Shown in pieces: positions 1 through 64,000 of a stretch of 64,000 bases of DNA. Source of the DNA: Candidatus Obscuribacteraceae bacterium (GTDB taxonomy: Bacteria; Cyanobacteriota; Vampirovibrionia; Obscuribacterales; Obscuribacteraceae); NCBI GenBank assembly GCA_044229845.1, contig JBGASG010000001.1, positions 608,001-672,000 of the forward strand, given 5' to 3'. How positions within the stretch are numbered: position 1 is the stretch's first letter; each line of letters begins with the position of its first letter. The position numbers and the translations under genes are program-made. The notes below the pieces were generated by a model. It had not been told where the DNA came from, did not search any database, and was given only the letters and a program-made list of their open reading frames with translations.

Positions 1-1716
1 TAACTTGGCATCTTCAGGGGTATCGGCATTAGTGCGCACACGCAGTCTGCGTACTTGGTCCGCCCATTCCAAAAGGGTCAGGAATTCGTCACTGAGCTTG
101 GGATCGATAGTCTCGATCGGCCCGTCGAATATTTCGCCGGTCGAGCCGTCGATCGAAATCACGTGACCGAGTTTGAGTGTTTGTCCCGCAACCAGTACTT
201 CTTGCGCATCCAGATTGACTTTGAAACCTTCGCAACCGGCGACGCAAGGCTTACCCATGCCGCGCGCGACCACCGCTGCGTGACTGGTCATGCCACCGCG
301 ACTGGTGACGACTCCCTGCGCCGGCACAATTCCGTGAATGTCGTCCGGACATGTTTCCACGCGCACCAGAATTACCTTCTTTGCCTGACCGGAAAGACGT
401 TCCGACTCATCCGGATCGAAAACGATCTCACCGATAGCCGCGCCCGGTGAAGCGTTGAGACCGGTGGCCAGAAGCTTGCCGGCTTTCTTCGCCTTGGCTT
501 TGGCATCGGCATCGAACGAAGGCAGAAGCAGCTGGTTGAGTTGGTTGGGTTCGACGCGCAGCAATGCGGCATCCTTGTCGATGATACCTTCGCGCACCAG
601 ATCGACGGCCACTTTCACTGCCGCGGCGGCTGTCCGTTTGCCGGTGCGGGTTTGCAAAAGATAGAGCTTGCCTTGTTCGACGGTAAACTCGATGTCCTGC
701 ATGTCTTTGTAATGATTCTCGAGGCGCATCGCAGTTTCTTCCAGCTCTTTGTAGACTGCCGGCATCTGCTTGGCCATCTCGGCGATTTTGTTGGGTGTGC
801 GGATGCCTGCCACCACGTCTTCGCCCTGCGCATTTACGAGGTACTCGCCGTAAAGCAGCTTCTCGCCGGTCGATGGATTGCGCGTGAAACAGACACCGGT
901 TGCCGAGTTGTTGTCGAAGTTGCCGAACACCATTGATTGAATGTTGACTGCGGTGCCCAGATTGTGATCGATCTTGTTGAGATTGCGGTAGTAGACGGCG
1001 CGGCTGTTGTTCCAAGAGCGGAACACGGCTTCGATAGCCCCTTCCAGCTGCTTGTCGGTCTCTTGTGGGAAGTCGATTTTGCGCTCGTCTTTGACCAGAC
1101 GTTTAAAGTCCGCCACCAGTTCTTTGAGGTGTTGTTCCGTCAGGTCGGTGTCGTTTTCGATGCGCAGCTGTTCTTTCTTCTCATGCAGCAAATCTTCGAA
1201 CTTGTCTTTGCTCAGGTCGAGCACCACGTTGGAATACATCTGGATGAAACGACGATAGCTGTCCCACGCAAAACGCGGGTTGGAGGTGGACTTGGCCAAT
1301 CCGTCGACGGTTTTGTCGTTCAAGCCGAGGTTCAAGATGGTGTCCATCATGCCCGGCATCGAAAACTTAGCGCCCGAGCGAACTGACAGCAGAAGCGGTT
1401 TGGCTGGGTCTCCCAGTTTGCGATCTAGACGTTCTTCGATTTTCTTCAGTTGCTCTTTTACTTCCGCAAAAAGACCTTCCGGAATCTGGCGATTCATCTC
1501 GTAATACTGACGGCACAGCGATGTGAGCAGTGTCATGCCTGGTGGCACGTTGACGCCGGCGGCGGTCATCTCAGCGAGACCGGCACCTTTCCCTCCCAGC
1601 AGATCACGCATCGCTTGCCGATTGCCGTCGAACTGTTTAAATGCCTCGTCGAACAACAGCACGCGCTTGAGATTGGCGGGTGCTTCCTGTGACTTGGCTC
1701 CGGGTGTGCTCAACAT
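1..1716 (-). CDS. ppdK: Pyruvate, phosphate dikinase (5' part; runs off the window edge)
   Basis: Missing from the ORF track because it has no stop in the window. Manual translation from ATG 1716 gives MLSTPGAKSQ...LLGGKGAGLAEMT..GVNVPPG..LLSVRSGAKFSMPGMMDTILNLG, with the phospho-His/regulatory Thr motif RGGMTSHAAVVARGM near 255-300. Purine-rich RBS (AGGAAAGA) upstream. Confidence 0.97.
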   Translation of the reverse strand, partial: MLSTPGAKSQEAPANLKRVLLFDEAFKQFDGNRQAMRDLLGGKGAGLAEMTAAGVNVPPGMTLLTSLCRQYYEMNRQIPEGLFAEVKEQLKKIEERLDRKLGDPAKPLLLSVRSGAKFSMPGMMDTILNLGLNDKTVDGLAKSTSNPRFAWDSYRRFIQMYSNVVLDLSKDKFEDLLHEKKEQLRIENDTDLTEQHLKELVADFKRLVKDERKIDFPQETDKQLEGAIEAVFRSWNNSRAVYYRNLNKIDHNLGTAVNIQSMVFGNFDNNSATGVCFTRNPSTGEKLLYGEYLVNAQGEDVVAGIRTPNKIAEMAKQMPAVYKELEETAMRLENHYKDMQDIEFTVEQGKLYLLQTRTGKRTAAAAVKVAVDLVREGIIDKDAALLRVEPNQLNQLLLPSFDADAKAKAKKAGKLLATGLNASPGAAIGEIVFDPDESERLSGQAKKVILVRVETCPDDIHGIVPAQGVVTSRGGMTSHAAVVARGMGKPCVAGCEGFKVNLDAQEVLVAGQTLKLGHVISIDGSTGEIFDGPIETIDPKLSDEFLTLLEWADQVRRLRVRTNADTPEDAKL

Positions 1717-1742
1717 GTTCTCTTTCCTATTGACGAAGTTGG

Positions 1743-2588
1743 CTATTGACGCAGTAAAAGGAAAATTTCGCTGGACGTTTCTTCAATCGCGCGCGACGAA
1801 ACGTCAATCACTTGACACTTCAGTTCGCGGAAAATTCTGCGGGCGTACTGGACTTCTTGTTTGATTTCATCGAGGTCTGCATACTCGGAATTGGCCGGCA
1901 TACCCATCACCGCAGCGCGTGTTGAGCGCAGGCTGTGCAAGATATGGGGGTCGATGTTCAGGCCGATGATTTTGCGTCCGGGCACCGTAAATAGTGCCAG
2001 CGGCGGATCGACTCCGGGCACAATCGGAACATTCGCGGCTTTCAGACCGTAGTGTTGTGCCAGGTACATGCAGTTGGGCGTTTTGCTGGTGCGCGACAGT
2101 CCGCAGAGAATGACATCTGCTTGACTGATACCTTCTGGATTCTTGCCGTCGTCGTAACGGACGGCGAAATTCACCGCGTCCATGCGCCTGAAGTAGCCTT
2201 CGTCCAGCAAGTGCAGACGCCCCGGCTGTGACATGGGCGAGGCGTCGGTCAGGGAGGCTATGCGCGAGATTAGTGGACCGAGCAAGTCAATGGTTGGCAC
2301 ATTGGCTTTCTTTGCTTCTTCCTCCAGAACTTCCCGATACTCAGGCAACACCAGGGTATAGGCGATCAGCGAGCGCCCGCTGGCGATTTCGCGCACCAGT
2401 CCGGCGATTTGTTGACAGCTTCGCGCCTGCGGCAATCGGTAGATACTTGCCAGCCCCGGATGAAACTGCACAAGTGCCGCCTGGGCAACCGATGCCGCAG
2501 TTTCACCCGACGAGTCCGAGAGCGTAAAGATGATTAGCTCGCGCTCGCCAACAGGGAGTTTTCCGTCCACAGCTGTAAGCCTTTGCAT
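1743..2588 (-). CDS. ppsR: PPDK/PEP synthase regulatory protein (kinase/pyrophosphorylase, DUF299)
   Basis: Motifs SDSSGETA, YFRRMDAVNFAVRYDDGK, P-loop GLSRTSKTP and AIEETS; immediately upstream of ppdK. Confidence 0.95.
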   Translation of the reverse strand: MQRLTAVDGKLPVGERELIIFTLSDSSGETAASVAQAALVQFHPGLASIYRLPQARSCQQIAGLVREIASGRSLIAYTLVLPEYREVLEEEAKKANVPTIDLLGPLISRIASLTDASPMSQPGRLHLLDEGYFRRMDAVNFAVRYDDGKNPEGISQADVILCGLSRTSKTPNCMYLAQHYGLKAANVPIVPGVDPPLALFTVPGRKIIGLNIDPHILHSLRSTRAAVMGMPANSEYADLDEIKQEVQYARRIFRELKCQVIDVSSRAIEETSSEIFLLLRQ

Positions 2589-2675
2589 GAGGTAAGTGCC
2601 TGATGAGCGTCAGTCAAGCCCTCATTTTTATCAGATTTGAGCCTAAAAAAAATGAGATGTGAAATTCAAAGAAGC

Positions 2676-3437
2676 CTAAGCCCCGGCGGCTTGCGGCACC
2701 GGCAATTCAAGGGCCCGCAAGAGTGGCAACAGGTCGACATTGCCCGAGATGAGCTTCACAAGATTGCCTTGATTGAGTTGCGGCACGCTAATTGAGGGGC
2801 TGTACGGCACGCAGCCCAGGTAGGGCACGCCGGTGCGCTGCCTGAGCGCCAGAGTGAGGGCGTCGGAGTCGATCACTCTGGTGCCGAAGTCAGGTGAGAC
2901 CTGGACCGAGACCATGGCGATCACATTCACCTGGCGCTTGCGCAAAAACGTCGCCGCCATCATGAATTGCTCGATTGTGCGCGCCCCGAAACGACCGACC
3001 AAAATTGCCGGCCAACCGATGTGCCGAGCAAAGTCGGCGCAATCCTGCCAGAAGGTCACCTGATCGTTCATCCAGGCAAGCGGCGTGGCGCACGAACCGG
3101 GCATCTCCAGAAATACGGTCGGCTCCGTGTCATAACACCACGCCACCGCTTTTGCTACCTGTGCTCCGTCGAAGCCGGCCGGTTCAGTCGCCAGAGCCAG
3201 CGGATAATCTATGGGACTGCGACCGATGCGTTGCATAAATTCCAACTCGGCCGCCACGTTGAGTTGTGACCCTATGCATAGCGGCTTAGCTGCGCGTGTC
3301 TGATATCCCATTTGCTGCAAGGTTGTCGACAAGCCTGACGCTACCACGGTTTTGCCGCACGAAAATTCCGTGCCGAAGATTATCAGTCCGCGGGGCGGCT
3401 CTACATGTAGTGGCATGGTGGTGTGCAGTCTCTTCAC
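2676..3437 (-). CDS. bioD: Dethiobiotin synthase-like P-loop protein (divergent)
   Basis: IFGTEFSCGKT Walker A, KP motif, DFARHIGWPAILV and C-terminal GVPYLGCVPY follow the BioD layout; several canonical residues diverge. Start may be at 3416. Confidence 0.7.
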   Translation of the reverse strand: MKRLHTTMPLHVEPPRGLIIFGTEFSCGKTVVASGLSTTLQQMGYQTRAAKPLCIGSQLNVAAELEFMQRIGRSPIDYPLALATEPAGFDGAQVAKAVAWCYDTEPTVFLEMPGSCATPLAWMNDQVTFWQDCADFARHIGWPAILVGRFGARTIEQFMMAATFLRKRQVNVIAMVSVQVSPDFGTRVIDSDALTLALRQRTGVPYLGCVPYSPSISVPQLNQGNLVKLISGNVDLLPLLRALELPVPQAAGA

Positions 3438-3649
3438 AATTTTGCTGCCTGCATCCTGTCAACGGCACCATAGTAGCACGGTGATCGCGAGATGCAAGCA
3501 CCGCGGGCGGCACCAGATCAACGTGCTTAACAAAGCTCCACGCGTGGTGGCACTGAGATCAAGTGTGACTCATTGCCGCCCGCTCTTTTCAGGCGATTGC
3601 ACGGGCGACCTCGGGCGGGTAAAATGCAGGTACTGCAAGCTGATGCCTC

Positions 3650-5044
3650 ATGATATTTGGCAAGTTTTTTCCGAATGCCGGAAATAAAAAAGCGCTGGAA
3701 GCGCTAGACCGCGCGCACGAAGCCAACGACGCGGGCAATATCGAGCTGGCGATTCAGTACTTCACTCAGGCCATTGACTGCCAGGATCCGGCGATTCGCA
3801 CCGAGGCATTCGCCTGGCGCTCTCAGCTGTATGTAGCGCTCGAACAATACAAAGACGCACTCTACGACCTCAACAAGGCATTGACAATCTCGCCTGAGGA
3901 GTGGTCGCTCCTCGGTAAACGCGGGGAAGTGCACTTCCTGATGGGGCAGCTGGAGCTGGCATTCGCCGATTGCGAGCGGGCACTGTCCATGGATGAAACC
4001 GATCAGTACTCGCGCAAAGTGCTGGCCACGGTGCTCAAACAGCAAGGCCGCTTTCTGGAGGCGCTTGCCGAGACCGAGGCTCTGCTTCTGGACACTCCCA
4101 ATGATCCCTGGGTTTTGACGCTCAACGCTGAAATGCTTTTCGAGACAGACAATTTCGAGGGCTGTGTGCGTGCCTCCACTATGGCATTGCAAGTGGCTGA
4201 GAGTGAGGCTATGCATGCCTTTCACGTGCGAGCCGATGCTCTGAAGCGATTGGGCAAGTGTTCGGAGGCGGCGCGCGACTATGAGCGCGCTCTCGACGTG
4301 GGAGCCGATGACCCGCTCATCTATGTCGGGCGTGCTGAGTGCTATCTGGAGATGGAGCTGCTCGATGAAGCCGCCGCGGATATCGCGCATGCCATCGGTC
4401 TGGACATGCAAAATGATGCCGCATTCAATACCAGTGCTCGCATCAATCTAGCCCAGCAACGCTTCAAGGCGGCTATGTCTGATGCCGATCTTGCCGTTGC
4501 CCTCAACGGTGAAAATCACTTTGCGCGCAAAACGCGCGCCAAGATCTTCATGATCAAAGAGATGTGGCACGAGGCCATTGATGATCTGACGGTCGCTCTC
4601 AAATACAGAGACAACCTGATGAGAGCCAGCTGTTACGGCATGCGCGCGCATTGCTATAACATGCTGGAAAAGTATGAAGAAGCCATCGCCGATGCCAATC
4701 GTGGCGAGGAATGCGATCCCGAAAACGGCATGTCTTACGCCAATCGGGCTTATGCCTTCCTCAAGCACGGTGAGGTGGATGCTTGCCTGGGCGAGTGCAA
4801 CCGCGGGTTGAAGCTCGATCGAAGCCAGCCTGAATTGCATAAGGTGAAAGCGCAAGCTCGTATAAAACAGAAAGACTATGAAGGGGCCGTGGCCGATTGC
4901 ACGTCAGCACTTCAGATTGACCCCCGCTATGTAGAGGCCTATGAAGTGAGAGCTACCGCTCTCGATTATCTGGAACACTATGACGACGCTGCCCGAGATC
5001 GCCGCCAGGCTGAGAAGTTTCATCGATTACGGGACGAAGAGTGA
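3650..5044 (+). CDS. Tetratricopeptide repeat protein
   Basis: Repeated 34-aa units (A..DL..AL...P; Y.NRA.A); no signal peptide. Confidence 0.9.
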   Translation: MIFGKFFPNAGNKKALEALDRAHEANDAGNIELAIQYFTQAIDCQDPAIRTEAFAWRSQLYVALEQYKDALYDLNKALTISPEEWSLLGKRGEVHFLMGQLELAFADCERALSMDETDQYSRKVLATVLKQQGRFLEALAETEALLLDTPNDPWVLTLNAEMLFETDNFEGCVRASTMALQVAESEAMHAFHVRADALKRLGKCSEAARDYERALDVGADDPLIYVGRAECYLEMELLDEAAADIAHAIGLDMQNDAAFNTSARINLAQQRFKAAMSDADLAVALNGENHFARKTRAKIFMIKEMWHEAIDDLTVALKYRDNLMRASCYGMRAHCYNMLEKYEEAIADANRGEECDPENGMSYANRAYAFLKHGEVDACLGECNRGLKLDRSQPELHKVKAQARIKQKDYEGAVADCTSALQIDPRYVEAYEVRATALDYLEHYDDAARDRRQAEKFHRLRDEE

Positions 5045-5186
5045 CCTGTAGGTTAAATGCGGGCGCATTTCACAGAATTGCCACGGCTTTGCCCTAACTT
5101 AAACCCATCAGGGTTCCACGTGCGGCCTCAGCTGCACGGGTCGGCTAGTGCTGGTTTCGCCACACACGCCCCAAAGGTGGAACTGG

Positions 5187-8100
5187 ATGAGTACAGGTAT
5201 CAATAACCCCGAGCGGTTGCCGGTCGAAGACGAGAAGCTCACGCTGCCCGCAGAGCCGGCCGGCGCTGACGGTCCGGCATGGCTTTCGAACCCGACTACA
5301 GGCAACATCGAGCTGGTGTCGCTCCAGTACGGTTCCGCCGAGATGGCGTCGTTGCGTGGACTGTACTACGGCGGCGATTTTCAGCTGCCCAAGTTCGATG
5401 CGCCGGCCAGGGTCAAAGACAACATTACTATCGGTCAAGACGGCAAAGTTACCATCGACTATCCGGCAGTTGCCGGAGAACCCCACAAGTCACGCACACT
5501 GGTCCCGGATGGCGCCGGCGGCTTCAAAGAAATAATCACCAAGACCGACGGCGAAGGCACCTCCCACCTGGTGAAGCGCGGCAACGAATGGTTCGCGTCC
5601 TTCCAGGGGATGGAATTCCCGATGAAGGGAGTCAAAGTCGACCCCAACACATACGAAGTATCGATCAAAAATCCGTCCGGACTCTGGCGCCGCGAAGGCA
5701 CGGACGGCTCCGTGCGTGACGATAAGGAGAACGCCGACGGGTCGCTGACCACCGTTGGACCGAACGGCGAAGTGCAGCGGATTACCAGAACCGACAACAG
5801 CACTATCGAGCAACGCGATGCCAACACGATCGTTGAGAGTGCGGGCGGCAAGTCGACGACATGGAAGAAACAAGGCAACGAATGGGTTTCGGATAACGGG
5901 CAGAAGCGCACCGACTTCAAACTCGATGCCAACGGACTGACCACCTACAAAAACGTCGGCGACGGTTTGACTTACCGCATCGCGGGCGATGGCAGCCAGG
6001 TCATCGAAGGCGAAGGGCGTTCGAAGATTACCCTCGATGCCCAGAATCGTGTGAAGAGCATTGAATGGCCGGATAGAAAGGAACGTCGCGAGTTCGAGTA
6101 CTTCGGCGAGAGCAAAGACATCAAAGTCGTGAAGAAGACCGACCTGCAGACCGGTACCACATATACCAACACCAGAGAGAATGCCCAATCTACTAAGTGG
6201 CATGTTGAAACCAACAACGGACAGCGCATCTCAGACTGGAACGGCAACGTGTCGGTTTTGCCCGGCGGAGCTTATTCGCGACAGTTTCTCGATGGACCGC
6301 ATGCCAAAGATGGTAAATGGTTGACCTGGTGGCCGGACGGCAAAGAAACTCATGACACGGTAGACGCGCAGGGAACCCGCACCTCTTACGATGCTCAAGG
6401 CAAGGTGCTCTTCAAGCAAGCAACCACCGGCGCCCGTACGGAATACGATGCCGCCGGCGGCATGGCTACGGTGAAGACCAACGACAATACGACGTTCGAA
6501 ATCAAAGCCGACAAAATCAAGATGGTCGACGGCGTCACCGGTGAAACCATCAACTTCACCAAGAGTGGTGATACATGGACGTCCGACTCCAAACGCTTCC
6601 CGGGCGCTCGCAAGAACCTGGCAGTCAGTGAACAGGGTACGCTGTCCTATACAAATGAAGCCGGTGAGCAAGTTTCGGAAAGACGCGACAATACTAAATC
6701 GATTCGACGCGGTGCACAGGTCTTCGAATATGGTGCTAAAGGCGATTTGCAATCGGTCACCTTCGGCGATACTACGCGCAAATTTGAGATCAAGAACGGT
6801 GTGCTGACGGCAACCGACACCAAAGCCGGACAGGAACCGAAAGTCGTATTCGATTCGTCGAAAGTCGGCGATCCCAAGTCTGTGCGCATCAACAAAGAGA
6901 CCGGTGACATCAGCTTCACCACCGATAAAGGCGCCACCGTTGTGCGCGGCAACGGTTTGACCATCGAACTGGATAAGTTCGGCAACCAAACTAAAGTCAC
7001 TCGTCCGGATGGCAGCTCTCGCGAATTTGCCTACGTCACTCAGAAAGAGAAGCCGGCTGCGGCAGGTAGCGATCCGTATTCCTATGACGGTTCTCCCGAA
7101 GGCGCCGACAAGCCTGCGCCGGAAGGCAAGGACGTTCAGGTTCTCGCCAAGATAATCGACCGGAACGCCAAAGGCGAGATCAAAGATGAATGGACTGCCA
7201 AGAGCGACGGCACCAGAGTCACCGGCGTGTTTGTCAACACACCGAAAGAAGGACAGAAACCGCGCGAACGCGAAAACATCGAGGTCTGCCAGGACGGCAA
7301 CTACAAATTCAACAAGCCTGGCGACAAGACCGAATACGCAGCACGCCTGGGTGGTGACGGCGCTCCCGGAATGTCGGCCGACATAGAAGAAGCTCGCGAA
7401 AATCTGCGAGATGTCCTGCGCGACAAACTCGACGAATCGCAACGCGTTCGCTTCGACGCCATGATGAAACAGTTCGAACAGCGCATGGCCGATCGCCTGG
7501 AAGCCCGTATGGCTGCCGGCATCACTGCGCCGGAAAAAATCCGTCAGGAAGTCGAGCAAGCCATCAAAGGGACTTACGACAACCTGGCCAAAATGGTATC
7601 GACTCCTTCAGATCCTGCTAAGCCTACTTTTATGGATCAAGCGACCCGTGTACGTCTGGCAGAAAACTTCATGCTCCATGCCATGGATCCGATGACCATG
7701 GATCAAGGACCGTCCGGACCCGGCGAAGAGGGCGGACACGGAACGTGCTGGATTCAGGGCGCCCACATCTGGGGCATGGTGCAGCATCCTGACGCCATGG
7801 CAGACCTTCTGCGTCAGGTATCGATCGACGGGCAGTACACCACTAAGAACAGTGGCGAAAACGATCCGGCTTCAAAGACAATCAGCTTCTCCAAAGAAAT
7901 GCTGGCGATCAGACAAGGCACACAAGAATCGCGCTGGACTGTCGATCGTGCCATGAAAGAGTGGGAAGAGTTGCCTGGCATGCGTCGCCAGATCTTGAGC
8001 GATCGCAGCCCGGTCGGATTCATCTTCGACAACGTGCTGCCGGTCATCGGCGGCAGACAAGAAAAACGCATCGATGGTGGCAATTTCGATACCATCAACG

Positions 8101-8822
8101 CAGTTCGCGGTTACAATTCGGACGGTTCCTACCGCACCGAAAAGATCACCGGCTCCGGCGACATCATGTACATGGTGACCGGCGACAAACCGGCGTCGTA
8201 TCACACCTGGAACCATCCGGACCACATTCAGGATCACCTGCTCAACGTCAATCCCGGCACCTCGCAAGAAGCGAAGAACGAAAACTTCCGCCGCACCTTG
8301 CTTGAGAAGGGCAGCATCCTGACGCACACGATGAACCACACTTCCTCCAGACAGATCATTAAGGTCAACGGCGAATGGTTGGCCGTACAAGATGATCAAC
8401 ACGGCGAAAACAGTGACTATGTAGTCGGCAAAGTGACTGACCTGGCTGCTTATGCCAAAGGTAGTGATGCCGCACTGCAACGCGCGCAAGGACAACAAGC
8501 CGTGCCCCGCGTAGTCATCCCGGGTGTCGTCAACGATGTCTCCGGCCCGGTCAACGCCAGTCAAGTTCGTTACTCGCCGACGCAACGCGGACAGCAGTGG
8601 GATCGCGCCGCCGGCGGATGCCCGGGACCGGGACCATGCCCGAGCCCGGATGGTGGCAGTGAAATCTCCGGCGGTTGCGACCGGGGCGGCTGCGGCGGTT
8701 GTGGTGGTGGCGGCTGCGGTGGTTGCGGCGGCGGTGGTGGCGGTTGCGGCGGAGGCTTCTCCGGTTTTCGTCCCATGCGCCCGCGCCTGTTAGGTCGTTT
8801 GTTCGGACGCCGTTGCCGCTAG
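5187..8822 (+). CDS. Large protein: YD/RHS-like beta repeats, putative papain/calpain-like cysteine peptidase domain and Cys/Gly-rich C-terminal tail
   Basis: ATG 5187 follows AAAGGTGG. Repeats include TSYDAQGKV, TEYDAAGGM, FEYGAKGDL and LDKFGNQTKVTRPDGSSREFAY. DQG..GHGTCW at 7701-7751, then MNHT and QDDQHG. Tail GGCGGCGGGGCGGC... ends RLLGRLFGRRCR. Confidence 0.8.
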   Translation: MSTGINNPERLPVEDEKLTLPAEPAGADGPAWLSNPTTGNIELVSLQYGSAEMASLRGLYYGGDFQLPKFDAPARVKDNITIGQDGKVTIDYPAVAGEPHKSRTLVPDGAGGFKEIITKTDGEGTSHLVKRGNEWFASFQGMEFPMKGVKVDPNTYEVSIKNPSGLWRREGTDGSVRDDKENADGSLTTVGPNGEVQRITRTDNSTIEQRDANTIVESAGGKSTTWKKQGNEWVSDNGQKRTDFKLDANGLTTYKNVGDGLTYRIAGDGSQVIEGEGRSKITLDAQNRVKSIEWPDRKERREFEYFGESKDIKVVKKTDLQTGTTYTNTRENAQSTKWHVETNNGQRISDWNGNVSVLPGGAYSRQFLDGPHAKDGKWLTWWPDGKETHDTVDAQGTRTSYDAQGKVLFKQATTGARTEYDAAGGMATVKTNDNTTFEIKADKIKMVDGVTGETINFTKSGDTWTSDSKRFPGARKNLAVSEQGTLSYTNEAGEQVSERRDNTKSIRRGAQVFEYGAKGDLQSVTFGDTTRKFEIKNGVLTATDTKAGQEPKVVFDSSKVGDPKSVRINKETGDISFTTDKGATVVRGNGLTIELDKFGNQTKVTRPDGSSREFAYVTQKEKPAAAGSDPYSYDGSPEGADKPAPEGKDVQVLAKIIDRNAKGEIKDEWTAKSDGTRVTGVFVNTPKEGQKPRERENIEVCQDGNYKFNKPGDKTEYAARLGGDGAPGMSADIEEARENLRDVLRDKLDESQRVRFDAMMKQFEQRMADRLEARMAAGITAPEKIRQEVEQAIKGTYDNLAKMVSTPSDPAKPTFMDQATRVRLAENFMLHAMDPMTMDQGPSGPGEEGGHGTCWIQGAHIWGMVQHPDAMADLLRQVSIDGQYTTKNSGENDPASKTISFSKEMLAIRQGTQESRWTVDRAMKEWEELPGMRRQILSDRSPVGFIFDNVLPVIGGRQEKRIDGGNFDTINAVRGYNSDGSYRTEKITGSGDIMYMVTGDKPASYHTWNHPDHIQDHLLNVNPGTSQEAKNENFRRTLLEKGSILTHTMNHTSSRQIIKVNGEWLAVQDDQHGENSDYVVGKVTDLAAYAKGSDAALQRAQGQQAVPRVVIPGVVNDVSGPVNASQVRYSPTQRGQQWDRAAGGCPGPGPCPSPDGGSEISGGCDRGGCGGCGGGGCGGCGGGGGGCGGGFSGFRPMRPRLLGRLFGRRCR

Positions 8823-8903
8823 ACCTTCGATGCTGCAAAGCCTCAGAAAAGCACAATCCTCCAGCCTAACTCCCACTAACACCAGATAAATAGGAACAGA
8901 ACA

Positions 8904-9233
8904 ATGGCATCGCGAAAATCAACAAAGTATCTCGCCAAAGAAGTGGGTGAATTCGCCACCATCGTCGCTACTCCCAGCGACAACCAGATCGCGCCTCCGA
9001 AGCCGGTCGTCAAAGCCTTTCGTGAAGCGTTCGCCCGCGGTGGACTCGACGAAGTCGACAAACTGATCGATTCAATCAACAAGTGCCTCCTCGCTGATGG
9101 TGCTACTCTCGGGCTGGCCGACGGCTGTGCCAGCGAACTCGACGATGCCGGAAACCCTGCTTACTTATGCATCCGCTTCAAAGAATATGAAGCGCGCAAT
9201 CCATACTTTCAGCAATGGATTGAACTCAATTAA
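8904..9233 (+). CDS. Small hypothetical protein (109 aa), candidate immunity or partner protein
   Basis: ATG with AGGA upstream and normal codon usage; co-oriented 81 nt after the large protein. Confidence 0.65.
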   Translation: MASRKSTKYLAKEVGEFATIVATPSDNQIAPPKPVVKAFREAFARGGLDEVDKLIDSINKCLLADGATLGLADGCASELDDAGNPAYLCIRFKEYEARNPYFQQWIELN

Positions 9234-9267
9234 AAGGGTTTCCGGGGTGTCGATCCGGGCCTTGTGC

Positions 9268-9287
9268 AAATCAACAGAAGTGTTGAT
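9268..9287 (+). repeat. Palindromic dispersed repeat copy 1 (AAATCAACAGAAGTGTTGAT)
   Basis: ATCAACA-GAAG-TGTTGAT inverted repeat; identical 20-mer on the minus strand at 43633-43652. Confidence 0.8.
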
Positions 9288-9381
9288 CGACCCTACTGAG
9301 ATTGAAAACGAAAAAGCACCCCCGCTCATTTGCTTCTACAGCGGATGCGATGCCGGATGCAAAATCGGGTGAACATGCGGC

Positions 9382-9415
9382 AAAGGAAAAGCCGCCGACT
9401 GAGTTGCCGGCGGCT
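9382..9415 (-). terminator. Rho-independent terminator after ctpA
   Basis: Minus strand AGCCGCCG-gcaactcagt-CGGCGGCT followed by TTTCCTTT. Confidence 0.7.
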
Positions 9416-9455
9416 CCGTGAGTTTCTTCAGTGGGCTTGAGAGCCCTGCGGCTGA

Positions 9456-10919
9456 CTAGTTTTTGACCAGGCTGCCGTTGTTTGATACTACGCGTGGTGC
9501 TTGTTTGCGCAGTACTTCGATGGCGCGCTTGAGTTGCACATCTTTGCCGTCTTCCGGCGTGCGCTTCTCTTTCGGACCGCCCGGATCGTTCCACCAGGGA
9601 CCTTTGCCGGCTTCGTAGTCTTGCTCGGTAAGCTCGACTACGACATCAGGCGTGATGCCTTTCTTATTGATATCGGTGTCGCTCGGCGTCAGGTATTTGG
9701 CGATGGTGACGTTGACGCCGGAGCCATCTTCCAGTTTTGTGATGCCTTGCACGAGTCCCTTGCCGAAGCTGCGCTGTCCTACCAGCGTGGCCCGTCCATT
9801 GTCCTTCAAAGCACCGGAGGCGATTTCAGAAGCACTGGCACTGCCTTTGTTGATCAGGACGACCATCGGCTGTTCCGACAGTGGATGACCGTCGGACTTG
9901 GCTGAGGTCTTGTAACCGTCGCGGTCGACCGTGAAAACGATGTCGCGCTGAGGCGCCAGGAACATATTGGAGATCTCGATGGCGTTGGTGAGCAGTCCGC
10001 CCGGGTTGTCGCGCAGGTCGAGAATGATGCCCTTGGTGCCGGACAGATCCGTAAGTGCCTTCTTCATCTCTTCATTGGCTTGAGATGAAATGAAGCTGGT
10101 CAACCGAATGTAGCCGATGTCGCCGTCGACAACTTTGGCTGTCTGGATGGCGCTGATGTGAATCTCATCGCGGACCAGTTTGACCTTGATTCTCTCGGCG
10201 GGCTTTTCCGGAGCCTTGGCAGTTTTGTCTGTTTTGTCGGTGCTCTTCTCGCTGGTCTTCTCAGTCTTGTCCGGAGCGTTAGCTCCGCCGCGAACCAGAG
10301 TCAGTTCAACCGGAGAGCCTTTCGGTCCTTTAATTTGTTTGGCGGCATCCTCGACCGACAGACCTTTGGTTGGTTTGCCGTCGATTTCAGCGATCTCGTC
10401 GCCGGGGAGGAGCCCGGCACGAGAGGCGGGAGTACCGTCAATCGGTGCAATGACAATGACGCGCTGGCTCTTGTCCATGCCAATCTGGATGCCGACTCCG
10501 AAGAGTTGAGCATTGATTTGCGCCTTTTCGTCGTCGAACGCGTCCTTGTCCAGGAAGCGCGTGTAGCGGTCGCCGAGGCTGGCGAGCATGGTTTCGATGG
10601 CCTTGTGGGCATCGTCTTGGGTCTTTAACTTGCCTGCGTAGCGGTCTTTCCAGCGATTCCAGTTTTGACCGTGAAAGTCAGGTTCGTAGTAATCGGTGCG
10701 GATGATTTCCCAGACCTTCAGGTAGAGCCTTTCGGGAGAAACTGCCGACGGCCCGCCGAAGGGCGCGCGTTGGGCAATTTTGGTGCCGGGACCGATAGTG
10801 ATGGCTTCTGGCGACGCCGCCACAAAGCCGAACTCAGGGATGACATTGGTGCCGCCAAGCGTCGCGCAGAGGGCGACCGGGACAGCTAGAAAGAATTTCC
10901 ACCATGCATTTTTGGACAT
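9456..10919 (-). CDS. ctpA: Carboxyl-terminal processing protease, S41A family (PDZ + peptidase)
   Basis: LGDRYTRFL, GVGIQI PDZ, DLRDNPGG, SASASEI (Ser) and FGKGLVQ (Lys); N-terminal signal/TM. Start taken at MSKNAWW. Confidence 0.95.
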   Translation of the reverse strand: MSKNAWWKFFLAVPVALCATLGGTNVIPEFGFVAASPEAITIGPGTKIAQRAPFGGPSAVSPERLYLKVWEIIRTDYYEPDFHGQNWNRWKDRYAGKLKTQDDAHKAIETMLASLGDRYTRFLDKDAFDDEKAQINAQLFGVGIQIGMDKSQRVIVIAPIDGTPASRAGLLPGDEIAEIDGKPTKGLSVEDAAKQIKGPKGSPVELTLVRGGANAPDKTEKTSEKSTDKTDKTAKAPEKPAERIKVKLVRDEIHISAIQTAKVVDGDIGYIRLTSFISSQANEEMKKALTDLSGTKGIILDLRDNPGGLLTNAIEISNMFLAPQRDIVFTVDRDGYKTSAKSDGHPLSEQPMVVLINKGSASASEIASGALKDNGRATLVGQRSFGKGLVQGITKLEDGSGVNVTIAKYLTPSDTDINKKGITPDVVVELTEQDYEAGKGPWWNDPGGPKEKRTPEDGKDVQLKRAIEVLRKQAPRVVSNNGSLVKN

Positions 10920-11184
10920 TTTTATCGAGCTTCCTGTTCGTAAAAACAAAGCAGAGCCGCGCTTTCGCGTGTTTAGCTCTTACAGCCATAATAACAACGG
11001 TATGAAAACCGCGCTTATCTCGCGTAGTGCGTACATCCTTTGTACCCATAACCCGTAATAATTAGACACTTTCGGGGTTTTGAGCAGTAACGTCCGCTAC
11101 CTCCTATAAAATAATGGTCCCGTTTTCGGCTCGATCGTGACAGCGGGTTTTTACTAAAGCCGGTTCCGTAAAAGGAGAAATTCA

Positions 11185-11994
11185 GTGGCGACTACAGGCA
11201 AGGAAGCTCTAATAGGCATTTTCGGCGGTTCAGGCTTTTACAAGCTGATCGAAGATGCCGAGACCAGATGGGTGGAGACGCCCTATGGAATGCCCAGTGA
11301 CAAAGTCGTGCTCGGCGAACTGGGTGGCAAGCGCGTCGCTTTCCTGCCGCGCCACGGCTCAGACCACCGGTATCCGCCGCACATGATCAACTACCGGGCG
11401 AACGTCTGGGCGATGAAATCCCTGGGTTGCGAGCGCGTCATTTTGCCGTGCGCTGCCGGCAGCCTGCAGAAGAACGTCAAACCCGGCGAATTTGTGGTTT
11501 GCGATCAATATGTAGATCGCACCGCCTCTCGCCCCCACACCTTTTATGACGGACCGGTAAGCACCCACGTCTCAGCTGCCGAGCCCTACTGCCCGGAGAT
11601 GCGGGAAGCGGCCATCAAGGCCGGCGAAGCAGCCGGCATCACCACACACAAAACCGGAACCGTTGTCGTCATAGAGGGACCACGTTTCAGCAGCAAATCG
11701 GAATCGCGCTGGTTTACTTCGATGGGCTGGGAAGTGATCAATATGACCCAGTACCCCGAGGTGCATCTGGTTAAAGAATTGGAGATGTGTCCGGTCAACA
11801 TTTCGCTGATCACTGATTACGATTCTGGATTGGTTGGGGATGTCGATCCGGTCTCGCACGCAGAAGTTGTCAAAGTGTTTACCGACAATCTTGCCAAATT
11901 GCAGAAGATGCTCGTCAAGTTGTTGGAGTTGGTGCCGGAGAAGCGCACCAAATGCACATGCGGAGAGGCTCTGGCTGGAGCCCGTTTCACTTAA
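11185..11994 (+). CDS. mtnP: S-methyl-5'-thioadenosine phosphorylase
   Basis: IGIFGGSG, TPYG, FLPRHG..H..PPH.INYRAN, EGPRFS, INMT and TDYD; RBS AAGGAG. Confidence 0.95.
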   Translation: MATTGKEALIGIFGGSGFYKLIEDAETRWVETPYGMPSDKVVLGELGGKRVAFLPRHGSDHRYPPHMINYRANVWAMKSLGCERVILPCAAGSLQKNVKPGEFVVCDQYVDRTASRPHTFYDGPVSTHVSAAEPYCPEMREAAIKAGEAAGITTHKTGTVVVIEGPRFSSKSESRWFTSMGWEVINMTQYPEVHLVKELEMCPVNISLITDYDSGLVGDVDPVSHAEVVKVFTDNLAKLQKMLVKLLELVPEKRTKCTCGEALAGARFT

Positions 11995-12020
11995 AGCAAG
12001 CAAGTAGGTACGGCTGACTT

Positions 12021-12209
12021 ATGCAAATCAACACCAACCACGTTGTCTTTGTTCTGGCAATTCTGTTGGCGTTGAGTGTGTTTGTGCTTATGACTAAGTA
12101 TGGCATCCCCAGCAAGATTGCCTGGGGCAGTGCTATTCTGTGCATTCTGGTAGTTTCGATATTCTGGACAGCCGTCACGATCAACCTGGACGATGACGAC
12201 GAGGATTGA
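12021..12209 (+). CDS. Small membrane protein (two TM helices, acidic tail)
   Basis: 62 aa, two hydrophobic stretches, ends DDDDED; fills the gap between mtnP and the M16 gene. Confidence 0.7.
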   Translation: MQINTNHVVFVLAILLALSVFVLMTKYGIPSKIAWGSAILCILVVSIFWTAVTINLDDDDED

Positions 12210-12223
12210 AGGGCGGAGAGAGC

Positions 12224-13630
12224 ATGATGAACAAAAAGGGTCTGGTCAATCTGATTCTGGCGGCAACTTTCTTGCTGAGCAGTACCACCGGTGGTGCGCT
12301 GGCTCAACAGCTGCCCAAACCTCTGATTCCCGTCACTAAGGATTTCACGCTGCCCAATGGGCTGCGCGTCTTGCTTTCAGAAGATCACACCGTACCGGTT
12401 ACCTCGACTGTGCTCGTGTATGATGTCGGGTCGCAAAACGAGAAGAAAGGGCGTTCCGGATTTGCTCACTTATTTGAGCACATGATGTTTGAAGGATCAG
12501 AGAACGTCGGCAAGACTGAGCATTTCAAGTTTATTGAAAGCGCCGGCGGTTCAACCAATGCCTCCACGCATCCGGACTTTACCGACTATTACGACAAGGT
12601 GCCTTCCAACCAGGCTGAGCTGACGCTCTGGCTGGAGTCTGATCGCCTGCGGTCGCTCAAAGTCACGCCTGAAAACTTCAAAAACCAACTCGAGACAGTC
12701 AAAGAAGAAAAGCGTTCGCGCATCGACAACAAGCCGTACACGCCATCCATGCTCAAGCTGGATGAGATGATATATGACAACTGGAATAACGCGCACCCGA
12801 CGATCGGTTCCTTTGAAGATCTGGAATCTTCTTCAATCGAAGATGTGCGCAGTTTCTTCAAAACGTACTACGCGCCCAACAATGCGATTATTGCCATCGT
12901 CGGCGACTTCAACGCAGACGACATGCAAAAGAAAATCGAGAAGTACTTCTCGGATATCCCGCGTCAGCCAGAGCCGCCAAAGCCAGATCTTGCAGAGCCT
13001 GAACAAAAAGAGGCGAAGTATCTGAAGATGGAGGACAAGCACGCCAAGTCGCCTGCGTTCATGATGGGCTGGAAGGCACCGGCTCGCCGTGACCCGGATT
13101 ACTATCCGCTGGTGATGGTGGAGAAGATCCTTTCGGCCGGTGACTCCTCGCGCTTCTATCAACAGCTGGTTAAAGGCTCGCAGGTGGCGCTGGTTGCTAA
13201 TGCCGGAATTGATGAGCGGCGTGGACCCGGTGGATTCCAGGCGATCGTCATGTACAAGCCCGGCAATCAGGCGGAGAAAGTCCGCGAACTGGTGTGGGCT
13301 GAACTGGAGAAACTGCAAAAAGAACCGCCCAGCCAGCAAGAACTGGAAAAGGCTCGCAATCAGGTGTTGCGCGGATTCTTCGGATCCGGCTACAGCAGCT
13401 TGCAACGCAGTCTGGGGCGCGCTCAGCTCTTAGCCCAGTATGGACTCTTCTATGGCGATCCGAAAAAGCTCGACGAAGACCTGGATGCGGTGATGAAAGT
13501 GACGCCGCAAGATGTGCAGCGCGTGGCCAAGAAGGTGCTCACTCGGCAAGGTGTGAGTGTGATCGATATTGAACCGGTGACCGAGCCGACCAAAGAAAGC
13601 AAAGACACCAAAGACAGTGCCGGCAAGTAG
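12224..13630 (+). CDS. Secreted M16B zinc peptidase, catalytic subunit
   Basis: Signal peptide (..ALA-QQ), LPNGL, GFAHLFEHMMF (HxxEH) and VKEEKR. Confidence 0.95.
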   Translation: MMNKKGLVNLILAATFLLSSTTGGALAQQLPKPLIPVTKDFTLPNGLRVLLSEDHTVPVTSTVLVYDVGSQNEKKGRSGFAHLFEHMMFEGSENVGKTEHFKFIESAGGSTNASTHPDFTDYYDKVPSNQAELTLWLESDRLRSLKVTPENFKNQLETVKEEKRSRIDNKPYTPSMLKLDEMIYDNWNNAHPTIGSFEDLESSSIEDVRSFFKTYYAPNNAIIAIVGDFNADDMQKKIEKYFSDIPRQPEPPKPDLAEPEQKEAKYLKMEDKHAKSPAFMMGWKAPARRDPDYYPLVMVEKILSAGDSSRFYQQLVKGSQVALVANAGIDERRGPGGFQAIVMYKPGNQAEKVRELVWAELEKLQKEPPSQQELEKARNQVLRGFFGSGYSSLQRSLGRAQLLAQYGLFYGDPKKLDEDLDAVMKVTPQDVQRVAKKVLTRQGVSVIDIEPVTEPTKESKDTKDSAGK

Positions 13631-13636
13631 GGAGAC

Positions 13637-15187
13637 GTGGCAATTATGAACTGCATCAGCAATGGTAAACGCGTATTCCCCAATCTTCTGCTAGTAGCAT
13701 TGGGTGCGTTGAGTGCGAGCTTTGCGCTTGCGCTCAGTCCGGCCGCATTAGCCGATGAGGCTGCTGCTCCTGCCGCGGCTGCCGGTGAGGCGACGGCTAA
13801 AAAGAGTTCACCGCCTGCGGTGCCTGAACCACGGGACTTCAAGATGCCGGCGGTGGAAGAGTATCAACTTCCCAACGGGATGAATGTGCAGCTGGTGCCC
13901 GACCGTCGCACTCCGTTCGTGACTTTCGGCATGGGCATCAAGTCGGGTGCTGCGCTGGAGCCTCGCGAAAAGCGCGGACTGGCTGACGTCACGGCCGGCA
14001 TGATTTCGGAAGGCACCAAGACGCGCACCAGTAAGCAGATCGCCGAGGAAGTAGATTTCATCGGTGGTGGCTTGAGTGCCGGTTCTGATGCGGACTTCAC
14101 GCTGGTTTCCGGCTCCAGCCTGTCGCAATACAAAGACCGTCTGTTTGCCGTGCTTGCCGACGTCGTGCTCAATCCGATTTTTCCGGAAGATGAGCTGAAG
14201 CTGCAGAAAACCAATATTACGCAGAGCATCATCAACCGCCGCAGCGATCCGGGATTCCTCGGCGATGAGCGCTTCGCCAAGGTGGTTTATGGCGAGCATC
14301 CCTACTCGGTGTCTCTGCCGACGGCCGAAAACATCGCGGCGATTCAGAGAGAAGACGTGGTCAACTGGCACAAGCAACATTTTCTGCCGAACGAAAGTTA
14401 CCTGGTTGTGGTTGGTGACTTCAAGGTGCCTGAGATGAAGGCGCTGATCGACAAGGCTTTTGAGAGTTGGAAGCCTGGTAAGTTGAATGAGTTGGCAGAA
14501 GGCCAGTTGCCTAAGTTGACCGGGCAGCGCATCTATCTGGTGGATCGTCCCGGTTCTGTGCAATCCACTATTAAGGTTGGCAATCTCGGAATCAAGCGCA
14601 CTGACCCTGACTATTTCCCTGTGCTGGTGGCGAACCAGATTCTAGGTGGTGGGGGCAATGCGCGTTTGTTTCTCAACCTGCGTGAACAAAAAGGTTATAC
14701 CTACGGAGCGTACAGCCACTTCAGCCCGCATCGCGATGCCGGCTCGTTTGCTGCCGAAGCAGATGTGCGCAGCGAAGTCACCGGACCGGCTCTAAAAGAG
14801 TTGCTGGCTGAACTTGGCAAAATGCGCGACGGCGAGGTGTCGGATAAAGAGCTGCGTGAGTCTAAGAACTATATAGTCGGCTCGTACCAGCTCGGTCTGG
14901 AGACTCAGGGCAGCATTGCTCAACGGCTCTTAGACGCCAAGCTGTTCGGATTGCCCAAAGATTATTTGGAAAAATACTCGCAAAACGTGATGGCGGTGAC
15001 CGCTGCCGACGTGCACCGGGTTGCTCGCAGCCACATGGACCTCGACAACATCACCATCACGGTGGTCGGTGATGCCGCCAAGGTGAGGAACGACCTGACG
15101 CCGTTTGGACCGATCGAGCTGTATGACATCCAGGGTAAGGTCGTGACTACCCCGTCACAGGACAAGCGTGGCGACGCTGGCGGATAA
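13637..15187 (+). CDS. Secreted M16B peptidase, non-catalytic partner subunit
   Basis: M16 fold motifs (LPNGM, ILGGG..RLF.NLRE.KGYTYG) without HxxEH; follows the catalytic subunit. Alternative start at 13646. Confidence 0.93.
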   Translation: MAIMNCISNGKRVFPNLLLVALGALSASFALALSPAALADEAAAPAAAAGEATAKKSSPPAVPEPRDFKMPAVEEYQLPNGMNVQLVPDRRTPFVTFGMGIKSGAALEPREKRGLADVTAGMISEGTKTRTSKQIAEEVDFIGGGLSAGSDADFTLVSGSSLSQYKDRLFAVLADVVLNPIFPEDELKLQKTNITQSIINRRSDPGFLGDERFAKVVYGEHPYSVSLPTAENIAAIQREDVVNWHKQHFLPNESYLVVVGDFKVPEMKALIDKAFESWKPGKLNELAEGQLPKLTGQRIYLVDRPGSVQSTIKVGNLGIKRTDPDYFPVLVANQILGGGGNARLFLNLREQKGYTYGAYSHFSPHRDAGSFAAEADVRSEVTGPALKELLAELGKMRDGEVSDKELRESKNYIVGSYQLGLETQGSIAQRLLDAKLFGLPKDYLEKYSQNVMAVTAADVHRVARSHMDLDNITITVVGDAAKVRNDLTPFGPIELYDIQGKVVTTPSQDKRGDAGG

Positions 15188-15290
15188 AGTGATCATTTTC
15201 GAGTTTTTCGAGTCCGGGGCTTGAGTTTTTTCGCCTCTGGGTAGCTTAATTAATAGGCCACACGGCGGTCGGCGCTGAGAAGAAAACTCG

Positions 15291-16139
15291 ATGTTCACAG
15301 TCTTTGAAGGTCAAATCACTTACGCAGGCAATCTTTCCGAAGCATTGCGCATGATCCTGCATTGCAAGCAGATCAAGGAAGGTGTGCTGCGCATCACATC
15401 CGATTCTGCCACCGGTATGATCGGCGTTTTTCTTGGACGCTACATCACCGGTGCCGTCACTATCATTGATGGCGATGTGCGCACCGACGCCATCAGTCGC
15501 CTGTTATTCGTCAAGGACGGCACCTTTGCATTTCTCGATGCGGTCGATGAACCCTTGCAGGAATTGAAGCAAGGACTGGCCATCGAGTTGGAAGCCGTCA
15601 TCGATGCTCTGGAAGAAACTTCAGGAGATCTGCCGCTTTCGCCGGATTCGCTGATTACCATGGGCGGTGCCTCGTCGGATACGATGCGCGTCATCGACAC
15701 GGAAGTGGAAGTACAGGGCGAGCCGCCGGAGGCGCAAATGCGTCGCGCGCGTGCCACCTATCAGCGCCTGGTCACAGTTTCAGAGAAAGAACGCCAGGAG
15801 CGGGAAGAACGTGAACGCGCCAACCCGGTGGAATCGGATCAGCCCAAGTCGACCTTCTATGTTACTGACTACGGTCGCGATCATATTCAAAGTCTTCTGG
15901 AAATGAAGAGCATGGCGACGCAAGAAAAACTGATCAACACGTTGCCGACCCGGCAAGAACGCATTGCCAGGGAAGACTTCGATGCACGTCCGCCGGCTCC
16001 GCCTTCGCACAAGCGCCAGCAATACAAGCGTCTGGCCAAGTGGCAAGAAGATGCGCGCATCCTGACCATTATCTTCTGGGGCGTTTTCCTGCTGATCGTT
16101 GCCGGTGCCATGTGGTGGTACCGCGACAAGTTGTTCTAG
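15291..16139 (+). CDS. DUF4388 (PatA-N-like) domain protein with C-terminal TM anchor
   Basis: N-terminal GNLSEALRMI..KEGVLRI..GMIGVFLGRYITGA..GTFAF pattern; hydrophobic C-terminal helix. Confidence 0.65.
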   Translation: MFTVFEGQITYAGNLSEALRMILHCKQIKEGVLRITSDSATGMIGVFLGRYITGAVTIIDGDVRTDAISRLLFVKDGTFAFLDAVDEPLQELKQGLAIELEAVIDALEETSGDLPLSPDSLITMGGASSDTMRVIDTEVEVQGEPPEAQMRRARATYQRLVTVSEKERQEREERERANPVESDQPKSTFYVTDYGRDHIQSLLEMKSMATQEKLINTLPTRQERIAREDFDARPPAPPSHKRQQYKRLAKWQEDARILTIIFWGVFLLIVAGAMWWYRDKLF

Positions 16140-16160
16140 ATTTGATCTGAGAGTCTGCGT

Positions 16161-16625
16161 TTATTCTGCCGCGTAATACGGCTTGGCGCCGAATTGCGTC
16201 ATCAGCTGATCGTCGAGTACGTCGGCGCAGGCTGAGACGTTCCAGATCATGTCGTTGAGCTCTTCCTGATCAAGTCCAAGAATGGGACGCTGCGCACTTA
16301 CCAGCACCACTTCTTCGTAGGAGGCGATGCAGCAAACCGAAAGGTCTCGATTGATCTCCAGAAGCGTACGGAAGAAACGTTCGTTGTGTTCCGGCGGGAA
16401 GTGGCAGACGGGCGCATTTACACGAATGACGTGTCCGCGTTCTTCTTCCTGCAGGAAGATATACACTTTGGCGCTGCCTTCCATGATCCACCAGCCGTAG
16501 CCGTCGCACTCCGGCAGCTGGTGATCGTCTATTTCGAATCCCCGCCGTTTGTAATAAGACGCGATCATTTTGTAGGTTTCGTCGACCGAAACTCGTTTGG
16601 CTTGTTTGGTGCCGAAAATTCCCAT
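16161..16625 (-). CDS. YbjN / CesT-like chaperone-fold protein
   Basis: 154 aa, acidic; GWWIMEGSAKVYI, FFRTLLEIN and C-terminal ADVLDDQLMTQFG. Confidence 0.75.
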   Translation of the reverse strand: MGIFGTKQAKRVSVDETYKMIASYYKRRGFEIDDHQLPECDGYGWWIMEGSAKVYIFLQEEERGHVIRVNAPVCHFPPEHNERFFRTLLEINRDLSVCCIASYEEVVLVSAQRPILGLDQEELNDMIWNVSACADVLDDQLMTQFGAKPYYAAE

Positions 16626-16646
16626 ACCTTTCTGAATGCTCTCCTG

Positions 16647-18200
16647 TTAGACAGGGTAGACGCCGTGTTTCTTCTTGAACGAAGTTACTTCCTTGCCGGC
16701 ATAGGCATTGAAGCGATTGATCAGTTCTTGCCGCAGGCTGCTACCAGATACGATACCATCGATAACCAGCTCGGAAGCCAGTCTGTAGATATCCACGTCT
16801 TGCTTGTATTCGGTGCGTTTTTGTTCTACGAAAGCGGCGCGTTCCGACTCCGGAAGCTCCATGATCTTGTTGTAGAACACGGCATTGACTGCTGCTTCGG
16901 GACCCATGACGGCGATGCACGCGCTCGGCAGAGCCAGGCACGCATCAGGTTCGAAAGCCGGTCCGCACATGGCATAAAGCCCGGCGCCGTAAGCCTTGCG
17001 CAGCACTACCGAGATCTTCGGCACATCGGCTCCCGACATGGCGGAGATCATTTTGGCGCCGGAGCGGATGATGCCGGCGCGTTCCACTTTGGTGCCGATC
17101 ATGAAACCTGGAACATCGGCCAGAAACAGAAGCGGAATGTTGAAGGCATCACAAAGCCACATAAAACGCGCGCCTTTATCGGCTGAGTCGACGAAGAGAA
17201 CGCCGCCTTTGACTTTTGGTTGATTGGCGAGAATGCCTACCGCTCGTCCGCCGATTCGGGCAAAACCGGTAACTAACTCGGCTGCGAACAGTTTCTTGAT
17301 TTCAAAGAACGAACCGGCATCAACGATGCGATCGATGACCTGGCAGACATCGAAAGGTACATTTTCCTGTGCCGGAATCAGCTCTTCGATAGACTTCTCG
17401 TGCGCCACCGGTTCGACGCTGGGCAACATGGGCGGTTGTTGCTCGCAGTTGGGCGGCATGAAACGCAGGTAGTCCTTGCAGAGCCTGATTGCCTCTTCTT
17501 CGGACCTGACGAGAATGTCGCCGCAGCCGCTGACTGAGCAGTGCATTTTGGCGCCGCCCATTTCTTCCAGGGTGACTTTCTCGCCGATAACCATTTCAGC
17601 CATGCGCGGTGAGCCGAGATACATGGAGGCGCGGCCTTCGTTCATGATCACGATGTCGCAGAATGCTGGAATGTAGGCGCCACCGGCGGCTGACGGTCCG
17701 AACAGCAGGCAGACCTGCGGGATATAACCGGACAGTTGTACCTGGTTGTAGAAGATTTTGCCGGCGCCGCGACGTCCCGGAAACATCTCGATTTGATCGG
17801 TGATGCGGGCGCCTGCCGAGTCGACCAGATAGAGCATAGGAACGCGCAGCTTGGCGGCGGTTTCTTGAATGCGAATAATCTTCTCGACTGTGCGCCAACC
17901 CCAGGAGCCGGCTTTGACCGTCGAGTCATTAGCCATGAAACAGACTGTGCGCCCTTCGATTTGACCGACGCCGGTGACCACTCCGTCAGCAGGCAGTTCT
18001 TTGTCAAGGCAGTTGGCAAACTGGGCATCTTCGATTTCAAAGCCAGGATCGAGCAAAAGCCGTAATCTCTCGCGCACGAAGAGCTTCTCTTCCTGCTTGA
18101 GTTTTTCGTGGTACTTGGGAGCGCCGCCCTGTTTTATAGTGTCTGAGCGCCTTTTGAGGTCGGCTGTGCGTTCGTCTTTCGGCTTCAATTCAGTTGCCAT
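16647..18200 (-). CDS. Acyl-CoA carboxylase, carboxyltransferase (beta) subunit
   Basis: VRERLRLLLD, ADGVVTG, DSAGAR, AGGAY, DVPGFMIG, RKAYGAG, VMGPEAAV and KKHGVYPV. Confidence 0.95.
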   Translation of the reverse strand: MATELKPKDERTADLKRRSDTIKQGGAPKYHEKLKQEEKLFVRERLRLLLDPGFEIEDAQFANCLDKELPADGVVTGVGQIEGRTVCFMANDSTVKAGSWGWRTVEKIIRIQETAAKLRVPMLYLVDSAGARITDQIEMFPGRRGAGKIFYNQVQLSGYIPQVCLLFGPSAAGGAYIPAFCDIVIMNEGRASMYLGSPRMAEMVIGEKVTLEEMGGAKMHCSVSGCGDILVRSEEEAIRLCKDYLRFMPPNCEQQPPMLPSVEPVAHEKSIEELIPAQENVPFDVCQVIDRIVDAGSFFEIKKLFAAELVTGFARIGGRAVGILANQPKVKGGVLFVDSADKGARFMWLCDAFNIPLLFLADVPGFMIGTKVERAGIIRSGAKMISAMSGADVPKISVVLRKAYGAGLYAMCGPAFEPDACLALPSACIAVMGPEAAVNAVFYNKIMELPESERAAFVEQKRTEYKQDVDIYRLASELVIDGIVSGSSLRQELINRFNAYAGKEVTSFKKKHGVYPV

Positions 18201-18500
18201 CTCCGTTTCCTTCTACCTTATGAACCGGCAAAGACCAAATTTTACCTGCCCGGATGAGCAGAGGCGGTCATCTTAACCATTTCATATGGCTAATTTGCCC
18301 AGAGGCTCAGCAATGGGGGCTGCCAGTGGGCGCGCTATCGCGGGAACCGGCAGCTTTCGATTTACGTCTTTGCAAGCGTCGCGTTGCAGGTAAAACAAAC
18401 TTCTCGATACAAGTGGCACCAATGGCGGTATCATTGCCTTAACCCTTCGTGTGCACAGATTGCCTTATCTCGCAAGCAAATTCCATCGCTGGATAAACAA

Positions 18501-18770
18501 ATGAATCAAGAGCATGACAGTCAACTGGTATCGACGAGCACCCAGTGCGCAGCCTTGCTGGGGGGTGCTGAGGGCAGCGATGAGCAGCGTTATCTGCGCT
18601 GGTGGGAGAAACGGTGCGGCGGAGTTGATGAACCGAGCAGCTTTTTTGAATTGCTCTACAACGAAACGGAAATTATTGTCAATGCTGCCCGGTACGTCGT
18701 CGACGGCCGGGAGTGGACTCCGGAATACGAAATAGACGAGCGATATGCCTGCAAGCGGCTAGGCGCCTGA
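18501..18770 (+). CDS. Hypothetical protein (~89 aa)
   Basis: ATG-started ORF in an otherwise unoccupied interval; no recognisable motif. Confidence 0.45.
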   Translation: MNQEHDSQLVSTSTQCAALLGGAEGSDEQRYLRWWEKRCGGVDEPSSFFELLYNETEIIVNAARYVVDGREWTPEYEIDERYACKRLGA

Positions 18771-18857
18771 CTCTTTCAATGTGTAAACCGAGCGACTGCG
18801 GTATGCTTGTTCCGTAGTTTGCGCATTGACGTCTATACATGATATTGATTCAGCCAC

Positions 18858-20453
18858 ATGAATGAAGAAACCACCCGGCGCGACTTTCTCCGTCGTCTGA
18901 GCGGAGTTTTGATAGCCGGCGGTGCGCCTCTGGTGTCGGCGATTTCTCAAGGGGCAGAAGCAGCCCCGCCGCCGAGAGGCGGTGCGGGCGTGGGCGCCAA
19001 ATTCAACTACAAACTGGCCCCGTGGACGGGCGATGAGTTTACGCTCGGTCATCGATTGCGCGATAAAGACACACCCAATGCGCCGATTGACGCCGACGAG
19101 CACTACGACTTTGTCATCGTTGGTGGTGGCGTTGCCGGTCTCACCGCCGCCTACTTCTTGCGTGATCACAACGTATTGTTGCTGGAGCAGTATGACGAGC
19201 TGGGCGGTCAATCACGCGGGGCGTCGCATCGCGGCATCAAGTATTCCTATGGCGCCGCCTACGTCGGAGACGTCGAGGGAATTTACGGAGACCTCTACGC
19301 GGAAATCGGCATCAAGCCGGAGATGATTCCACCGCGTAAAAACGGCTGGTACTGGGAGAGTAAGTGGTATCAGGACATTGCCGGCAAAGACACCTGCAAC
19401 CTGTATAAAGAGTTCGCTCGTCTGCAACAGCAGAGCAAGCCGGTCTGGAAAAGCCTGCCGGAAGATCCGTCTCCCGATAACGTCGACACGCAAGCGATGG
19501 CAAAGCTGGACACGCTGCGCTTCATCGATGTCTTAAAAGGTTACAGTCCGCAGTTTCTCGATTTGCTGGACAAGTTCGTCCTTTCCTCCTATTGCGGTGG
19601 ACTTGCTCAGGTATCGGCGCTTTCGGGCTACATGCTGCTGACCGACTTGATCACGCCCAGCTATGTTTTCGAAGGCGGCAATACGGCAATTCCGCGGGCG
19701 CTCGCCGGCAAAATCGAATCCGCCGGCAAAGGCAGGATGTTGCGGGATGCGTTCGTTTGGGAAGTCTCGGTCGGGGACGATCAAGCATCCGTTATCTACA
19801 GTACTAAAAACGGGGTTATGCACCGAGCGCGTTGCGCCCACGTCATTGTCACCGCACCACCCCTGGTGGCAGCGCGGTTTATGAACGGCATCGACGATAA
19901 GTTGAAGGCCTACCTCTTGCAGATGAAGTTTGGTTCGTACCTGGTGGCCAATTGTCTGCTCTCCAAGCGCCTGTTCACCGGCACGTACGACAACTGGGTG
20001 GGAAAGCCTTTCAGCTTTGCCGACATCACCATCGCCGAGACGCCTTACTTGATAAACAAGTCGTACAAAGCGGAAATGGGCTCGGTACTGACCATCTATC
20101 AACCGTATGGAATCGGCTCGCCCGGGCGCGCTCAGCTATACATCGGAGACAGGCAACAGTTTGCTAATTCGATCGTCTCGCAACTATCGACACTGGTAGC
20201 GCATCTGTCCGGCAGCCTGGACGAGGTTGTGCTCAGCCGCTGGGGGCATGCGATGGCGGTGCCCGGGCTGGGATACTGGTCGCGTCTGCGCAAAATACAC
20301 GCCCTTGAGGGAGACGAGCGCTTCAGTCTGGCACATAACAGCATGCAGGGCATGCCGTCGGCCGAGGCCGCGATCACGGCCGCCCGCGTGGCTGCCGATC
20401 GAGCACTGAGCAAGCCAAACAAAGTGTCCACCTTGTTTTTCGATTTAAGGTGA
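18858..20453 (+). CDS. Tat-exported FAD-dependent oxidoreductase (amine oxidase-like)
   Basis: TRRDFL twin-arginine signal; IVGGGVAGLTAA Rossmann motif, LLEQ...LGG, GAAY and RWGHAM. Confidence 0.88.
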   Translation: MNEETTRRDFLRRLSGVLIAGGAPLVSAISQGAEAAPPPRGGAGVGAKFNYKLAPWTGDEFTLGHRLRDKDTPNAPIDADEHYDFVIVGGGVAGLTAAYFLRDHNVLLLEQYDELGGQSRGASHRGIKYSYGAAYVGDVEGIYGDLYAEIGIKPEMIPPRKNGWYWESKWYQDIAGKDTCNLYKEFARLQQQSKPVWKSLPEDPSPDNVDTQAMAKLDTLRFIDVLKGYSPQFLDLLDKFVLSSYCGGLAQVSALSGYMLLTDLITPSYVFEGGNTAIPRALAGKIESAGKGRMLRDAFVWEVSVGDDQASVIYSTKNGVMHRARCAHVIVTAPPLVAARFMNGIDDKLKAYLLQMKFGSYLVANCLLSKRLFTGTYDNWVGKPFSFADITIAETPYLINKSYKAEMGSVLTIYQPYGIGSPGRAQLYIGDRQQFANSIVSQLSTLVAHLSGSLDEVVLSRWGHAMAVPGLGYWSRLRKIHALEGDERFSLAHNSMQGMPSAEAAITAARVAADRALSKPNKVSTLFFDLR

Positions 20454-20555
20454 TCTTTTAGCGCTGCTATCCTGTATGCTTTGCAGCTATTGGTGAAATT
20501 CCTTGAGCATATCGAGAAAGCGCACGCATGTGTGTTTTCCCAGGAGGGTCTTTTC

Positions 20556-20951
20556 ATGCCAGTTTCCACACCAGTTCAACTGAAAACCATCGGTTATGTG
20601 ATTTTGTACGTCAAAGACGCGCAGAAAACCGCCGAATGGTACAAGAACACTCTCGGCACCCCGATCAAATTTGCCGAAGAAGGCTGGGCCGAACTCGAAA
20701 CATCCGGCACCACGCTGGCTTTGCACAGCCACGACAAACTGCCTGCTACCCGCGAAGAAACGCAGGCGATCACCGTCTTCCACGTAGACGATATCAAAGC
20801 AACCTATCAAGCTTTGAAAGACAAAGGCGTCAAGTTCGAAAAAGAGCCGCATGAAGTGTGCGCTCAAGAAGACTTCGTCGGTCTGTCGGCTGACTTCCAG
20901 GATCCGGACGGCAACAAGCTTTCCATCTACGGCAAAGTCTCCAAGAAATAA
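20556..20951 (+). CDS. VOC/glyoxalase family protein
   Basis: YVILYVKD..WY..LG, FHVDDI..LKDKGV and FQDPDGNKL; RBS AGGAGG. Confidence 0.92.
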   Translation: MPVSTPVQLKTIGYVILYVKDAQKTAEWYKNTLGTPIKFAEEGWAELETSGTTLALHSHDKLPATREETQAITVFHVDDIKATYQALKDKGVKFEKEPHEVCAQEDFVGLSADFQDPDGNKLSIYGKVSKK

Positions 20952-20977
20952 GCAGCCTTTCTAACTGCAATCTCCCG

Positions 20978-21009
20978 CGCGGCACCATTTATGGTGCCGC
21001 GTTGTTTTT
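20978..21009 (+). terminator. Rho-independent terminator between convergent genes
   Basis: CGCGGCACCA-ttta-TGGTGCCGCG followed by TTGTTTTT. Confidence 0.8.
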
Positions 21010-21020
21010 GCCTCTGCTTG

Positions 21021-22439
21021 TTATTGTCCAGCGCCCGGTCCGACCGGAAACTCGAAGACAGCGTTGCCGATTGGAATTTTGAGCAGTGCGTTGTTCACTT
21101 TGGTGGCATCGAATTGCAGTGCACCTTCCATCGTTTCTCCCGGCGGCAGCGTGCAATGCACGACAGCCTGCGAGCGGATGTTCTCAGCCGTGCGTTGTGC
21201 GGTGGCGATGGCATCTTGAGCCTTCGCTTCCGCTCTGGCGCGAGCTTCCCAGTCGGGGATAAAGGTGGTCATGGTTGTTGTTTGCGAGCGGTTGTTGTAC
21301 ATGGGTTGATAGTATCCCCACGCATTGCGATAGCCGCCCTGCCATCCAGGTGATTGATACATGGTACTGGTCACCGTCGTGTCGGCGTTGCCCTGGAAGA
21401 AACGAATCATGCTGGCTTTACGTTCCCCCTTTTTCTCGACTGTGCGAGCCAGCTGCTCGCTATCCAGGGTGGAAACGATTTTGACTTGCGGGGTGAGCAC
21501 GACCATAATCGCCGGGCGCGGCAAAACATCGATCGGACCCTGACTGTTATTGGTGATGCGAATTTTTACTTGAGCGGCTTTGCCGACATCTTTGGAGGGT
21601 TCCCAGGACGCCTCGACCAGAATGCCGTTGGCGGTTTGAATTGCCTGGGCACCGGATGCGGTGCGTCCGCAATATGGCGAACCGTTGGCAAACCTGTACA
21701 TGACTGTTTGCATCCAGGTATGGGGAACGAACTGCTGCGATGCAGCACCGGTCGCTGTCTTGTGCTGCAGTGCTTCATTGAATTGTTGTTGCGCTTCCGG
21801 ATACTTACCGCGGCGCACATCAATCATGGCCAGACGTTCTTCAAGATTGGACAGCATCACGTATTGTTCTGGACCGAGCGGCTGCCTGATTTTAATTGCT
21901 TCCAAAAAGTCGGTGGCAGCCGGGTCATAGAGACCCTGCAACTCGTTGATGGCGCCCAGGCTTTCGTAGCTTTCCGCCACCGATGCCGATCCCGGTGCGA
22001 CTTTCTTGCGCATATCCAGGCCCATCTGACAGTAGCTGGTGGCGTCGTTAGGTTTGTTTTGCGTCAGCATCAACCAACCGTAGGCATCGTAAATTCTGGC
22101 CATGGACAGACTGTCCCCGAGTACTTTCGGCGCTTGTCCCATGACGCTCTTAAACTGTTTGGCCGCGCTGCCGAAGTCGCCCTGCCCGATCAGTGCTTCG
22201 CCCAGTCCGCCTCTGGCAATCAATTCCTGGGCGCTGTCTTTTCCTTGCTGCGCTGCGGAGATGGCTTGATTGAATAGACTGGCGGCTTCCGTATAGTTTT
22301 CCATGTCGATGGCCCGCTGACCGGCTTGTACGAGATCGGCGGCGGATGCGGCAAAAACACTCGGCGAAAGACCTACTGTTATTGAGAGCAGCAAGCCAGC
22401 GACGACGGTTGCATTGACCAGGCGGTGAAATGGCAACAT
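21021..22439 (-). CDS. Secreted TPR protein with a beta-rich C-terminal domain
   Basis: Signal peptide (..SVFA), long TPR units in the N-half, beta-strand-rich C-half; GGAG RBS before ATG 22439. Confidence 0.8.
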   Translation of the reverse strand: MLPFHRLVNATVVAGLLLSITVGLSPSVFAASAADLVQAGQRAIDMENYTEAASLFNQAISAAQQGKDSAQELIARGGLGEALIGQGDFGSAAKQFKSVMGQAPKVLGDSLSMARIYDAYGWLMLTQNKPNDATSYCQMGLDMRKKVAPGSASVAESYESLGAINELQGLYDPAATDFLEAIKIRQPLGPEQYVMLSNLEERLAMIDVRRGKYPEAQQQFNEALQHKTATGAASQQFVPHTWMQTVMYRFANGSPYCGRTASGAQAIQTANGILVEASWEPSKDVGKAAQVKIRITNNSQGPIDVLPRPAIMVVLTPQVKIVSTLDSEQLARTVEKKGERKASMIRFFQGNADTTVTSTMYQSPGWQGGYRNAWGYYQPMYNNRSQTTTMTTFIPDWEARARAEAKAQDAIATAQRTAENIRSQAVVHCTLPPGETMEGALQFDATKVNNALLKIPIGNAVFEFPVGPGAGQ

Positions 22440-22572
22440 AAGCACTCCAGTGAAGACCGGCAAGAGGTTGAGTTGAAGAGCCTAAGCTTACCAGGCAGCG
22501 CATCAGCCGGGGCGAAAGGTCTCTGCGAATCTCTTTTGTTTCTTGATAACCAGTGCGAAATCGGCAGAACGC

Positions 22573-22597
22573 AAAACTCCGGCGTATCCGCCGGAGT
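22573..22597 (-). terminator. Rho-independent terminator
   Basis: Minus strand ACTCCGGCG-gata-CGCCGGAGT followed by TTT. Confidence 0.65.
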
Positions 22598-22629
22598 GAG
22601 CGTCTCCGAAAAACTTGTCTGGTTGGGGC

Positions 22630-23733
22630 TTACATGGCGCCGCTGGAGACTGCCACCGACGCCGGAGCATCCAGTTGCAGGGTGAGCGTTGTGCCGGAGC
22701 CGACGTTCACTTCCTTGCCTTTGCGTACCAGCAGGCTGTTGGCAGCGCCTAAACCGGCGCCGATCGCCAGTCCGGCCCAGGCACCGCGACCGGCGCCTCT
22801 GCCACCGCCGGCGATGCCGCCCACGGCTGTGCCAAGCAACGCGCCGCCACCGGCACCGACTGCGCTTTGCAAAAGCACGTTCTTGACTTTGCCGGATGTC
22901 GACTCGCCCTTCAGGATATCTGTGGAATCTGTGCCGACATCTTCATAGCCGGCGACCTTGCCGGAGATGTGAGCGGTGATCGGAATTTCAATGCCGTCCG
23001 GCGTGCGCAGGCGGGTGAATTTCATGCCTAGCATGCCGCTCTTGGCCAGCCGCGCGCCGCTTTTCGACTCAGTTACTTGACCGAGAACGGCCGAGCCGGC
23101 GGGGATCATGGTATCGCCGAGGTTGACGTTTTCGGCGATACGGGCTTCGATTGGATCTCCTGTGCGAGCGCTGTCGCTGGAGACAGACCCGGTCAGCACC
23201 ACAGGCAGATTCATGCCTTGTGGAATGAAGACGGTGCGGCCCTGTCTGACGTAGGTATAGTTGCCCGCTTGCGTAGAGTCACTGCCGATGTTAGCGGCGG
23301 CGGCACCGGAAATTTGCGCGATGTAGTTGTCAATTGAAGCGCGATGCGAGAGGGCGCCTTTCAAGCCGGTGGCCCAGCGCTGCGCCAGCAGAGCCGGTGT
23401 GGTGCCGGCGGCTTTGGCGGCTGCGGCATCGACGGTGCCGACATAGAAGCCACCCATGGTTAAAACCGGTTGCCCTTTGACATAAACGATGCCGACTGAG
23501 GATGGCGAGTGATCTTTGGCCGCCACCAGGGCGTTATCGAGGTTCTTCTGCATGACATCGGCTCTGGCTGCCGGAGTCATGCTGCCGGCCCCGGTATTGA
23601 CGGTAAACACTGGTGCTCCCGCAACGCGCACAGAGGCTCCGGCGGCCATCACCGCAGGTGGTGCAAGGCTGATCAACTGAGTAGTTGTAATTGCCGCTAC
23701 CAGAATTGAAGACTTGAGGGATGCAGGTTTCAT
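22630..23733 (-). CDS. Secreted protein with TrbI/VirB10-like beta domain and glycine zipper
   Basis: Signal peptide; IPQGMNLPVVL..VSS...GDPIEARI..IPAGSAVLGQV; glycine zipper GAGGGALLGTAVGG..GLAIGAGLG. Confidence 0.65.
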   Translation of the reverse strand: MKPASLKSSILVAAITTTQLISLAPPAVMAAGASVRVAGAPVFTVNTGAGSMTPAARADVMQKNLDNALVAAKDHSPSSVGIVYVKGQPVLTMGGFYVGTVDAAAAKAAGTTPALLAQRWATGLKGALSHRASIDNYIAQISGAAAANIGSDSTQAGNYTYVRQGRTVFIPQGMNLPVVLTGSVSSDSARTGDPIEARIAENVNLGDTMIPAGSAVLGQVTESKSGARLAKSGMLGMKFTRLRTPDGIEIPITAHISGKVAGYEDVGTDSTDILKGESTSGKVKNVLLQSAVGAGGGALLGTAVGGIAGGGRGAGRGAWAGLAIGAGLGAANSLLVRKGKEVNVGSGTTLTLQLDAPASVAVSSGAM

Positions 23734-23988
23734 AAGTTTCTCCGAGACTAGGCGACGCATCGCATTACCGCCCGCAGCGTGCCAAACGCATGGGCTATGA
23801 ACCCCGAGACGCCCGCGACCCCTCCATGTTCCCAGACCGGGATTTGCAAGCCCTGCAGTACGTTACATGCGGCAGCAGAGATGCCAAGCCGAGCGCGCGC
23901 AACATATAAATGTGAAACGGGACGAGCCACTGGCTCGTCCGTTCACTTAGCTAAAACCTTTGATGCAGTATCTAAATACAGTTATCGC

Positions 23989-25218
23989 TTATTTCGCGCT
24001 ACCTGTCGAGCTGGCCATCGAGCGAGGCAGAGAGCTGGTCTTGAAGGGTTGCTTGGCGGAGGCGATCTTCTCTTTCAAGTAAGCAACTGCGACATTCTTT
24101 TGTTGTTCGCGATCGCTGACTTGGATATCAGGAAGGATGCCTTTCTTGTTGATGTCGGTTCCCGCTGGAGTGAGATAGCGAGAGACGGTGATATGCAGTG
24201 CCGCGCCACCAGGGAGACGATTGATCTCTTGAACCAGACCTTTGCCGTAGGTGCGAGTGCCGATGATGACACCGCGTGCGTTGTCTTGCAGAGCACCGGC
24301 CAAAATTTCGCTGGCGCTGGCGCTTTCTTCATCGACCAGAACTGCGATCGGCTGGTGAGTCATGGGCATGCCGGAGGCCATATCGGTGTTCTTGCCGTGG
24401 CGGCCGACGGTGCTGACGATGACGCCGTTTTCCAGAAGCATGTCGGCAATCTCGAGCGAGTTGGAGAGCAAGCCGCCCGGGTTGTCGCGCAGGTCGATGA
24501 TCAAGCCATCAGTCTTGTTCAGCTTTTCCAGTGCAGTGCGAAACTCGCGAGCCGCGTCATTAGAGATGAAGGTTGAAAGTTGGATGTAACCGATGTTGTG
24601 GTCGAGAATGCGATAGGAGACTGCATGAATGATGATCTCGGCGCGGGTAATTCTGATCATCTTCGGCTGAGCGAGACCAGCGCGTTTGACTGTGATGGTC
24701 ACCGGGCTGCCGGCTTTGCCTCTGATCTTTTCAGCGGCCTGTTCTGGTGTGTAACCAACGGCATTGAAGGTATCGATGCCGACGATCTCGTCACGCTCTT
24801 GCAGTCCCGACATAGCAGCCGGGCTGCCGTCGATGGTTTTGGTGATGATCAGTTTGTTGTCTTTCTGGAGAAGGTTGATGCCGATACCGACGATCTTCGC
24901 GTCGATCGCATCGTTCTCGTCTTTAAAAGCTTGAGGATCCAAGAAACGAGTGTAGGGATCTTTGAGGCTGTCCAACATCGCTTTGATGGCTTTGTGAGAG
25001 TCGTCGACGGTTCTCAGGTCGCCGTCGTACTTGTGCTCCCACGCCGACCAGGCTTGTCCATTGAAGGACGAATCAAAATAGTTATCGCGTACCAACTGCC
25101 ATGCTTGATGGTAAATCTCTTTCGGCAACGAGCGATAACCTTCAGCAGGTTGCTGGTAGACGAGAGTGAGTAAAGCAAAAAGGGCCAGCAAGCACGGCCC
25201 GAGGCGCTTGGTGAACAT
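23989..25218 (-). CDS. ctpA: Second carboxyl-terminal processing protease, S41A family
   Basis: LKDPYTRFL, GIGINL, DLRDNPGG, SASASEI and TYGKGLVQ; signal peptide. Confidence 0.95.
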   Translation of the reverse strand: MFTKRLGPCLLALFALLTLVYQQPAEGYRSLPKEIYHQAWQLVRDNYFDSSFNGQAWSAWEHKYDGDLRTVDDSHKAIKAMLDSLKDPYTRFLDPQAFKDENDAIDAKIVGIGINLLQKDNKLIITKTIDGSPAAMSGLQERDEIVGIDTFNAVGYTPEQAAEKIRGKAGSPVTITVKRAGLAQPKMIRITRAEIIIHAVSYRILDHNIGYIQLSTFISNDAAREFRTALEKLNKTDGLIIDLRDNPGGLLSNSLEIADMLLENGVIVSTVGRHGKNTDMASGMPMTHQPIAVLVDEESASASEILAGALQDNARGVIIGTRTYGKGLVQEINRLPGGAALHITVSRYLTPAGTDINKKGILPDIQVSDREQQKNVAVAYLKEKIASAKQPFKTSSLPRSMASSTGSAK

Positions 25219-25412
25219 TGGCGACTACCTGGTTTCGATGAGTACAAGCCGCTTTCCCCAGCCGGAATCAGTTGCCAGCGAGGAAAGTCGTTTCTGTACT
25301 TGTGTTATGCCCGCTTTGGGTCGATCTTCACTTCTCGAACATTAATTGTCCCGCTTGACTGCCGGTTTCAGCACCTGGCGACCGCGAGGCAAATGGCTGG
25401 AGGAAACCGCTT

Positions 25413-27023
25413 CTATGTGGACAAAACTGGCGCGACTTGGACGTTCTGGCGTCTAGTGACGGCACCACTTCCGGGCAGCCCGTACTCGCTCCAGCGCCTG
25501 GAAACCCGCTCTTTGACGTCTTCGGACATGATAATTTCCTCCGGCCACTCGCGCGGATAACCTTCCGATTTCCACTTGCGTGTGGCATCAATGCCAATTT
25601 TGGAGCCGTAGCCGAAGCTGGCTGAGGAGTGATCGAGAATGTCCAGTGGTCCGTCCACCATCATCGTATCCCGGCGTGGATCGACGTTTCCGAACACATG
25701 CAGGGCGACTTCCGACATGTCGTGCACGTTCACATGCTTGTCCACGATGATGCAAAACTTGGTGAACATCATCTGACCCAGACCCCAAACGGCGCTCATT
25801 ACTTTGCGAGCGTGTCCGGGATAACGCTTGTCGATGGCGATAATCGCGCAATTATGGAAGACACCTTCCCAGGGCAGGTTCATGTCCACTATTTCTGAAA
25901 CCAGCGTCTGCAGCATCGGCAGGAAGATCCGCTCGGTGGCCTTACCCAGGTAGCAGTCTTCTTGAGGTGGTTTCCCAACGATGGTGGTCTGATAGATGGG
26001 ATTCTTTCTATGGGTGACCGCGGTCACGTGGAAAACCGGAAACAGCCCGGCCGGGCTGTAGAAACCGGTGTGGTCGCCAAATGGCCCCTCTGTGCGCAAC
26101 TCTGATTGATCTACATATCCTTCAATGATGATCTCAGCATTTGCCGGCACCTCCAGATCGACCGTCACACACTTGGTCAGGCGCACCGGGCTGGATCGCA
26201 AGAAACCGGCAAACACCAATTCGTCAATTTCGGGCGGCAGTGGCGCGGTGGCGGCATAAGTGACGGCCGGGTCGCAGCCCAGTGCGACGGCTACTTCCAG
26301 CTTGCGTCCTGGTTTGGAGGTCGGTGCGGAGGCTTCAAAAGTTCCGTAATTAGGTGGTTCTTGTTTGCCGTTGGAGTTCGTCTCAGTTTCCTGCCGGCGG
26401 TTCTCCTCGAAGTTTCTTGCACCATCGTGGTGCTTATGCCAGTGCATGCCGGTTTCGTTGTTGCTGAACTGCTGTAAACGGTAGACACCAAGATTGCGTA
26501 TTCCTGTTTTCGGGTCGCGCGTTATCACCACCGGTAGTGTGATGAAAACGCCGGCGTCCTCCGGCCAGCATTTGATGATCGGCAGTTTGTCCAGCATGGC
26601 TTGCGACGGATCTTTAATCACGACTTCCTGGCAGGGAGCCGCCATGTGACTGAGTTTGGGCGGAAATGATCCGACCTGCAAAAGTTTCGGCACCATGGCC
26701 AATTTTTCGGAGAGTGACTCGGGCATCTTCGGTTTGATCAGTTCGCGGATGCGGTCGGCGATGTCGTCGAGCGATTCGGTTTCGAGCGCCAGACACATGC
26801 GCTTCATACTGCCGAAGGCGTTGATCAAGACCGGCATATCGAAGCCTTTGACGTTTTCGAACAACAACGCTTTGTTGTGAGCGGCTTGTGGCCCGGTCAT
26901 TTTGCTTATGCGATCCGTGATCTCGGCGATCTCCAGATCGACAGAAACCGGCGCTTTGATGCGCACCAGTTCTCCGTTGTCCTCGAGCACCTTAACGAAG
27001 GCACGCAGGTCCGTGTAAGCCAT
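25413..27023 (-). CDS. ubiD: UbiD-family prFMN-dependent decarboxylase, menaquinone (futalosine pathway, MqnL-like) type
   Basis: LEIAEI, ALLFENV, RNLGVYRLQ, MHWHKHHDG, EGPFGDHTGFY, GKPPQED, KRYPGHA and GIDATRK. Confidence 0.92.
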   Translation of the reverse strand: MAYTDLRAFVKVLEDNGELVRIKAPVSVDLEIAEITDRISKMTGPQAAHNKALLFENVKGFDMPVLINAFGSMKRMCLALETESLDDIADRIRELIKPKMPESLSEKLAMVPKLLQVGSFPPKLSHMAAPCQEVVIKDPSQAMLDKLPIIKCWPEDAGVFITLPVVITRDPKTGIRNLGVYRLQQFSNNETGMHWHKHHDGARNFEENRRQETETNSNGKQEPPNYGTFEASAPTSKPGRKLEVAVALGCDPAVTYAATAPLPPEIDELVFAGFLRSSPVRLTKCVTVDLEVPANAEIIIEGYVDQSELRTEGPFGDHTGFYSPAGLFPVFHVTAVTHRKNPIYQTTIVGKPPQEDCYLGKATERIFLPMLQTLVSEIVDMNLPWEGVFHNCAIIAIDKRYPGHARKVMSAVWGLGQMMFTKFCIIVDKHVNVHDMSEVALHVFGNVDPRRDTMMVDGPLDILDHSSASFGYGSKIGIDATRKWKSEGYPREWPEEIIMSEDVKERVSRRWSEYGLPGSGAVTRRQNVQVAPVLST

Positions 27024-27138
27024 TTCTCACTCTCCGCGAATCAATGCATCTTCAAAACGCATCGGCTGAGCATGGTATCCGATTGCAGCGTCGGCTGCCG
27101 CGGATGCCAACTAATGTTATTGCCTGAGCGTGGCTGTC

Positions 27139-27939
27139 TTAAGGACTGGTGCGGGTGTACTGGCGCACGTAGAGGTTGGTGCCGTAGGGGCTGAGACCGA
27201 AGCCGTTCTTGTTAAGCGGCGATGCCATCAGAGCGGTCAAGTTGGTTGCCGATTCACGATAGGCGTCCAATTCGGCTTGCGCCTGTTTGCGATAGCAGTT
27301 GGCGCGGTAGTTGGCTTCCTGGACGGCTGTGCGCGAGCGCTTTTCGGCTTCCCTTCGAATCGTATCGCTGAGCGCTTGCGCTCCCGGTCCGCATCGAAAA
27401 CGGGGCATGCTGTTGATCTCGGCGTCCGCCTGGGCGTTGATGCGCATCGCCAGCTGGCGTCCTTCTTCGACCATATTGTTGGCCATCTTACTGGCGATCT
27501 GTTGCTTGATTTTTTGCTGGGCATCCAGCTGGACAGCTACTCTCGCGCGCAGCTTGTTGGCGTGTATGGTCGCTTTGGCGTAATAGTCTTTCGTCAGTTC
27601 GCAAGTCTCGTAGGCGTTGATCGCCTGGTCGCAGTACTCTTGCAGTTGCGGGTGGCTGTTCAGGCTTTTAGCAGTTTCATACTGAGTGACGGCTTGCCGA
27701 GTCAGACCCTGGCGGGCCAGACAGTTGCCCAGGTAGTAGTGGGCGAAAGAATCCCAGGGTTGTTCCGAGACGGCATCTTCGAAACTGGCGCGGGCGGCGG
27801 CGATTTTTCCCTGCCGGTACTGCTGGACGCCGCGCTTGAATGACTGCGAGGTGGCCCAGACGGGCATGGCGGCGGTGACCGCCAGAATCACTGCGAGGGT
27901 TGCGCTCAGAGCCAGACCTGCTGGCAGTTTGAAACTCAT
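27139..27939 (-). CDS. Secreted TPR and coiled-coil protein
   Basis: Signal peptide (..VWA), AHYYLGNCL TPR, helical middle, C-terminal LSPYGTNLYVRQY. Confidence 0.8.
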   Translation of the reverse strand: MSFKLPAGLALSATLAVILAVTAAMPVWATSQSFKRGVQQYRQGKIAAARASFEDAVSEQPWDSFAHYYLGNCLARQGLTRQAVTQYETAKSLNSHPQLQEYCDQAINAYETCELTKDYYAKATIHANKLRARVAVQLDAQQKIKQQIASKMANNMVEEGRQLAMRINAQADAEINSMPRFRCGPGAQALSDTIRREAEKRSRTAVQEANYRANCYRKQAQAELDAYRESATNLTALMASPLNKNGFGLSPYGTNLYVRQYTRTSP

Positions 27940-28030
27940 GTGTTTCTGTTACCCGACGGACTGAAGTCTCATATATTAACGGTTTCAAAGAGAAAACTCT
28001 AGTAACTGTATTACAAAACGCAGCACTGGC

Positions 28031-28305
28031 GGCGACTTTTCAACCGGGTTCAGTCGCCACCCGGCGGCCCGGTCCGCAAAGCATGCTGGCGATCACAAAG
28101 CCATTACAAGCGGCTGTGCGTCAAGGTCCGGGAGCCTGGCACCATATGTGGTGCCAGAGTCATGAACGAACTTTCGTCGCTCGCACGCACTGTGATTAAG
28201 CGAAACCCTCACTGCGAGGCGCCCCAGGCGCGCACCGCCAGGCAGAAAAAAGCAGCACAGCGCGGTAAAATGGGCGCCTGGTTTTACCGCGTTGCGTTGT
28301 GGAGA
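28031..28305 (+). promoter_or_regulatory. Structured intergenic leader (candidate cis-regulatory RNA)
   Basis: Inverted repeats at 28031-37/28052-58, 28136-44/28149-57 and 28261-70/28282-91, next to the RBS of the repeat gene; no known family recognised. Confidence 0.35.
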
Positions 28306-28312
28306 GGAAATT

Positions 28313-31138
28313 ATGAGAGCCGGAAGCGTTATCAAGTTTCGGAGATCCTTGACCGTTGCCCTTTTGGCCAGCCTTGCGGTTGTCAGTTTCCCGACGCATG
28401 CGCAAGCGGTTGACATCCAGAATATTCTGATCACGCTTGCCGACGTCGACGCGCGCGAAGCCCAGCTGGAGAAACGCATCGCCGATGCGCTCAGCTCCGG
28501 GCGTCTGACCGCCACGGAAGCCGGCGGCTTCAAACGCGAACTGGACCGCATTCAAGAAAATGAAGCCAGCTATCGTGCCACCAACGGATTGAGCACGTGG
28601 GAGTTGCTCAGGCTGACGCTTGACCTGGATACTCTGAGCAAATCTCTGGAAGGGCAGATGCGTGACCGCCAGGTCGCATCCCGTGATGTATCCGCCCGCA
28701 TGCAGGATATTGACCGCCGCGTCAAAGAAGGACAGACGACGCGCCGTCTCTCCGATGCGGAAGTGGAACAGCTGCGGCGAGAACTGAGTCGTATCTCCGG
28801 CATTGAGACGCAATTCCGTGCGGACGGTCAACTTTCAGCCGATGAGGCGCTGTCGCTTTCGCTGGACCTGGACCGATTAAGCGCCCGCCTGGAAAGACAG
28901 CTGTCCGACCGTGACACCACTATTCCCGATCTGGACAACCGGTTGGTGGAAGTCACCAAGTCGGTCGACGATGGTGTGGCATCCGGCAAGCTGACGGCAT
29001 CGCAGTCCGCCGAGTTCAAGACCGAGCTTGCGCGTCTGCAGTCACTCAAAAAAATGTATCAGGAAAGCGGCGGCGTGCTGACCATGGAAGAAGCACTACA
29101 GGTGGGGCTCGATCTCGATCGTCTGGCGTCGCGGATCGAACTGATTATGACGCCGCCACTGGTGGCAACAGACGTCGATGCCAGACAAGCCGATCTCGAT
29201 CACCGCATCGCCAACGGTATCACGCTGGGACGCCTGACTCCGCAAGAGGCAGTCGAACTGCAAAAGGAATTCGATCGCATCGCCACTCTGGAAGCGACAT
29301 TGAGAGCTTCCGGCAATCAGCTCACTTACGAGGAGAGCGTCACATTATCTCTCGATCTGGAAAGACTGGCTTCCAGAATCGAGCGGGCGTTGCACGAACC
29401 GAACCAGTCCTGGATGGGAACCTCCAGCATGCAAGCAGCGTTGTCCCGGCGCATTTCCGAAGCGCAGTCCGCAGGCCGTTTGACCCAGCAGGAGGCAGCC
29501 GATCTGCGCCGCGAGTTCGAGCGCCTGGCTGCCGTTGAGGCTGCGCAGCGCAGTTCGGCAGATGGACTGACCACCAATGAAGCACTGCTTATGGCGATCG
29601 ACTTTTCCAGACTCTCATCCAAGATAGATCGCACCTTGCACGACCGCGATATTTCAGTGCCGCCTTTCGATACCCGCCAGTCCGAAGTCGACAAGCGAAT
29701 CGCCGAAGGTGTCTCCACCGGCAAACTGACGCCGGGGCAGGCGCGCGATTTGAAATCTGAATTCGACAGAATCGCAGCGGTCGAGGCATCGTATCTGGTA
29801 TCGGATAGCCGTTTGGACAGCCGCGAGTTGCTGCAGTTGTCTTACGACCTTGAAAAGCTGGCCGCACTGTCCGAGCGCATGATCAAAGACAGCCAGACCA
29901 CCGAAGGGCTGCCTGCTCTGCGCACTAAAGTCGAGCAATCAATCACCGGCGGTTACGCCAGTGGTGCTCTGTCGCCGACCGATCGCTCCAACTTTATGAG
30001 TGAATACGAGCGCATCAAGAATGCCGAGCAAACTTATCGCTCGTCCGGTGACATGCTCTCCACAGATGAAGCTCTGATTCTGGTTGCCGACCTCAATAAG
30101 CTGTTCACGCAGGTGGAGGCGGAAGCCAAACAAAATGTAGTCGCTCTGCCCAATCTGGAAAAGCGGCGTAGCGAACTGGAAGACCGGATCAACAAGGGAC
30201 TGACCACCGGCTATTTGACGGTGAATGAGGCTCGCATGCTGCGCGCCGACCTGGACCGCATCGCCGCTGAAGAAGAAAAAGATCGGCGTTCGGACGGCGG
30301 ATTGAGTTATGGTGAGTCGATCGACCTGGCCCTGCAACTGGAGCGGCTGGCGAGCCGCATCGAGCGCCAGATGCGCGATCAACAGATTGCCCTGCCCAAT
30401 ATCGACAATCGCCTCCATGCATTGGAGATGCAGATTGCGGCGGCGCTGGTATCGGGGCGGCTGACCTCGCAGGAAGCACAAACGCTGCGAGTCGGGCTGG
30501 ATGAGGTGATAACTCTGGCGTCGCGCTACAAGCAGAGCGGCGGCGGATTAAGTTATGCAGAGACGGTCGCTCTCACGGGTGATATCGATCGTCTCAGCCG
30601 CGACATTCAGCGTTCACTGCAGAGCAAGCAGTCGACCGGCGAAGATCTGGACAGCCGCCAGGCAAATCTGGAGAAACGTATAAATGATGGGCTGAAGTCG
30701 CGGCGCATCAACATCGCCACTGCTCGCGACCTTCTAAGCGATCTCGATCGTGTTGCGGAGAGCGAAGCCTCTTTTCGCATTTCGGATGAGGGCATCGATT
30801 ATATGGAAGCCTTGACCCTCTCCCTCGACCTCGATCGGGTGCAGACGAAAATCGATCGAGCGCTGGTTGGCGCCTCCAACTTGCCTGCCGGCGGACCCGG
30901 CATAGACGCCCGCAAGTCACATCTGTCCCGCAGGTTGCGTACCGGTATCGAGACGGGACGAATCTCGGCCCGCGAGGCAGCCAGTCTGGATGCGGAATTG
31001 AAGCGGATCGACCGCCTGCAAGCCTCCTACCTGGCTAAGGGCAAGCTCACCTCGGCGGACATTTCGTCTCTTTCGGCGGAGCTGGATCGTTTGAGCGCCA
31101 GGATTGAGCAACAGTTCGTCTACCGGACTGCAAGATAA
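28313..31138 (+). CDS. Secreted protein with 11 tandem ~81-aa helical repeats
   Basis: GGAGAGG RBS and signal peptide (..THAQA); unit consensus D.RQ..L..RI..G..SG.LT..EA..L..E.DRI...EA....S.G.L...EAL.L.LDLDRL...IE. Confidence 0.9.
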   Translation: MRAGSVIKFRRSLTVALLASLAVVSFPTHAQAVDIQNILITLADVDAREAQLEKRIADALSSGRLTATEAGGFKRELDRIQENEASYRATNGLSTWELLRLTLDLDTLSKSLEGQMRDRQVASRDVSARMQDIDRRVKEGQTTRRLSDAEVEQLRRELSRISGIETQFRADGQLSADEALSLSLDLDRLSARLERQLSDRDTTIPDLDNRLVEVTKSVDDGVASGKLTASQSAEFKTELARLQSLKKMYQESGGVLTMEEALQVGLDLDRLASRIELIMTPPLVATDVDARQADLDHRIANGITLGRLTPQEAVELQKEFDRIATLEATLRASGNQLTYEESVTLSLDLERLASRIERALHEPNQSWMGTSSMQAALSRRISEAQSAGRLTQQEAADLRREFERLAAVEAAQRSSADGLTTNEALLMAIDFSRLSSKIDRTLHDRDISVPPFDTRQSEVDKRIAEGVSTGKLTPGQARDLKSEFDRIAAVEASYLVSDSRLDSRELLQLSYDLEKLAALSERMIKDSQTTEGLPALRTKVEQSITGGYASGALSPTDRSNFMSEYERIKNAEQTYRSSGDMLSTDEALILVADLNKLFTQVEAEAKQNVVALPNLEKRRSELEDRINKGLTTGYLTVNEARMLRADLDRIAAEEEKDRRSDGGLSYGESIDLALQLERLASRIERQMRDQQIALPNIDNRLHALEMQIAAALVSGRLTSQEAQTLRVGLDEVITLASRYKQSGGGLSYAETVALTGDIDRLSRDIQRSLQSKQSTGEDLDSRQANLEKRINDGLKSRRINIATARDLLSDLDRVAESEASFRISDEGIDYMEALTLSLDLDRVQTKIDRALVGASNLPAGGPGIDARKSHLSRRLRTGIETGRISAREAASLDAELKRIDRLQASYLAKGKLTSADISSLSAELDRLSARIEQQFVYRTAR

Positions 31139-31360
31139 AATATACTGACATCTCTCTCGACGCGAAAATTCTGTAAATGCTGCGCCTGCTTAGAATGCAG
31201 GCTATGAGAGACGTGCGGACGGCAAAAATTTGCGCCGAATCGTGCTTTTTTTTCTTCCGTATCCCGCATAGAATAAGGATGATCACAAAACCGTCACTTT
31301 TGTCGCCGGGGTGCTTGAAAACCCCAAAAATATGGATCCCCTTGCAACGGTTTCAGCGAG

Positions 31361-31690
31361 ATGCACAAAGAATTGAGAGAAAAACCTGCCGATGCCGATC
31401 CGCTCCTCGCCGGTGTAAGCCGTGCGATTCAAGAGCGTCGGGAAGAAATCGGACTTTCGCAAGAAGAGGTCGCCCACAGAGCGGGGCTGCACCGTACCTA
31501 TATAAGTGATATCGAACGCGGCGCGCGTAACCCATCGTTGAAAACGCTGTCTCGCCTGTCAGAGGCGCTTGAAGTGCCCACTTCAACCTTGATCAGACGT
31601 GGCGAAGACCGCATGCCTACGGTTCTGCGTCCGGCAGCTGCTGCACAGGCGTCTGCCGCTCCGGCTCCACAACTCAGCGATGCCGGTTAA
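31361..31690 (+). CDS. XRE-family HTH transcriptional regulator
   Basis: GLSQEEVAHRAGLHRTYISDIERGARNPSL. Confidence 0.92.
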   Translation: MHKELREKPADADPLLAGVSRAIQERREEIGLSQEEVAHRAGLHRTYISDIERGARNPSLKTLSRLSEALEVPTSTLIRRGEDRMPTVLRPAAAAQASAAPAPQLSDAG

Positions 31691-32292
31691 GTTTCAACCT
31701 TGACGCTGAACTCGACGTTCTTCTTCAGGTACTGAACGACCTGGCGCCACGCCTGCGCCCGGTGTGACAGCTTGTTTTTCTCGTCCGGACTCAGTTCGGC
31801 CGCGGTTACCTGACGATTGTTGGGCAGAAAGATCGGGTCGTAGCCGAAGCCGTTTTCGCCGCGTGCCTGCATGGCGATCGTGCCTTCCCAGGCTCTTATC
31901 GACGAATAAGCAACTTCGCCGTCCGGTGTGCACACAACCATGGCGCACATGAAAGCGGCTTGTCGCTTGCTCTCCGGCACACCTTGAAGTTCTTCGAGAA
32001 TCTTGTTGGAGCGGTCGGCATCGGTGCCTTCTATATAGCGTGCCGACTTGATGCCGGGACGTCCGTTCAGTGCTTCAATGATCAGTCCCGAGTCGTCGGC
32101 GACGGAGGTCATGCCCGACGCCAGTGCGGCAGCTTTGGCTTTGATGCGGGCGTTTTCGACGAAGGTGGTGCCGGTTTCTTTCGGGTTGAAACCGTCCGGT
32201 GCCAGCTGTAATTCCAACCAGGGTTCCTCGCCGGCCAGCTCGGAAAACTCGCGCAGCTTGTTCTGATTGTTGGTGGCGATGACGACTCTCAT
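31687..32292 (-). CDS. rdgB: dITP/XTP pyrophosphatase (HAM1 family)
   Basis: ATNNQNK, ETGTTFVENARIKA, ADDSGL, GFGYDPIF and KNKLSHR. Confidence 0.97.
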   Translation of the reverse strand: MRVVIATNNQNKLREFSELAGEEPWLELQLAPDGFNPKETGTTFVENARIKAKAAALASGMTSVADDSGLIIEALNGRPGIKSARYIEGTDADRSNKILEELQGVPESKRQAAFMCAMVVCTPDGEVAYSSIRAWEGTIAMQARGENGFGYDPIFLPNNRQVTAAELSPDEKNKLSHRAQAWRQVVQYLKKNVEFSVKVET

Positions 32293-34724
32293 TCGCGCGA
32301 TTTTGAGTTGAACCTCTTGGCGCCGCCTTTGGGAAGCTCAGCCACATTGTTGCGTGCCGCTCTGGTGGCTGTTCGCTTGCGATGATTCTGCCGCTGCACG
32401 TGCAGCACATCGCTTATTTGTCCGATCACATTCGAGATGTGGTTCAGGTGATTGATGTCTTTGACGTCGAGAATCAAATGAATGGTGGCGGTGCGCTGCT
32501 GTGGATGGGTCTCCACGCGCAGGTCGCTCAAGTTGACGTTGTTGTCGGAGACTTTTTTCAAGATATCACTGGCGATACCAACGCGATCGAGGCATTCCAC
32601 TTGCAGGTAAGCCGGGTAGTTGCTGCCCTGCTCTTTCGACCAGTCAAGTTCCATCTGCCGGTCTTTCTCGACCCGCAGGAGATTGACGCAGTCGTCGCGG
32701 TGGACGGCGATGCCGGAGCCGCGTGTGACAACGCCGAGAATCGCTTCGCCTGGCACCGGCGAGCAGCACTGAGCCAGATGGTGCAGCAAACCGCTCAGGC
32801 TGGAGACATTGCTTTGCTTGCGTTGTTCCGCCGGCAGCGGGGAGAAACTGACTTCTTTCTTCTTATCTGCCTGTTCTTGCTCGCGAATGCGGTTGGCAAT
32901 TTGCGAAATGGACAGATCGCCGTAGCCGAGCGCCGCCAGAATGTCATCCGGATCGCTGATATTCAGCTTGCGGCCGGCTTCTCTGAACTTGTCGGAACGC
33001 AGCAGATCGTCAAAACCGGCTTTGCCGAATTCAGCTTCCAGCATTGACCGGCCCTGCTGAATGTGTTCTTCACGGTGGTGTTTCTTGAACCACTGACGAA
33101 TGCGACTCTTGGCTGAATGGGTCTTGGCGATGTTGAGCCAGTCCAGACGCGGGTGAGCGTTTTTGGAGGTGATGATTTCGACAATGTCGCCGTTTTTCAA
33201 AGACGTGGTCAGCGGCACGATGCGGTCGTTGACGCGGGCTCCGGTGCAATGATTGCCCACTTCGGTGTGGACGCGATAAGCGAAATCGATGGGAGTCGAT
33301 GTGGTCGGCAAATCGAATACATCGCCGGCCGGACTGAATACGAACACCTCGTCCTGGAAGAGGTCCATCTTCACCGTGTCGAGGTATTCACGCGCATCTT
33401 TGAGGTCTGCCTGCCATTCGACGAGTTGGCGCAGCCAGCCCAGTTTTCTTTCCGATTGCGAATCGGAAATCACAGAAGAGCCTGATTCTTTGTATTTCCA
33501 GTGCGCGGCGATACCGTACTCGGCCACGTGGTGCATGCGTCGCGTACGAATTTGAATTTCGATCGGTTTACCGGAAGGTCCCATGATTGCCGTGTGCAGC
33601 GATTGATAGCTGTTCGGCTTGGGCATGGCGATGTAGTCTTTGAAGCGTCCGGGAATCGGGCGGAACACAGAGTGCACCATGCCCATCACTTCGTAGCACT
33701 TCTGCGTGTCGGGATCCGACGCTAGTTCGCAGTAGTTTTTGTCCTCGTCGCTGTCGATAATGACGCGTACAGCCAGAAGATCGTAGAGTTCTTCATAGAC
33801 TTTCGCCTGCGTCTTCATCTTTTTCCAGATGCCGAACAGGTGTTTCGGGCGGCCGAAAATTTCCGCCCGGATGTTCTTCGCTTCCAGCTCGGTGTGCAGT
33901 TTCTCAACTACTTCATTGATCAATGCTTCGCGATCAGTGCGTGTGTGCGCCACCAATTCTTCGATGTTGGTGAATTCATCGGGATGCAGATAGCGCAGAC
34001 TGAGATCTTCCAGTTCCCACTTGATGCGTCCCAAACCGAATCGGTTGGCCAGCGGCGCGTAAATCTCCAGAGTCTCCTGGGCGATCTCGGCTTGCTTGGT
34101 CGGTTTCATGTAATCGAGCGTGCGCATGTTGTGCAGGCGATCGCAAAGTTTAACCAGCACGACTCTGACGTCTTCAGCGATAGCCACGATCAGCTTGCGG
34201 AAGTTTTCCGCCTGCCGCTCTTCCTTTGATGAGAAACTGAATTTGCCCAGTTTCGTCACGCCTTCGACGATCTTGCGAATCTCGGCGCCGAAGTGCTGCT
34301 CCATCTCTTTGGCCTTGACGTCGCAGTCTTCCAGAACATCGTGCAAAAGTCCGGAGGCGATGGTGGCGACGTCGGCGTTCAACTCGGCAAGCAGCGTCGC
34401 CACTTCGGTCGGGTGAATGATGTACGGATCGTCGGACTTGCGCATTTGCCCGTCGTGACATTTGAAGGCAAACTCGTAAGCACTACGGATGGTATCAATG
34501 TCTTCCTGGCTGCGATTGAGCTTGCGCAGCACTTCGAAAAGCGGTTCGCCGATAGTTTCCAGCGATTTCTGTTTTTCGGGTGAGAGAACCATTTCCCATT
34601 TCGGCGTCTTACACTGAGCGCTGTCTTTGTCGGCAGCCGTCGGATGCTCAGTAGACGAGGGCGCCAACTGGGGTGGCGTTATGGCTGGTTGTGCGGAGTC
34701 AGGTTTGGGCTTCGCTTTGGCCAT
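32289..34724 (-). CDS. rel: Bifunctional (p)ppGpp synthetase/hydrolase
   Basis: HD domain (YIIHP, LLHDVLED, DRLHNMRT), synthetase (GRPKH, YQSLHT, EIQIRT, AAHWKYKE), TGS, CC and ACT domains. Confidence 0.97.
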   Translation of the reverse strand: MAKAKPKPDSAQPAITPPQLAPSSTEHPTAADKDSAQCKTPKWEMVLSPEKQKSLETIGEPLFEVLRKLNRSQEDIDTIRSAYEFAFKCHDGQMRKSDDPYIIHPTEVATLLAELNADVATIASGLLHDVLEDCDVKAKEMEQHFGAEIRKIVEGVTKLGKFSFSSKEERQAENFRKLIVAIAEDVRVVLVKLCDRLHNMRTLDYMKPTKQAEIAQETLEIYAPLANRFGLGRIKWELEDLSLRYLHPDEFTNIEELVAHTRTDREALINEVVEKLHTELEAKNIRAEIFGRPKHLFGIWKKMKTQAKVYEELYDLLAVRVIIDSDEDKNYCELASDPDTQKCYEVMGMVHSVFRPIPGRFKDYIAMPKPNSYQSLHTAIMGPSGKPIEIQIRTRRMHHVAEYGIAAHWKYKESGSSVISDSQSERKLGWLRQLVEWQADLKDAREYLDTVKMDLFQDEVFVFSPAGDVFDLPTTSTPIDFAYRVHTEVGNHCTGARVNDRIVPLTTSLKNGDIVEIITSKNAHPRLDWLNIAKTHSAKSRIRQWFKKHHREEHIQQGRSMLEAEFGKAGFDDLLRSDKFREAGRKLNISDPDDILAALGYGDLSISQIANRIREQEQADKKKEVSFSPLPAEQRKQSNVSSLSGLLHHLAQCCSPVPGEAILGVVTRGSGIAVHRDDCVNLLRVEKDRQMELDWSKEQGSNYPAYLQVECLDRVGIASDILKKVSDNNVNLSDLRVETHPQQRTATIHLILDVKDINHLNHISNVIGQISDVLHVQRQNHRKRTATRAARNNVAELPKGGAKRFNSKSRE

Positions 34725-34894
34725 CGACTGGCAGTGCCTTTCGGTCCTGGGAAATGCATATGTCTCAAGAAAACGCAGTACCTTCGCCCGGGTCGCTCGC
34801 TAAGCTGTCGAGAGAAGATCCACGAAATTTAATGAAGATTATACATTTGGCCCCGTCCAACTCCAATAAGAAGTTGCGGGATTGAAACACGGCG

Positions 34895-35752
34895 CTAGTG
34901 CGGCGGTTGCGTATTGAATGCGTTGCCGAACGGATTGCCCTGCGGGCCCCAGTAGTCGCGCGGTCCAGGCTCGCTCTGGGGCACGGTTACAGGCAATGTG
35001 CTGGGCGAGGTCTGGGCGTAATAGCTGCCCGAAGCGGTCGAGTCGACCGTGGAAGGGGCGTAGTAGTTGCCCGATGGCTTGCTGGGCTGTAGCTGATACA
35101 CGGCCGGGCGTCCCATGTTTCCCATGTCGTACATGTTGTTGGCAGGGCGCCAGGCATTGCCGAAACTGGCACCGCCGCCGCCTGGAAACGGGCTCCAGCC
35201 GCCATATCCACCCATGGAAGAAACGCCCGGAACGCTCGGGATGCCGCCGAAGCCGCCCAGTGGCGAGCCGCCGGTGAAACCGCGAAGCAGCGATGACAAT
35301 CCCAGGGATGGCATACCGCCGCCCAGGGCGCCCAGAGACCAACCCGGCTGTCCCAGTCCCGGCATCTGTTGCCCGGAGCCGCCGTACCAGGCGCCGGCCT
35401 GTCGGGGATTAAAACTGAAATCGCCCGGCTGGGGGTTGCTGTAAAGCTCGAGTGGGCGCTGATAAACAGGCGGCATGAAAGTCTGGGGCACCACAATCGT
35501 GCCCGACTGCCCGCCTGCCTGCCCGTAGTAGTTGCCACTGTAGTCGCCGGTCACCGCTGCTCCTGAGGGAGCCGACAAACCTCGGTCTGCGGCACCCGCT
35601 TTTTGTTCGCTCTTTACGAAACGCTCCCAGATCTGCTGGTCGCGCGCATCGGCTCCGACCGGGGCGCCGTCGTCCGCATGCACGGGGGCGACCGCCGATA
35701 ATGCGGTCAACGAAAAAAGTAGGGCGAGTGGCGATCTGACTCTCACGCTCAT
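34895..35752 (-). CDS. Secreted Gly/Pro/Tyr-rich low-complexity protein
   Basis: RBS GAGGAGG and signal peptide (..PVHA-DD); mature region dominated by G, P, S, Q, N and Y. Confidence 0.8.
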   Translation of the reverse strand: MSVRVRSPLALLFSLTALSAVAPVHADDGAPVGADARDQQIWERFVKSEQKAGAADRGLSAPSGAAVTGDYSGNYYGQAGGQSGTIVVPQTFMPPVYQRPLELYSNPQPGDFSFNPRQAGAWYGGSGQQMPGLGQPGWSLGALGGGMPSLGLSSLLRGFTGGSPLGGFGGIPSVPGVSSMGGYGGWSPFPGGGGASFGNAWRPANNMYDMGNMGRPAVYQLQPSKPSGNYYAPSTVDSTASGSYYAQTSPSTLPVTVPQSEPGPRDYWGPQGNPFGNAFNTQPPH

Positions 35753-35799
35753 TCCTCCTCAGACCTGCCCGGGCACTATTTTCATATGCCCGGTTTGGT

Positions 35800-36780
35800 C
35801 TATTTTGCGGTCGAGGCTTTGGCGCCTGCCTTCACTTCGGTTTGCTGGCGACTGCCCTCATAGACCGGCGTCAGCCACTTCGAGTATTTGGGCACCTTGC
35901 CTTTGCAGATATCCAGATACATGTCGGTGATCTTGGTCGAAACCTCACCGGCTTTGCCTGTGCCGACCGGGCGCTTATCGACTTCGACAATCGGTGCGAT
36001 TTGCGCGCCGGTGCCGCAGAAGAAAAGCTCATCGGCGGTGTAGAGCTCGCTGCGATCGACGGTGCGTGTCACCGTTTTCAGCCCCAACTCTGCTTCAGCA
36101 AACTCCATGATCGAAGCCCGCGTGATGCCTTCCAGAATATTCTCGGAAATGGGCGTTGTGATCAGATGTCCGCGCTTGACCATAAACAGATTCATCGCGC
36201 TGCCTTCCGAGACATGTCCGTTTTCGGACAGCACGATGCACTCGTCAAAGCCGGCGAGAATGGCATCGGTTTTGGCAAGCGCAGTGTTGGCATACGCGCC
36301 GACAATTTTTGCGCGCGCCGGAATCGCGTTGTCTTCAACGCGGCGCCAACTCGAAACCTGTACTTTCAATCCACCGGCACCATGGAAGTAATCGCCGAAA
36401 CCGACGGTGAACATGCAGAACTCAGTGGGGTTATTTTCCAGGCTGGGTCCGATGCGAACTCCCGCTTTGTAAGCCGCTGGACGTATGTAGGTGTCACCGG
36501 TGGGTGCATTCTTGCGCAGCAGTTCGACGGTCAGACGACACAACTCGTCGACCGAATATTTGACTTCCAGATGCATGATTTTCATGCTGTCCATCATGCG
36601 CTCGAAGTGTTCGCGCAGGCGGAATACGTACATCTCTTCGTGTTCTTTGTTGTAGTAACCGCGAATGCCTTCAAAGACAGCGGTGCCATACATGAACGCG
36701 CTGCACATGATGTTGACGTTCGCTTCTTCCAGGGGCACGAAGTTGCCTTTGAAAAAGGCGTAGTGTTTGGCTTGCGTCAA
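35800..36780 (-). CDS. ilvE: Branched-chain amino acid aminotransferase
   Basis: YGTAVFEGIRGY, FRLREH, AKIVGAY (PLP Lys), SEGSAMNLF, LEGITR and FFCGTGAQI. Confidence 0.96.
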   Translation of the reverse strand: MTQAKHYAFFKGNFVPLEEANVNIMCSAFMYGTAVFEGIRGYYNKEHEEMYVFRLREHFERMMDSMKIMHLEVKYSVDELCRLTVELLRKNAPTGDTYIRPAAYKAGVRIGPSLENNPTEFCMFTVGFGDYFHGAGGLKVQVSSWRRVEDNAIPARAKIVGAYANTALAKTDAILAGFDECIVLSENGHVSEGSAMNLFMVKRGHLITTPISENILEGITRASIMEFAEAELGLKTVTRTVDRSELYTADELFFCGTGAQIAPIVEVDKRPVGTGKAGEVSTKITDMYLDICKGKVPKYSKWLTPVYEGSRQQTEVKAGAKASTAK

Positions 36781-36811
36781 GACCTGGTCTCCTCTGCGGG
36801 TTTAGGGGTGA

Positions 36812-37270
36812 TTAGTCGGATAGCTGTTCGCGGCAAAACTTGATGCGGTCAGAGACCGAATTGCGCTTTGTGGAGGTGGGCACAATCTGCAAATACTTTT
36901 CGAAGTTGTCTGCGGCCTGCGCATACTCCTTATCGATTTGCTGGATGGAAGCCAGCTCGTAATACGCTTCTCCACCACCTGGATCAAGTTGAATCGAGCG
37001 CTGGAATTCGCCCTTTGCTTCGCCGGTTTTGCCTTTCTTTTTGAGAGCCATGCCCAGGCAGATGTGAGGCGGACCGGCTTCTGGATTTTTGCCGATGATC
37101 TCGCTCAGAATGGCGATCGCTTTATCGGGATCACCGCGCTCGATCCAGTCGTACGAAGGCTTCAACTTGCTATCCCAGTCAATCACTTTCGATTTCTTGG
37201 CGACGGCTGTCGAAGAGGAAAGAGCGAGAATGACGAGCAGGGTAAACAGGACTCTGGCGAATTTCAGCAT
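36812..37270 (-). CDS. Small secreted TPR protein
   Basis: Signal peptide (..AVA) and about three TPR units. Confidence 0.85.
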   Translation of the reverse strand: MLKFARVLFTLLVILALSSSTAVAKKSKVIDWDSKLKPSYDWIERGDPDKAIAILSEIIGKNPEAGPPHICLGMALKKKGKTGEAKGEFQRSIQLDPGGGEAYYELASIQQIDKEYAQAADNFEKYLQIVPTSTKRNSVSDRIKFCREQLSD

Positions 37271-37291
37271 TGGTTCTCCTGTCTGACTTGG

Positions 37292-37323
37292 AAAAAACCG
37301 GGGCGACTTGCGCCGCCCCTTTT
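37292..37323 (-). terminator. Rho-independent terminator (possibly bidirectional)
   Basis: GGGGCG..CGCCCC stem with T-runs downstream on both strands. Confidence 0.6.
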
Positions 37324-37337
37324 GTTTGAGTTTCCTA

Positions 37338-38360
37338 TTACTTGGCGCCGCCGTTCAGGATGACGGCCGACACATCTGTGGTCACCTTCTTCACGGTATC
37401 ACCGACCACGGCGCTGCCTTTGGTGAGAGTGCCGGTCGACATGTCAGGCTCGGCGGAATCGATATGAATGATGGCGACAGTGTTGGTGAGCGTTTTCAAA
37501 ACGCGTCCCGAAGCAGGATCCTTGACGGTCTTGTAAGCGCGTTCGACCTGGTAGTTATCGCCGGCCACTACGCCGTTTTTCTTGCCGACGTTGAGAATGA
37601 CCGTTCTGCCAGTGACGTCGGCTATCTTGCCTTCGACGTTTTGCGCGGCCAGCGACTGGTTGTCCGGGACTTTGGTGGAAGCGGCAACGAACTGGTCGGC
37701 GATGGCTTTTACGGCTTGCATGGTAGCCTCGCCGGCGATCGACGTGGCGAAGCCCGACATGTCATCACCGCTGGAGACACCCATGAAGGAACCGCCGCCG
37801 CTGCTGCGGGTGGATTCGCCGCTGCCCTGTCCGGCAGCCAGTACTTCCATGGTGTTGACGTCGATCATGCGAGCATCGACGGTGACATGGCAGCGACCTT
37901 TCGACTTGCGGCTGCTGAAGCCGCCGCCCAAGAAGCCGCCGACATAAGGGATATAGCCGGTTGGCAGACCGCTGACGCCAACGTTTTTGCTCTGGTTTTC
38001 GAAGCCGAATTGTGTGATCGTGCCGGTAATCATGGCGTCCACGCCCAGGATTTTACCGATCTTGGCGGCGGTTGTCGGGTCGCAGCGATCGCTGGTCGAC
38101 AGATTTTGCTCCTTCAGTACGGCGTCAAGCATCTGTCTGTCCACGATCGAGTAGGTTCCGTCATTGACGAGCAAGGTCACCAGCGAGCTGGTTACACCTT
38201 TGCTGACGTCGGCGGTGCTGACTTCGGTACTGACGCTGCCCACTTCAAAGGGCATGACAGCGACGCGCCGCTTCGAACCTGCCAAAGCCGGCGAATTCAG
38301 CAAGAGTCCTGCCACCATCAGTAGCGCCATCAACAAGGCACTGCTTTTGCGCACTTTCAT
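37338..38360 (-). CDS. CsgG/HfaB-family protein with FlgT-C-like C-terminal domain
   Basis: RRVAVMPF, YSIVDRQMLDAVLKEQNL, AAKIGKILGVDAMITGTITQF and VDARMIDVNT; C-terminal VILNVGKKNGVVAGD. Confidence 0.85.
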   Translation of the reverse strand: MKVRKSSALLMALLMVAGLLLNSPALAGSKRRVAVMPFEVGSVSTEVSTADVSKGVTSSLVTLLVNDGTYSIVDRQMLDAVLKEQNLSTSDRCDPTTAAKIGKILGVDAMITGTITQFGFENQSKNVGVSGLPTGYIPYVGGFLGGGFSSRKSKGRCHVTVDARMIDVNTMEVLAAGQGSGESTRSSGGGSFMGVSSGDDMSGFATSIAGEATMQAVKAIADQFVAASTKVPDNQSLAAQNVEGKIADVTGRTVILNVGKKNGVVAGDNYQVERAYKTVKDPASGRVLKTLTNTVAIIHIDSAEPDMSTGTLTKGSAVVGDTVKKVTTDVSAVILNGGAK

Positions 38361-38447
38361 GTCTCTCTCCTCAAATATTTCTCAGCTTTAATTCAAGTCT
38401 TGAGTAGCTCATATTGTATCCACAATGCGAGCCCACCGGGCCGTTCA

Positions 38448-39221
38448 CTACTTGCCGTTAAGCAACGACTTTTCCATCTGCAGAGCCTTCTGTTCGGCGG
38501 TATTGGCTTTTTGCTTGGCTTCTATCGCCTGAATCTTCGCTTGGTTTAATGATCCCTGCGAGGTGGTCCGCGGCTTGGGAGCTGGGCGCCTGCCGCCTCC
38601 GCGGGCGCGCAGCTCGGAAATCACCCGGCGAGCGCGGCGATACTGAGGAGAATCCGGCGAAATCTCGTTGAGTATGGCAATGGCCTCCGCAACACGACCG
38701 GAGCCAGCCAATTTGTATGCATCCACGACCTTCTGTCGGGTAGCCATCTCGATTTGCACTGCCATCATAATTTTGGGTGTGGCGCGGTCGACCAGAGCCG
38801 AAATGACCTCGCGGATGGCGCGATCTATGAGCACGCGATTCACGCCCTGTCCCGGCGAGACTGCAAAGTCCTGTTTGTTGACCATTGTGGAGACCGTGTC
38901 TACTACGTGTCCGTCAGTGGTCTTGATGGTCACCGTGCCGTTGACTCGCACTGCCATTTGCTGGAAATCGGTTTTGTCGAGGATGTTGCAAATAACGTAC
39001 CAGTCCGGATTGACCGTTGAGAGGGCGATGCTGGGATCGCCGCTGAGACGACCGTTGATGCCGTCCACAACCTCTTGTTCCATGCCGCTGCCGCCACCGG
39101 GAACGACGGCGATGCGCACCGTCGGCATCTGGGCGGACACCGGGCGTGTCCATTCCCAACTCGATACCATGACAAGGGCAGCCAGCGCCAGGGCTACAAC
39201 GATTACTCTGCGCACGTTCAA
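38448..39221 (-). CDS. Secreted hypothetical protein
   Basis: Signal peptide (..VSA-Q); alpha/beta domain starting VRIAVVP, then a TPR-like helix pair and a coiled tail. Confidence 0.75.
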   Translation of the reverse strand: MNVRRVIVVALALAALVMVSSWEWTRPVSAQMPTVRIAVVPGGGSGMEQEVVDGINGRLSGDPSIALSTVNPDWYVICNILDKTDFQQMAVRVNGTVTIKTTDGHVVDTVSTMVNKQDFAVSPGQGVNRVLIDRAIREVISALVDRATPKIMMAVQIEMATRQKVVDAYKLAGSGRVAEAIAILNEISPDSPQYRRARRVISELRARGGGRRPAPKPRTTSQGSLNQAKIQAIEAKQKANTAEQKALQMEKSLLNGK

Positions 39222-39344
39222 AACCTCCAGGATGTGCAGTCTCCGCAGCTCTATTCGCTACGAGACAACTGAGAAACAAGGCTCCTATGCAAAGGTACAT
39301 TCTGCACCTTTTGCCGATTTCCGGCATTAGAGGGGTCTAGAAAC

Positions 39345-40265
39345 TTATTGAACTTCGCAATTGGGCAAAGCCGTCTTCAGGCGCTGCATGCCTGCCGCCG
39401 AAATCAGGGAGTTGGAGACCAAAAGTTCGGTCAGCTGTTGCATGGTGCAGAGCACCGGCACCGCCTGATCGTTGACAGGTGTGCCGGAAAGCTCGATGGT
39501 ATGCAGGTTTTGCAGTTGCCGTAAATGTCCGAGGGTGGTCCCCTGAATCTGGGTGTTGGCCGCCCGCAACCAGCGCAAGTTTTTCAGTCGTGACAGATAG
39601 ACGACCCCGGCATCAGTCACCTGGGTGCCGTCTACATCGAGCACCTGCATGGAGTCTATGCAGCACACCTGGGCCAGTGAAGCGTCACCAATGGCGGTGC
39701 CTTCCAGATCGAGAATCTTGAGGCCCTTGAGCAGGCACAGATTGGAGATGGCCGTGTCACCAATTGCGGTGCGTTCCAGATCGAGCAATTCCAGGCTGTG
39801 GGACGCTCGCAAGTGATCCAGACAGTTGTCTCCGGCGCCGCTGCCGGCCAGAATCAGGCGCGCCAATCTCGGAAACTTGCTCAAGATCGTCAAACTGGCG
39901 TCCACGTCGCCCGGTTGTCCGGGCACCCAGGCTACCTCATCGCCCTTGCCGAACTTCATGACCTTGTGTGGTTTTATCTGACCCAGATCCAGTTCGTGCA
40001 GGTTTTGCAGACTGGTCAGATACGCCAGGTCGGCTATATTGACCCGCTGTGCGTAGAGAGAGAAGGTGTGAATATTGGCGGGGTCGATCTCTTGTATCCA
40101 ACCCAGGTTGACGGCGCCGTCGGCATTAACCGAGAGCTTCACCTGGGCGTCGTCATTGATCGAAACCACCTTGGTAGCCTGCCCGATATAGGTTGGCATA
40201 CCGCCGTTCAGCGAAAAGAGTTCGCCGACCGAATAGTTCTCTGGAAACGACAGCGTGCGTGTCAT
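39345..40265 (-). CDS. Leucine-rich repeat protein
   Basis: 24-aa repeats L..LDL..T.I.D..L..L..L; ends LKTALPNCEV. Confidence 0.92.
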   Translation of the reverse strand: MTRTLSFPENYSVGELFSLNGGMPTYIGQATKVVSINDDAQVKLSVNADGAVNLGWIQEIDPANIHTFSLYAQRVNIADLAYLTSLQNLHELDLGQIKPHKVMKFGKGDEVAWVPGQPGDVDASLTILSKFPRLARLILAGSGAGDNCLDHLRASHSLELLDLERTAIGDTAISNLCLLKGLKILDLEGTAIGDASLAQVCCIDSMQVLDVDGTQVTDAGVVYLSRLKNLRWLRAANTQIQGTTLGHLRQLQNLHTIELSGTPVNDQAVPVLCTMQQLTELLVSNSLISAAGMQRLKTALPNCEVQ

Positions 40266-40388
40266 TGCACCAGTTTAGCAGCTATCGAGTCACGAATTTT
40301 TCACAACTGATCAGTTATATTCTGCCTGCCCTACTCACTATCTACGCGTATCCTCAGACTGGCGGCAAACGGTCGGCGCGCGTCAGAT

Positions 40389-41219
40389 ATGTCTGGTTCG
40401 GGCGGAGGCGCGATGAGTTGCCAGACGAAAAGAGCACAACCCGCACACGAACCGAAGTTTGTCGAATTCGCGCCGCTGCCTGATGTGAATCTGTCACATC
40501 CCGGCCGACGAGGAGTTCATATCGAGGTCATGCAGTACCGATGGCTTGACCAGAGTCGTCCAACCATTGTCGTTTTCGATAAATTCTCCTTCCCTGTATT
40601 TGAACTGCCGGCTGAAGATGCCATCGTCAGCCATGGACGGATCAGCGCCGACGCGGCGGAACGAAACGGCTATAACGTGATCCGCGTTGCCGAACTGAGC
40701 CCAGGTCCGCTCTTGCATCTGGAACTGGCTCTGCCTGAATTGATCTCATTTATAGATGACCAGACAGTGCCAGTCGGACGTGGCGACGTAGTCAACATCA
40801 GTGCTGTGAAATCCGTTCCATTTGCCGGTGCCGGCAAATTGTTGAAGCTGAATTTGACGGCCGAAAACGTCAAGGACATGGTGCCGCAGATTCTCGAGCG
40901 TCTGGAGCAGTTGCATCAAGATACGAAACAGCCGCGTGCGGTGCGCGAGTTCGCCCGCCGGCAGCTGGCATCAAATAGAGCTGTGCAACGCCTTTGCGCC
41001 ACCCAAGTCGAAGTGGTGGTTGCCGGTGGTAATGACGGCCCGGACTGGTTCAATATCGCCCTCCTGACTGCCACCACTCAACTGTCGGCGCGCGATGCAT
41101 CCGGTGCGATCGCGCCGTGGAGTGCCAACAATTCCCTGACGACGCCGGCTGACGGCGATTTTGAAATCCTTATGGAGCCTCACTCCTCGTTGATTCAGAC
41201 GCGAGGAGTTTCGTTGTGA
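40389..41219 (+). CDS. Subtilase (S8)-like protein A, truncated just after the catalytic-Ser position
   Basis: IVVFD (Asp), SHG (His), VVNIS, VVVAGGNDG (oxyanion Asn) and APWSANN; ends TRGVSL*. Confidence 0.65.
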   Translation: MSGSGGGAMSCQTKRAQPAHEPKFVEFAPLPDVNLSHPGRRGVHIEVMQYRWLDQSRPTIVVFDKFSFPVFELPAEDAIVSHGRISADAAERNGYNVIRVAELSPGPLLHLELALPELISFIDDQTVPVGRGDVVNISAVKSVPFAGAGKLLKLNLTAENVKDMVPQILERLEQLHQDTKQPRAVREFARRQLASNRAVQRLCATQVEVVVAGGNDGPDWFNIALLTATTQLSARDASGAIAPWSANNSLTTPADGDFEILMEPHSSLIQTRGVSL

Positions 41220-42349
41220 GTTTTCGCGGCGATGGTGGTAGTGAATCTGGTGGCGACCGGGCGGCCACATTCGATCCGCTTGTGCCGGCGCAAGCCAAAA
41301 TGGTTAACGAGTATCTGGACTTTCTGGCCGCCCAGTCCAACGCCGGCGCCTGGCAATACCAAACTCAGACTGCCGATCTCTGGGGCAGCGACTCACTCTG
41401 GCAGATTGGTGACGCTCACCAATCTCAGCAGCAAAGAGGCGTGCGAGTCGATAATTTCGATCAGGAAGAAACAGAAAAACAGCGTCATCACAACGAAAAT
41501 ACCTCACTGGCTTTCTTCGATCCGGTAACCAAAGAACTGGACGCGAAAAAACCGACTTTGTTGGTTTTCGACAACTTCGGCGGGCGCCGCCAATCCTCTG
41601 GATTGCCTCCCGCCGCTGGTGAAGCAGTTTCTGTACGCGGCGATGTCAGCGCCGAGGAAGCAGAAAAACAAGGATTCAATGTCGTTCGCGTTGGGTCTAC
41701 GCAAGACACTCCGGCTCTGGACAGGACGCTGCCTGAACTTGCAGACAAAATCGAGACGGGCGACCTGGCGCTCGGCAAGGGCGACATCGTCAACATCAAC
41801 GCCGAATCGAATATCTCGTATAAAAGCGCCGGCGACCTACTTGGTCTGAGCATAACGGCCGACAATGTCAAAGATATGGTTCCCGATATGCTGCATCGCA
41901 TGCGGGAATTGTCTGAGGATCCAAGGCAGGATGCCGCGACTCGTACCTGGCTGAAGCAGATGCTTGCCGTTAATGATGCGGCAAAACGCATCGCCGACAA
42001 AGGAATAGAGGTAGTAGCGTCAGCGGGCAGCGACGGACCGGACAAATTCAACATTGCCGCTCTGACCGCCACCACCCAGCTGGCCTCCCGCACCGAGACA
42101 GGCGAATTATCTGCCTTTAGCGCCGACAATTCACTGGTGAGCGCCGAGCAAGAAAGCCAAGGACAACGTAGACAAGAAAGCCGACAAGAAAATATTCCGA
42201 CGCGGTCCGAGTCTGTTAGTGATCCGCTGGCTCGTCCCTATATGCAGGAGCAATACGTTATGGGTTGGACACGCGGCACATCGTTTGCCAATGTCGACTA
42301 CTTCGGCAAAAATTTTGAGCGTTTGAGACTTTTGAAGAACTCTGCTTGA
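41216..42349 (+). CDS. Subtilase (S8)-like protein B, His replaced by Arg
   Basis: Paralog of A; LLVFD, VRG in place of SHG, IVNIN, VASAGSDG, SAFSADN and GTSFA. GTGA overlap with A and AGGAG RBS. Confidence 0.7.
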   Translation: MSFRGDGGSESGGDRAATFDPLVPAQAKMVNEYLDFLAAQSNAGAWQYQTQTADLWGSDSLWQIGDAHQSQQQRGVRVDNFDQEETEKQRHHNENTSLAFFDPVTKELDAKKPTLLVFDNFGGRRQSSGLPPAAGEAVSVRGDVSAEEAEKQGFNVVRVGSTQDTPALDRTLPELADKIETGDLALGKGDIVNINAESNISYKSAGDLLGLSITADNVKDMVPDMLHRMRELSEDPRQDAATRTWLKQMLAVNDAAKRIADKGIEVVASAGSDGPDKFNIAALTATTQLASRTETGELSAFSADNSLVSAEQESQGQRRQESRQENIPTRSESVSDPLARPYMQEQYVMGWTRGTSFANVDYFGKNFERLRLLKNSA

Positions 42350-42410
42350 TCGGCGGCTGGTCTTGTATATTGATATATGCAGCCACAGCGGAGCTATCAC
42401 ATCGAATCAG

Positions 42411-43616
42411 ATGCAAGATGAAGCCCTAGAGCGCGCAATGTCATTCTGGCAGGACCAGGACTGGTCGCATGCGGTGCGAGAATTCAGTAAAGTACTGGAG
42501 TCCGAACCACAACATGTGGAAGCTCTCCGCTATCGTGGTCTCGCTCAATATGAACTCGAACAGTACGAGAGCGCCCTTGAGGACTTCGATCGCTGGGCGG
42601 CTGTCGAGCCGGATGTAGCCGAAGTTTACTACTACAAGGCACTTGTTTATCACCAGCTTGGACGGTACGAGAAAGCGCTCACCGAGAGCGACCACGCTCT
42701 TGAGCTTGACGATCTGCTGTGCGAAGCGCAGTACAACAAAGGTCTGGCGTATTACGAACTGGGAGACTACGAGCGCGCCATCGCCTGCTACAACCGCGCT
42801 ATCGAAATGGATCCCAATTTCGGCATCGCTTTCAATACACGCGGCATGGTTTACTTCGAGTTAGGCAACGATGCCCAGGCGATTGAAAACTTTTCTACCG
42901 GCATCGAACGGTGCCCGCATCTCTACGAAAACTACCACATGCGAGGCATCGTGTTTTTGCATGCCGGCGAGTCGGAAAAGGCTCTGTCTGATTTCGATAC
43001 CGCGCTAACCTACTTGCTGCACGATTACAGCAATCCTATTTATGGCGATGTACTCCAGGACAGGGGACTGGCTTACCTGCAAATCGGAGCTTACACTGCG
43101 GCGATTGAGAATTTCACCGAAGCTCTGAAGTTCTGGCAGAAATCAGAGGACGCCACGGTCTTCAACGATCGCGGCACCGCTCATTACGGATTGCGCCAGT
43201 ACGACGAAGCCCTGGAAGATTACAGTCGGGCGATCGAATACGATGCCGAACTGACCGATGCTTTCTACAATCGCGGTGCCACCTTTGTTGAAATTTTGGA
43301 ATACGATGCGGCGGTGCAGGACCTGAGCGAAGCGATTCGGCTAGACCCTTGTTATTACGAAGCGTTCGTAAAACGAGGTGATGCACACACGCGCCTTTTC
43401 GAATTCAGTAAAGCCATTCGCGATTACAAGGAAGCAGTTCGCTTGCAGCCCGAAGATGCGCTTACAATGCATCGCCTGGGGATAGTCTACGCCAAGACCG
43501 AACAGGAAGAACGTGCCATCACGGTTCTCGAACAGGCACGCGAGCTGTATGTAAAAGCCAATCGTGATTGCGAACAGATAGATCGCGATCTGGAAAAATT
43601 GCGTTCGAGCACCTGA
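42411..43616 (+). CDS. Tetratricopeptide repeat protein
   Basis: About 11 canonical TPRs (YNKGLAYYELGDYERAIACYNRAIEMDP); no signal peptide. Confidence 0.92.
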   Translation: MQDEALERAMSFWQDQDWSHAVREFSKVLESEPQHVEALRYRGLAQYELEQYESALEDFDRWAAVEPDVAEVYYYKALVYHQLGRYEKALTESDHALELDDLLCEAQYNKGLAYYELGDYERAIACYNRAIEMDPNFGIAFNTRGMVYFELGNDAQAIENFSTGIERCPHLYENYHMRGIVFLHAGESEKALSDFDTALTYLLHDYSNPIYGDVLQDRGLAYLQIGAYTAAIENFTEALKFWQKSEDATVFNDRGTAHYGLRQYDEALEDYSRAIEYDAELTDAFYNRGATFVEILEYDAAVQDLSEAIRLDPCYYEAFVKRGDAHTRLFEFSKAIRDYKEAVRLQPEDALTMHRLGIVYAKTEQEERAITVLEQARELYVKANRDCEQIDRDLEKLRSST

Positions 43617-43618
43617 GC

Positions 43619-43664
43619 CTTCCTTTGTGAAAATCAACACTTCTGTTGATTTTTACAAAGGAAG
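43619..43664. repeat. 21-bp-stem palindrome; dispersed repeat copy 2
   Basis: CTTCCTTTGTGAAAATCAACA-cttc-TGTTGATTTTTACAAAGGAAG with one G-T pair; core identical to 9268-9287 in reverse complement. Confidence 0.85.
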
Positions 43665-43675
43665 ATCGGGACCAC

Positions 43676-44398
43676 TCAAGGCATGTACTCCACTTGCGCC
43701 GGTGCGAATGCGTTGCCATTGCCCTTCGCAATTTTGCGCAATGTCATGGCGAAGTGGTGCAGTTTTTCCCTTGTGTCCTTGTCATGCCAGCGCGCCTCGA
43801 ATTCCTGGACCGGAATATAGGTGTAATGTCCCAGAGTTGATGGATCCATGAAATAGATGTTGTTGGCGTCATAGCCGATTGCCACAACATAGTGGCCGTC
43901 TTCCCAGTCTTTGCTGTAATCGATTGTCGCTTTCTCTGACCAGGCCTGAATGAGTACGATCACCGGCTGTTTTTGATCTAGAAGTTCTTCCAGCTTTCTG
44001 ATGGTGGCATCTTTATAAACAGTGACCTCAAATCCTTTTTGGGTCGCAAATTTTTCGATGGCCTCGTAGCGTGTCCCAATTCTGTTGTTGCTTTTGAGCG
44101 GACCAGACAGTTGGGATTCGTTGAAGTCTTCCCCGAAAAAACCTAGTACCCCTTGCAGTGCAGCGGCACCGCAGGTGTAATCGGTTGCTTGCCGGCAGAG
44201 CGGAACCAGGACAGCCCCTGCCGGTAGACCGCTCAATGCCGCCGGTTTGCTTGCCATTGGCCGATTGTGCGCACCAGCCGCTGTGTTATCCGCCTCTGAA
44301 TGTCCGACCGAAGTAGCTGCCGTGACGGCACCAGCTATGGTGACAGTGAGGACAGTTGTGCTGAGTCCCAGAGGGATTGAACGATTGACGACGTGCAT
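43676..44398 (-). CDS. Stand-alone C39-family cysteine peptidase with signal peptide
   Basis: RQATDYTCGAAAL (Gln/Cys), PVIVLI, DGHYVVAIG (His) and FMDP (Asp); no ABC domains. Confidence 0.88.
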   Translation of the reverse strand: MHVVNRSIPLGLSTTVLTVTIAGAVTAATSVGHSEADNTAAGAHNRPMASKPAALSGLPAGAVLVPLCRQATDYTCGAAALQGVLGFFGEDFNESQLSGPLKSNNRIGTRYEAIEKFATQKGFEVTVYKDATIRKLEELLDQKQPVIVLIQAWSEKATIDYSKDWEDGHYVVAIGYDANNIYFMDPSTLGHYTYIPVQEFEARWHDKDTREKLHHFAMTLRKIAKGNGNAFAPAQVEYMP

Positions 44399-44410
44399 TT
44401 GCAGTTGTTC

Positions 44411-44842
44411 TCAAGTGGTAATAGCGTCCATGGCTTGATTGGCCAGCTTGTCGGCTTCCTTGTTCATCTCGCGACGAACATGAATGATCGAGAACAGGTC
44501 GAAACGTTTACTTAAGACCTGGGCCTGTTGAAACAGCGGCAACAAGCCCTCGTTCTTCACTTTGTAGAGCCCCTTCATTTGTTTGACGGCCAGTTCGGAA
44601 TCCATGCGCACCTGGATTTTTTTAAAGCCCAGTTCCAGCGCTTTCTCCAGTATGCGGATGAGGGCGGTATACTCCGCCACGTTGTTGGTGGCAACTCCAA
44701 TCGCCTCGCTGATCTCAGCGACCGTCACCCCGTCTCTTTGCAGCAAAGCGCCGATACCTGCCGGTCCGGGATTGCCGCGTGAGCCGCCGTCGGCATAAGC
44801 GACGACGACGGCATCCTCTATATTAGATGCGCTGCAGGCCAC
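44411..44842 (-). CDS. rnhA: Ribonuclease HI
   Basis: YADGGSRGNPGPAG, TNNVAEY, MDSEL and REMNKEADKLAN; GTG start at 44842 after GGAG. Confidence 0.93.
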   Translation of the reverse strand: MACSASNIEDAVVVAYADGGSRGNPGPAGIGALLQRDGVTVAEISEAIGVATNNVAEYTALIRILEKALELGFKKIQVRMDSELAVKQMKGLYKVKNEGLLPLFQQAQVLSKRFDLFSIIHVRREMNKEADKLANQAMDAITT

Positions 44843-44855
44843 GGCGCGTCTCCAG

Positions 44856-47516
<2,661 letters not shown>

Positions 47517-47668
47517 GTAAAACCCCCAGGATGCAGTCCAGATCATCAAAGTATAGCAGTTGCATAGCGATCTTCTGGAAACGGCAGAGCCGATCTGGTA
47601 CGCTTGCGGTCCGCCCAAGCCCCCAGAGAAATTCTCCGGATTCCGCAACAAGACTCAACAATGCGCTG

Positions 47669-48568
47669 ATGAAGCTGAGCAAAGTCCTGGTTCTCTTCAA
47701 AAAGTCCACCTTCCAGCTGCAAGCGTTGGAGCACCGCGAGCCGCATTTTTTGCGCCTGCTGGAGCAGGGGCACACGTCGGTTTCCAAAGTCCAGAAAGCT
47801 CACGACGAACACCTTGAAACGCTGGAAGCCGTCATCGGCGAACTTAACGCCCGCAACATCCAGTTTGAGCAGATGGCCAGAGCCGACCTCAAGTGGCAAG
47901 TGGACGACGTCGACCTGGTGATCTCGGTCGGCGGGGACGGTACCTTTCTCGATGCTTCGCACTCGGTGCGCAAAATCCCGCTTCTAGGCGTCAACTCGGC
48001 TCGTTCCTCAAGTTTCGGGCACTTTTGCATCGGCCATGAAGGCAACATCAAAGAGATACTCAACCGCATCGAGAGCGATGACCTGCGCCCCGAGCGTCTC
48101 TTGCGCCTGGAGCTGTCGATCAACGGTCAGCACATACCGGAGCTGGTGCTTAACGAAGTTTTGGTCGCGCACTCGTGCCCGGCGGGCACCAGTCGCTATG
48201 TGTTGGAGATTGGCGGCGAAAAAGAGGAGCAGCGATCTTCCGGAATTCTAATTGGTACACCTTCCGGTTCCACTGGTACGCTCAAGTCAGCTGGAGGCGA
48301 GATATTGGGTATCACCGAGCACCGCTATCAATACATAGTGCGCGAGCCCTGGACACGTCCCGGGCAGTCGTTCAAGTTAACCAGCGGACTTTTGCATCGG
48401 GAACAAAATATGACTGTACTCTCGATGATGCGCACCGGTGCGCTCTACATCGACGGACAGCACATCGATTACAGCTTGAGCCACGGTGATGAGCTGAAGG
48501 TGGATGCTGCCCGCGACGATCTGCTCTGTTTTGTAGATCCGCACGTCAATGATGTGTTCAAGAAATGA
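47669..48568 (+). CDS. nadK: NAD(+)/NADH kinase
   Basis: SVGGDGTFL, LGVN, LNE and SSG..IGTPSGST. Confidence 0.92.
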   Translation: MKLSKVLVLFKKSTFQLQALEHREPHFLRLLEQGHTSVSKVQKAHDEHLETLEAVIGELNARNIQFEQMARADLKWQVDDVDLVISVGGDGTFLDASHSVRKIPLLGVNSARSSSFGHFCIGHEGNIKEILNRIESDDLRPERLLRLELSINGQHIPELVLNEVLVAHSCPAGTSRYVLEIGGEKEEQRSSGILIGTPSGSTGTLKSAGGEILGITEHRYQYIVREPWTRPGQSFKLTSGLLHREQNMTVLSMMRTGALYIDGQHIDYSLSHGDELKVDAARDDLLCFVDPHVNDVFKK

Positions 48569-49992
48569 CCGGTCAAAATAAATCCCGTCCGAGTCTGGCA
48601 ACTAATGAATACTTTGCGGTCCTGGCCGCAAAGCTGTCCGCGACGGCGATCAAAGTCACCGGCGCTGGATTGGCATCCAATCTGCCGGGAAAAATTGCTC
48701 GCCGCATTTCGCCGGCCGTACTGCCCAGTCTCTCCGCGCAGTGCCGTCAAGGCGTGGTGGCAGTGAGCGGCACCAACGGCAAAAGCACCACTTCCGGACT
48801 GGTGTCATCTATATTGCGCCAGGCGGGATTGAAAATCGTGCATAACCGCCAGGGAGCCAATCTGGTGCCAGGTATCACCGCCAGTTTGATCGATGCTGCC
48901 AGTTGGGGCGGCGGAGTGGACGCCGACTACGGCTTATTCGAGATCGACGAAGCCGCACTGCCTGTAGTGGCGAAAGAAGTGCCGATTTTGGCCGTCGTCG
49001 TTACGAACCTGTTTCGGGATCAGTTAGATCGTTTCGGCGAACTCGACACTACCGGCAAGTTGATTGCCAGCGGCATCGCCCAGAATTCCTCGCAAGCCAT
49101 ATTGAATGCCGACGATCCTAATGTCGCGCAACTGGTACCGGAAGCCGACAAAATATTCTATGGTGTAGCCAGCCTTGCTGATGAGCCGGTCAACGGCAAA
49201 CCAAAAGCCAAAGATGGTGGCATTCCCCAGTCGGGCACCAGTGAGCTTTCCTATTGTCTGCATTGCGGCGGCGAGTTTTCCTACGATCTGATTTTTTACG
49301 GACAACTGGGACATTACACCTGTCCTCAGTGTCAGCGCCGACGGCCGCAGCCCGAGGTCTATGCGGAAAGTGTAAAGGTGGAAGCCGAGTCATCCACCTT
49401 CACGCTGGTGTACGGTTCTGAACGGATTGAAGTTTCTTTGCCGTTGCCCGGTATGTTCAATGTCTACAACGCCCTTGCCGCCAGCGCGCTGGCTTATTTC
49501 CTGAAGCTGACCCCAGCTGCGGTGAAGGAAGGACTGACGCGGTACCAGACACTTTTCGGACGGTCGGAGCGGTTGAAAGTCTTCGACAAAGATACGTTGA
49601 TTCAACTGATCAAAAATCCAGCCGGTGCATCGCAGGCTGTAAAGGCTGCGGCAAGTGATCCGAAAGGGCGAATTCTGATTGCCATCAACGACAACTATGC
49701 AGATGGTCGGGATGTGTCGTGGCTGTGGGATGCGGAGTTCGAACATCTGAGCGACCACGGCAAGACGATTGTCGTAAGCGGTCAGCGCTGTTATGACATG
49801 GCTTTGCGTCTTAAGTACGGAGGCTTTCCGGAAGAGCACATCGAAATCGTGCCGGTGTTGGAAGAAGCCCTGAATGTTTCTCTCGAAAAAACATCTACCG
49901 AAGAAACGCTGTGGATCTTGCCCACGTACACATGCCTGCTCGACTTGCAGAAAATCATGAAGAAACTGGGCTACGCGCTCTCCAGCACTTAG
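48565..49992 (+). CDS. murT: MurT-like Mur ligase (lipid II isoglutaminyl synthase subunit, DUF1727)
   Basis: SGTNGKSTT, GANL, EIDE, TNLFRDQLDRFGE, CxxC..CxxC, LIKNPAG, ADGRDVSWLWD and PTYT. Confidence 0.92.
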   Translation: MTGQNKSRPSLATNEYFAVLAAKLSATAIKVTGAGLASNLPGKIARRISPAVLPSLSAQCRQGVVAVSGTNGKSTTSGLVSSILRQAGLKIVHNRQGANLVPGITASLIDAASWGGGVDADYGLFEIDEAALPVVAKEVPILAVVVTNLFRDQLDRFGELDTTGKLIASGIAQNSSQAILNADDPNVAQLVPEADKIFYGVASLADEPVNGKPKAKDGGIPQSGTSELSYCLHCGGEFSYDLIFYGQLGHYTCPQCQRRRPQPEVYAESVKVEAESSTFTLVYGSERIEVSLPLPGMFNVYNALAASALAYFLKLTPAAVKEGLTRYQTLFGRSERLKVFDKDTLIQLIKNPAGASQAVKAAASDPKGRILIAINDNYADGRDVSWLWDAEFEHLSDHGKTIVVSGQRCYDMALRLKYGGFPEEHIEIVPVLEEALNVSLEKTSTEETLWILPTYTCLLDLQKIMKKLGYALSST

Positions 49993-50000
49993 CAACGAAC

Positions 50001-51050
50001 TTAGAAGAAGGTTGCGCATTGCGGGCAGAACGCGAAGTCGTGATCGCGTTTGTAGCCGCAGTTGTGGCAGGTCATCTTTTCACTCTGCGGTGTGGTTGAC
50101 GCACCGCAGACGCTGTTGCCGACGCTGCTCAGCGGGTCGGTGGCGGGAGCCTGGCTTGCTGCACCAATCGGAGCTGTCGCCAGCAGTCCGGAGCCGATGG
50201 TCGGGTCGGTCAGCGACCCCAGATGATTAGTCATGCCGCTTGCTTGCAGACCGCCGATGACCTCGGTGCGCGGGGTGTCAGGCAATAGTGAACCGGTCGA
50301 CTCGATGCTGCCCAGTCCGGCGAAAGCCGAAGCATAGCCTGATACCGGCCGTGGTGCCGCCGGATCAGTCATTTGTTGCTGCCAGGGATCGTGTTCTCCG
50401 GTGACAGGCAACGCCGGATCTGTTTGTTGCTGTTGCCACGGATCGTGTTCTATGGCGGCGGGCTGCAAAATGGGTGTACCGGGATCGGTTTGGGACTGCA
50501 GGGCTTGCTCGAGCTGCGACTGCAGCCAGGATTTGCCTGCCGGTTCCTCCTCATCGACCCGTCCCCAGGATTGGCTCAAAGGTACCGTCGGGTCGAAAGC
50601 CTCATCGACTGGCGCTCGGGCGTTGGCTCGGTCCATTTCTTCTTCGATGGCGGCTTCCTGAGCCAGAATGCGTTCGACGCGTTCTTGTTTCTCTTCGAAT
50701 CTGTCGCTTGCGAAGTGTGGGTCGGCAGTGTGACCCATTGGTGCATTCGGGCGAGTGCGCTCTTCCTCGCTAAGCCCGGACAGCCTCTGAGTTTCTTCCA
50801 TGTGCAATCGCAAATTGACCGCTTGCGGCGAGCGATTGATCATCATTAGCCCGTAAGCAACGGAGCCGATCAAAAACGCGAAGTAGGGAAACGGGTTCTG
50901 CAGGACCAACTGGCAGAGCAGGAAGGCAGCCACAATGCCGAATTGCTTGCGATCGACAAAAATGCCGTTACCCAATCCGGGCATGAAGCAGTTAGCCAGG
51001 ATCAGTCCAAAGCGTTTGAGTTTGAGTCTTTCTTCTGGTGTAGCCGACAT
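50001..51050 (-). CDS. Membrane-anchored protein with disordered linker and C-terminal zinc ribbon
   Basis: N-terminal hydrophobic segments (FMPGLG..), P/Q-rich linker, ends CHNC..CPQC. Confidence 0.78.
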   Translation of the reverse strand: MSATPEERLKLKRFGLILANCFMPGLGNGIFVDRKQFGIVAAFLLCQLVLQNPFPYFAFLIGSVAYGLMMINRSPQAVNLRLHMEETQRLSGLSEEERTRPNAPMGHTADPHFASDRFEEKQERVERILAQEAAIEEEMDRANARAPVDEAFDPTVPLSQSWGRVDEEEPAGKSWLQSQLEQALQSQTDPGTPILQPAAIEHDPWQQQQTDPALPVTGEHDPWQQQMTDPAAPRPVSGYASAFAGLGSIESTGSLLPDTPRTEVIGGLQASGMTNHLGSLTDPTIGSGLLATAPIGAASQAPATDPLSSVGNSVCGASTTPQSEKMTCHNCGYKRDHDFAFCPQCATFF

Positions 51051-51115
51051 GTACTGGTCCGTTTTCCCTTCTCGATAGTCGTTTTATACCCCGAGTGCGG
51101 TGCTACATTAAGCCC

Positions 51116-53215
51116 ATGAACAAGCCCACTGACTTTCGGGTGCCTCTGGCTGCAATGTCTCTGTTGGTTTTTCTGTCTGGGTGCGGCAGGACGGTTCCCA
51201 ATCAGGACTATTTGCAAGAGTTGAATGCCGGGCGTGACGCCTACCTGTCCGGTAACTGGGCTGCCGCCGATGAAAAGTTCGTCCGGGCTAAAGAGCGGGC
51301 AGATCGAGCACCAATCACTCCTGAAACCTTCGGTACCAGTGTGACTTTGAAAGGGGTGCGAGTGGCTGCGCCGGCACTCAGTCAGAGCATCGACGTTTGG
51401 ACGGTCGCACTCGGGCCAGAGCACCCGACGGTACTGACCGGGCTGATGCAGATGGCGTACATCTATTATTTGAACGGCAACTATAAGCTCGGCGAACAAA
51501 CAGTGGAGCGGGCGCTGAAAGCCTATAAGAAATCCGGCAAGCAACTGCCGGAAACGGCAGACACCTGGTTGGCCTTTATTCCGCAGCTTCTGGCTTCCCT
51601 GGGCGAACGTGAACGGGTGTCCAGGCTTTACAGCCGCATTATCGACATGCATACGGAAGTTCTCGGTGCAGACAGTCCCAGCACCATCAAGTATCGGATA
51701 GATCAAGCGAACTGGTTGGGACAGTGCCGCAAATACAAAGAAGCAATTGCGATCCTTGATGACTGCATAGAGACGGGCCGTCGAAAGGCTTTCGATGCCA
51801 GAACGCGGGCCTATGCGGTGAAGAAACGCGCGTGGCTGACCGCTCAGTCGGGAAAGTTCGATCGTGCTGAAAAGTTGTACAAAGAGGCAATACAGATCTT
51901 GTCGGGCGTCACTGAGGATGAGATGAAAGCGGAGGCCGATCTGGCTTCGTTCTACGAAGAATACGGTGGCTACGCAGAGGCAGTCAGTTATCGCGAGCGG
52001 TTGTATAACACACTGAAAGCGGACGGCAAACATGCGCAAAATGCTGATTTGGCTGGTCACGAGTTGGTCAGCGTCATGCAGGAAAAGGCGCCCGCGAAAG
52101 CCTTGGAAATCGCTGAACAGTTGTATGACGATTACGATCGGGACATCGGACCTGCCTCGCCGGAGGCAGCCCACATCCTGCACCATGTGGCTTTCTGTCA
52201 GGCGACGCTGGGGCGTGATGCCGCTTCTCAAACCGCCTGTAACTGGGGAATGGCGGTGCTTGCCTGGGACAGCCGGGGACACGTGCGCACCGTGATTAAC
52301 GACCTGTCTCGATTTGCCGACCGGTTGGCGGCCATCGGTAACGACAAACAAGCTTTGCAGCTGCTCGATGAAGCGCTGACTCTGGCGCGGCAGTCGCAGG
52401 AGCAGGAAGACTGGGGTGTGCAGGAAACGCCCGAAGCGCTGGCGCTGAAGCACAAGGCGGATTGGATGCGTACCAATGGTGATACTGGTGCGGCTGCAAT
52501 GAAAGCTTATGATGAAGCTATTTCTGCTATGCGCAAGGACAAGCGTCAGGACGATACAACGATCGCACTCTATCTTCTCTATCAAACAGAATGCGCGCTT
52601 GAGCGAAGAGATTACCAGGCGGCGCTGAGGGCCGGGCAGCGCGCCGAGAAAATTTACATAGACTGGATGGGCACGGATTCGGCTCGGCATGCGCGCATAT
52701 TGGCTCTGGAAGCGAGAGCTGCGGCGGGCAACGGGGATAGTCAGTCCAGTAAAAAGATGGAGGAGCAAGCGCGCGCCATCTCGCTTAGAGCTGCCGACGA
52801 CGATCCCTTCGATTGCTGTGAGGCATGGGATGAGTTAGGTGCGCTTTGTGTAGCCGCTGGGCGAGTGTCTGAGGCTCGCTCATACTTTCAGAAAGTAGTT
52901 GATACCAAACGCAAACACAAAGTGCGCGGCGACCTGGCTCTGGTTCGAGCCCTGGACGGCTTGGGGCAGACTGACTCACTGTCAGGACATCAGAAAGAAG
53001 CAATGCGGCACTGGCAGGAGGCGATCGATACTCTCGGCCAGGTTTGTTTTGTGACACCGCAAGTGGTGCCGATTGCCGGGCATTACATTGCGGCGTGCAA
53101 GCTCGCAGGCGACGACAAGCGACTGGCGGCGGCTAAAGAACTGGGACTGAAATGGTGCCGTGAACTGTATGGGCCGGACAGCGCTGAGGCTCAGCAAATG
53201 TTGCAGACGCACTGA
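51116..53215 (+). CDS. TPR lipoprotein
   Basis: Lipobox FLSG-C and long TPR units (ALGPEHP, VLGADSP, LYGPDS). Confidence 0.85.
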   Translation: MNKPTDFRVPLAAMSLLVFLSGCGRTVPNQDYLQELNAGRDAYLSGNWAAADEKFVRAKERADRAPITPETFGTSVTLKGVRVAAPALSQSIDVWTVALGPEHPTVLTGLMQMAYIYYLNGNYKLGEQTVERALKAYKKSGKQLPETADTWLAFIPQLLASLGERERVSRLYSRIIDMHTEVLGADSPSTIKYRIDQANWLGQCRKYKEAIAILDDCIETGRRKAFDARTRAYAVKKRAWLTAQSGKFDRAEKLYKEAIQILSGVTEDEMKAEADLASFYEEYGGYAEAVSYRERLYNTLKADGKHAQNADLAGHELVSVMQEKAPAKALEIAEQLYDDYDRDIGPASPEAAHILHHVAFCQATLGRDAASQTACNWGMAVLAWDSRGHVRTVINDLSRFADRLAAIGNDKQALQLLDEALTLARQSQEQEDWGVQETPEALALKHKADWMRTNGDTGAAAMKAYDEAISAMRKDKRQDDTTIALYLLYQTECALERRDYQAALRAGQRAEKIYIDWMGTDSARHARILALEARAAAGNGDSQSSKKMEEQARAISLRAADDDPFDCCEAWDELGALCVAAGRVSEARSYFQKVVDTKRKHKVRGDLALVRALDGLGQTDSLSGHQKEAMRHWQEAIDTLGQVCFVTPQVVPIAGHYIAACKLAGDDKRLAAAKELGLKWCRELYGPDSAEAQQMLQTH

Positions 53216-53231
53216 AGAGGAATCACTCGAT

Positions 53232-54167
53232 TCAGGAGTTGGCTTTTTTCAAGTCTTCGGATAGCGAGATCTTGTCGGTCGTCTGTCCGGAGCCGGTAGT
53301 ATCGTCGGACAGGCGCTCTTCAACGTCTATTTCCGATGGGGGAAGGAACGGCATCTGGTTGGACATGGCACGAACTGTCTGGTCGAGTTGAGCGATTTCG
53401 TCGGTGCCGGCTAGCGGTCGTCCCAGTTGTTCGTTGCGCAAGGCTCTGGCGACGTTATCCGCCACAACGGACAGGCGGCGTGTGATTGCCGAGTTGAAGT
53501 AACTGAGAAAAGCAAAAGCGATCAATATGCTGCCACCCAGTGAGAGAAACATGAAAAAACGCACCGCCCATTTGGAGCGCTCGTACTGCTCCGCGCTGGC
53601 TGTCTGAACCGCGCGGCTTTCGTTCGTGATACTATCGATAGCGTTGCCCATGTCCGCGGTCACGTCTTTGAGTTCGTTATACAGATCGCGTACGCGGCGT
53701 ACACCGATGGCCTGTGAGGAGTCTTTGATGCTGGAATGGGCTCGTTTCAGCATGTCCAGACCTACCCGAGTAGATCGCTCCAGTTCGCCGAAGGCTCGCT
53801 CCTGACGATAATTGCCACGCACCAGCTCGCGCAGTTTGTCCAGCTCCAGCGGTATGCTTGCGACAATCTTTTCGGAGCGCTGGCCGTAAAAAGCATTCTT
53901 GGTGATGCTGTAGCCACCGATAGCGATACCAGCGTCGTGCACGGCTCGCTGCAAGTTTCCTGACTCAAAAATGATGGCATTGGCGCGCATTTGCTGAAAC
54001 TGTTTCGTTTCCGCGTCGTGCATGAGCGTCAGCAATGCCAAGATCAAGCTCAACTGCAGCAGCAAGGGAATACCGACAATCAGTTTCGCCTTGTCGTTGA
54101 GCTTCAGTGTGCGTCGGGTGCCGGGCGACTGATACCTATTCTTGATTTTGGAAAATGGTGATTTCAC
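53232..54167 (-). CDS. Membrane sensor with CHASE3-like four-helix domain and HAMP, no output domain
   Basis: TM1 LIVGIPLLLQLSLILALL, helical periplasmic domain, TM2, HAMP ITRRL..GTDEIAQLDQTVRAM, then ~40 polar residues. GTG start after AAGGA. Confidence 0.75.
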   Translation of the reverse strand: MKSPFSKIKNRYQSPGTRRTLKLNDKAKLIVGIPLLLQLSLILALLTLMHDAETKQFQQMRANAIIFESGNLQRAVHDAGIAIGGYSITKNAFYGQRSEKIVASIPLELDKLRELVRGNYRQERAFGELERSTRVGLDMLKRAHSSIKDSSQAIGVRRVRDLYNELKDVTADMGNAIDSITNESRAVQTASAEQYERSKWAVRFFMFLSLGGSILIAFAFLSYFNSAITRRLSVVADNVARALRNEQLGRPLAGTDEIAQLDQTVRAMSNQMPFLPPSEIDVEERLSDDTTGSGQTTDKISLSEDLKKANS

Positions 54168-54304
54168 AGTGCAATCCTTGCCTACATAATTGTGCCCAGC
54201 TGTCTGCAAGCTCAACTTTAATAGTGCGTGTCCGGCACAAAATTCCACTGACTGCGTCGCCTATAACGCAGAGTCTGTGGCTGCGGACAGAAAATGGAGG
54301 CATC

Positions 54305-54817
54305 ATGCATAAAGTTGTAGTTGGTATCTTTTCTAACCCGGACAGCGCCGCTCTGGCTGCTCATGAGTTTTTGAGCCGCGGCTACAGCCCGCAGGAAGTG
54401 TCGGTAATCCCGGCAACCGATGAGCTCAATCCGCTGGTTCCGGAAATTATGGAAGTGACTGTCAAGCCGACGACCGCTCGTGGCTTCGGGATCATTCCGA
54501 TGGTCAGCGCCTTCGTCGGAGCTATTTTAGGTTTTCTCTTCTGGCAGGTGATGCCGGCCAGCTACGGACACCTGATCGTGCACGGCGGCGTGCTGGGGTT
54601 TCTATACGGTGCAGCGGTGGGTGTGGTGCTCGAACATCTCTTTGGCGATGCACTAATTAACTATAGGCGCCATCGGGCGCAATTGGAATTGGATCCGCAG
54701 CCGCTCGACCTGCGCACCATGGTGGCGGTGCACACGGAAGAAAAAGACCAAACCAAAGAGGCACAAAACTTGCTGGAGTTGTCCGGCGCCAGCGAAATTT
54801 CCACTAAGGCGGCTTAG
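54305..54817 (+). CDS. General stress protein-like membrane protein
   Basis: VVGIF..AA..L..GY....VSVI, two TM segments, VAVH..AQNLLELSGA; RBS GGAGG. Confidence 0.7.
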   Translation: MHKVVVGIFSNPDSAALAAHEFLSRGYSPQEVSVIPATDELNPLVPEIMEVTVKPTTARGFGIIPMVSAFVGAILGFLFWQVMPASYGHLIVHGGVLGFLYGAAVGVVLEHLFGDALINYRRHRAQLELDPQPLDLRTMVAVHTEEKDQTKEAQNLLELSGASEISTKAA

Positions 54818-54831
54818 TGTAGTCCGCCGGA

Positions 54832-55515
54832 CTAATAAGCGGCTTTGGCCGGCTCGGCAGCGCCACTGACGATCGCAATACCTGCGGACGTGCCCAGGCG
54901 CGTCGCGCCGGCTTCGATCATTGCTTTAGCGTGCTCGGCGTTGCGAACGCCACCACTGGCTTTGATGCCGATCTTGGCATCACCGAGGGTTTCTCTAATC
55001 AGCTTCACGTCTTCGACGGTGGCTCCCTTTCCGTCTTTGACCATGCCCGTAGAGGTTTTGACCATGCCGACCTGGGCTCTGGCACAGGCTTTGGTCACGG
55101 CGACCTTCTCGTCGTCAGTGAGCAGATCGGTTTCGATGATCACCTTCACCATGCGGTCGCCGGCCAGTTTGACGATCGCCTTGATCTCTTGCTCGACCAA
55201 CTCGATGTCACCACTTTTGAGCGCGCCGATGTTAATCACCAGGTCGAGTTCTTCCGCGCCTTCCGAGATAGCACGCTGAGCCTCGGCGATTTTGATGTCG
55301 GTCAAGTTGGCGCCCAGTGGGAACCCGATCACTGTGGCAACAGCTACGTCGGAGTTCGCCAGCTCTTTGGCCGCATGTCTCACCCAGTGCGGATTGACGC
55401 AGACAGCGAAAAATTTGTGTTTGGCTGCTTCAGCGCACAACTTGGTGATGTCGGCTTTGGTTGCCTGCGGGCTGAGCAGAGTGTGGTCGATGTATTTTGC
55501 TAAGTCTTGGGACAC
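54832..55515 (-). CDS. deoC: Deoxyribose-phosphate aldolase
   Basis: IDHTLL, VCVNP, VIGFPLG, KVIIET, VKTSTG, IKASGGVR and RLGTS. Confidence 0.97.
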   Translation of the reverse strand: MSQDLAKYIDHTLLSPQATKADITKLCAEAAKHKFFAVCVNPHWVRHAAKELANSDVAVATVIGFPLGANLTDIKIAEAQRAISEGAEELDLVINIGALKSGDIELVEQEIKAIVKLAGDRMVKVIIETDLLTDDEKVAVTKACARAQVGMVKTSTGMVKDGKGATVEDVKLIRETLGDAKIGIKASGGVRNAEHAKAMIEAGATRLGTSAGIAIVSGAAEPAKAAY

Positions 55516-55695
55516 GACGGCAATCTCCGTGGGGCCGTCAAATTATATATCGTCGGCTCCCGGTTCTGAAGCTGAGAAGCAGCCAGCTTCCCGTATGTCA
55601 AGAATCAGGGTTCGGGTTGGCGCACGCACCGTTGAGTTCGCCACGTGCGGGCGGCATGGGACAATATTCGCTCCCCTGATAGAGAGAGGCTCCGT

Positions 55696-57999
55696 ATGTC
55701 CATCAAAAATCCTGTGTCGATAATCTTGGCAACATCCTTGGTGTCGATTGCGCAGCTCTCTTTCGTCCACCCGACCTGGCAACTGTGTCCTCCCGCTTGC
55801 GCTACAGCGAAAAAGCAGGATGCGGCTTCTATCGACAAGGACAAAATCCCCGCCAGAATCGATGCTTACAGCAAAGCGATCACGTCCAAACCAAATCGCA
55901 TCGATCCATATTTGAAGCGAGCACGCCTTTATTTGCTGCAAGACGAAGCGCAAAAAGCGGGCGAGGATGCCAGCCGTGCCGTCGAATTGGATAAGACAAA
56001 TATTGAGGCGCATCGAATCCTGGGGCGAGCCTATCTCTGGCAGGACAAGTATCAATTGGCGCTGGAGAATCTCAATTTCGTCCTGGCGCAACTTCCTGAT
56101 GACACCGATGCCTTGCAAGATCGAGGACGTACTTTCCATCATCTGAACAAGTGGCAAGACGGCGTCAACGATTTCAATCGCCTGATCGAGCTGAAGCCGA
56201 CCGCAGCGGTGTATGCGATGCGTTGCGATGGATACAACGGACTCGAACAGTTCGACAAAGCGATTGCCGACGGCGAGAAAGCCATCGAACTTGATCCGCA
56301 ATATGAATATGGTTATGAAGCCCTGGCCGATGCATTGGATCTCGGCGGTAAAGAAAAACGCTCGCTGGAAGTGATTGAGAAGGCAATCGCGCTCGCTCCC
56401 AACCTAGCTCGTCCACTGGTAATTCGCGCCAGAGCGCTTCGGCATCTAGGACAAGATGAGAAATCTGTCGCTGAACTTACGAAAGTAATCGACAGGTGGC
56501 CTGATGACGAGTGGGCTTACGAAATGCGAACCAAAGCCTACATCAATTTGAAGAATTGGCAGGGAGTAATCAGCGATTGCAATAAAGGCTTGTTGCTTTC
56601 TCCCGATGCAGAATGGGCTCTTAGCATGAGAGCGGTTGGTTACAACGAAGCAGGCGAATATCAAGATGCCCTCGATGATTGCAATGCTGCGCTCAAATTG
56701 AGTCCGGACGATGCCTACGTTTTTTCGGTGCGCGGTGACGCCTGCTTCAATTTGAAGCGATATCAGGATGCGGTCGATTCGTACACTAAGGCGCTTGCTC
56801 TTGATCCGAAAGCCGCGAACAATTATGCGTCGCGAGGAGATGCTTATCTGGAGCTGAAGGACTACGAGAAAGCCCTCGCCGACCTCAACAAGGCCATCGA
56901 AGCCGATGCGAAAAATGGCTACGCTTACGATGTGCGGTCGAGAATCTTCAGCGCACAAGATCAACAAGAAAAAGCAATCGCAGACTTGAGTATGACAATT
57001 TCGATCGAGCCAACCGTGGGCAAGTACCAGCGGCTTGCCGAAACATACTGCGCCACCGGCGAATACGACAAAGCCCTGGACGTGGCGAAGAAGGGAACAG
57101 AAGCGTTTCCTAAAGATGCTGACGCCTTCAGCAATCTTGCGTATGTGCTGGTCGAGCGCAAGGAATTGCCCGCGGCTGTTGCCGCTGCTAAGCAAGCCAT
57201 CGAGCTGAATCCGCAATTGGACAATGCGTACGGGCAATTGGCTGTGGCATACAATCGATTGTCGCAGTGGGATAAAGCAATCGAAGCCTGCACCAGAGCC
57301 ATCGCCATCAATCCCGAAGATCCTTATTACCTGCTGACGCGAGCTCATTGTCAGCAAGGGAAGAAGGCTAATGGCGAGGCACTGGCTGACTATACGGCTG
57401 CAGCCAAACTGGATAGCGAGAATCCAGACGTTTTTCTGGAGAAAGCTTTTCTAGAGATGCAAATGAAGAAAAAGTCCGAAGCGCTGGCCGACATACAGAC
57501 CGCGATCAAGCTTGTGAAGGATGACAGCGCCTTGAACGCAGACACATTCGTTGACCGAGGCGACGTTTTCTTGGGCATAGAGCGCTATTCGGATGCTGTC
57601 GATCAGTACACCAAAGCTCTCGCAAGGGACGCAAAGCACTACTCGGCACTGAATAACCGAGGGTATACTTACGACGAACTCGGTAAGTATGATCTGGCAA
57701 TTGCAGACTCTACCGCTGCCATTGCTGTCGAACCGAAAAATTTCATGGCCTGGGATACGCGTGCTTGCGCCTACCTGCATAAAGGAGATCTGCAAAAGGC
57801 GCTGGCTGATGCTAACTTTGCGCTTAAGCTTGATCCCGAAAATGGCGAGATTTATTTCCACAGGGCTAAAATCTACGCCAAGTTGAAAAAGAGTGCATTG
57901 GCGGTTGCCGATCGCACCAAGTCGAAGAAACTTGGCTTTGTCGATCCCGATGCAACGGTAGCAACCAAAGCGAAGGAAACGAAGACAGCTCAGGACTAG
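55696..57999 (+). CDS. Large secreted TPR protein
   Basis: N-terminal hydrophobic signal, then about 20 TPRs (RGDAYLELKDYEKALADLNKAIE). Confidence 0.92.
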   Translation: MSIKNPVSIILATSLVSIAQLSFVHPTWQLCPPACATAKKQDAASIDKDKIPARIDAYSKAITSKPNRIDPYLKRARLYLLQDEAQKAGEDASRAVELDKTNIEAHRILGRAYLWQDKYQLALENLNFVLAQLPDDTDALQDRGRTFHHLNKWQDGVNDFNRLIELKPTAAVYAMRCDGYNGLEQFDKAIADGEKAIELDPQYEYGYEALADALDLGGKEKRSLEVIEKAIALAPNLARPLVIRARALRHLGQDEKSVAELTKVIDRWPDDEWAYEMRTKAYINLKNWQGVISDCNKGLLLSPDAEWALSMRAVGYNEAGEYQDALDDCNAALKLSPDDAYVFSVRGDACFNLKRYQDAVDSYTKALALDPKAANNYASRGDAYLELKDYEKALADLNKAIEADAKNGYAYDVRSRIFSAQDQQEKAIADLSMTISIEPTVGKYQRLAETYCATGEYDKALDVAKKGTEAFPKDADAFSNLAYVLVERKELPAAVAAAKQAIELNPQLDNAYGQLAVAYNRLSQWDKAIEACTRAIAINPEDPYYLLTRAHCQQGKKANGEALADYTAAAKLDSENPDVFLEKAFLEMQMKKKSEALADIQTAIKLVKDDSALNADTFVDRGDVFLGIERYSDAVDQYTKALARDAKHYSALNNRGYTYDELGKYDLAIADSTAAIAVEPKNFMAWDTRACAYLHKGDLQKALADANFALKLDPENGEIYFHRAKIYAKLKKSALAVADRTKSKKLGFVDPDATVATKAKETKTAQD

Positions 58000-58003
58000 T
58001 GAG

Positions 58004-61000
58004 CTATTGGGTGCGCAGTGGAGTGCGCTGCTCCCAGTAGGCTATCTTTGAATGATATTCCTGCAGGCTGTTGACGCCCAGATGTCCCTGCTGCAGTGAA
58101 GGGATGGCTGCTGCCGTTGCCTTGGCACCGGAAAGCGTGGTGACGACTGGAATGTTGTAGTGCACCGCGGCGCGGCGGATTTCTTGGTCGTCCACGTGCG
58201 CTGTGCGTCCCGACGGAATATTGATCACCAGCTGTATTTCGCCGTTCTTAATACGGTCAATCAAGTTTGGGCGTCCTTCAGATACTTTGTTAACCACCGC
58301 GATGGGAATGCCGGCCGCTTGAACTGTGTTGGCGGTGCCACGGGTCGCTACCAGCTCAAAACCTAATTGGTATAGATTTTGAGCGATCGGCACGACTTCT
58401 TGTTTGTGGGCGTCGGTGACCGAGACGAAGACTCTTCCTTTGGTGGGCAGGTTTTGTCCGGCACCGAGTTGCGCTTTAGCGAAAGCCAATCCGAAGGTGG
58501 AAGCGATGCCCATCACTTCACCGGTGGAGCGCATCTCCGGACCGAGGGAAATTTCAGCGCCCGGAAATTTGCGAAATGGTATCACCACCGATTTTACCGA
58601 GACGTGCGGTGGCAATATGCGCTGGTCGGAGATGCCCAACTCTTTGAGTTTCTTGCCCATCATCACTTTTGTGGCTAAAACTGCCCAGGGCACGCCGGTG
58701 GCTTTGGACACAAACGGCACTGTGCGGCTGCCGCGCGGATTGACTTCCAGTATGTAGGCTTTCTCGTCTTTGTAAGCAAACTGGATGTTCATCAGTCCGA
58801 CAACTTTCAGTTCGGTTGCCAGCGCTCGCGTGGCGGATCGAATCTCTTCGATAATCTTGAGCGGTATCGTCTGCGAGGGCAGCACGCAGGTGCTGTCGCC
58901 CGAGTGAATGCCCGCCTGCTCTATGTGTTCCATGATGCCGGCAATGATCGTTTCTTGACCGTCGCAAATTGCGTCGACGTCAATTTCGACTGCGTTCTCC
59001 AGGAACTCATCGATCAAGACCGGATGATTCGGTTCGACGTTCAGACCGGAAGACAGCCAGGCATCGAGTTCTTCTTGCGTATAAATAATACGCATGGCGC
59101 GCCCGCCCAGCACATAACTGGGACGCACCAGCACCGGGAAGCCGATTTCTTCGGCGATGCGTTTGGCATCTTCTGCCTGATAAGCGGTAGAGCCCTGAGG
59201 CTGACGAAGTTCCAGCTTGCTGAGCAGTTGCCCGAAGCGAGAGCGGTCTTCTGCGATATCGATAGATTCCGGAGAAGTGCCGAGCACCTTAATCCCGCGC
59301 TTCTCCAATCCCTTGGCCAGTTTGAGTGGTGTCTGCCCGCCGAGCTGCACAATGACGCCGACCGGTTTTTCTTGATTGGCGATGTTGCTCACATCTTCGA
59401 GGGTCAAGGGTTCGAAGTAGAGGCGGTCGGAAACGTCGTAATCTGTGGATACAGTCTCCGGATTCGAATTCACCATTACTGCTTCATAACCGATCTCGCG
59501 CAGCGCTATGCTGGCTTGGACGCAGCAATAATCGAACTCGATGCCTTGTCCGATGCGATTGGGTCCGCCGCCCAAGATCATCACTTTGGGCTTGTCTGAT
59601 GCAGGCACTTCGGACTCGTCTTCATAAGTAGAGTACAGGTAGGGTGTGAAAGCTTGGAACTCCGCGGCACAGGTGTCGACCGTCTTATAGGCCGGGAAGA
59701 TGTTGTTCTTCTGACGAATCTCGAAGATATCGTCTTCAGAAACGTTCTGGTTAGTGCTGGAGGAAACCAGCTTGGCCAGTTGCAGGTCGCCGAACCCATA
59801 GCGTTTCAGTCGCTTCAGATACTTAGGATCGAGGTCTTTCAAGCTGGTGACCGCCGACGCCAACGCGCGGCTTTCCTGCCAGATCTCCAGCATGTTGTCG
59901 AGGAACCAGGGATCCATGAAAGTCAATTCGGCGATCTCATCGATCAGGACTCCGGCATCCAGAGCTCCGAAAATGTCGGTAAGGCGGTGGTGACTCGGTA
60001 CAGCCAGACGGCGTCTCCACTCGGCTCGATCGGCGCGGGTTCTGGCCGGCACTGAGCCAAATCCGGAAAGACCTAGCTCCAGTCCGCGCACGGCCTTTTG
60101 CAGTGATTCCTGGAATGTTCTGCCGACAGCCATCACTTCGCCCACCGATTTCATTTGCGTGGTGAGTGTCGTGTCGGAGCCGCGGAATTTTTCAAAATTG
60201 AAGCGCGGCACTTTAGTGACGACGTAGTCGATAGCCGGTTCGAACGATGCTGGTGTCAGCTTGGTGATGTCGTTCGGAATCTCGTCGAGCGTCAGTCCGA
60301 CGGCAAGCTTAGCGGCGATTTTGGCAATCGGGTAGCCGGTGGCTTTGCTGGCCAGGGCAGACGAGCGAGAAACGCGCGGGTTCATCTCGATGACGACGAT
60401 GCGTCCAGTCTTGGGATCCAGCCCAAACTGAATGTTGCTGCCGCCCGTATCGACGCCGATGGCGCGAATGATTTTGATCGAGGCATCGCGCAGGCTCTGA
60501 TATTCTTTGTCGGTCAAAGTCTGCACGGGGGCGACGGTAATCGAGTCCCCGGTGTGAATGCCCATCGGGTCGAGGTTCTCAATGCCGCAAACAATAACGA
60601 CGTTATCCAGACTGTCGCGCATTACCTCGAGTTCGAGTTCTTTCCAGCCCAGGACACTCTCTTCCAGCAGTATCTCGCCCACCGGACTGGCGGTCAGACC
60701 GTCGTGCGCAATCTTCTCCAGTTCTTCCTGGTTGTAGGCGATACCGCCACCGGTGCCGCCTAATGTGAACGCCGGGCGAATAATGATTGGAAAGCCGATC
60801 TCGAGTGCGATGTCGCGCACGTCGCTCTGCCGGCGCGCAATGCCCGACTTCGGAACATCCAGTCCGATCTCCAGCATTTTTTGTTTGAACAGGTCGCGGT
60901 CTTCCGCCATTTTGATCGCTTTCAGGCGAGCGCCAATCAGCTCGACGCCGAATTCTTCGAGGACGCCTGATTCAGCGAGTTCGACAGCAACATTCAGCGC

Positions 61001-61282
61001 CGTCTGTCCGCCCATGGTCGGTAACAAGGCATCCGGTCTTTCTCGCTCAATCACTTCGCGAGCGACCGGCGCTGTCACGGGCTCCAGATAGGTTCTGTCC
61101 GCCACGTTCGGGTCGGTCATGATGGTGGCGGGATTAGAGTTTATGAGGATTACTTCGAATCCCTCGTCGCGCAGCGCTTTGCAGGCTTGCGTTCCTGAGT
61201 AGTCAAATTCGCACGCCTGACCGATGGTAATTGGTCCGGCGCCCAAAATAAGAATCTTGCGGATGTCGGTTCGTTTAGGCAT
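58004..61282 (-). CDS. carB: Carbamoyl-phosphate synthase large subunit
   Basis: [54 protein letters not shown] and MGS domain. Confidence 0.98.
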
Positions 61283-61710
61283 TTGACTCACTTTTGAGAG
61301 CATTTTGATGTCCGGCGCACATGCATTTGCCCCTCCTGAGAGGCAACCACGCAAACCGTTCAAGAGCCGCATCATAGCTGGTTCTTGGGCGTAATTCAAT
61401 GCGCTGCCACGCCGTCTGGCGCAACACGAAGACTTTGTTCACTTTAAGCGGTTGTAAAATCCGTGCGAAATTGTGCCGCTGACAATTAATCCGAGTGTTA
61501 AAAGCGTCACCAGTATTTGTTTTCGGGAAATTGCCACCAGCTTGTCAAGAGAGCTTTTGGGTTTTAAAGTTGGAATTGTCTTGGTACATGAAAGTTACGG
61601 CTAAGACATTTCGCTCCCTGTCGCATGCGCGTGCACCGGTAGCCCCAGAGGAATAGATTCGCAGCAGCGCGCTCCCTATGCGAATCGCTCATTGAAACCC
61701 CCGAACCTCC

Positions 61711-62763
61711 ATGAAAAGATTTGTCATCCAACTGTTTAGTCTGCTTCTGCTGGCGGCCTGCATGCCTGGCGCCCTGGCGTCGGAAGTCTGTTATGAGGAA
61801 GATGGTGTCGTCGGCAAACAACTGAGCATGCCGATATACCACTGGTACACCAAAGGACGCACGCCCTGCGGATTGGTAGTCGCCGTCCACGGGGTGGCGA
61901 TGCACGGCAAGTCGTTCGATGTTTTGAGCCGGCAACTTTCGGTAATGGGCTTTGAAGTTTTTTCAACAGACTTGCGCGGTTATGGACGCACGCTCGATCA
62001 ACAGCATCGTTACTGCCAGCTGCCCGATTGCAAGCACAAAGTAGATTACGATAAGAGCTACGACGACCTGGTGGCATTGACCCAACGTTTGCGCATCGCC
62101 TACCCGGGTGTGCCGATTCACTTGATTGGTGAAAGCCTCGGTTCGTCGCTGGCGATCCGCCTGGCGGCACTGCATCCAGAACTGTGCGATGGCTTGGTAC
62201 TCTCGGCACCGGCTATCAAACGTCACTCATTTGTGCACAAGAAAATGGTGGCACAAGCCGGAGTCTTGATGTACAACTTTCGCGCTCAGCTCGATCTGAC
62301 ACCTTACGTGCAAAGTTTTGCTTCCGAAGATCCGCTGATTCTCGAGGAAATGGCCAACGATCCTTTGATGCGCACGCGCATGAGTGCTCCTGAATTGTTC
62401 AAGGCATCACAGGCCGTGAAGCGTACTCTCGGCTACGTCAAAGACATCTCGCCCGACACCCCGGTCCTGGTCATCCAGGGCAGCGACGATCGCTGCGTGA
62501 AAGCGAACGCGGTGGTGTTGATGCTCGATCGCTTGCGCTCGAAGGATCAAACTGTGCGTTGGTTCCATCAGCGCGGACACGTGCTTCTGGAGACAGCTCA
62601 CGTCAAGCCTGACACCATGCAAATTGTCTGCGGCTGGTTGCATGAACACGTGGACGGTTCGATGTACAGTCTCGCTTCGCCCAGATTTGTCGCGAAGAGC
62701 GAAAGCGCTCAATCAACCAGTCTGGATATGGACGCCAGCGTCAGACCGCAAATGCATTTCTAA
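61711..62763 (+). CDS. Secreted alpha/beta hydrolase (lysophospholipase/monoacylglycerol lipase-like)
   Basis: Signal peptide, VHG, DLRGYG, GESLG nucleophile elbow, QGSDD and GHVL. Confidence 0.9.
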   Translation: MKRFVIQLFSLLLLAACMPGALASEVCYEEDGVVGKQLSMPIYHWYTKGRTPCGLVVAVHGVAMHGKSFDVLSRQLSVMGFEVFSTDLRGYGRTLDQQHRYCQLPDCKHKVDYDKSYDDLVALTQRLRIAYPGVPIHLIGESLGSSLAIRLAALHPELCDGLVLSAPAIKRHSFVHKKMVAQAGVLMYNFRAQLDLTPYVQSFASEDPLILEEMANDPLMRTRMSAPELFKASQAVKRTLGYVKDISPDTPVLVIQGSDDRCVKANAVVLMLDRLRSKDQTVRWFHQRGHVLLETAHVKPDTMQIVCGWLHEHVDGSMYSLASPRFVAKSESAQSTSLDMDASVRPQMHF

Positions 62764-62775
62764 AGTCGCACCGAT

Positions 62776-63906
62776 TCAATTGGGTTTAGCGATGAAGAAC
62801 GGATTCGTGCCGTTGCCGCCCAAGTCTATCCTCGACCGAATGTCAAACTTGACGGTTCCGTCCGCTGCCGGTTTGGGCAATGGTGTACCGGTAGTGGTGC
62901 CGCCCTGTCGCAGGAGATCGAGACCGGTCATGGGTGGAGGCAAGGTGATGTTGACGCCTTCGCCTCGAGAGGCTTTCACAGCGGCAACCAGAGCGGCGAC
63001 ATCGGCTATCGGTGTGACAATAGTGCGCCCGCCGTCATTGGACATACTCTGGACGCCGACAGCTTCTCCGGTTGCCAGGCTGATAACCAGCGAGCCGGAA
63101 CTGGCCGGTCTTGTGTCCATCATAGTCTGGTAGACGGTACGATCGGCGTTTTCATTCGGGAGATAACCACCTTTGACCTTTTCGTCCGACAGTGGCTCTG
63201 ATTTGACGAATCGTCCTGGTGAGATGTGTACTTCGCGACTGTAGTTGGGGTGACCCAGTGTGGCCAGTGACGCGCCTTCCGTCAGTTGAATCGGTTTGGT
63301 CGGCAGCGTTACCGGTTGCGTCTTCACGTCTTTGGGGAGCACCAGCTGTAATGCCGCCAGATCCGACTGCTGGTAAACCATGGCGATGTTTGCGGAATAG
63401 GTTTTGCCGTCGGACATAGTAACGAGAATGGTGTCGCCCTTCTTTGCGACATGCGATTCGGTGATCAACAGACCTTTATCGTCAACGAAGAAGCCGCTGC
63501 CGGTGCTGCCTGATTCAACACCTTTGATCGCCACTACCGCTTTCTGGTAAGCCAGGTAATTGCGTGCTTCCGGAGAGTTGATGTCGACTGTGATGCGGTC
63601 GCCGGGTTTGTCGTCTCGGTTTTCCACCGTCAGCCCGGGCAACGTCACTTTGGTTGCGTCGCCGGGCACGGGACGCATCTGGGCATTGATATCGCCGATG
63701 GTGCCTGCCGGTTTGGATACTTGTGGCGGGTTGACTACGGGCACGACGTCTAGAGTGTTCAGCTGCGTGCCGGAGGCAGGACCTTTTCCGTTCAAATATG
63801 CATCGATGTCGTCCATGCCGCCGGTGCGTTCGACAGGTCGATTGTTTTGAGGGGGATTTTCTTTCAGGTCAGCGTCGGACATCGAGGTGGAGGACTCCAG
63901 AGCCAC
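62776..63906 (-). CDS. Trypsin-like (S1C-type) serine protease domain protein, divergent, no PDZ
   Basis: TGSGFFV, ITESHV (His), SDLAAL (Asp), LGHP and RPASSGS (Ser motif); alternative start 63882. Confidence 0.82.
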   Translation of the reverse strand: MALESSTSMSDADLKENPPQNNRPVERTGGMDDIDAYLNGKGPASGTQLNTLDVVPVVNPPQVSKPAGTIGDINAQMRPVPGDATKVTLPGLTVENRDDKPGDRITVDINSPEARNYLAYQKAVVAIKGVESGSTGSGFFVDDKGLLITESHVAKKGDTILVTMSDGKTYSANIAMVYQQSDLAALQLVLPKDVKTQPVTLPTKPIQLTEGASLATLGHPNYSREVHISPGRFVKSEPLSDEKVKGGYLPNENADRTVYQTMMDTRPASSGSLVISLATGEAVGVQSMSNDGGRTIVTPIADVAALVAAVKASRGEGVNITLPPPMTGLDLLRQGGTTTGTPLPKPAADGTVKFDIRSRIDLGGNGTNPFFIAKPN

Positions 63907-64000
63907 TCTTGACTATATCCATCGTTCCACTATTTCTCGATACGCAAAATACGTATTTCTGCAAAAATTTCTGCCCCGCGCCAATTATGGGGTATCTGAG

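Follow-up and report, generated by a model that had tools for sequence, protein, structure and literature searches.

A predicted calpain-like peptidase on a YD-like stalk, and its linked small partner gene, in a member of the Obscuribacterales

What kind of protein is encoded by a large bacterial gene that appears to join a long run of short beta-hairpin repeats to a cysteine peptidase, and what is the small gene that follows it on the same strand? The pair lies in a window of 64,000 nt (the whole stretch of DNA analysed here, positions 608,001-672,000 of contig JBGASG010000001.1, assembly GCA_044229845.1) from Candidatus Obscuribacteraceae bacterium, of the order Obscuribacterales, an uncultured relative of the cyanobacteria; coordinates below are window positions, position 1 being its first letter. 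The genome assembly is 88% complete, which limits all genome-wide negatives. A sequence-only reading of this DNA had proposed a polymorphic toxin and immunity module, with a YD-repeat carrier bearing a cysteine-protease effector or autoprocessing domain.

The gene pair and its setting

Both of the open reading frames in that proposal were borne out. The larger (5187..8822, + strand) encodes 1211 aa by ORF call, the start methionine being the same as in the closest homologue; the smaller (8904..9233, + strand) encodes a 109-aa protein of what we call family A, predicted to be a cognate inhibitor, or a chaperone. The repeat words SYDAQG, EYDAAG, EYGAKG and LDKFGNQTKVTRPDG, and the motifs DQG-x9-HGTCW (Cys codon at 7746), MNHT (His at 8337) and QDDQHG (8388), were all found where they had been placed. 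The supposed lack of a signal peptide in the large protein agreed with a hydropathy scan, in which 19-residue windows reached at most 0.5 at the N-terminus and 1.0 anywhere in the protein, and no window suggested a hydrophobic signal or membrane segment; the 109-aa protein has no signal peptide either. Neither protein gave a match in Pfam and NCBIfam scans.

Compared with a 99%-identical relative, the small ORF shows 17 synonymous and no non-synonymous codon changes, and the protease region 87 and 4, respectively. Both genes of the pair are under purifying selection, and the 109-aa ORF is a real gene. The neighbours of the large gene are housekeeping genes; its flanks vary from genus to genus, with synteny conserved inside genera, and within its own clade it is mostly present as one copy per genome. 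A promoter search found none, and terminators were not in excess. RNA contigs from four runs in two studies overlap the large ORF in places, and part of the small ORF is overlapped by one (in both cases a DNA origin is possible).

The YD-like stalk and the predicted peptidase domain

The leader (about residues 1-75; 5187..5411, + strand) is variable, acidic, Pro-rich and disordered, with no signal peptide. A leader motif chosen by eye, LPx(V/I)x(I/L), occurs in 7 of 21 carriers and in 252 of 3582 other genes, and is a lead only.

Is the next part of the protein a YD carrier, as had been supposed? It is YD-like: the AlphaFold2 model (mean pLDDT 87.5, pTM 0.53) of about residues 78-720 (5418..7346, + strand) is an all-beta hairpin meander of some 70 predicted strands, for which the best Foldseek matches are Rhs cocoons (RhsA 7q97, Tse15 8uxt and the Tre23 carrier 7pq5) and teneurin YD shells, at E 3e-13 to 1e-9. 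PF05593 is carried by 9 of 45 proteins among the homologues listed, but in the query neither Pfam nor NCBIfam shows a YD/RHS match, and [YF][DE]xxG words number only three. The likeness to Rhs is local, whereas overall superposition is poor (TM 0.10 even for the match at E 3e-13, and an rmsd of about 30 Å, from a model with a pTM of just 0.53), and in that model the predicted all-beta stalk does not close into an Rhs shell. DPxG, the aspartyl autoprotease motif at the end of the classical Rhs core, is found nowhere in the 1211 aa, as the sequence-only reading had noted, and no PAAR or VgrG was found here. Lacking DPxG, and with the same tip in close relatives (all four proteins found in a search with the N-terminal half keep this peptidase), the 1211-aa protein is not a classical Rhs. 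Stalk length varies widely among homologues, and some paralogues have no stalk.

The stalk leads into a conserved helical pre-domain (about residues 733-833; 7383..7685, + strand) of four predicted helices (pLDDT about 95), in which E764, R766, T796, Y797 and R821 are invariant in the alignment, and then into a calpain-like peptidase domain with a predicted papain fold (about residues 834-1105; 7686..8501, + strand). Gln840 (7704..7706), Cys854 (7746..7748) and His1051 (8337..8339), all on the + strand and predicted to be the oxyanion-hole residue, nucleophile and general base, are each present in 44 of 44 homologues. The predicted third triad residue, Asp1070 (8394..8396, + strand), is Asp in 23 and Asn in 21, and corresponds in the alignment to the Asn of N-x-W-G in distant paralogues, so that the clan CA order Gln, Cys, His, Asn/Asp is conserved in all 44. 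Because Q840, C854, W855, H1051 and Q1071 are invariant in every aligned protein, the peptidase motifs, as judged from the alignment, exceed chance. The calpain pattern of six-residue Gln-to-Cys spacing and an N-x-W-G third motif is seen in most aligned relatives; in 36 of the 44 aligned proteins the usual Trp is replaced by His.

A model of residues 720-1120 (pLDDT 89.4, pTM 0.91) opens a helix with Cys854 and a strand with His1051. In a VIA structure search, the enzyme-named rows covering the core, among the 50 listed, were all clan CA, the families spanning it scoring Z 4.9-6.8 (all fold scores are below 8). Calpains were best (calpain-9, Z 6.8, 190 aligned, rmsd 4.6; calpain-1, Z 6.5; calpain rmsd range 4.2-4.6), with UfSP2 at 5.4, interpain A and streptopain at 5.2 and SpeB at 5.1; in a second VIA search the rows were taken up by helical bundles. 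The nearest named Atlas clusters were Peptidase_C2 (0.85 and 0.81, leads only at values below 0.9). Foldseek with the core model gave no match at E 0.001, nor any under E 0.7, its weak rows being MINDY1/2 and bleomycin hydrolase at E 0.7-2, and PDB sequence searches with the core profile gave chance matches only. The Peptidase_C2 profile scored in neither the query nor any of 24 aligned cores, and the Pfam profiles for Tox-PL1, Tox-PL2 and Tox-PLDMTX matched neither the query (E up to 1) nor those 24. The domain is without a Pfam model and has 1643 relatives at 50% identity clustering. From the 44/44 residues and the papain-fold model, the clan CA domain of the sequence-only reading survives as a prediction, and we assign it as a predicted papain-fold, calpain-like cysteine peptidase. 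Calpains proper (MEROPS C2, with bacterial members treated in PMC4631099) share its residue order; the protein here differs in having a YD-like stalk, a linked partner gene and a helical pre-domain of its own, and in its clade Asp replaces Asn and His replaces Trp. Calcium-binding sites in the peptidase domain are mostly absent from bacterial calpain homologues, according to PMC4631099.

Partner genes and the tips that they follow

Does the small gene accompany the peptidase elsewhere, as the sequence-only reading would expect? A search of 107 genomes of the order gave 23 matches to family A, spread over 20 of them, and 18 of these matches lie just downstream of this peptidase clade (with a family B gene between in two); one other is at a contig break and four weaker ones are elsewhere. 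Family A is kept directly 3' of the peptidase in at least eight genera. A quick tree of 66 rows, which warns of long-branch joins, limits it to one clade (SH-aLRT 99; 16 of the clade's 20 rows) and one nearby row with both B and A; in this clade, family A appears to have taken over from an older partner, family B, via a stage with both. Neither A nor B occurs within 1.3 kb downstream in 26 of the 66 rows, four of which sit inside the A clade with motifs intact, a pattern not expected under strict immunity. An iterated profile found no second copy of family A in this genome; in an unrelated repeat protein, a stretch close to the N-terminus resembles family A.

The family A partner is alpha/beta. 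In the Atlas, the 109-aa protein had no feature match and all structure rows were below TM 0.5, from which neither absence nor novelty follows. Co-folding it with residues 720-1120 gave 0.56, 0.01 and 0.07 in separate runs (mark 0.32), a result counted neither way. In operons of the staphopain-staphostatin type, as here, a clan CA peptidase gene is followed by a small cytoplasmic gene; staphopain-type enzymes carry signal and pro-peptides, whereas the 1211-aa protein has no signal peptide, and partner A, being alpha/beta, has no fold match at TM 0.5.

This genome has 14 calpain-like peptidase loci, which are diverged and include tandem arrays and one frameshifted copy. Family B is downstream of or fused to 10 of them, and a paralogue with Ser for the catalytic Cys retains its family B fusion. 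Some peptidase paralogues have LysM, annexin and FHA domains (PMC3482391 treats annexin domains as accessories of bacterial toxins), and kinase-like genes lie near several, an adjacency that may be due to chance. The 12 repeat carriers of the genome have as tips this peptidase (7), HExxH (3) or LysM-like domains (2, read by eye), and both family C genes of the genome follow HExxH metallopeptidase carriers (two of the three). Each of families A, B and C thus follows one tip type, and in this genome the partner goes with the catalytic tip of a carrier and not with its stalk, which is a toxin-immunity pattern. Five of 20 loci examined, all from one genus, combine this stalk with another papain-type tip. 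The polymorphism envisaged by the sequence-only reading holds only at family depth, with other tips on the same stalk in the genome and the order, and not among close relatives, whose tips are not swapped (4/4); nor was an orphan tip cassette found at this locus.

Of 107 genomes, 103 have family B, including some in which peptidase matches are few or absent. By hhalign it weakly resembles DcrB/PsbP proteins (probability 25.6%, E 7.5e-4; three controls were below 0.5%), and PDB sequence searches with its profile gave chance matches only.

Proposed export and antagonism, and the alternatives

The explanation that we favour, at about even confidence, is that the calpain-like peptidase on its YD-like stalk is exported against other microbes, and that the small gene encodes its cognate inhibitor. 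The stalk and leader would be delivery parts, the peptidase would cleave the proteins of competing or prey cells, with family A blocking it inside the producer and its kin; the pair would probably be one of an undescribed set of antimicrobial weapons. The gene pair, the conserved Gln, Cys, His and Asp-or-Asn residues, the gene linkage and, in this genome, the association of partners with tips are observations; we count in favour the predicted clan CA fold, the 44/44 residues, the linkage of A, the way in which partners follow tips, the LysM, annexin and FHA paralogues and the lack of a signal peptide. Against a toxin-immunity reading stand the constant tip, the mostly single-copy gene and its housekeeping surroundings, the weak DcrB/PsbP likeness and wide spread of family B, the low fold scores and lack of a core Foldseek match, the A-like segment elsewhere, and delivery: no known system for such cargo was found in this 88% complete genome. 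The absence of adjoining secretion genes, noted from the sequence, was borne out. Genome-wide, no T6SS, T3SS, T4SS or T7SS marker was found (VipB, FHIPEP, VirB4, tail sheath, VgrG-type base V and WXG100 had no match; controls worked in the VipB, base V and sheath searches), nor a T2SS signal peptide, T5SS or PVC marker; the only export candidates found were two Tad clusters and two secretins. Papain-tipped polymorphic toxins (Tox-PL1/Imm35, Tox-PL2/Imm73, Tox-PL3 and Tox-PLC39, described in PMC3482391) likewise have a repeat carrier, a C-terminal papain-fold domain, other tips on the same carrier, and downstream a small gene whose family goes with the tip. The pair here differs in having no Pfam match to those domains or immunity families, no marker of those export systems and no rapid exchange of tips between close relatives.

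Could the peptidase be exported and the small gene yet be a cargo-specific chaperone or export adaptor? The weakly DcrB-like sister family B would fit, since PMC3482391 reports the DcrB/PsbP fold as a secretion adaptor and proposes the same of PsbP/MOG1-like genes adjoining toxins, as would the many homologues without a partner and the Ser-for-Cys paralogue that is still fused to B; an adaptor, however, would more likely track the delivery half, and partners here change with the tip and not with the shared stalk. We think this unlikely. It seems distinctly unlikely, too, that we are dealing with an intracellular regulatory protease, acting as calpain does in eukaryotic signalling or stress responses, with the small protein as regulator or substrate. 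The missing signal peptide and cargo-secretion system, the stable single-copy clade with its synteny inside genera, and the nearby kinase-like genes and FHA domains all suit it, but the kinase adjacency may be due to chance, and the diverged loci, tandem arrays and frameshifted copy, like the LysM/annexin fusions and the interchangeable tips, fit conflict systems better.

Two further alternatives concern the chemistry. Together the invariant residues C, W, H, D and Q look like the signatures that PMC3482391 gives for Tox-PLDMTX (C, W, H, D, Q) and for Tox-PL1 (NC-H-DxQ), and His stands in the usual Trp place, as might suit a papain-fold deamidase or transglutaminase that modifies a target protein and does not cut it; with no Pfam toxin-deamidase model matching, calpain-type spacing and N-x-W-G in most aligned relatives, and peptidases as fold neighbours, we consider this very unlikely. 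We give equally little credence to an autoprotease that releases the stalk, or a cationic C-terminal tail, as the active part. The tail (8502..8819, + strand) is variable and of low complexity, Gly/Cys-rich here, with an Arg-rich tip that is common in the subfamily (28 of 44 homologues have at least three Arg in their final 12 residues, as do 80 of the 1160 long ORFs in the genome), and in certain polymorphic toxins the releasing peptidase is a papain-like domain (PMC3482391). The tail is nevertheless unalignable among homologues, several paralogues end within about 20 residues past the third motif, and no conserved cut site was seen; with nothing else after the domain, the autoprocessing role earlier suggested for it is unlikely.

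On a bolder and rather improbable reading, the Obscuribacterales would antagonise or prey on other cells by contact, and their arsenal, shared across the order, would consist of open YD-stalk effectors that lack a signal peptide, with interchangeable peptidase tips, tip-specific immunity families (A, B and C) and an export route new for such cargo, possibly Tad/secretin. Among openly available texts we found no paper on this peptidase family, members of which could be listed in the supplements to PMC3482391 and PMC4631099. What emerges is a large family of predicted clan CA peptidases without a Pfam model (1643 clusters at 50% identity), and three partner families, one of them without a fold match, that are candidate protease inhibitors. 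Together they give a clue, open to testing, to how an uncultured lineage akin to the predator Vampirovibrio lives, and if it is true that such proteins leave the cell without a known cargo-secretion system, then the export route would itself be new.

A predicted papain-fold peptidase on a YD-like stalk

The two ORFs that a sequence-only reading had drawn in this DNA, for a 1211-aa protein (5187..8822, + strand) and a 109-aa protein (8904..9233, + strand), are present, together with all the motifs that it named, where it placed them. The small ORF differs from that of a 99%-identical relative (L046) by 17 synonymous and no non-synonymous changes, and the protease region of the large one by 87 and four, respectively; because synonymous changes dominate in both, we regard both as real genes. 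A TPR gene flanks them on one side and, on the other, a CtpA-type protease gene in convergent orientation; the surroundings are housekeeping genes, and GC content does not shift at the pair. Nearby (window 2676-3437, - strand) is a divergent dethiobiotin-synthase-like gene scoring well below the family cut-off. Homologues with names are from Candidatus Obscuribacterales, and the sequencing runs containing this DNA are mainly sludge and bioreactor metagenomes.

A search with residues 720-1110 returned 45 proteins, and an alignment of 44 of them shows no substitution at Q840, C854, W855, H1051 or Q1071; position 1070 holds Asp in 23 and Asn in 21, and 36 have His at position 1072. Distant paralogues have N-x-W-G at the third-motif site and a Gln-to-Cys spacing of six residues, which together are the calpain pattern; the query has an eight-residue insertion within that spacing. 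In the AlphaFold2 model of the core (pLDDT 89.4, pTM 0.91), the Cys starts a helix, the His starts a strand and Asp1070 follows the next strand. Calpain-9 is a structural neighbour covering the core (Z 6.8, 190 residues, rmsd 4.6), and further enzyme-named neighbours that cover it are calpain-1, UfSP2, interpain A, streptopain/SpeB, Der f 1 and a C39-like peptidase. Membership of the clan of papain-fold peptidases (clan CA) is well supported; the family link to calpain is only a lead, since all structural scores of the core were below 8 and Foldseek gave no significant match to the core model. Pfam models matched none of 24 cores.

The model of residues 72-1120 (pLDDT 87.5, pTM 0.53) is all beta to residue 720, with about 70 strands, and is not closed into a cocoon, its overall shape being loosely defined at this low pTM. 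Rhs and teneurin shells headed the Foldseek results for this stalk (E 3e-13, TM 0.10, rmsd about 30 Å), and the hairpins, as modelled, are YD-like. The protein has no DPxG, and roughly 100 residues at its C-terminal end cannot be aligned among homologues. An Arg-rich C-terminal tip occurs in 28 of 44 homologues (relatives that are not independent) versus 80 of 1160 long ORFs of the genome. A Gly/Cys-rich tail run (window 8628-8819) is nearly private to the host species; the tails of relatives consist of other low-complexity sequence, often keeping the Arg-rich tip.

Distribution, tips and partner genes

The peptidase profile found 1643 representatives at E 0.001, and a single-query search gave matches in 80 of 107 genomes of the order Obscuribacterales. 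Other classes of the phylum gave weaker, multi-copy matches (36 of 150 other sampled genomes), fetched examples of which lacked the repeat stalk; these (L101-L110) are proteins of 400-570 aa that combine a low-complexity N-terminal part with a distantly related form of the peptidase, some in tandem. Three stalk-less matches (L065-L067) come from records labelled Eremiobacterota, Xenobia and Burkholderiales; these near-identical members nest among Obscuribacterales cores, a placement that may reflect gene transfer or mis-binning. Paralogues and distant members carry additional LysM, annexin, FHA and RHS domains.

The query's own genome has 14 peptidase loci (15 ORFs, one locus being frameshifted). 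Ten have a gene of a second partner family, B, downstream or fused, one (the query locus) has the 109-aa family, A, and three have neither. The family B profile, seeded partly from this genome's own partner genes, found 16 matches there: 11 lie behind a core or are fused to one, two more are in the same clusters and three elsewhere. One paralogue (G000:C8:79226-81829; L073:9227-11830) has Ser at the catalytic Cys position and a family B domain fused at its C-terminus; another (G000:C8:513364-515132; L076) is split over two overlapping frames, with an intact family B gene after it. Family B proteins (about 175 aa, weakly DcrB/PsbP-like, without a Pfam model) occur in 103 of the 107 genomes, in up to 20 copies each and commonly in arrays.

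Stalk-profile proteins number 12 in this genome, tipped by this peptidase (seven), an HExxH metallopeptidase-like domain (three) or, by eye, a LysM-like domain (two). The HExxH carriers lie at G000:C9:11962-15620, C22:204858-207920 and C22:60398-63391 (L135-L137). Directly behind two of them are the genome's two copies of a new family of small genes, C, which is absent from the third carrier and from two stalk-less HExxH homologues. Adjoining an HExxH carrier, G000:C9:4189-11739 encodes a signal-peptide-free protein of 2516 aa with, by eye, GGDEF-like and HExxH motifs. Across the order, the stalk search gave 76 matches; among 20 fetched loci, five from a single genus (L114-L118) have a different papain-type tip (Q-L-G-A-G-S-C ... 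H ... D-S-S-F-G), and one of these proteins had no NCBIfam match. From the distribution of B and C in this genome and these alternative tips on a shared stalk, partners track tips rather than stalks.

Family A, for which searches of Pfam, NCBIfam and known folds gave nothing, has 23 matches in 20 of the 107 genomes. Eighteen are downstream of this peptidase (16 directly, two behind a family B gene), one is at a contig break, and four weaker ones are elsewhere, one of them close to the N-terminal end of a different repeat protein. The linkage is kept across at least eight genera with varying flanking genes. A quick, midpoint-drawn tree was built from 66 cores after removal of partial, contig-end and duplicate rows. 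In it, A is confined to one clade (SH-aLRT 99, 16 of 20 rows) and one nearby row with both B and A; B is scattered through the remainder of the tree, and neither gene lies within 1.3 kb in 26 of the 66 rows. This pattern suggests, to the extent that midpoint drawing gives the order, that B was the older partner and that A took over through a B+A stage.

Export and possible function

Signal and membrane segments are absent from both proteins. VipB, FHIPEP, VirB4, tail sheath, base V and WXG100 had no match in the genome (88% complete), the controls having worked. The genome does have two stand-alone secretins (C1:213931-229745) and two TadA-like ATPases, whose clusters (G000:C19:374000-392000 and C22:226000-244000; L133, L134) resemble, by eye, Tad operons. 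Myxococcus is reported to use a Tad-like pilus for prey killing (PMC12075869), and the predator Vampirovibrio belongs to the same class as our organism (PMC4451040). No result of this analysis connects the peptidase and partner genes with the Tad clusters.

Polymorphic toxins with papain-like tips (PMC3482391) work like the system proposed here, but it matched none of their profiles. We file it under neither classical Rhs nor Peptidase_C2, because no DPxG and no delivery parts turned up for the former, and no profile match for the latter. The accessible text of two bacterial calpain surveys (PMC4631099, PMC9380684) has no such family, and that of the latter does not mention Melainabacteria; nor did the openly readable articles searched describe the peptidase/partner family.

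We consider it likely, at an even chance, that stalk and leader deliver the peptidase to another cell and that family A inhibits it at home. The main results against this are the homologues without a partner, stable single-copy inheritance in the query clade, the weak DcrB likeness of family B and the lack of any export route found. The partner may instead be a chaperone, a lesser possibility, or the large protein an intracellular regulatory protease, which seems rather unlikely; that the core does deamidase chemistry is improbable, and that it serves autoprocessing slightly more so. If delivery and inhibition are indeed the roles of the pair, the calpain-like peptidase, carried into another cell by stalk and leader, would cleave proteins of the recipient, and family A would act as its inhibitor in the producer.
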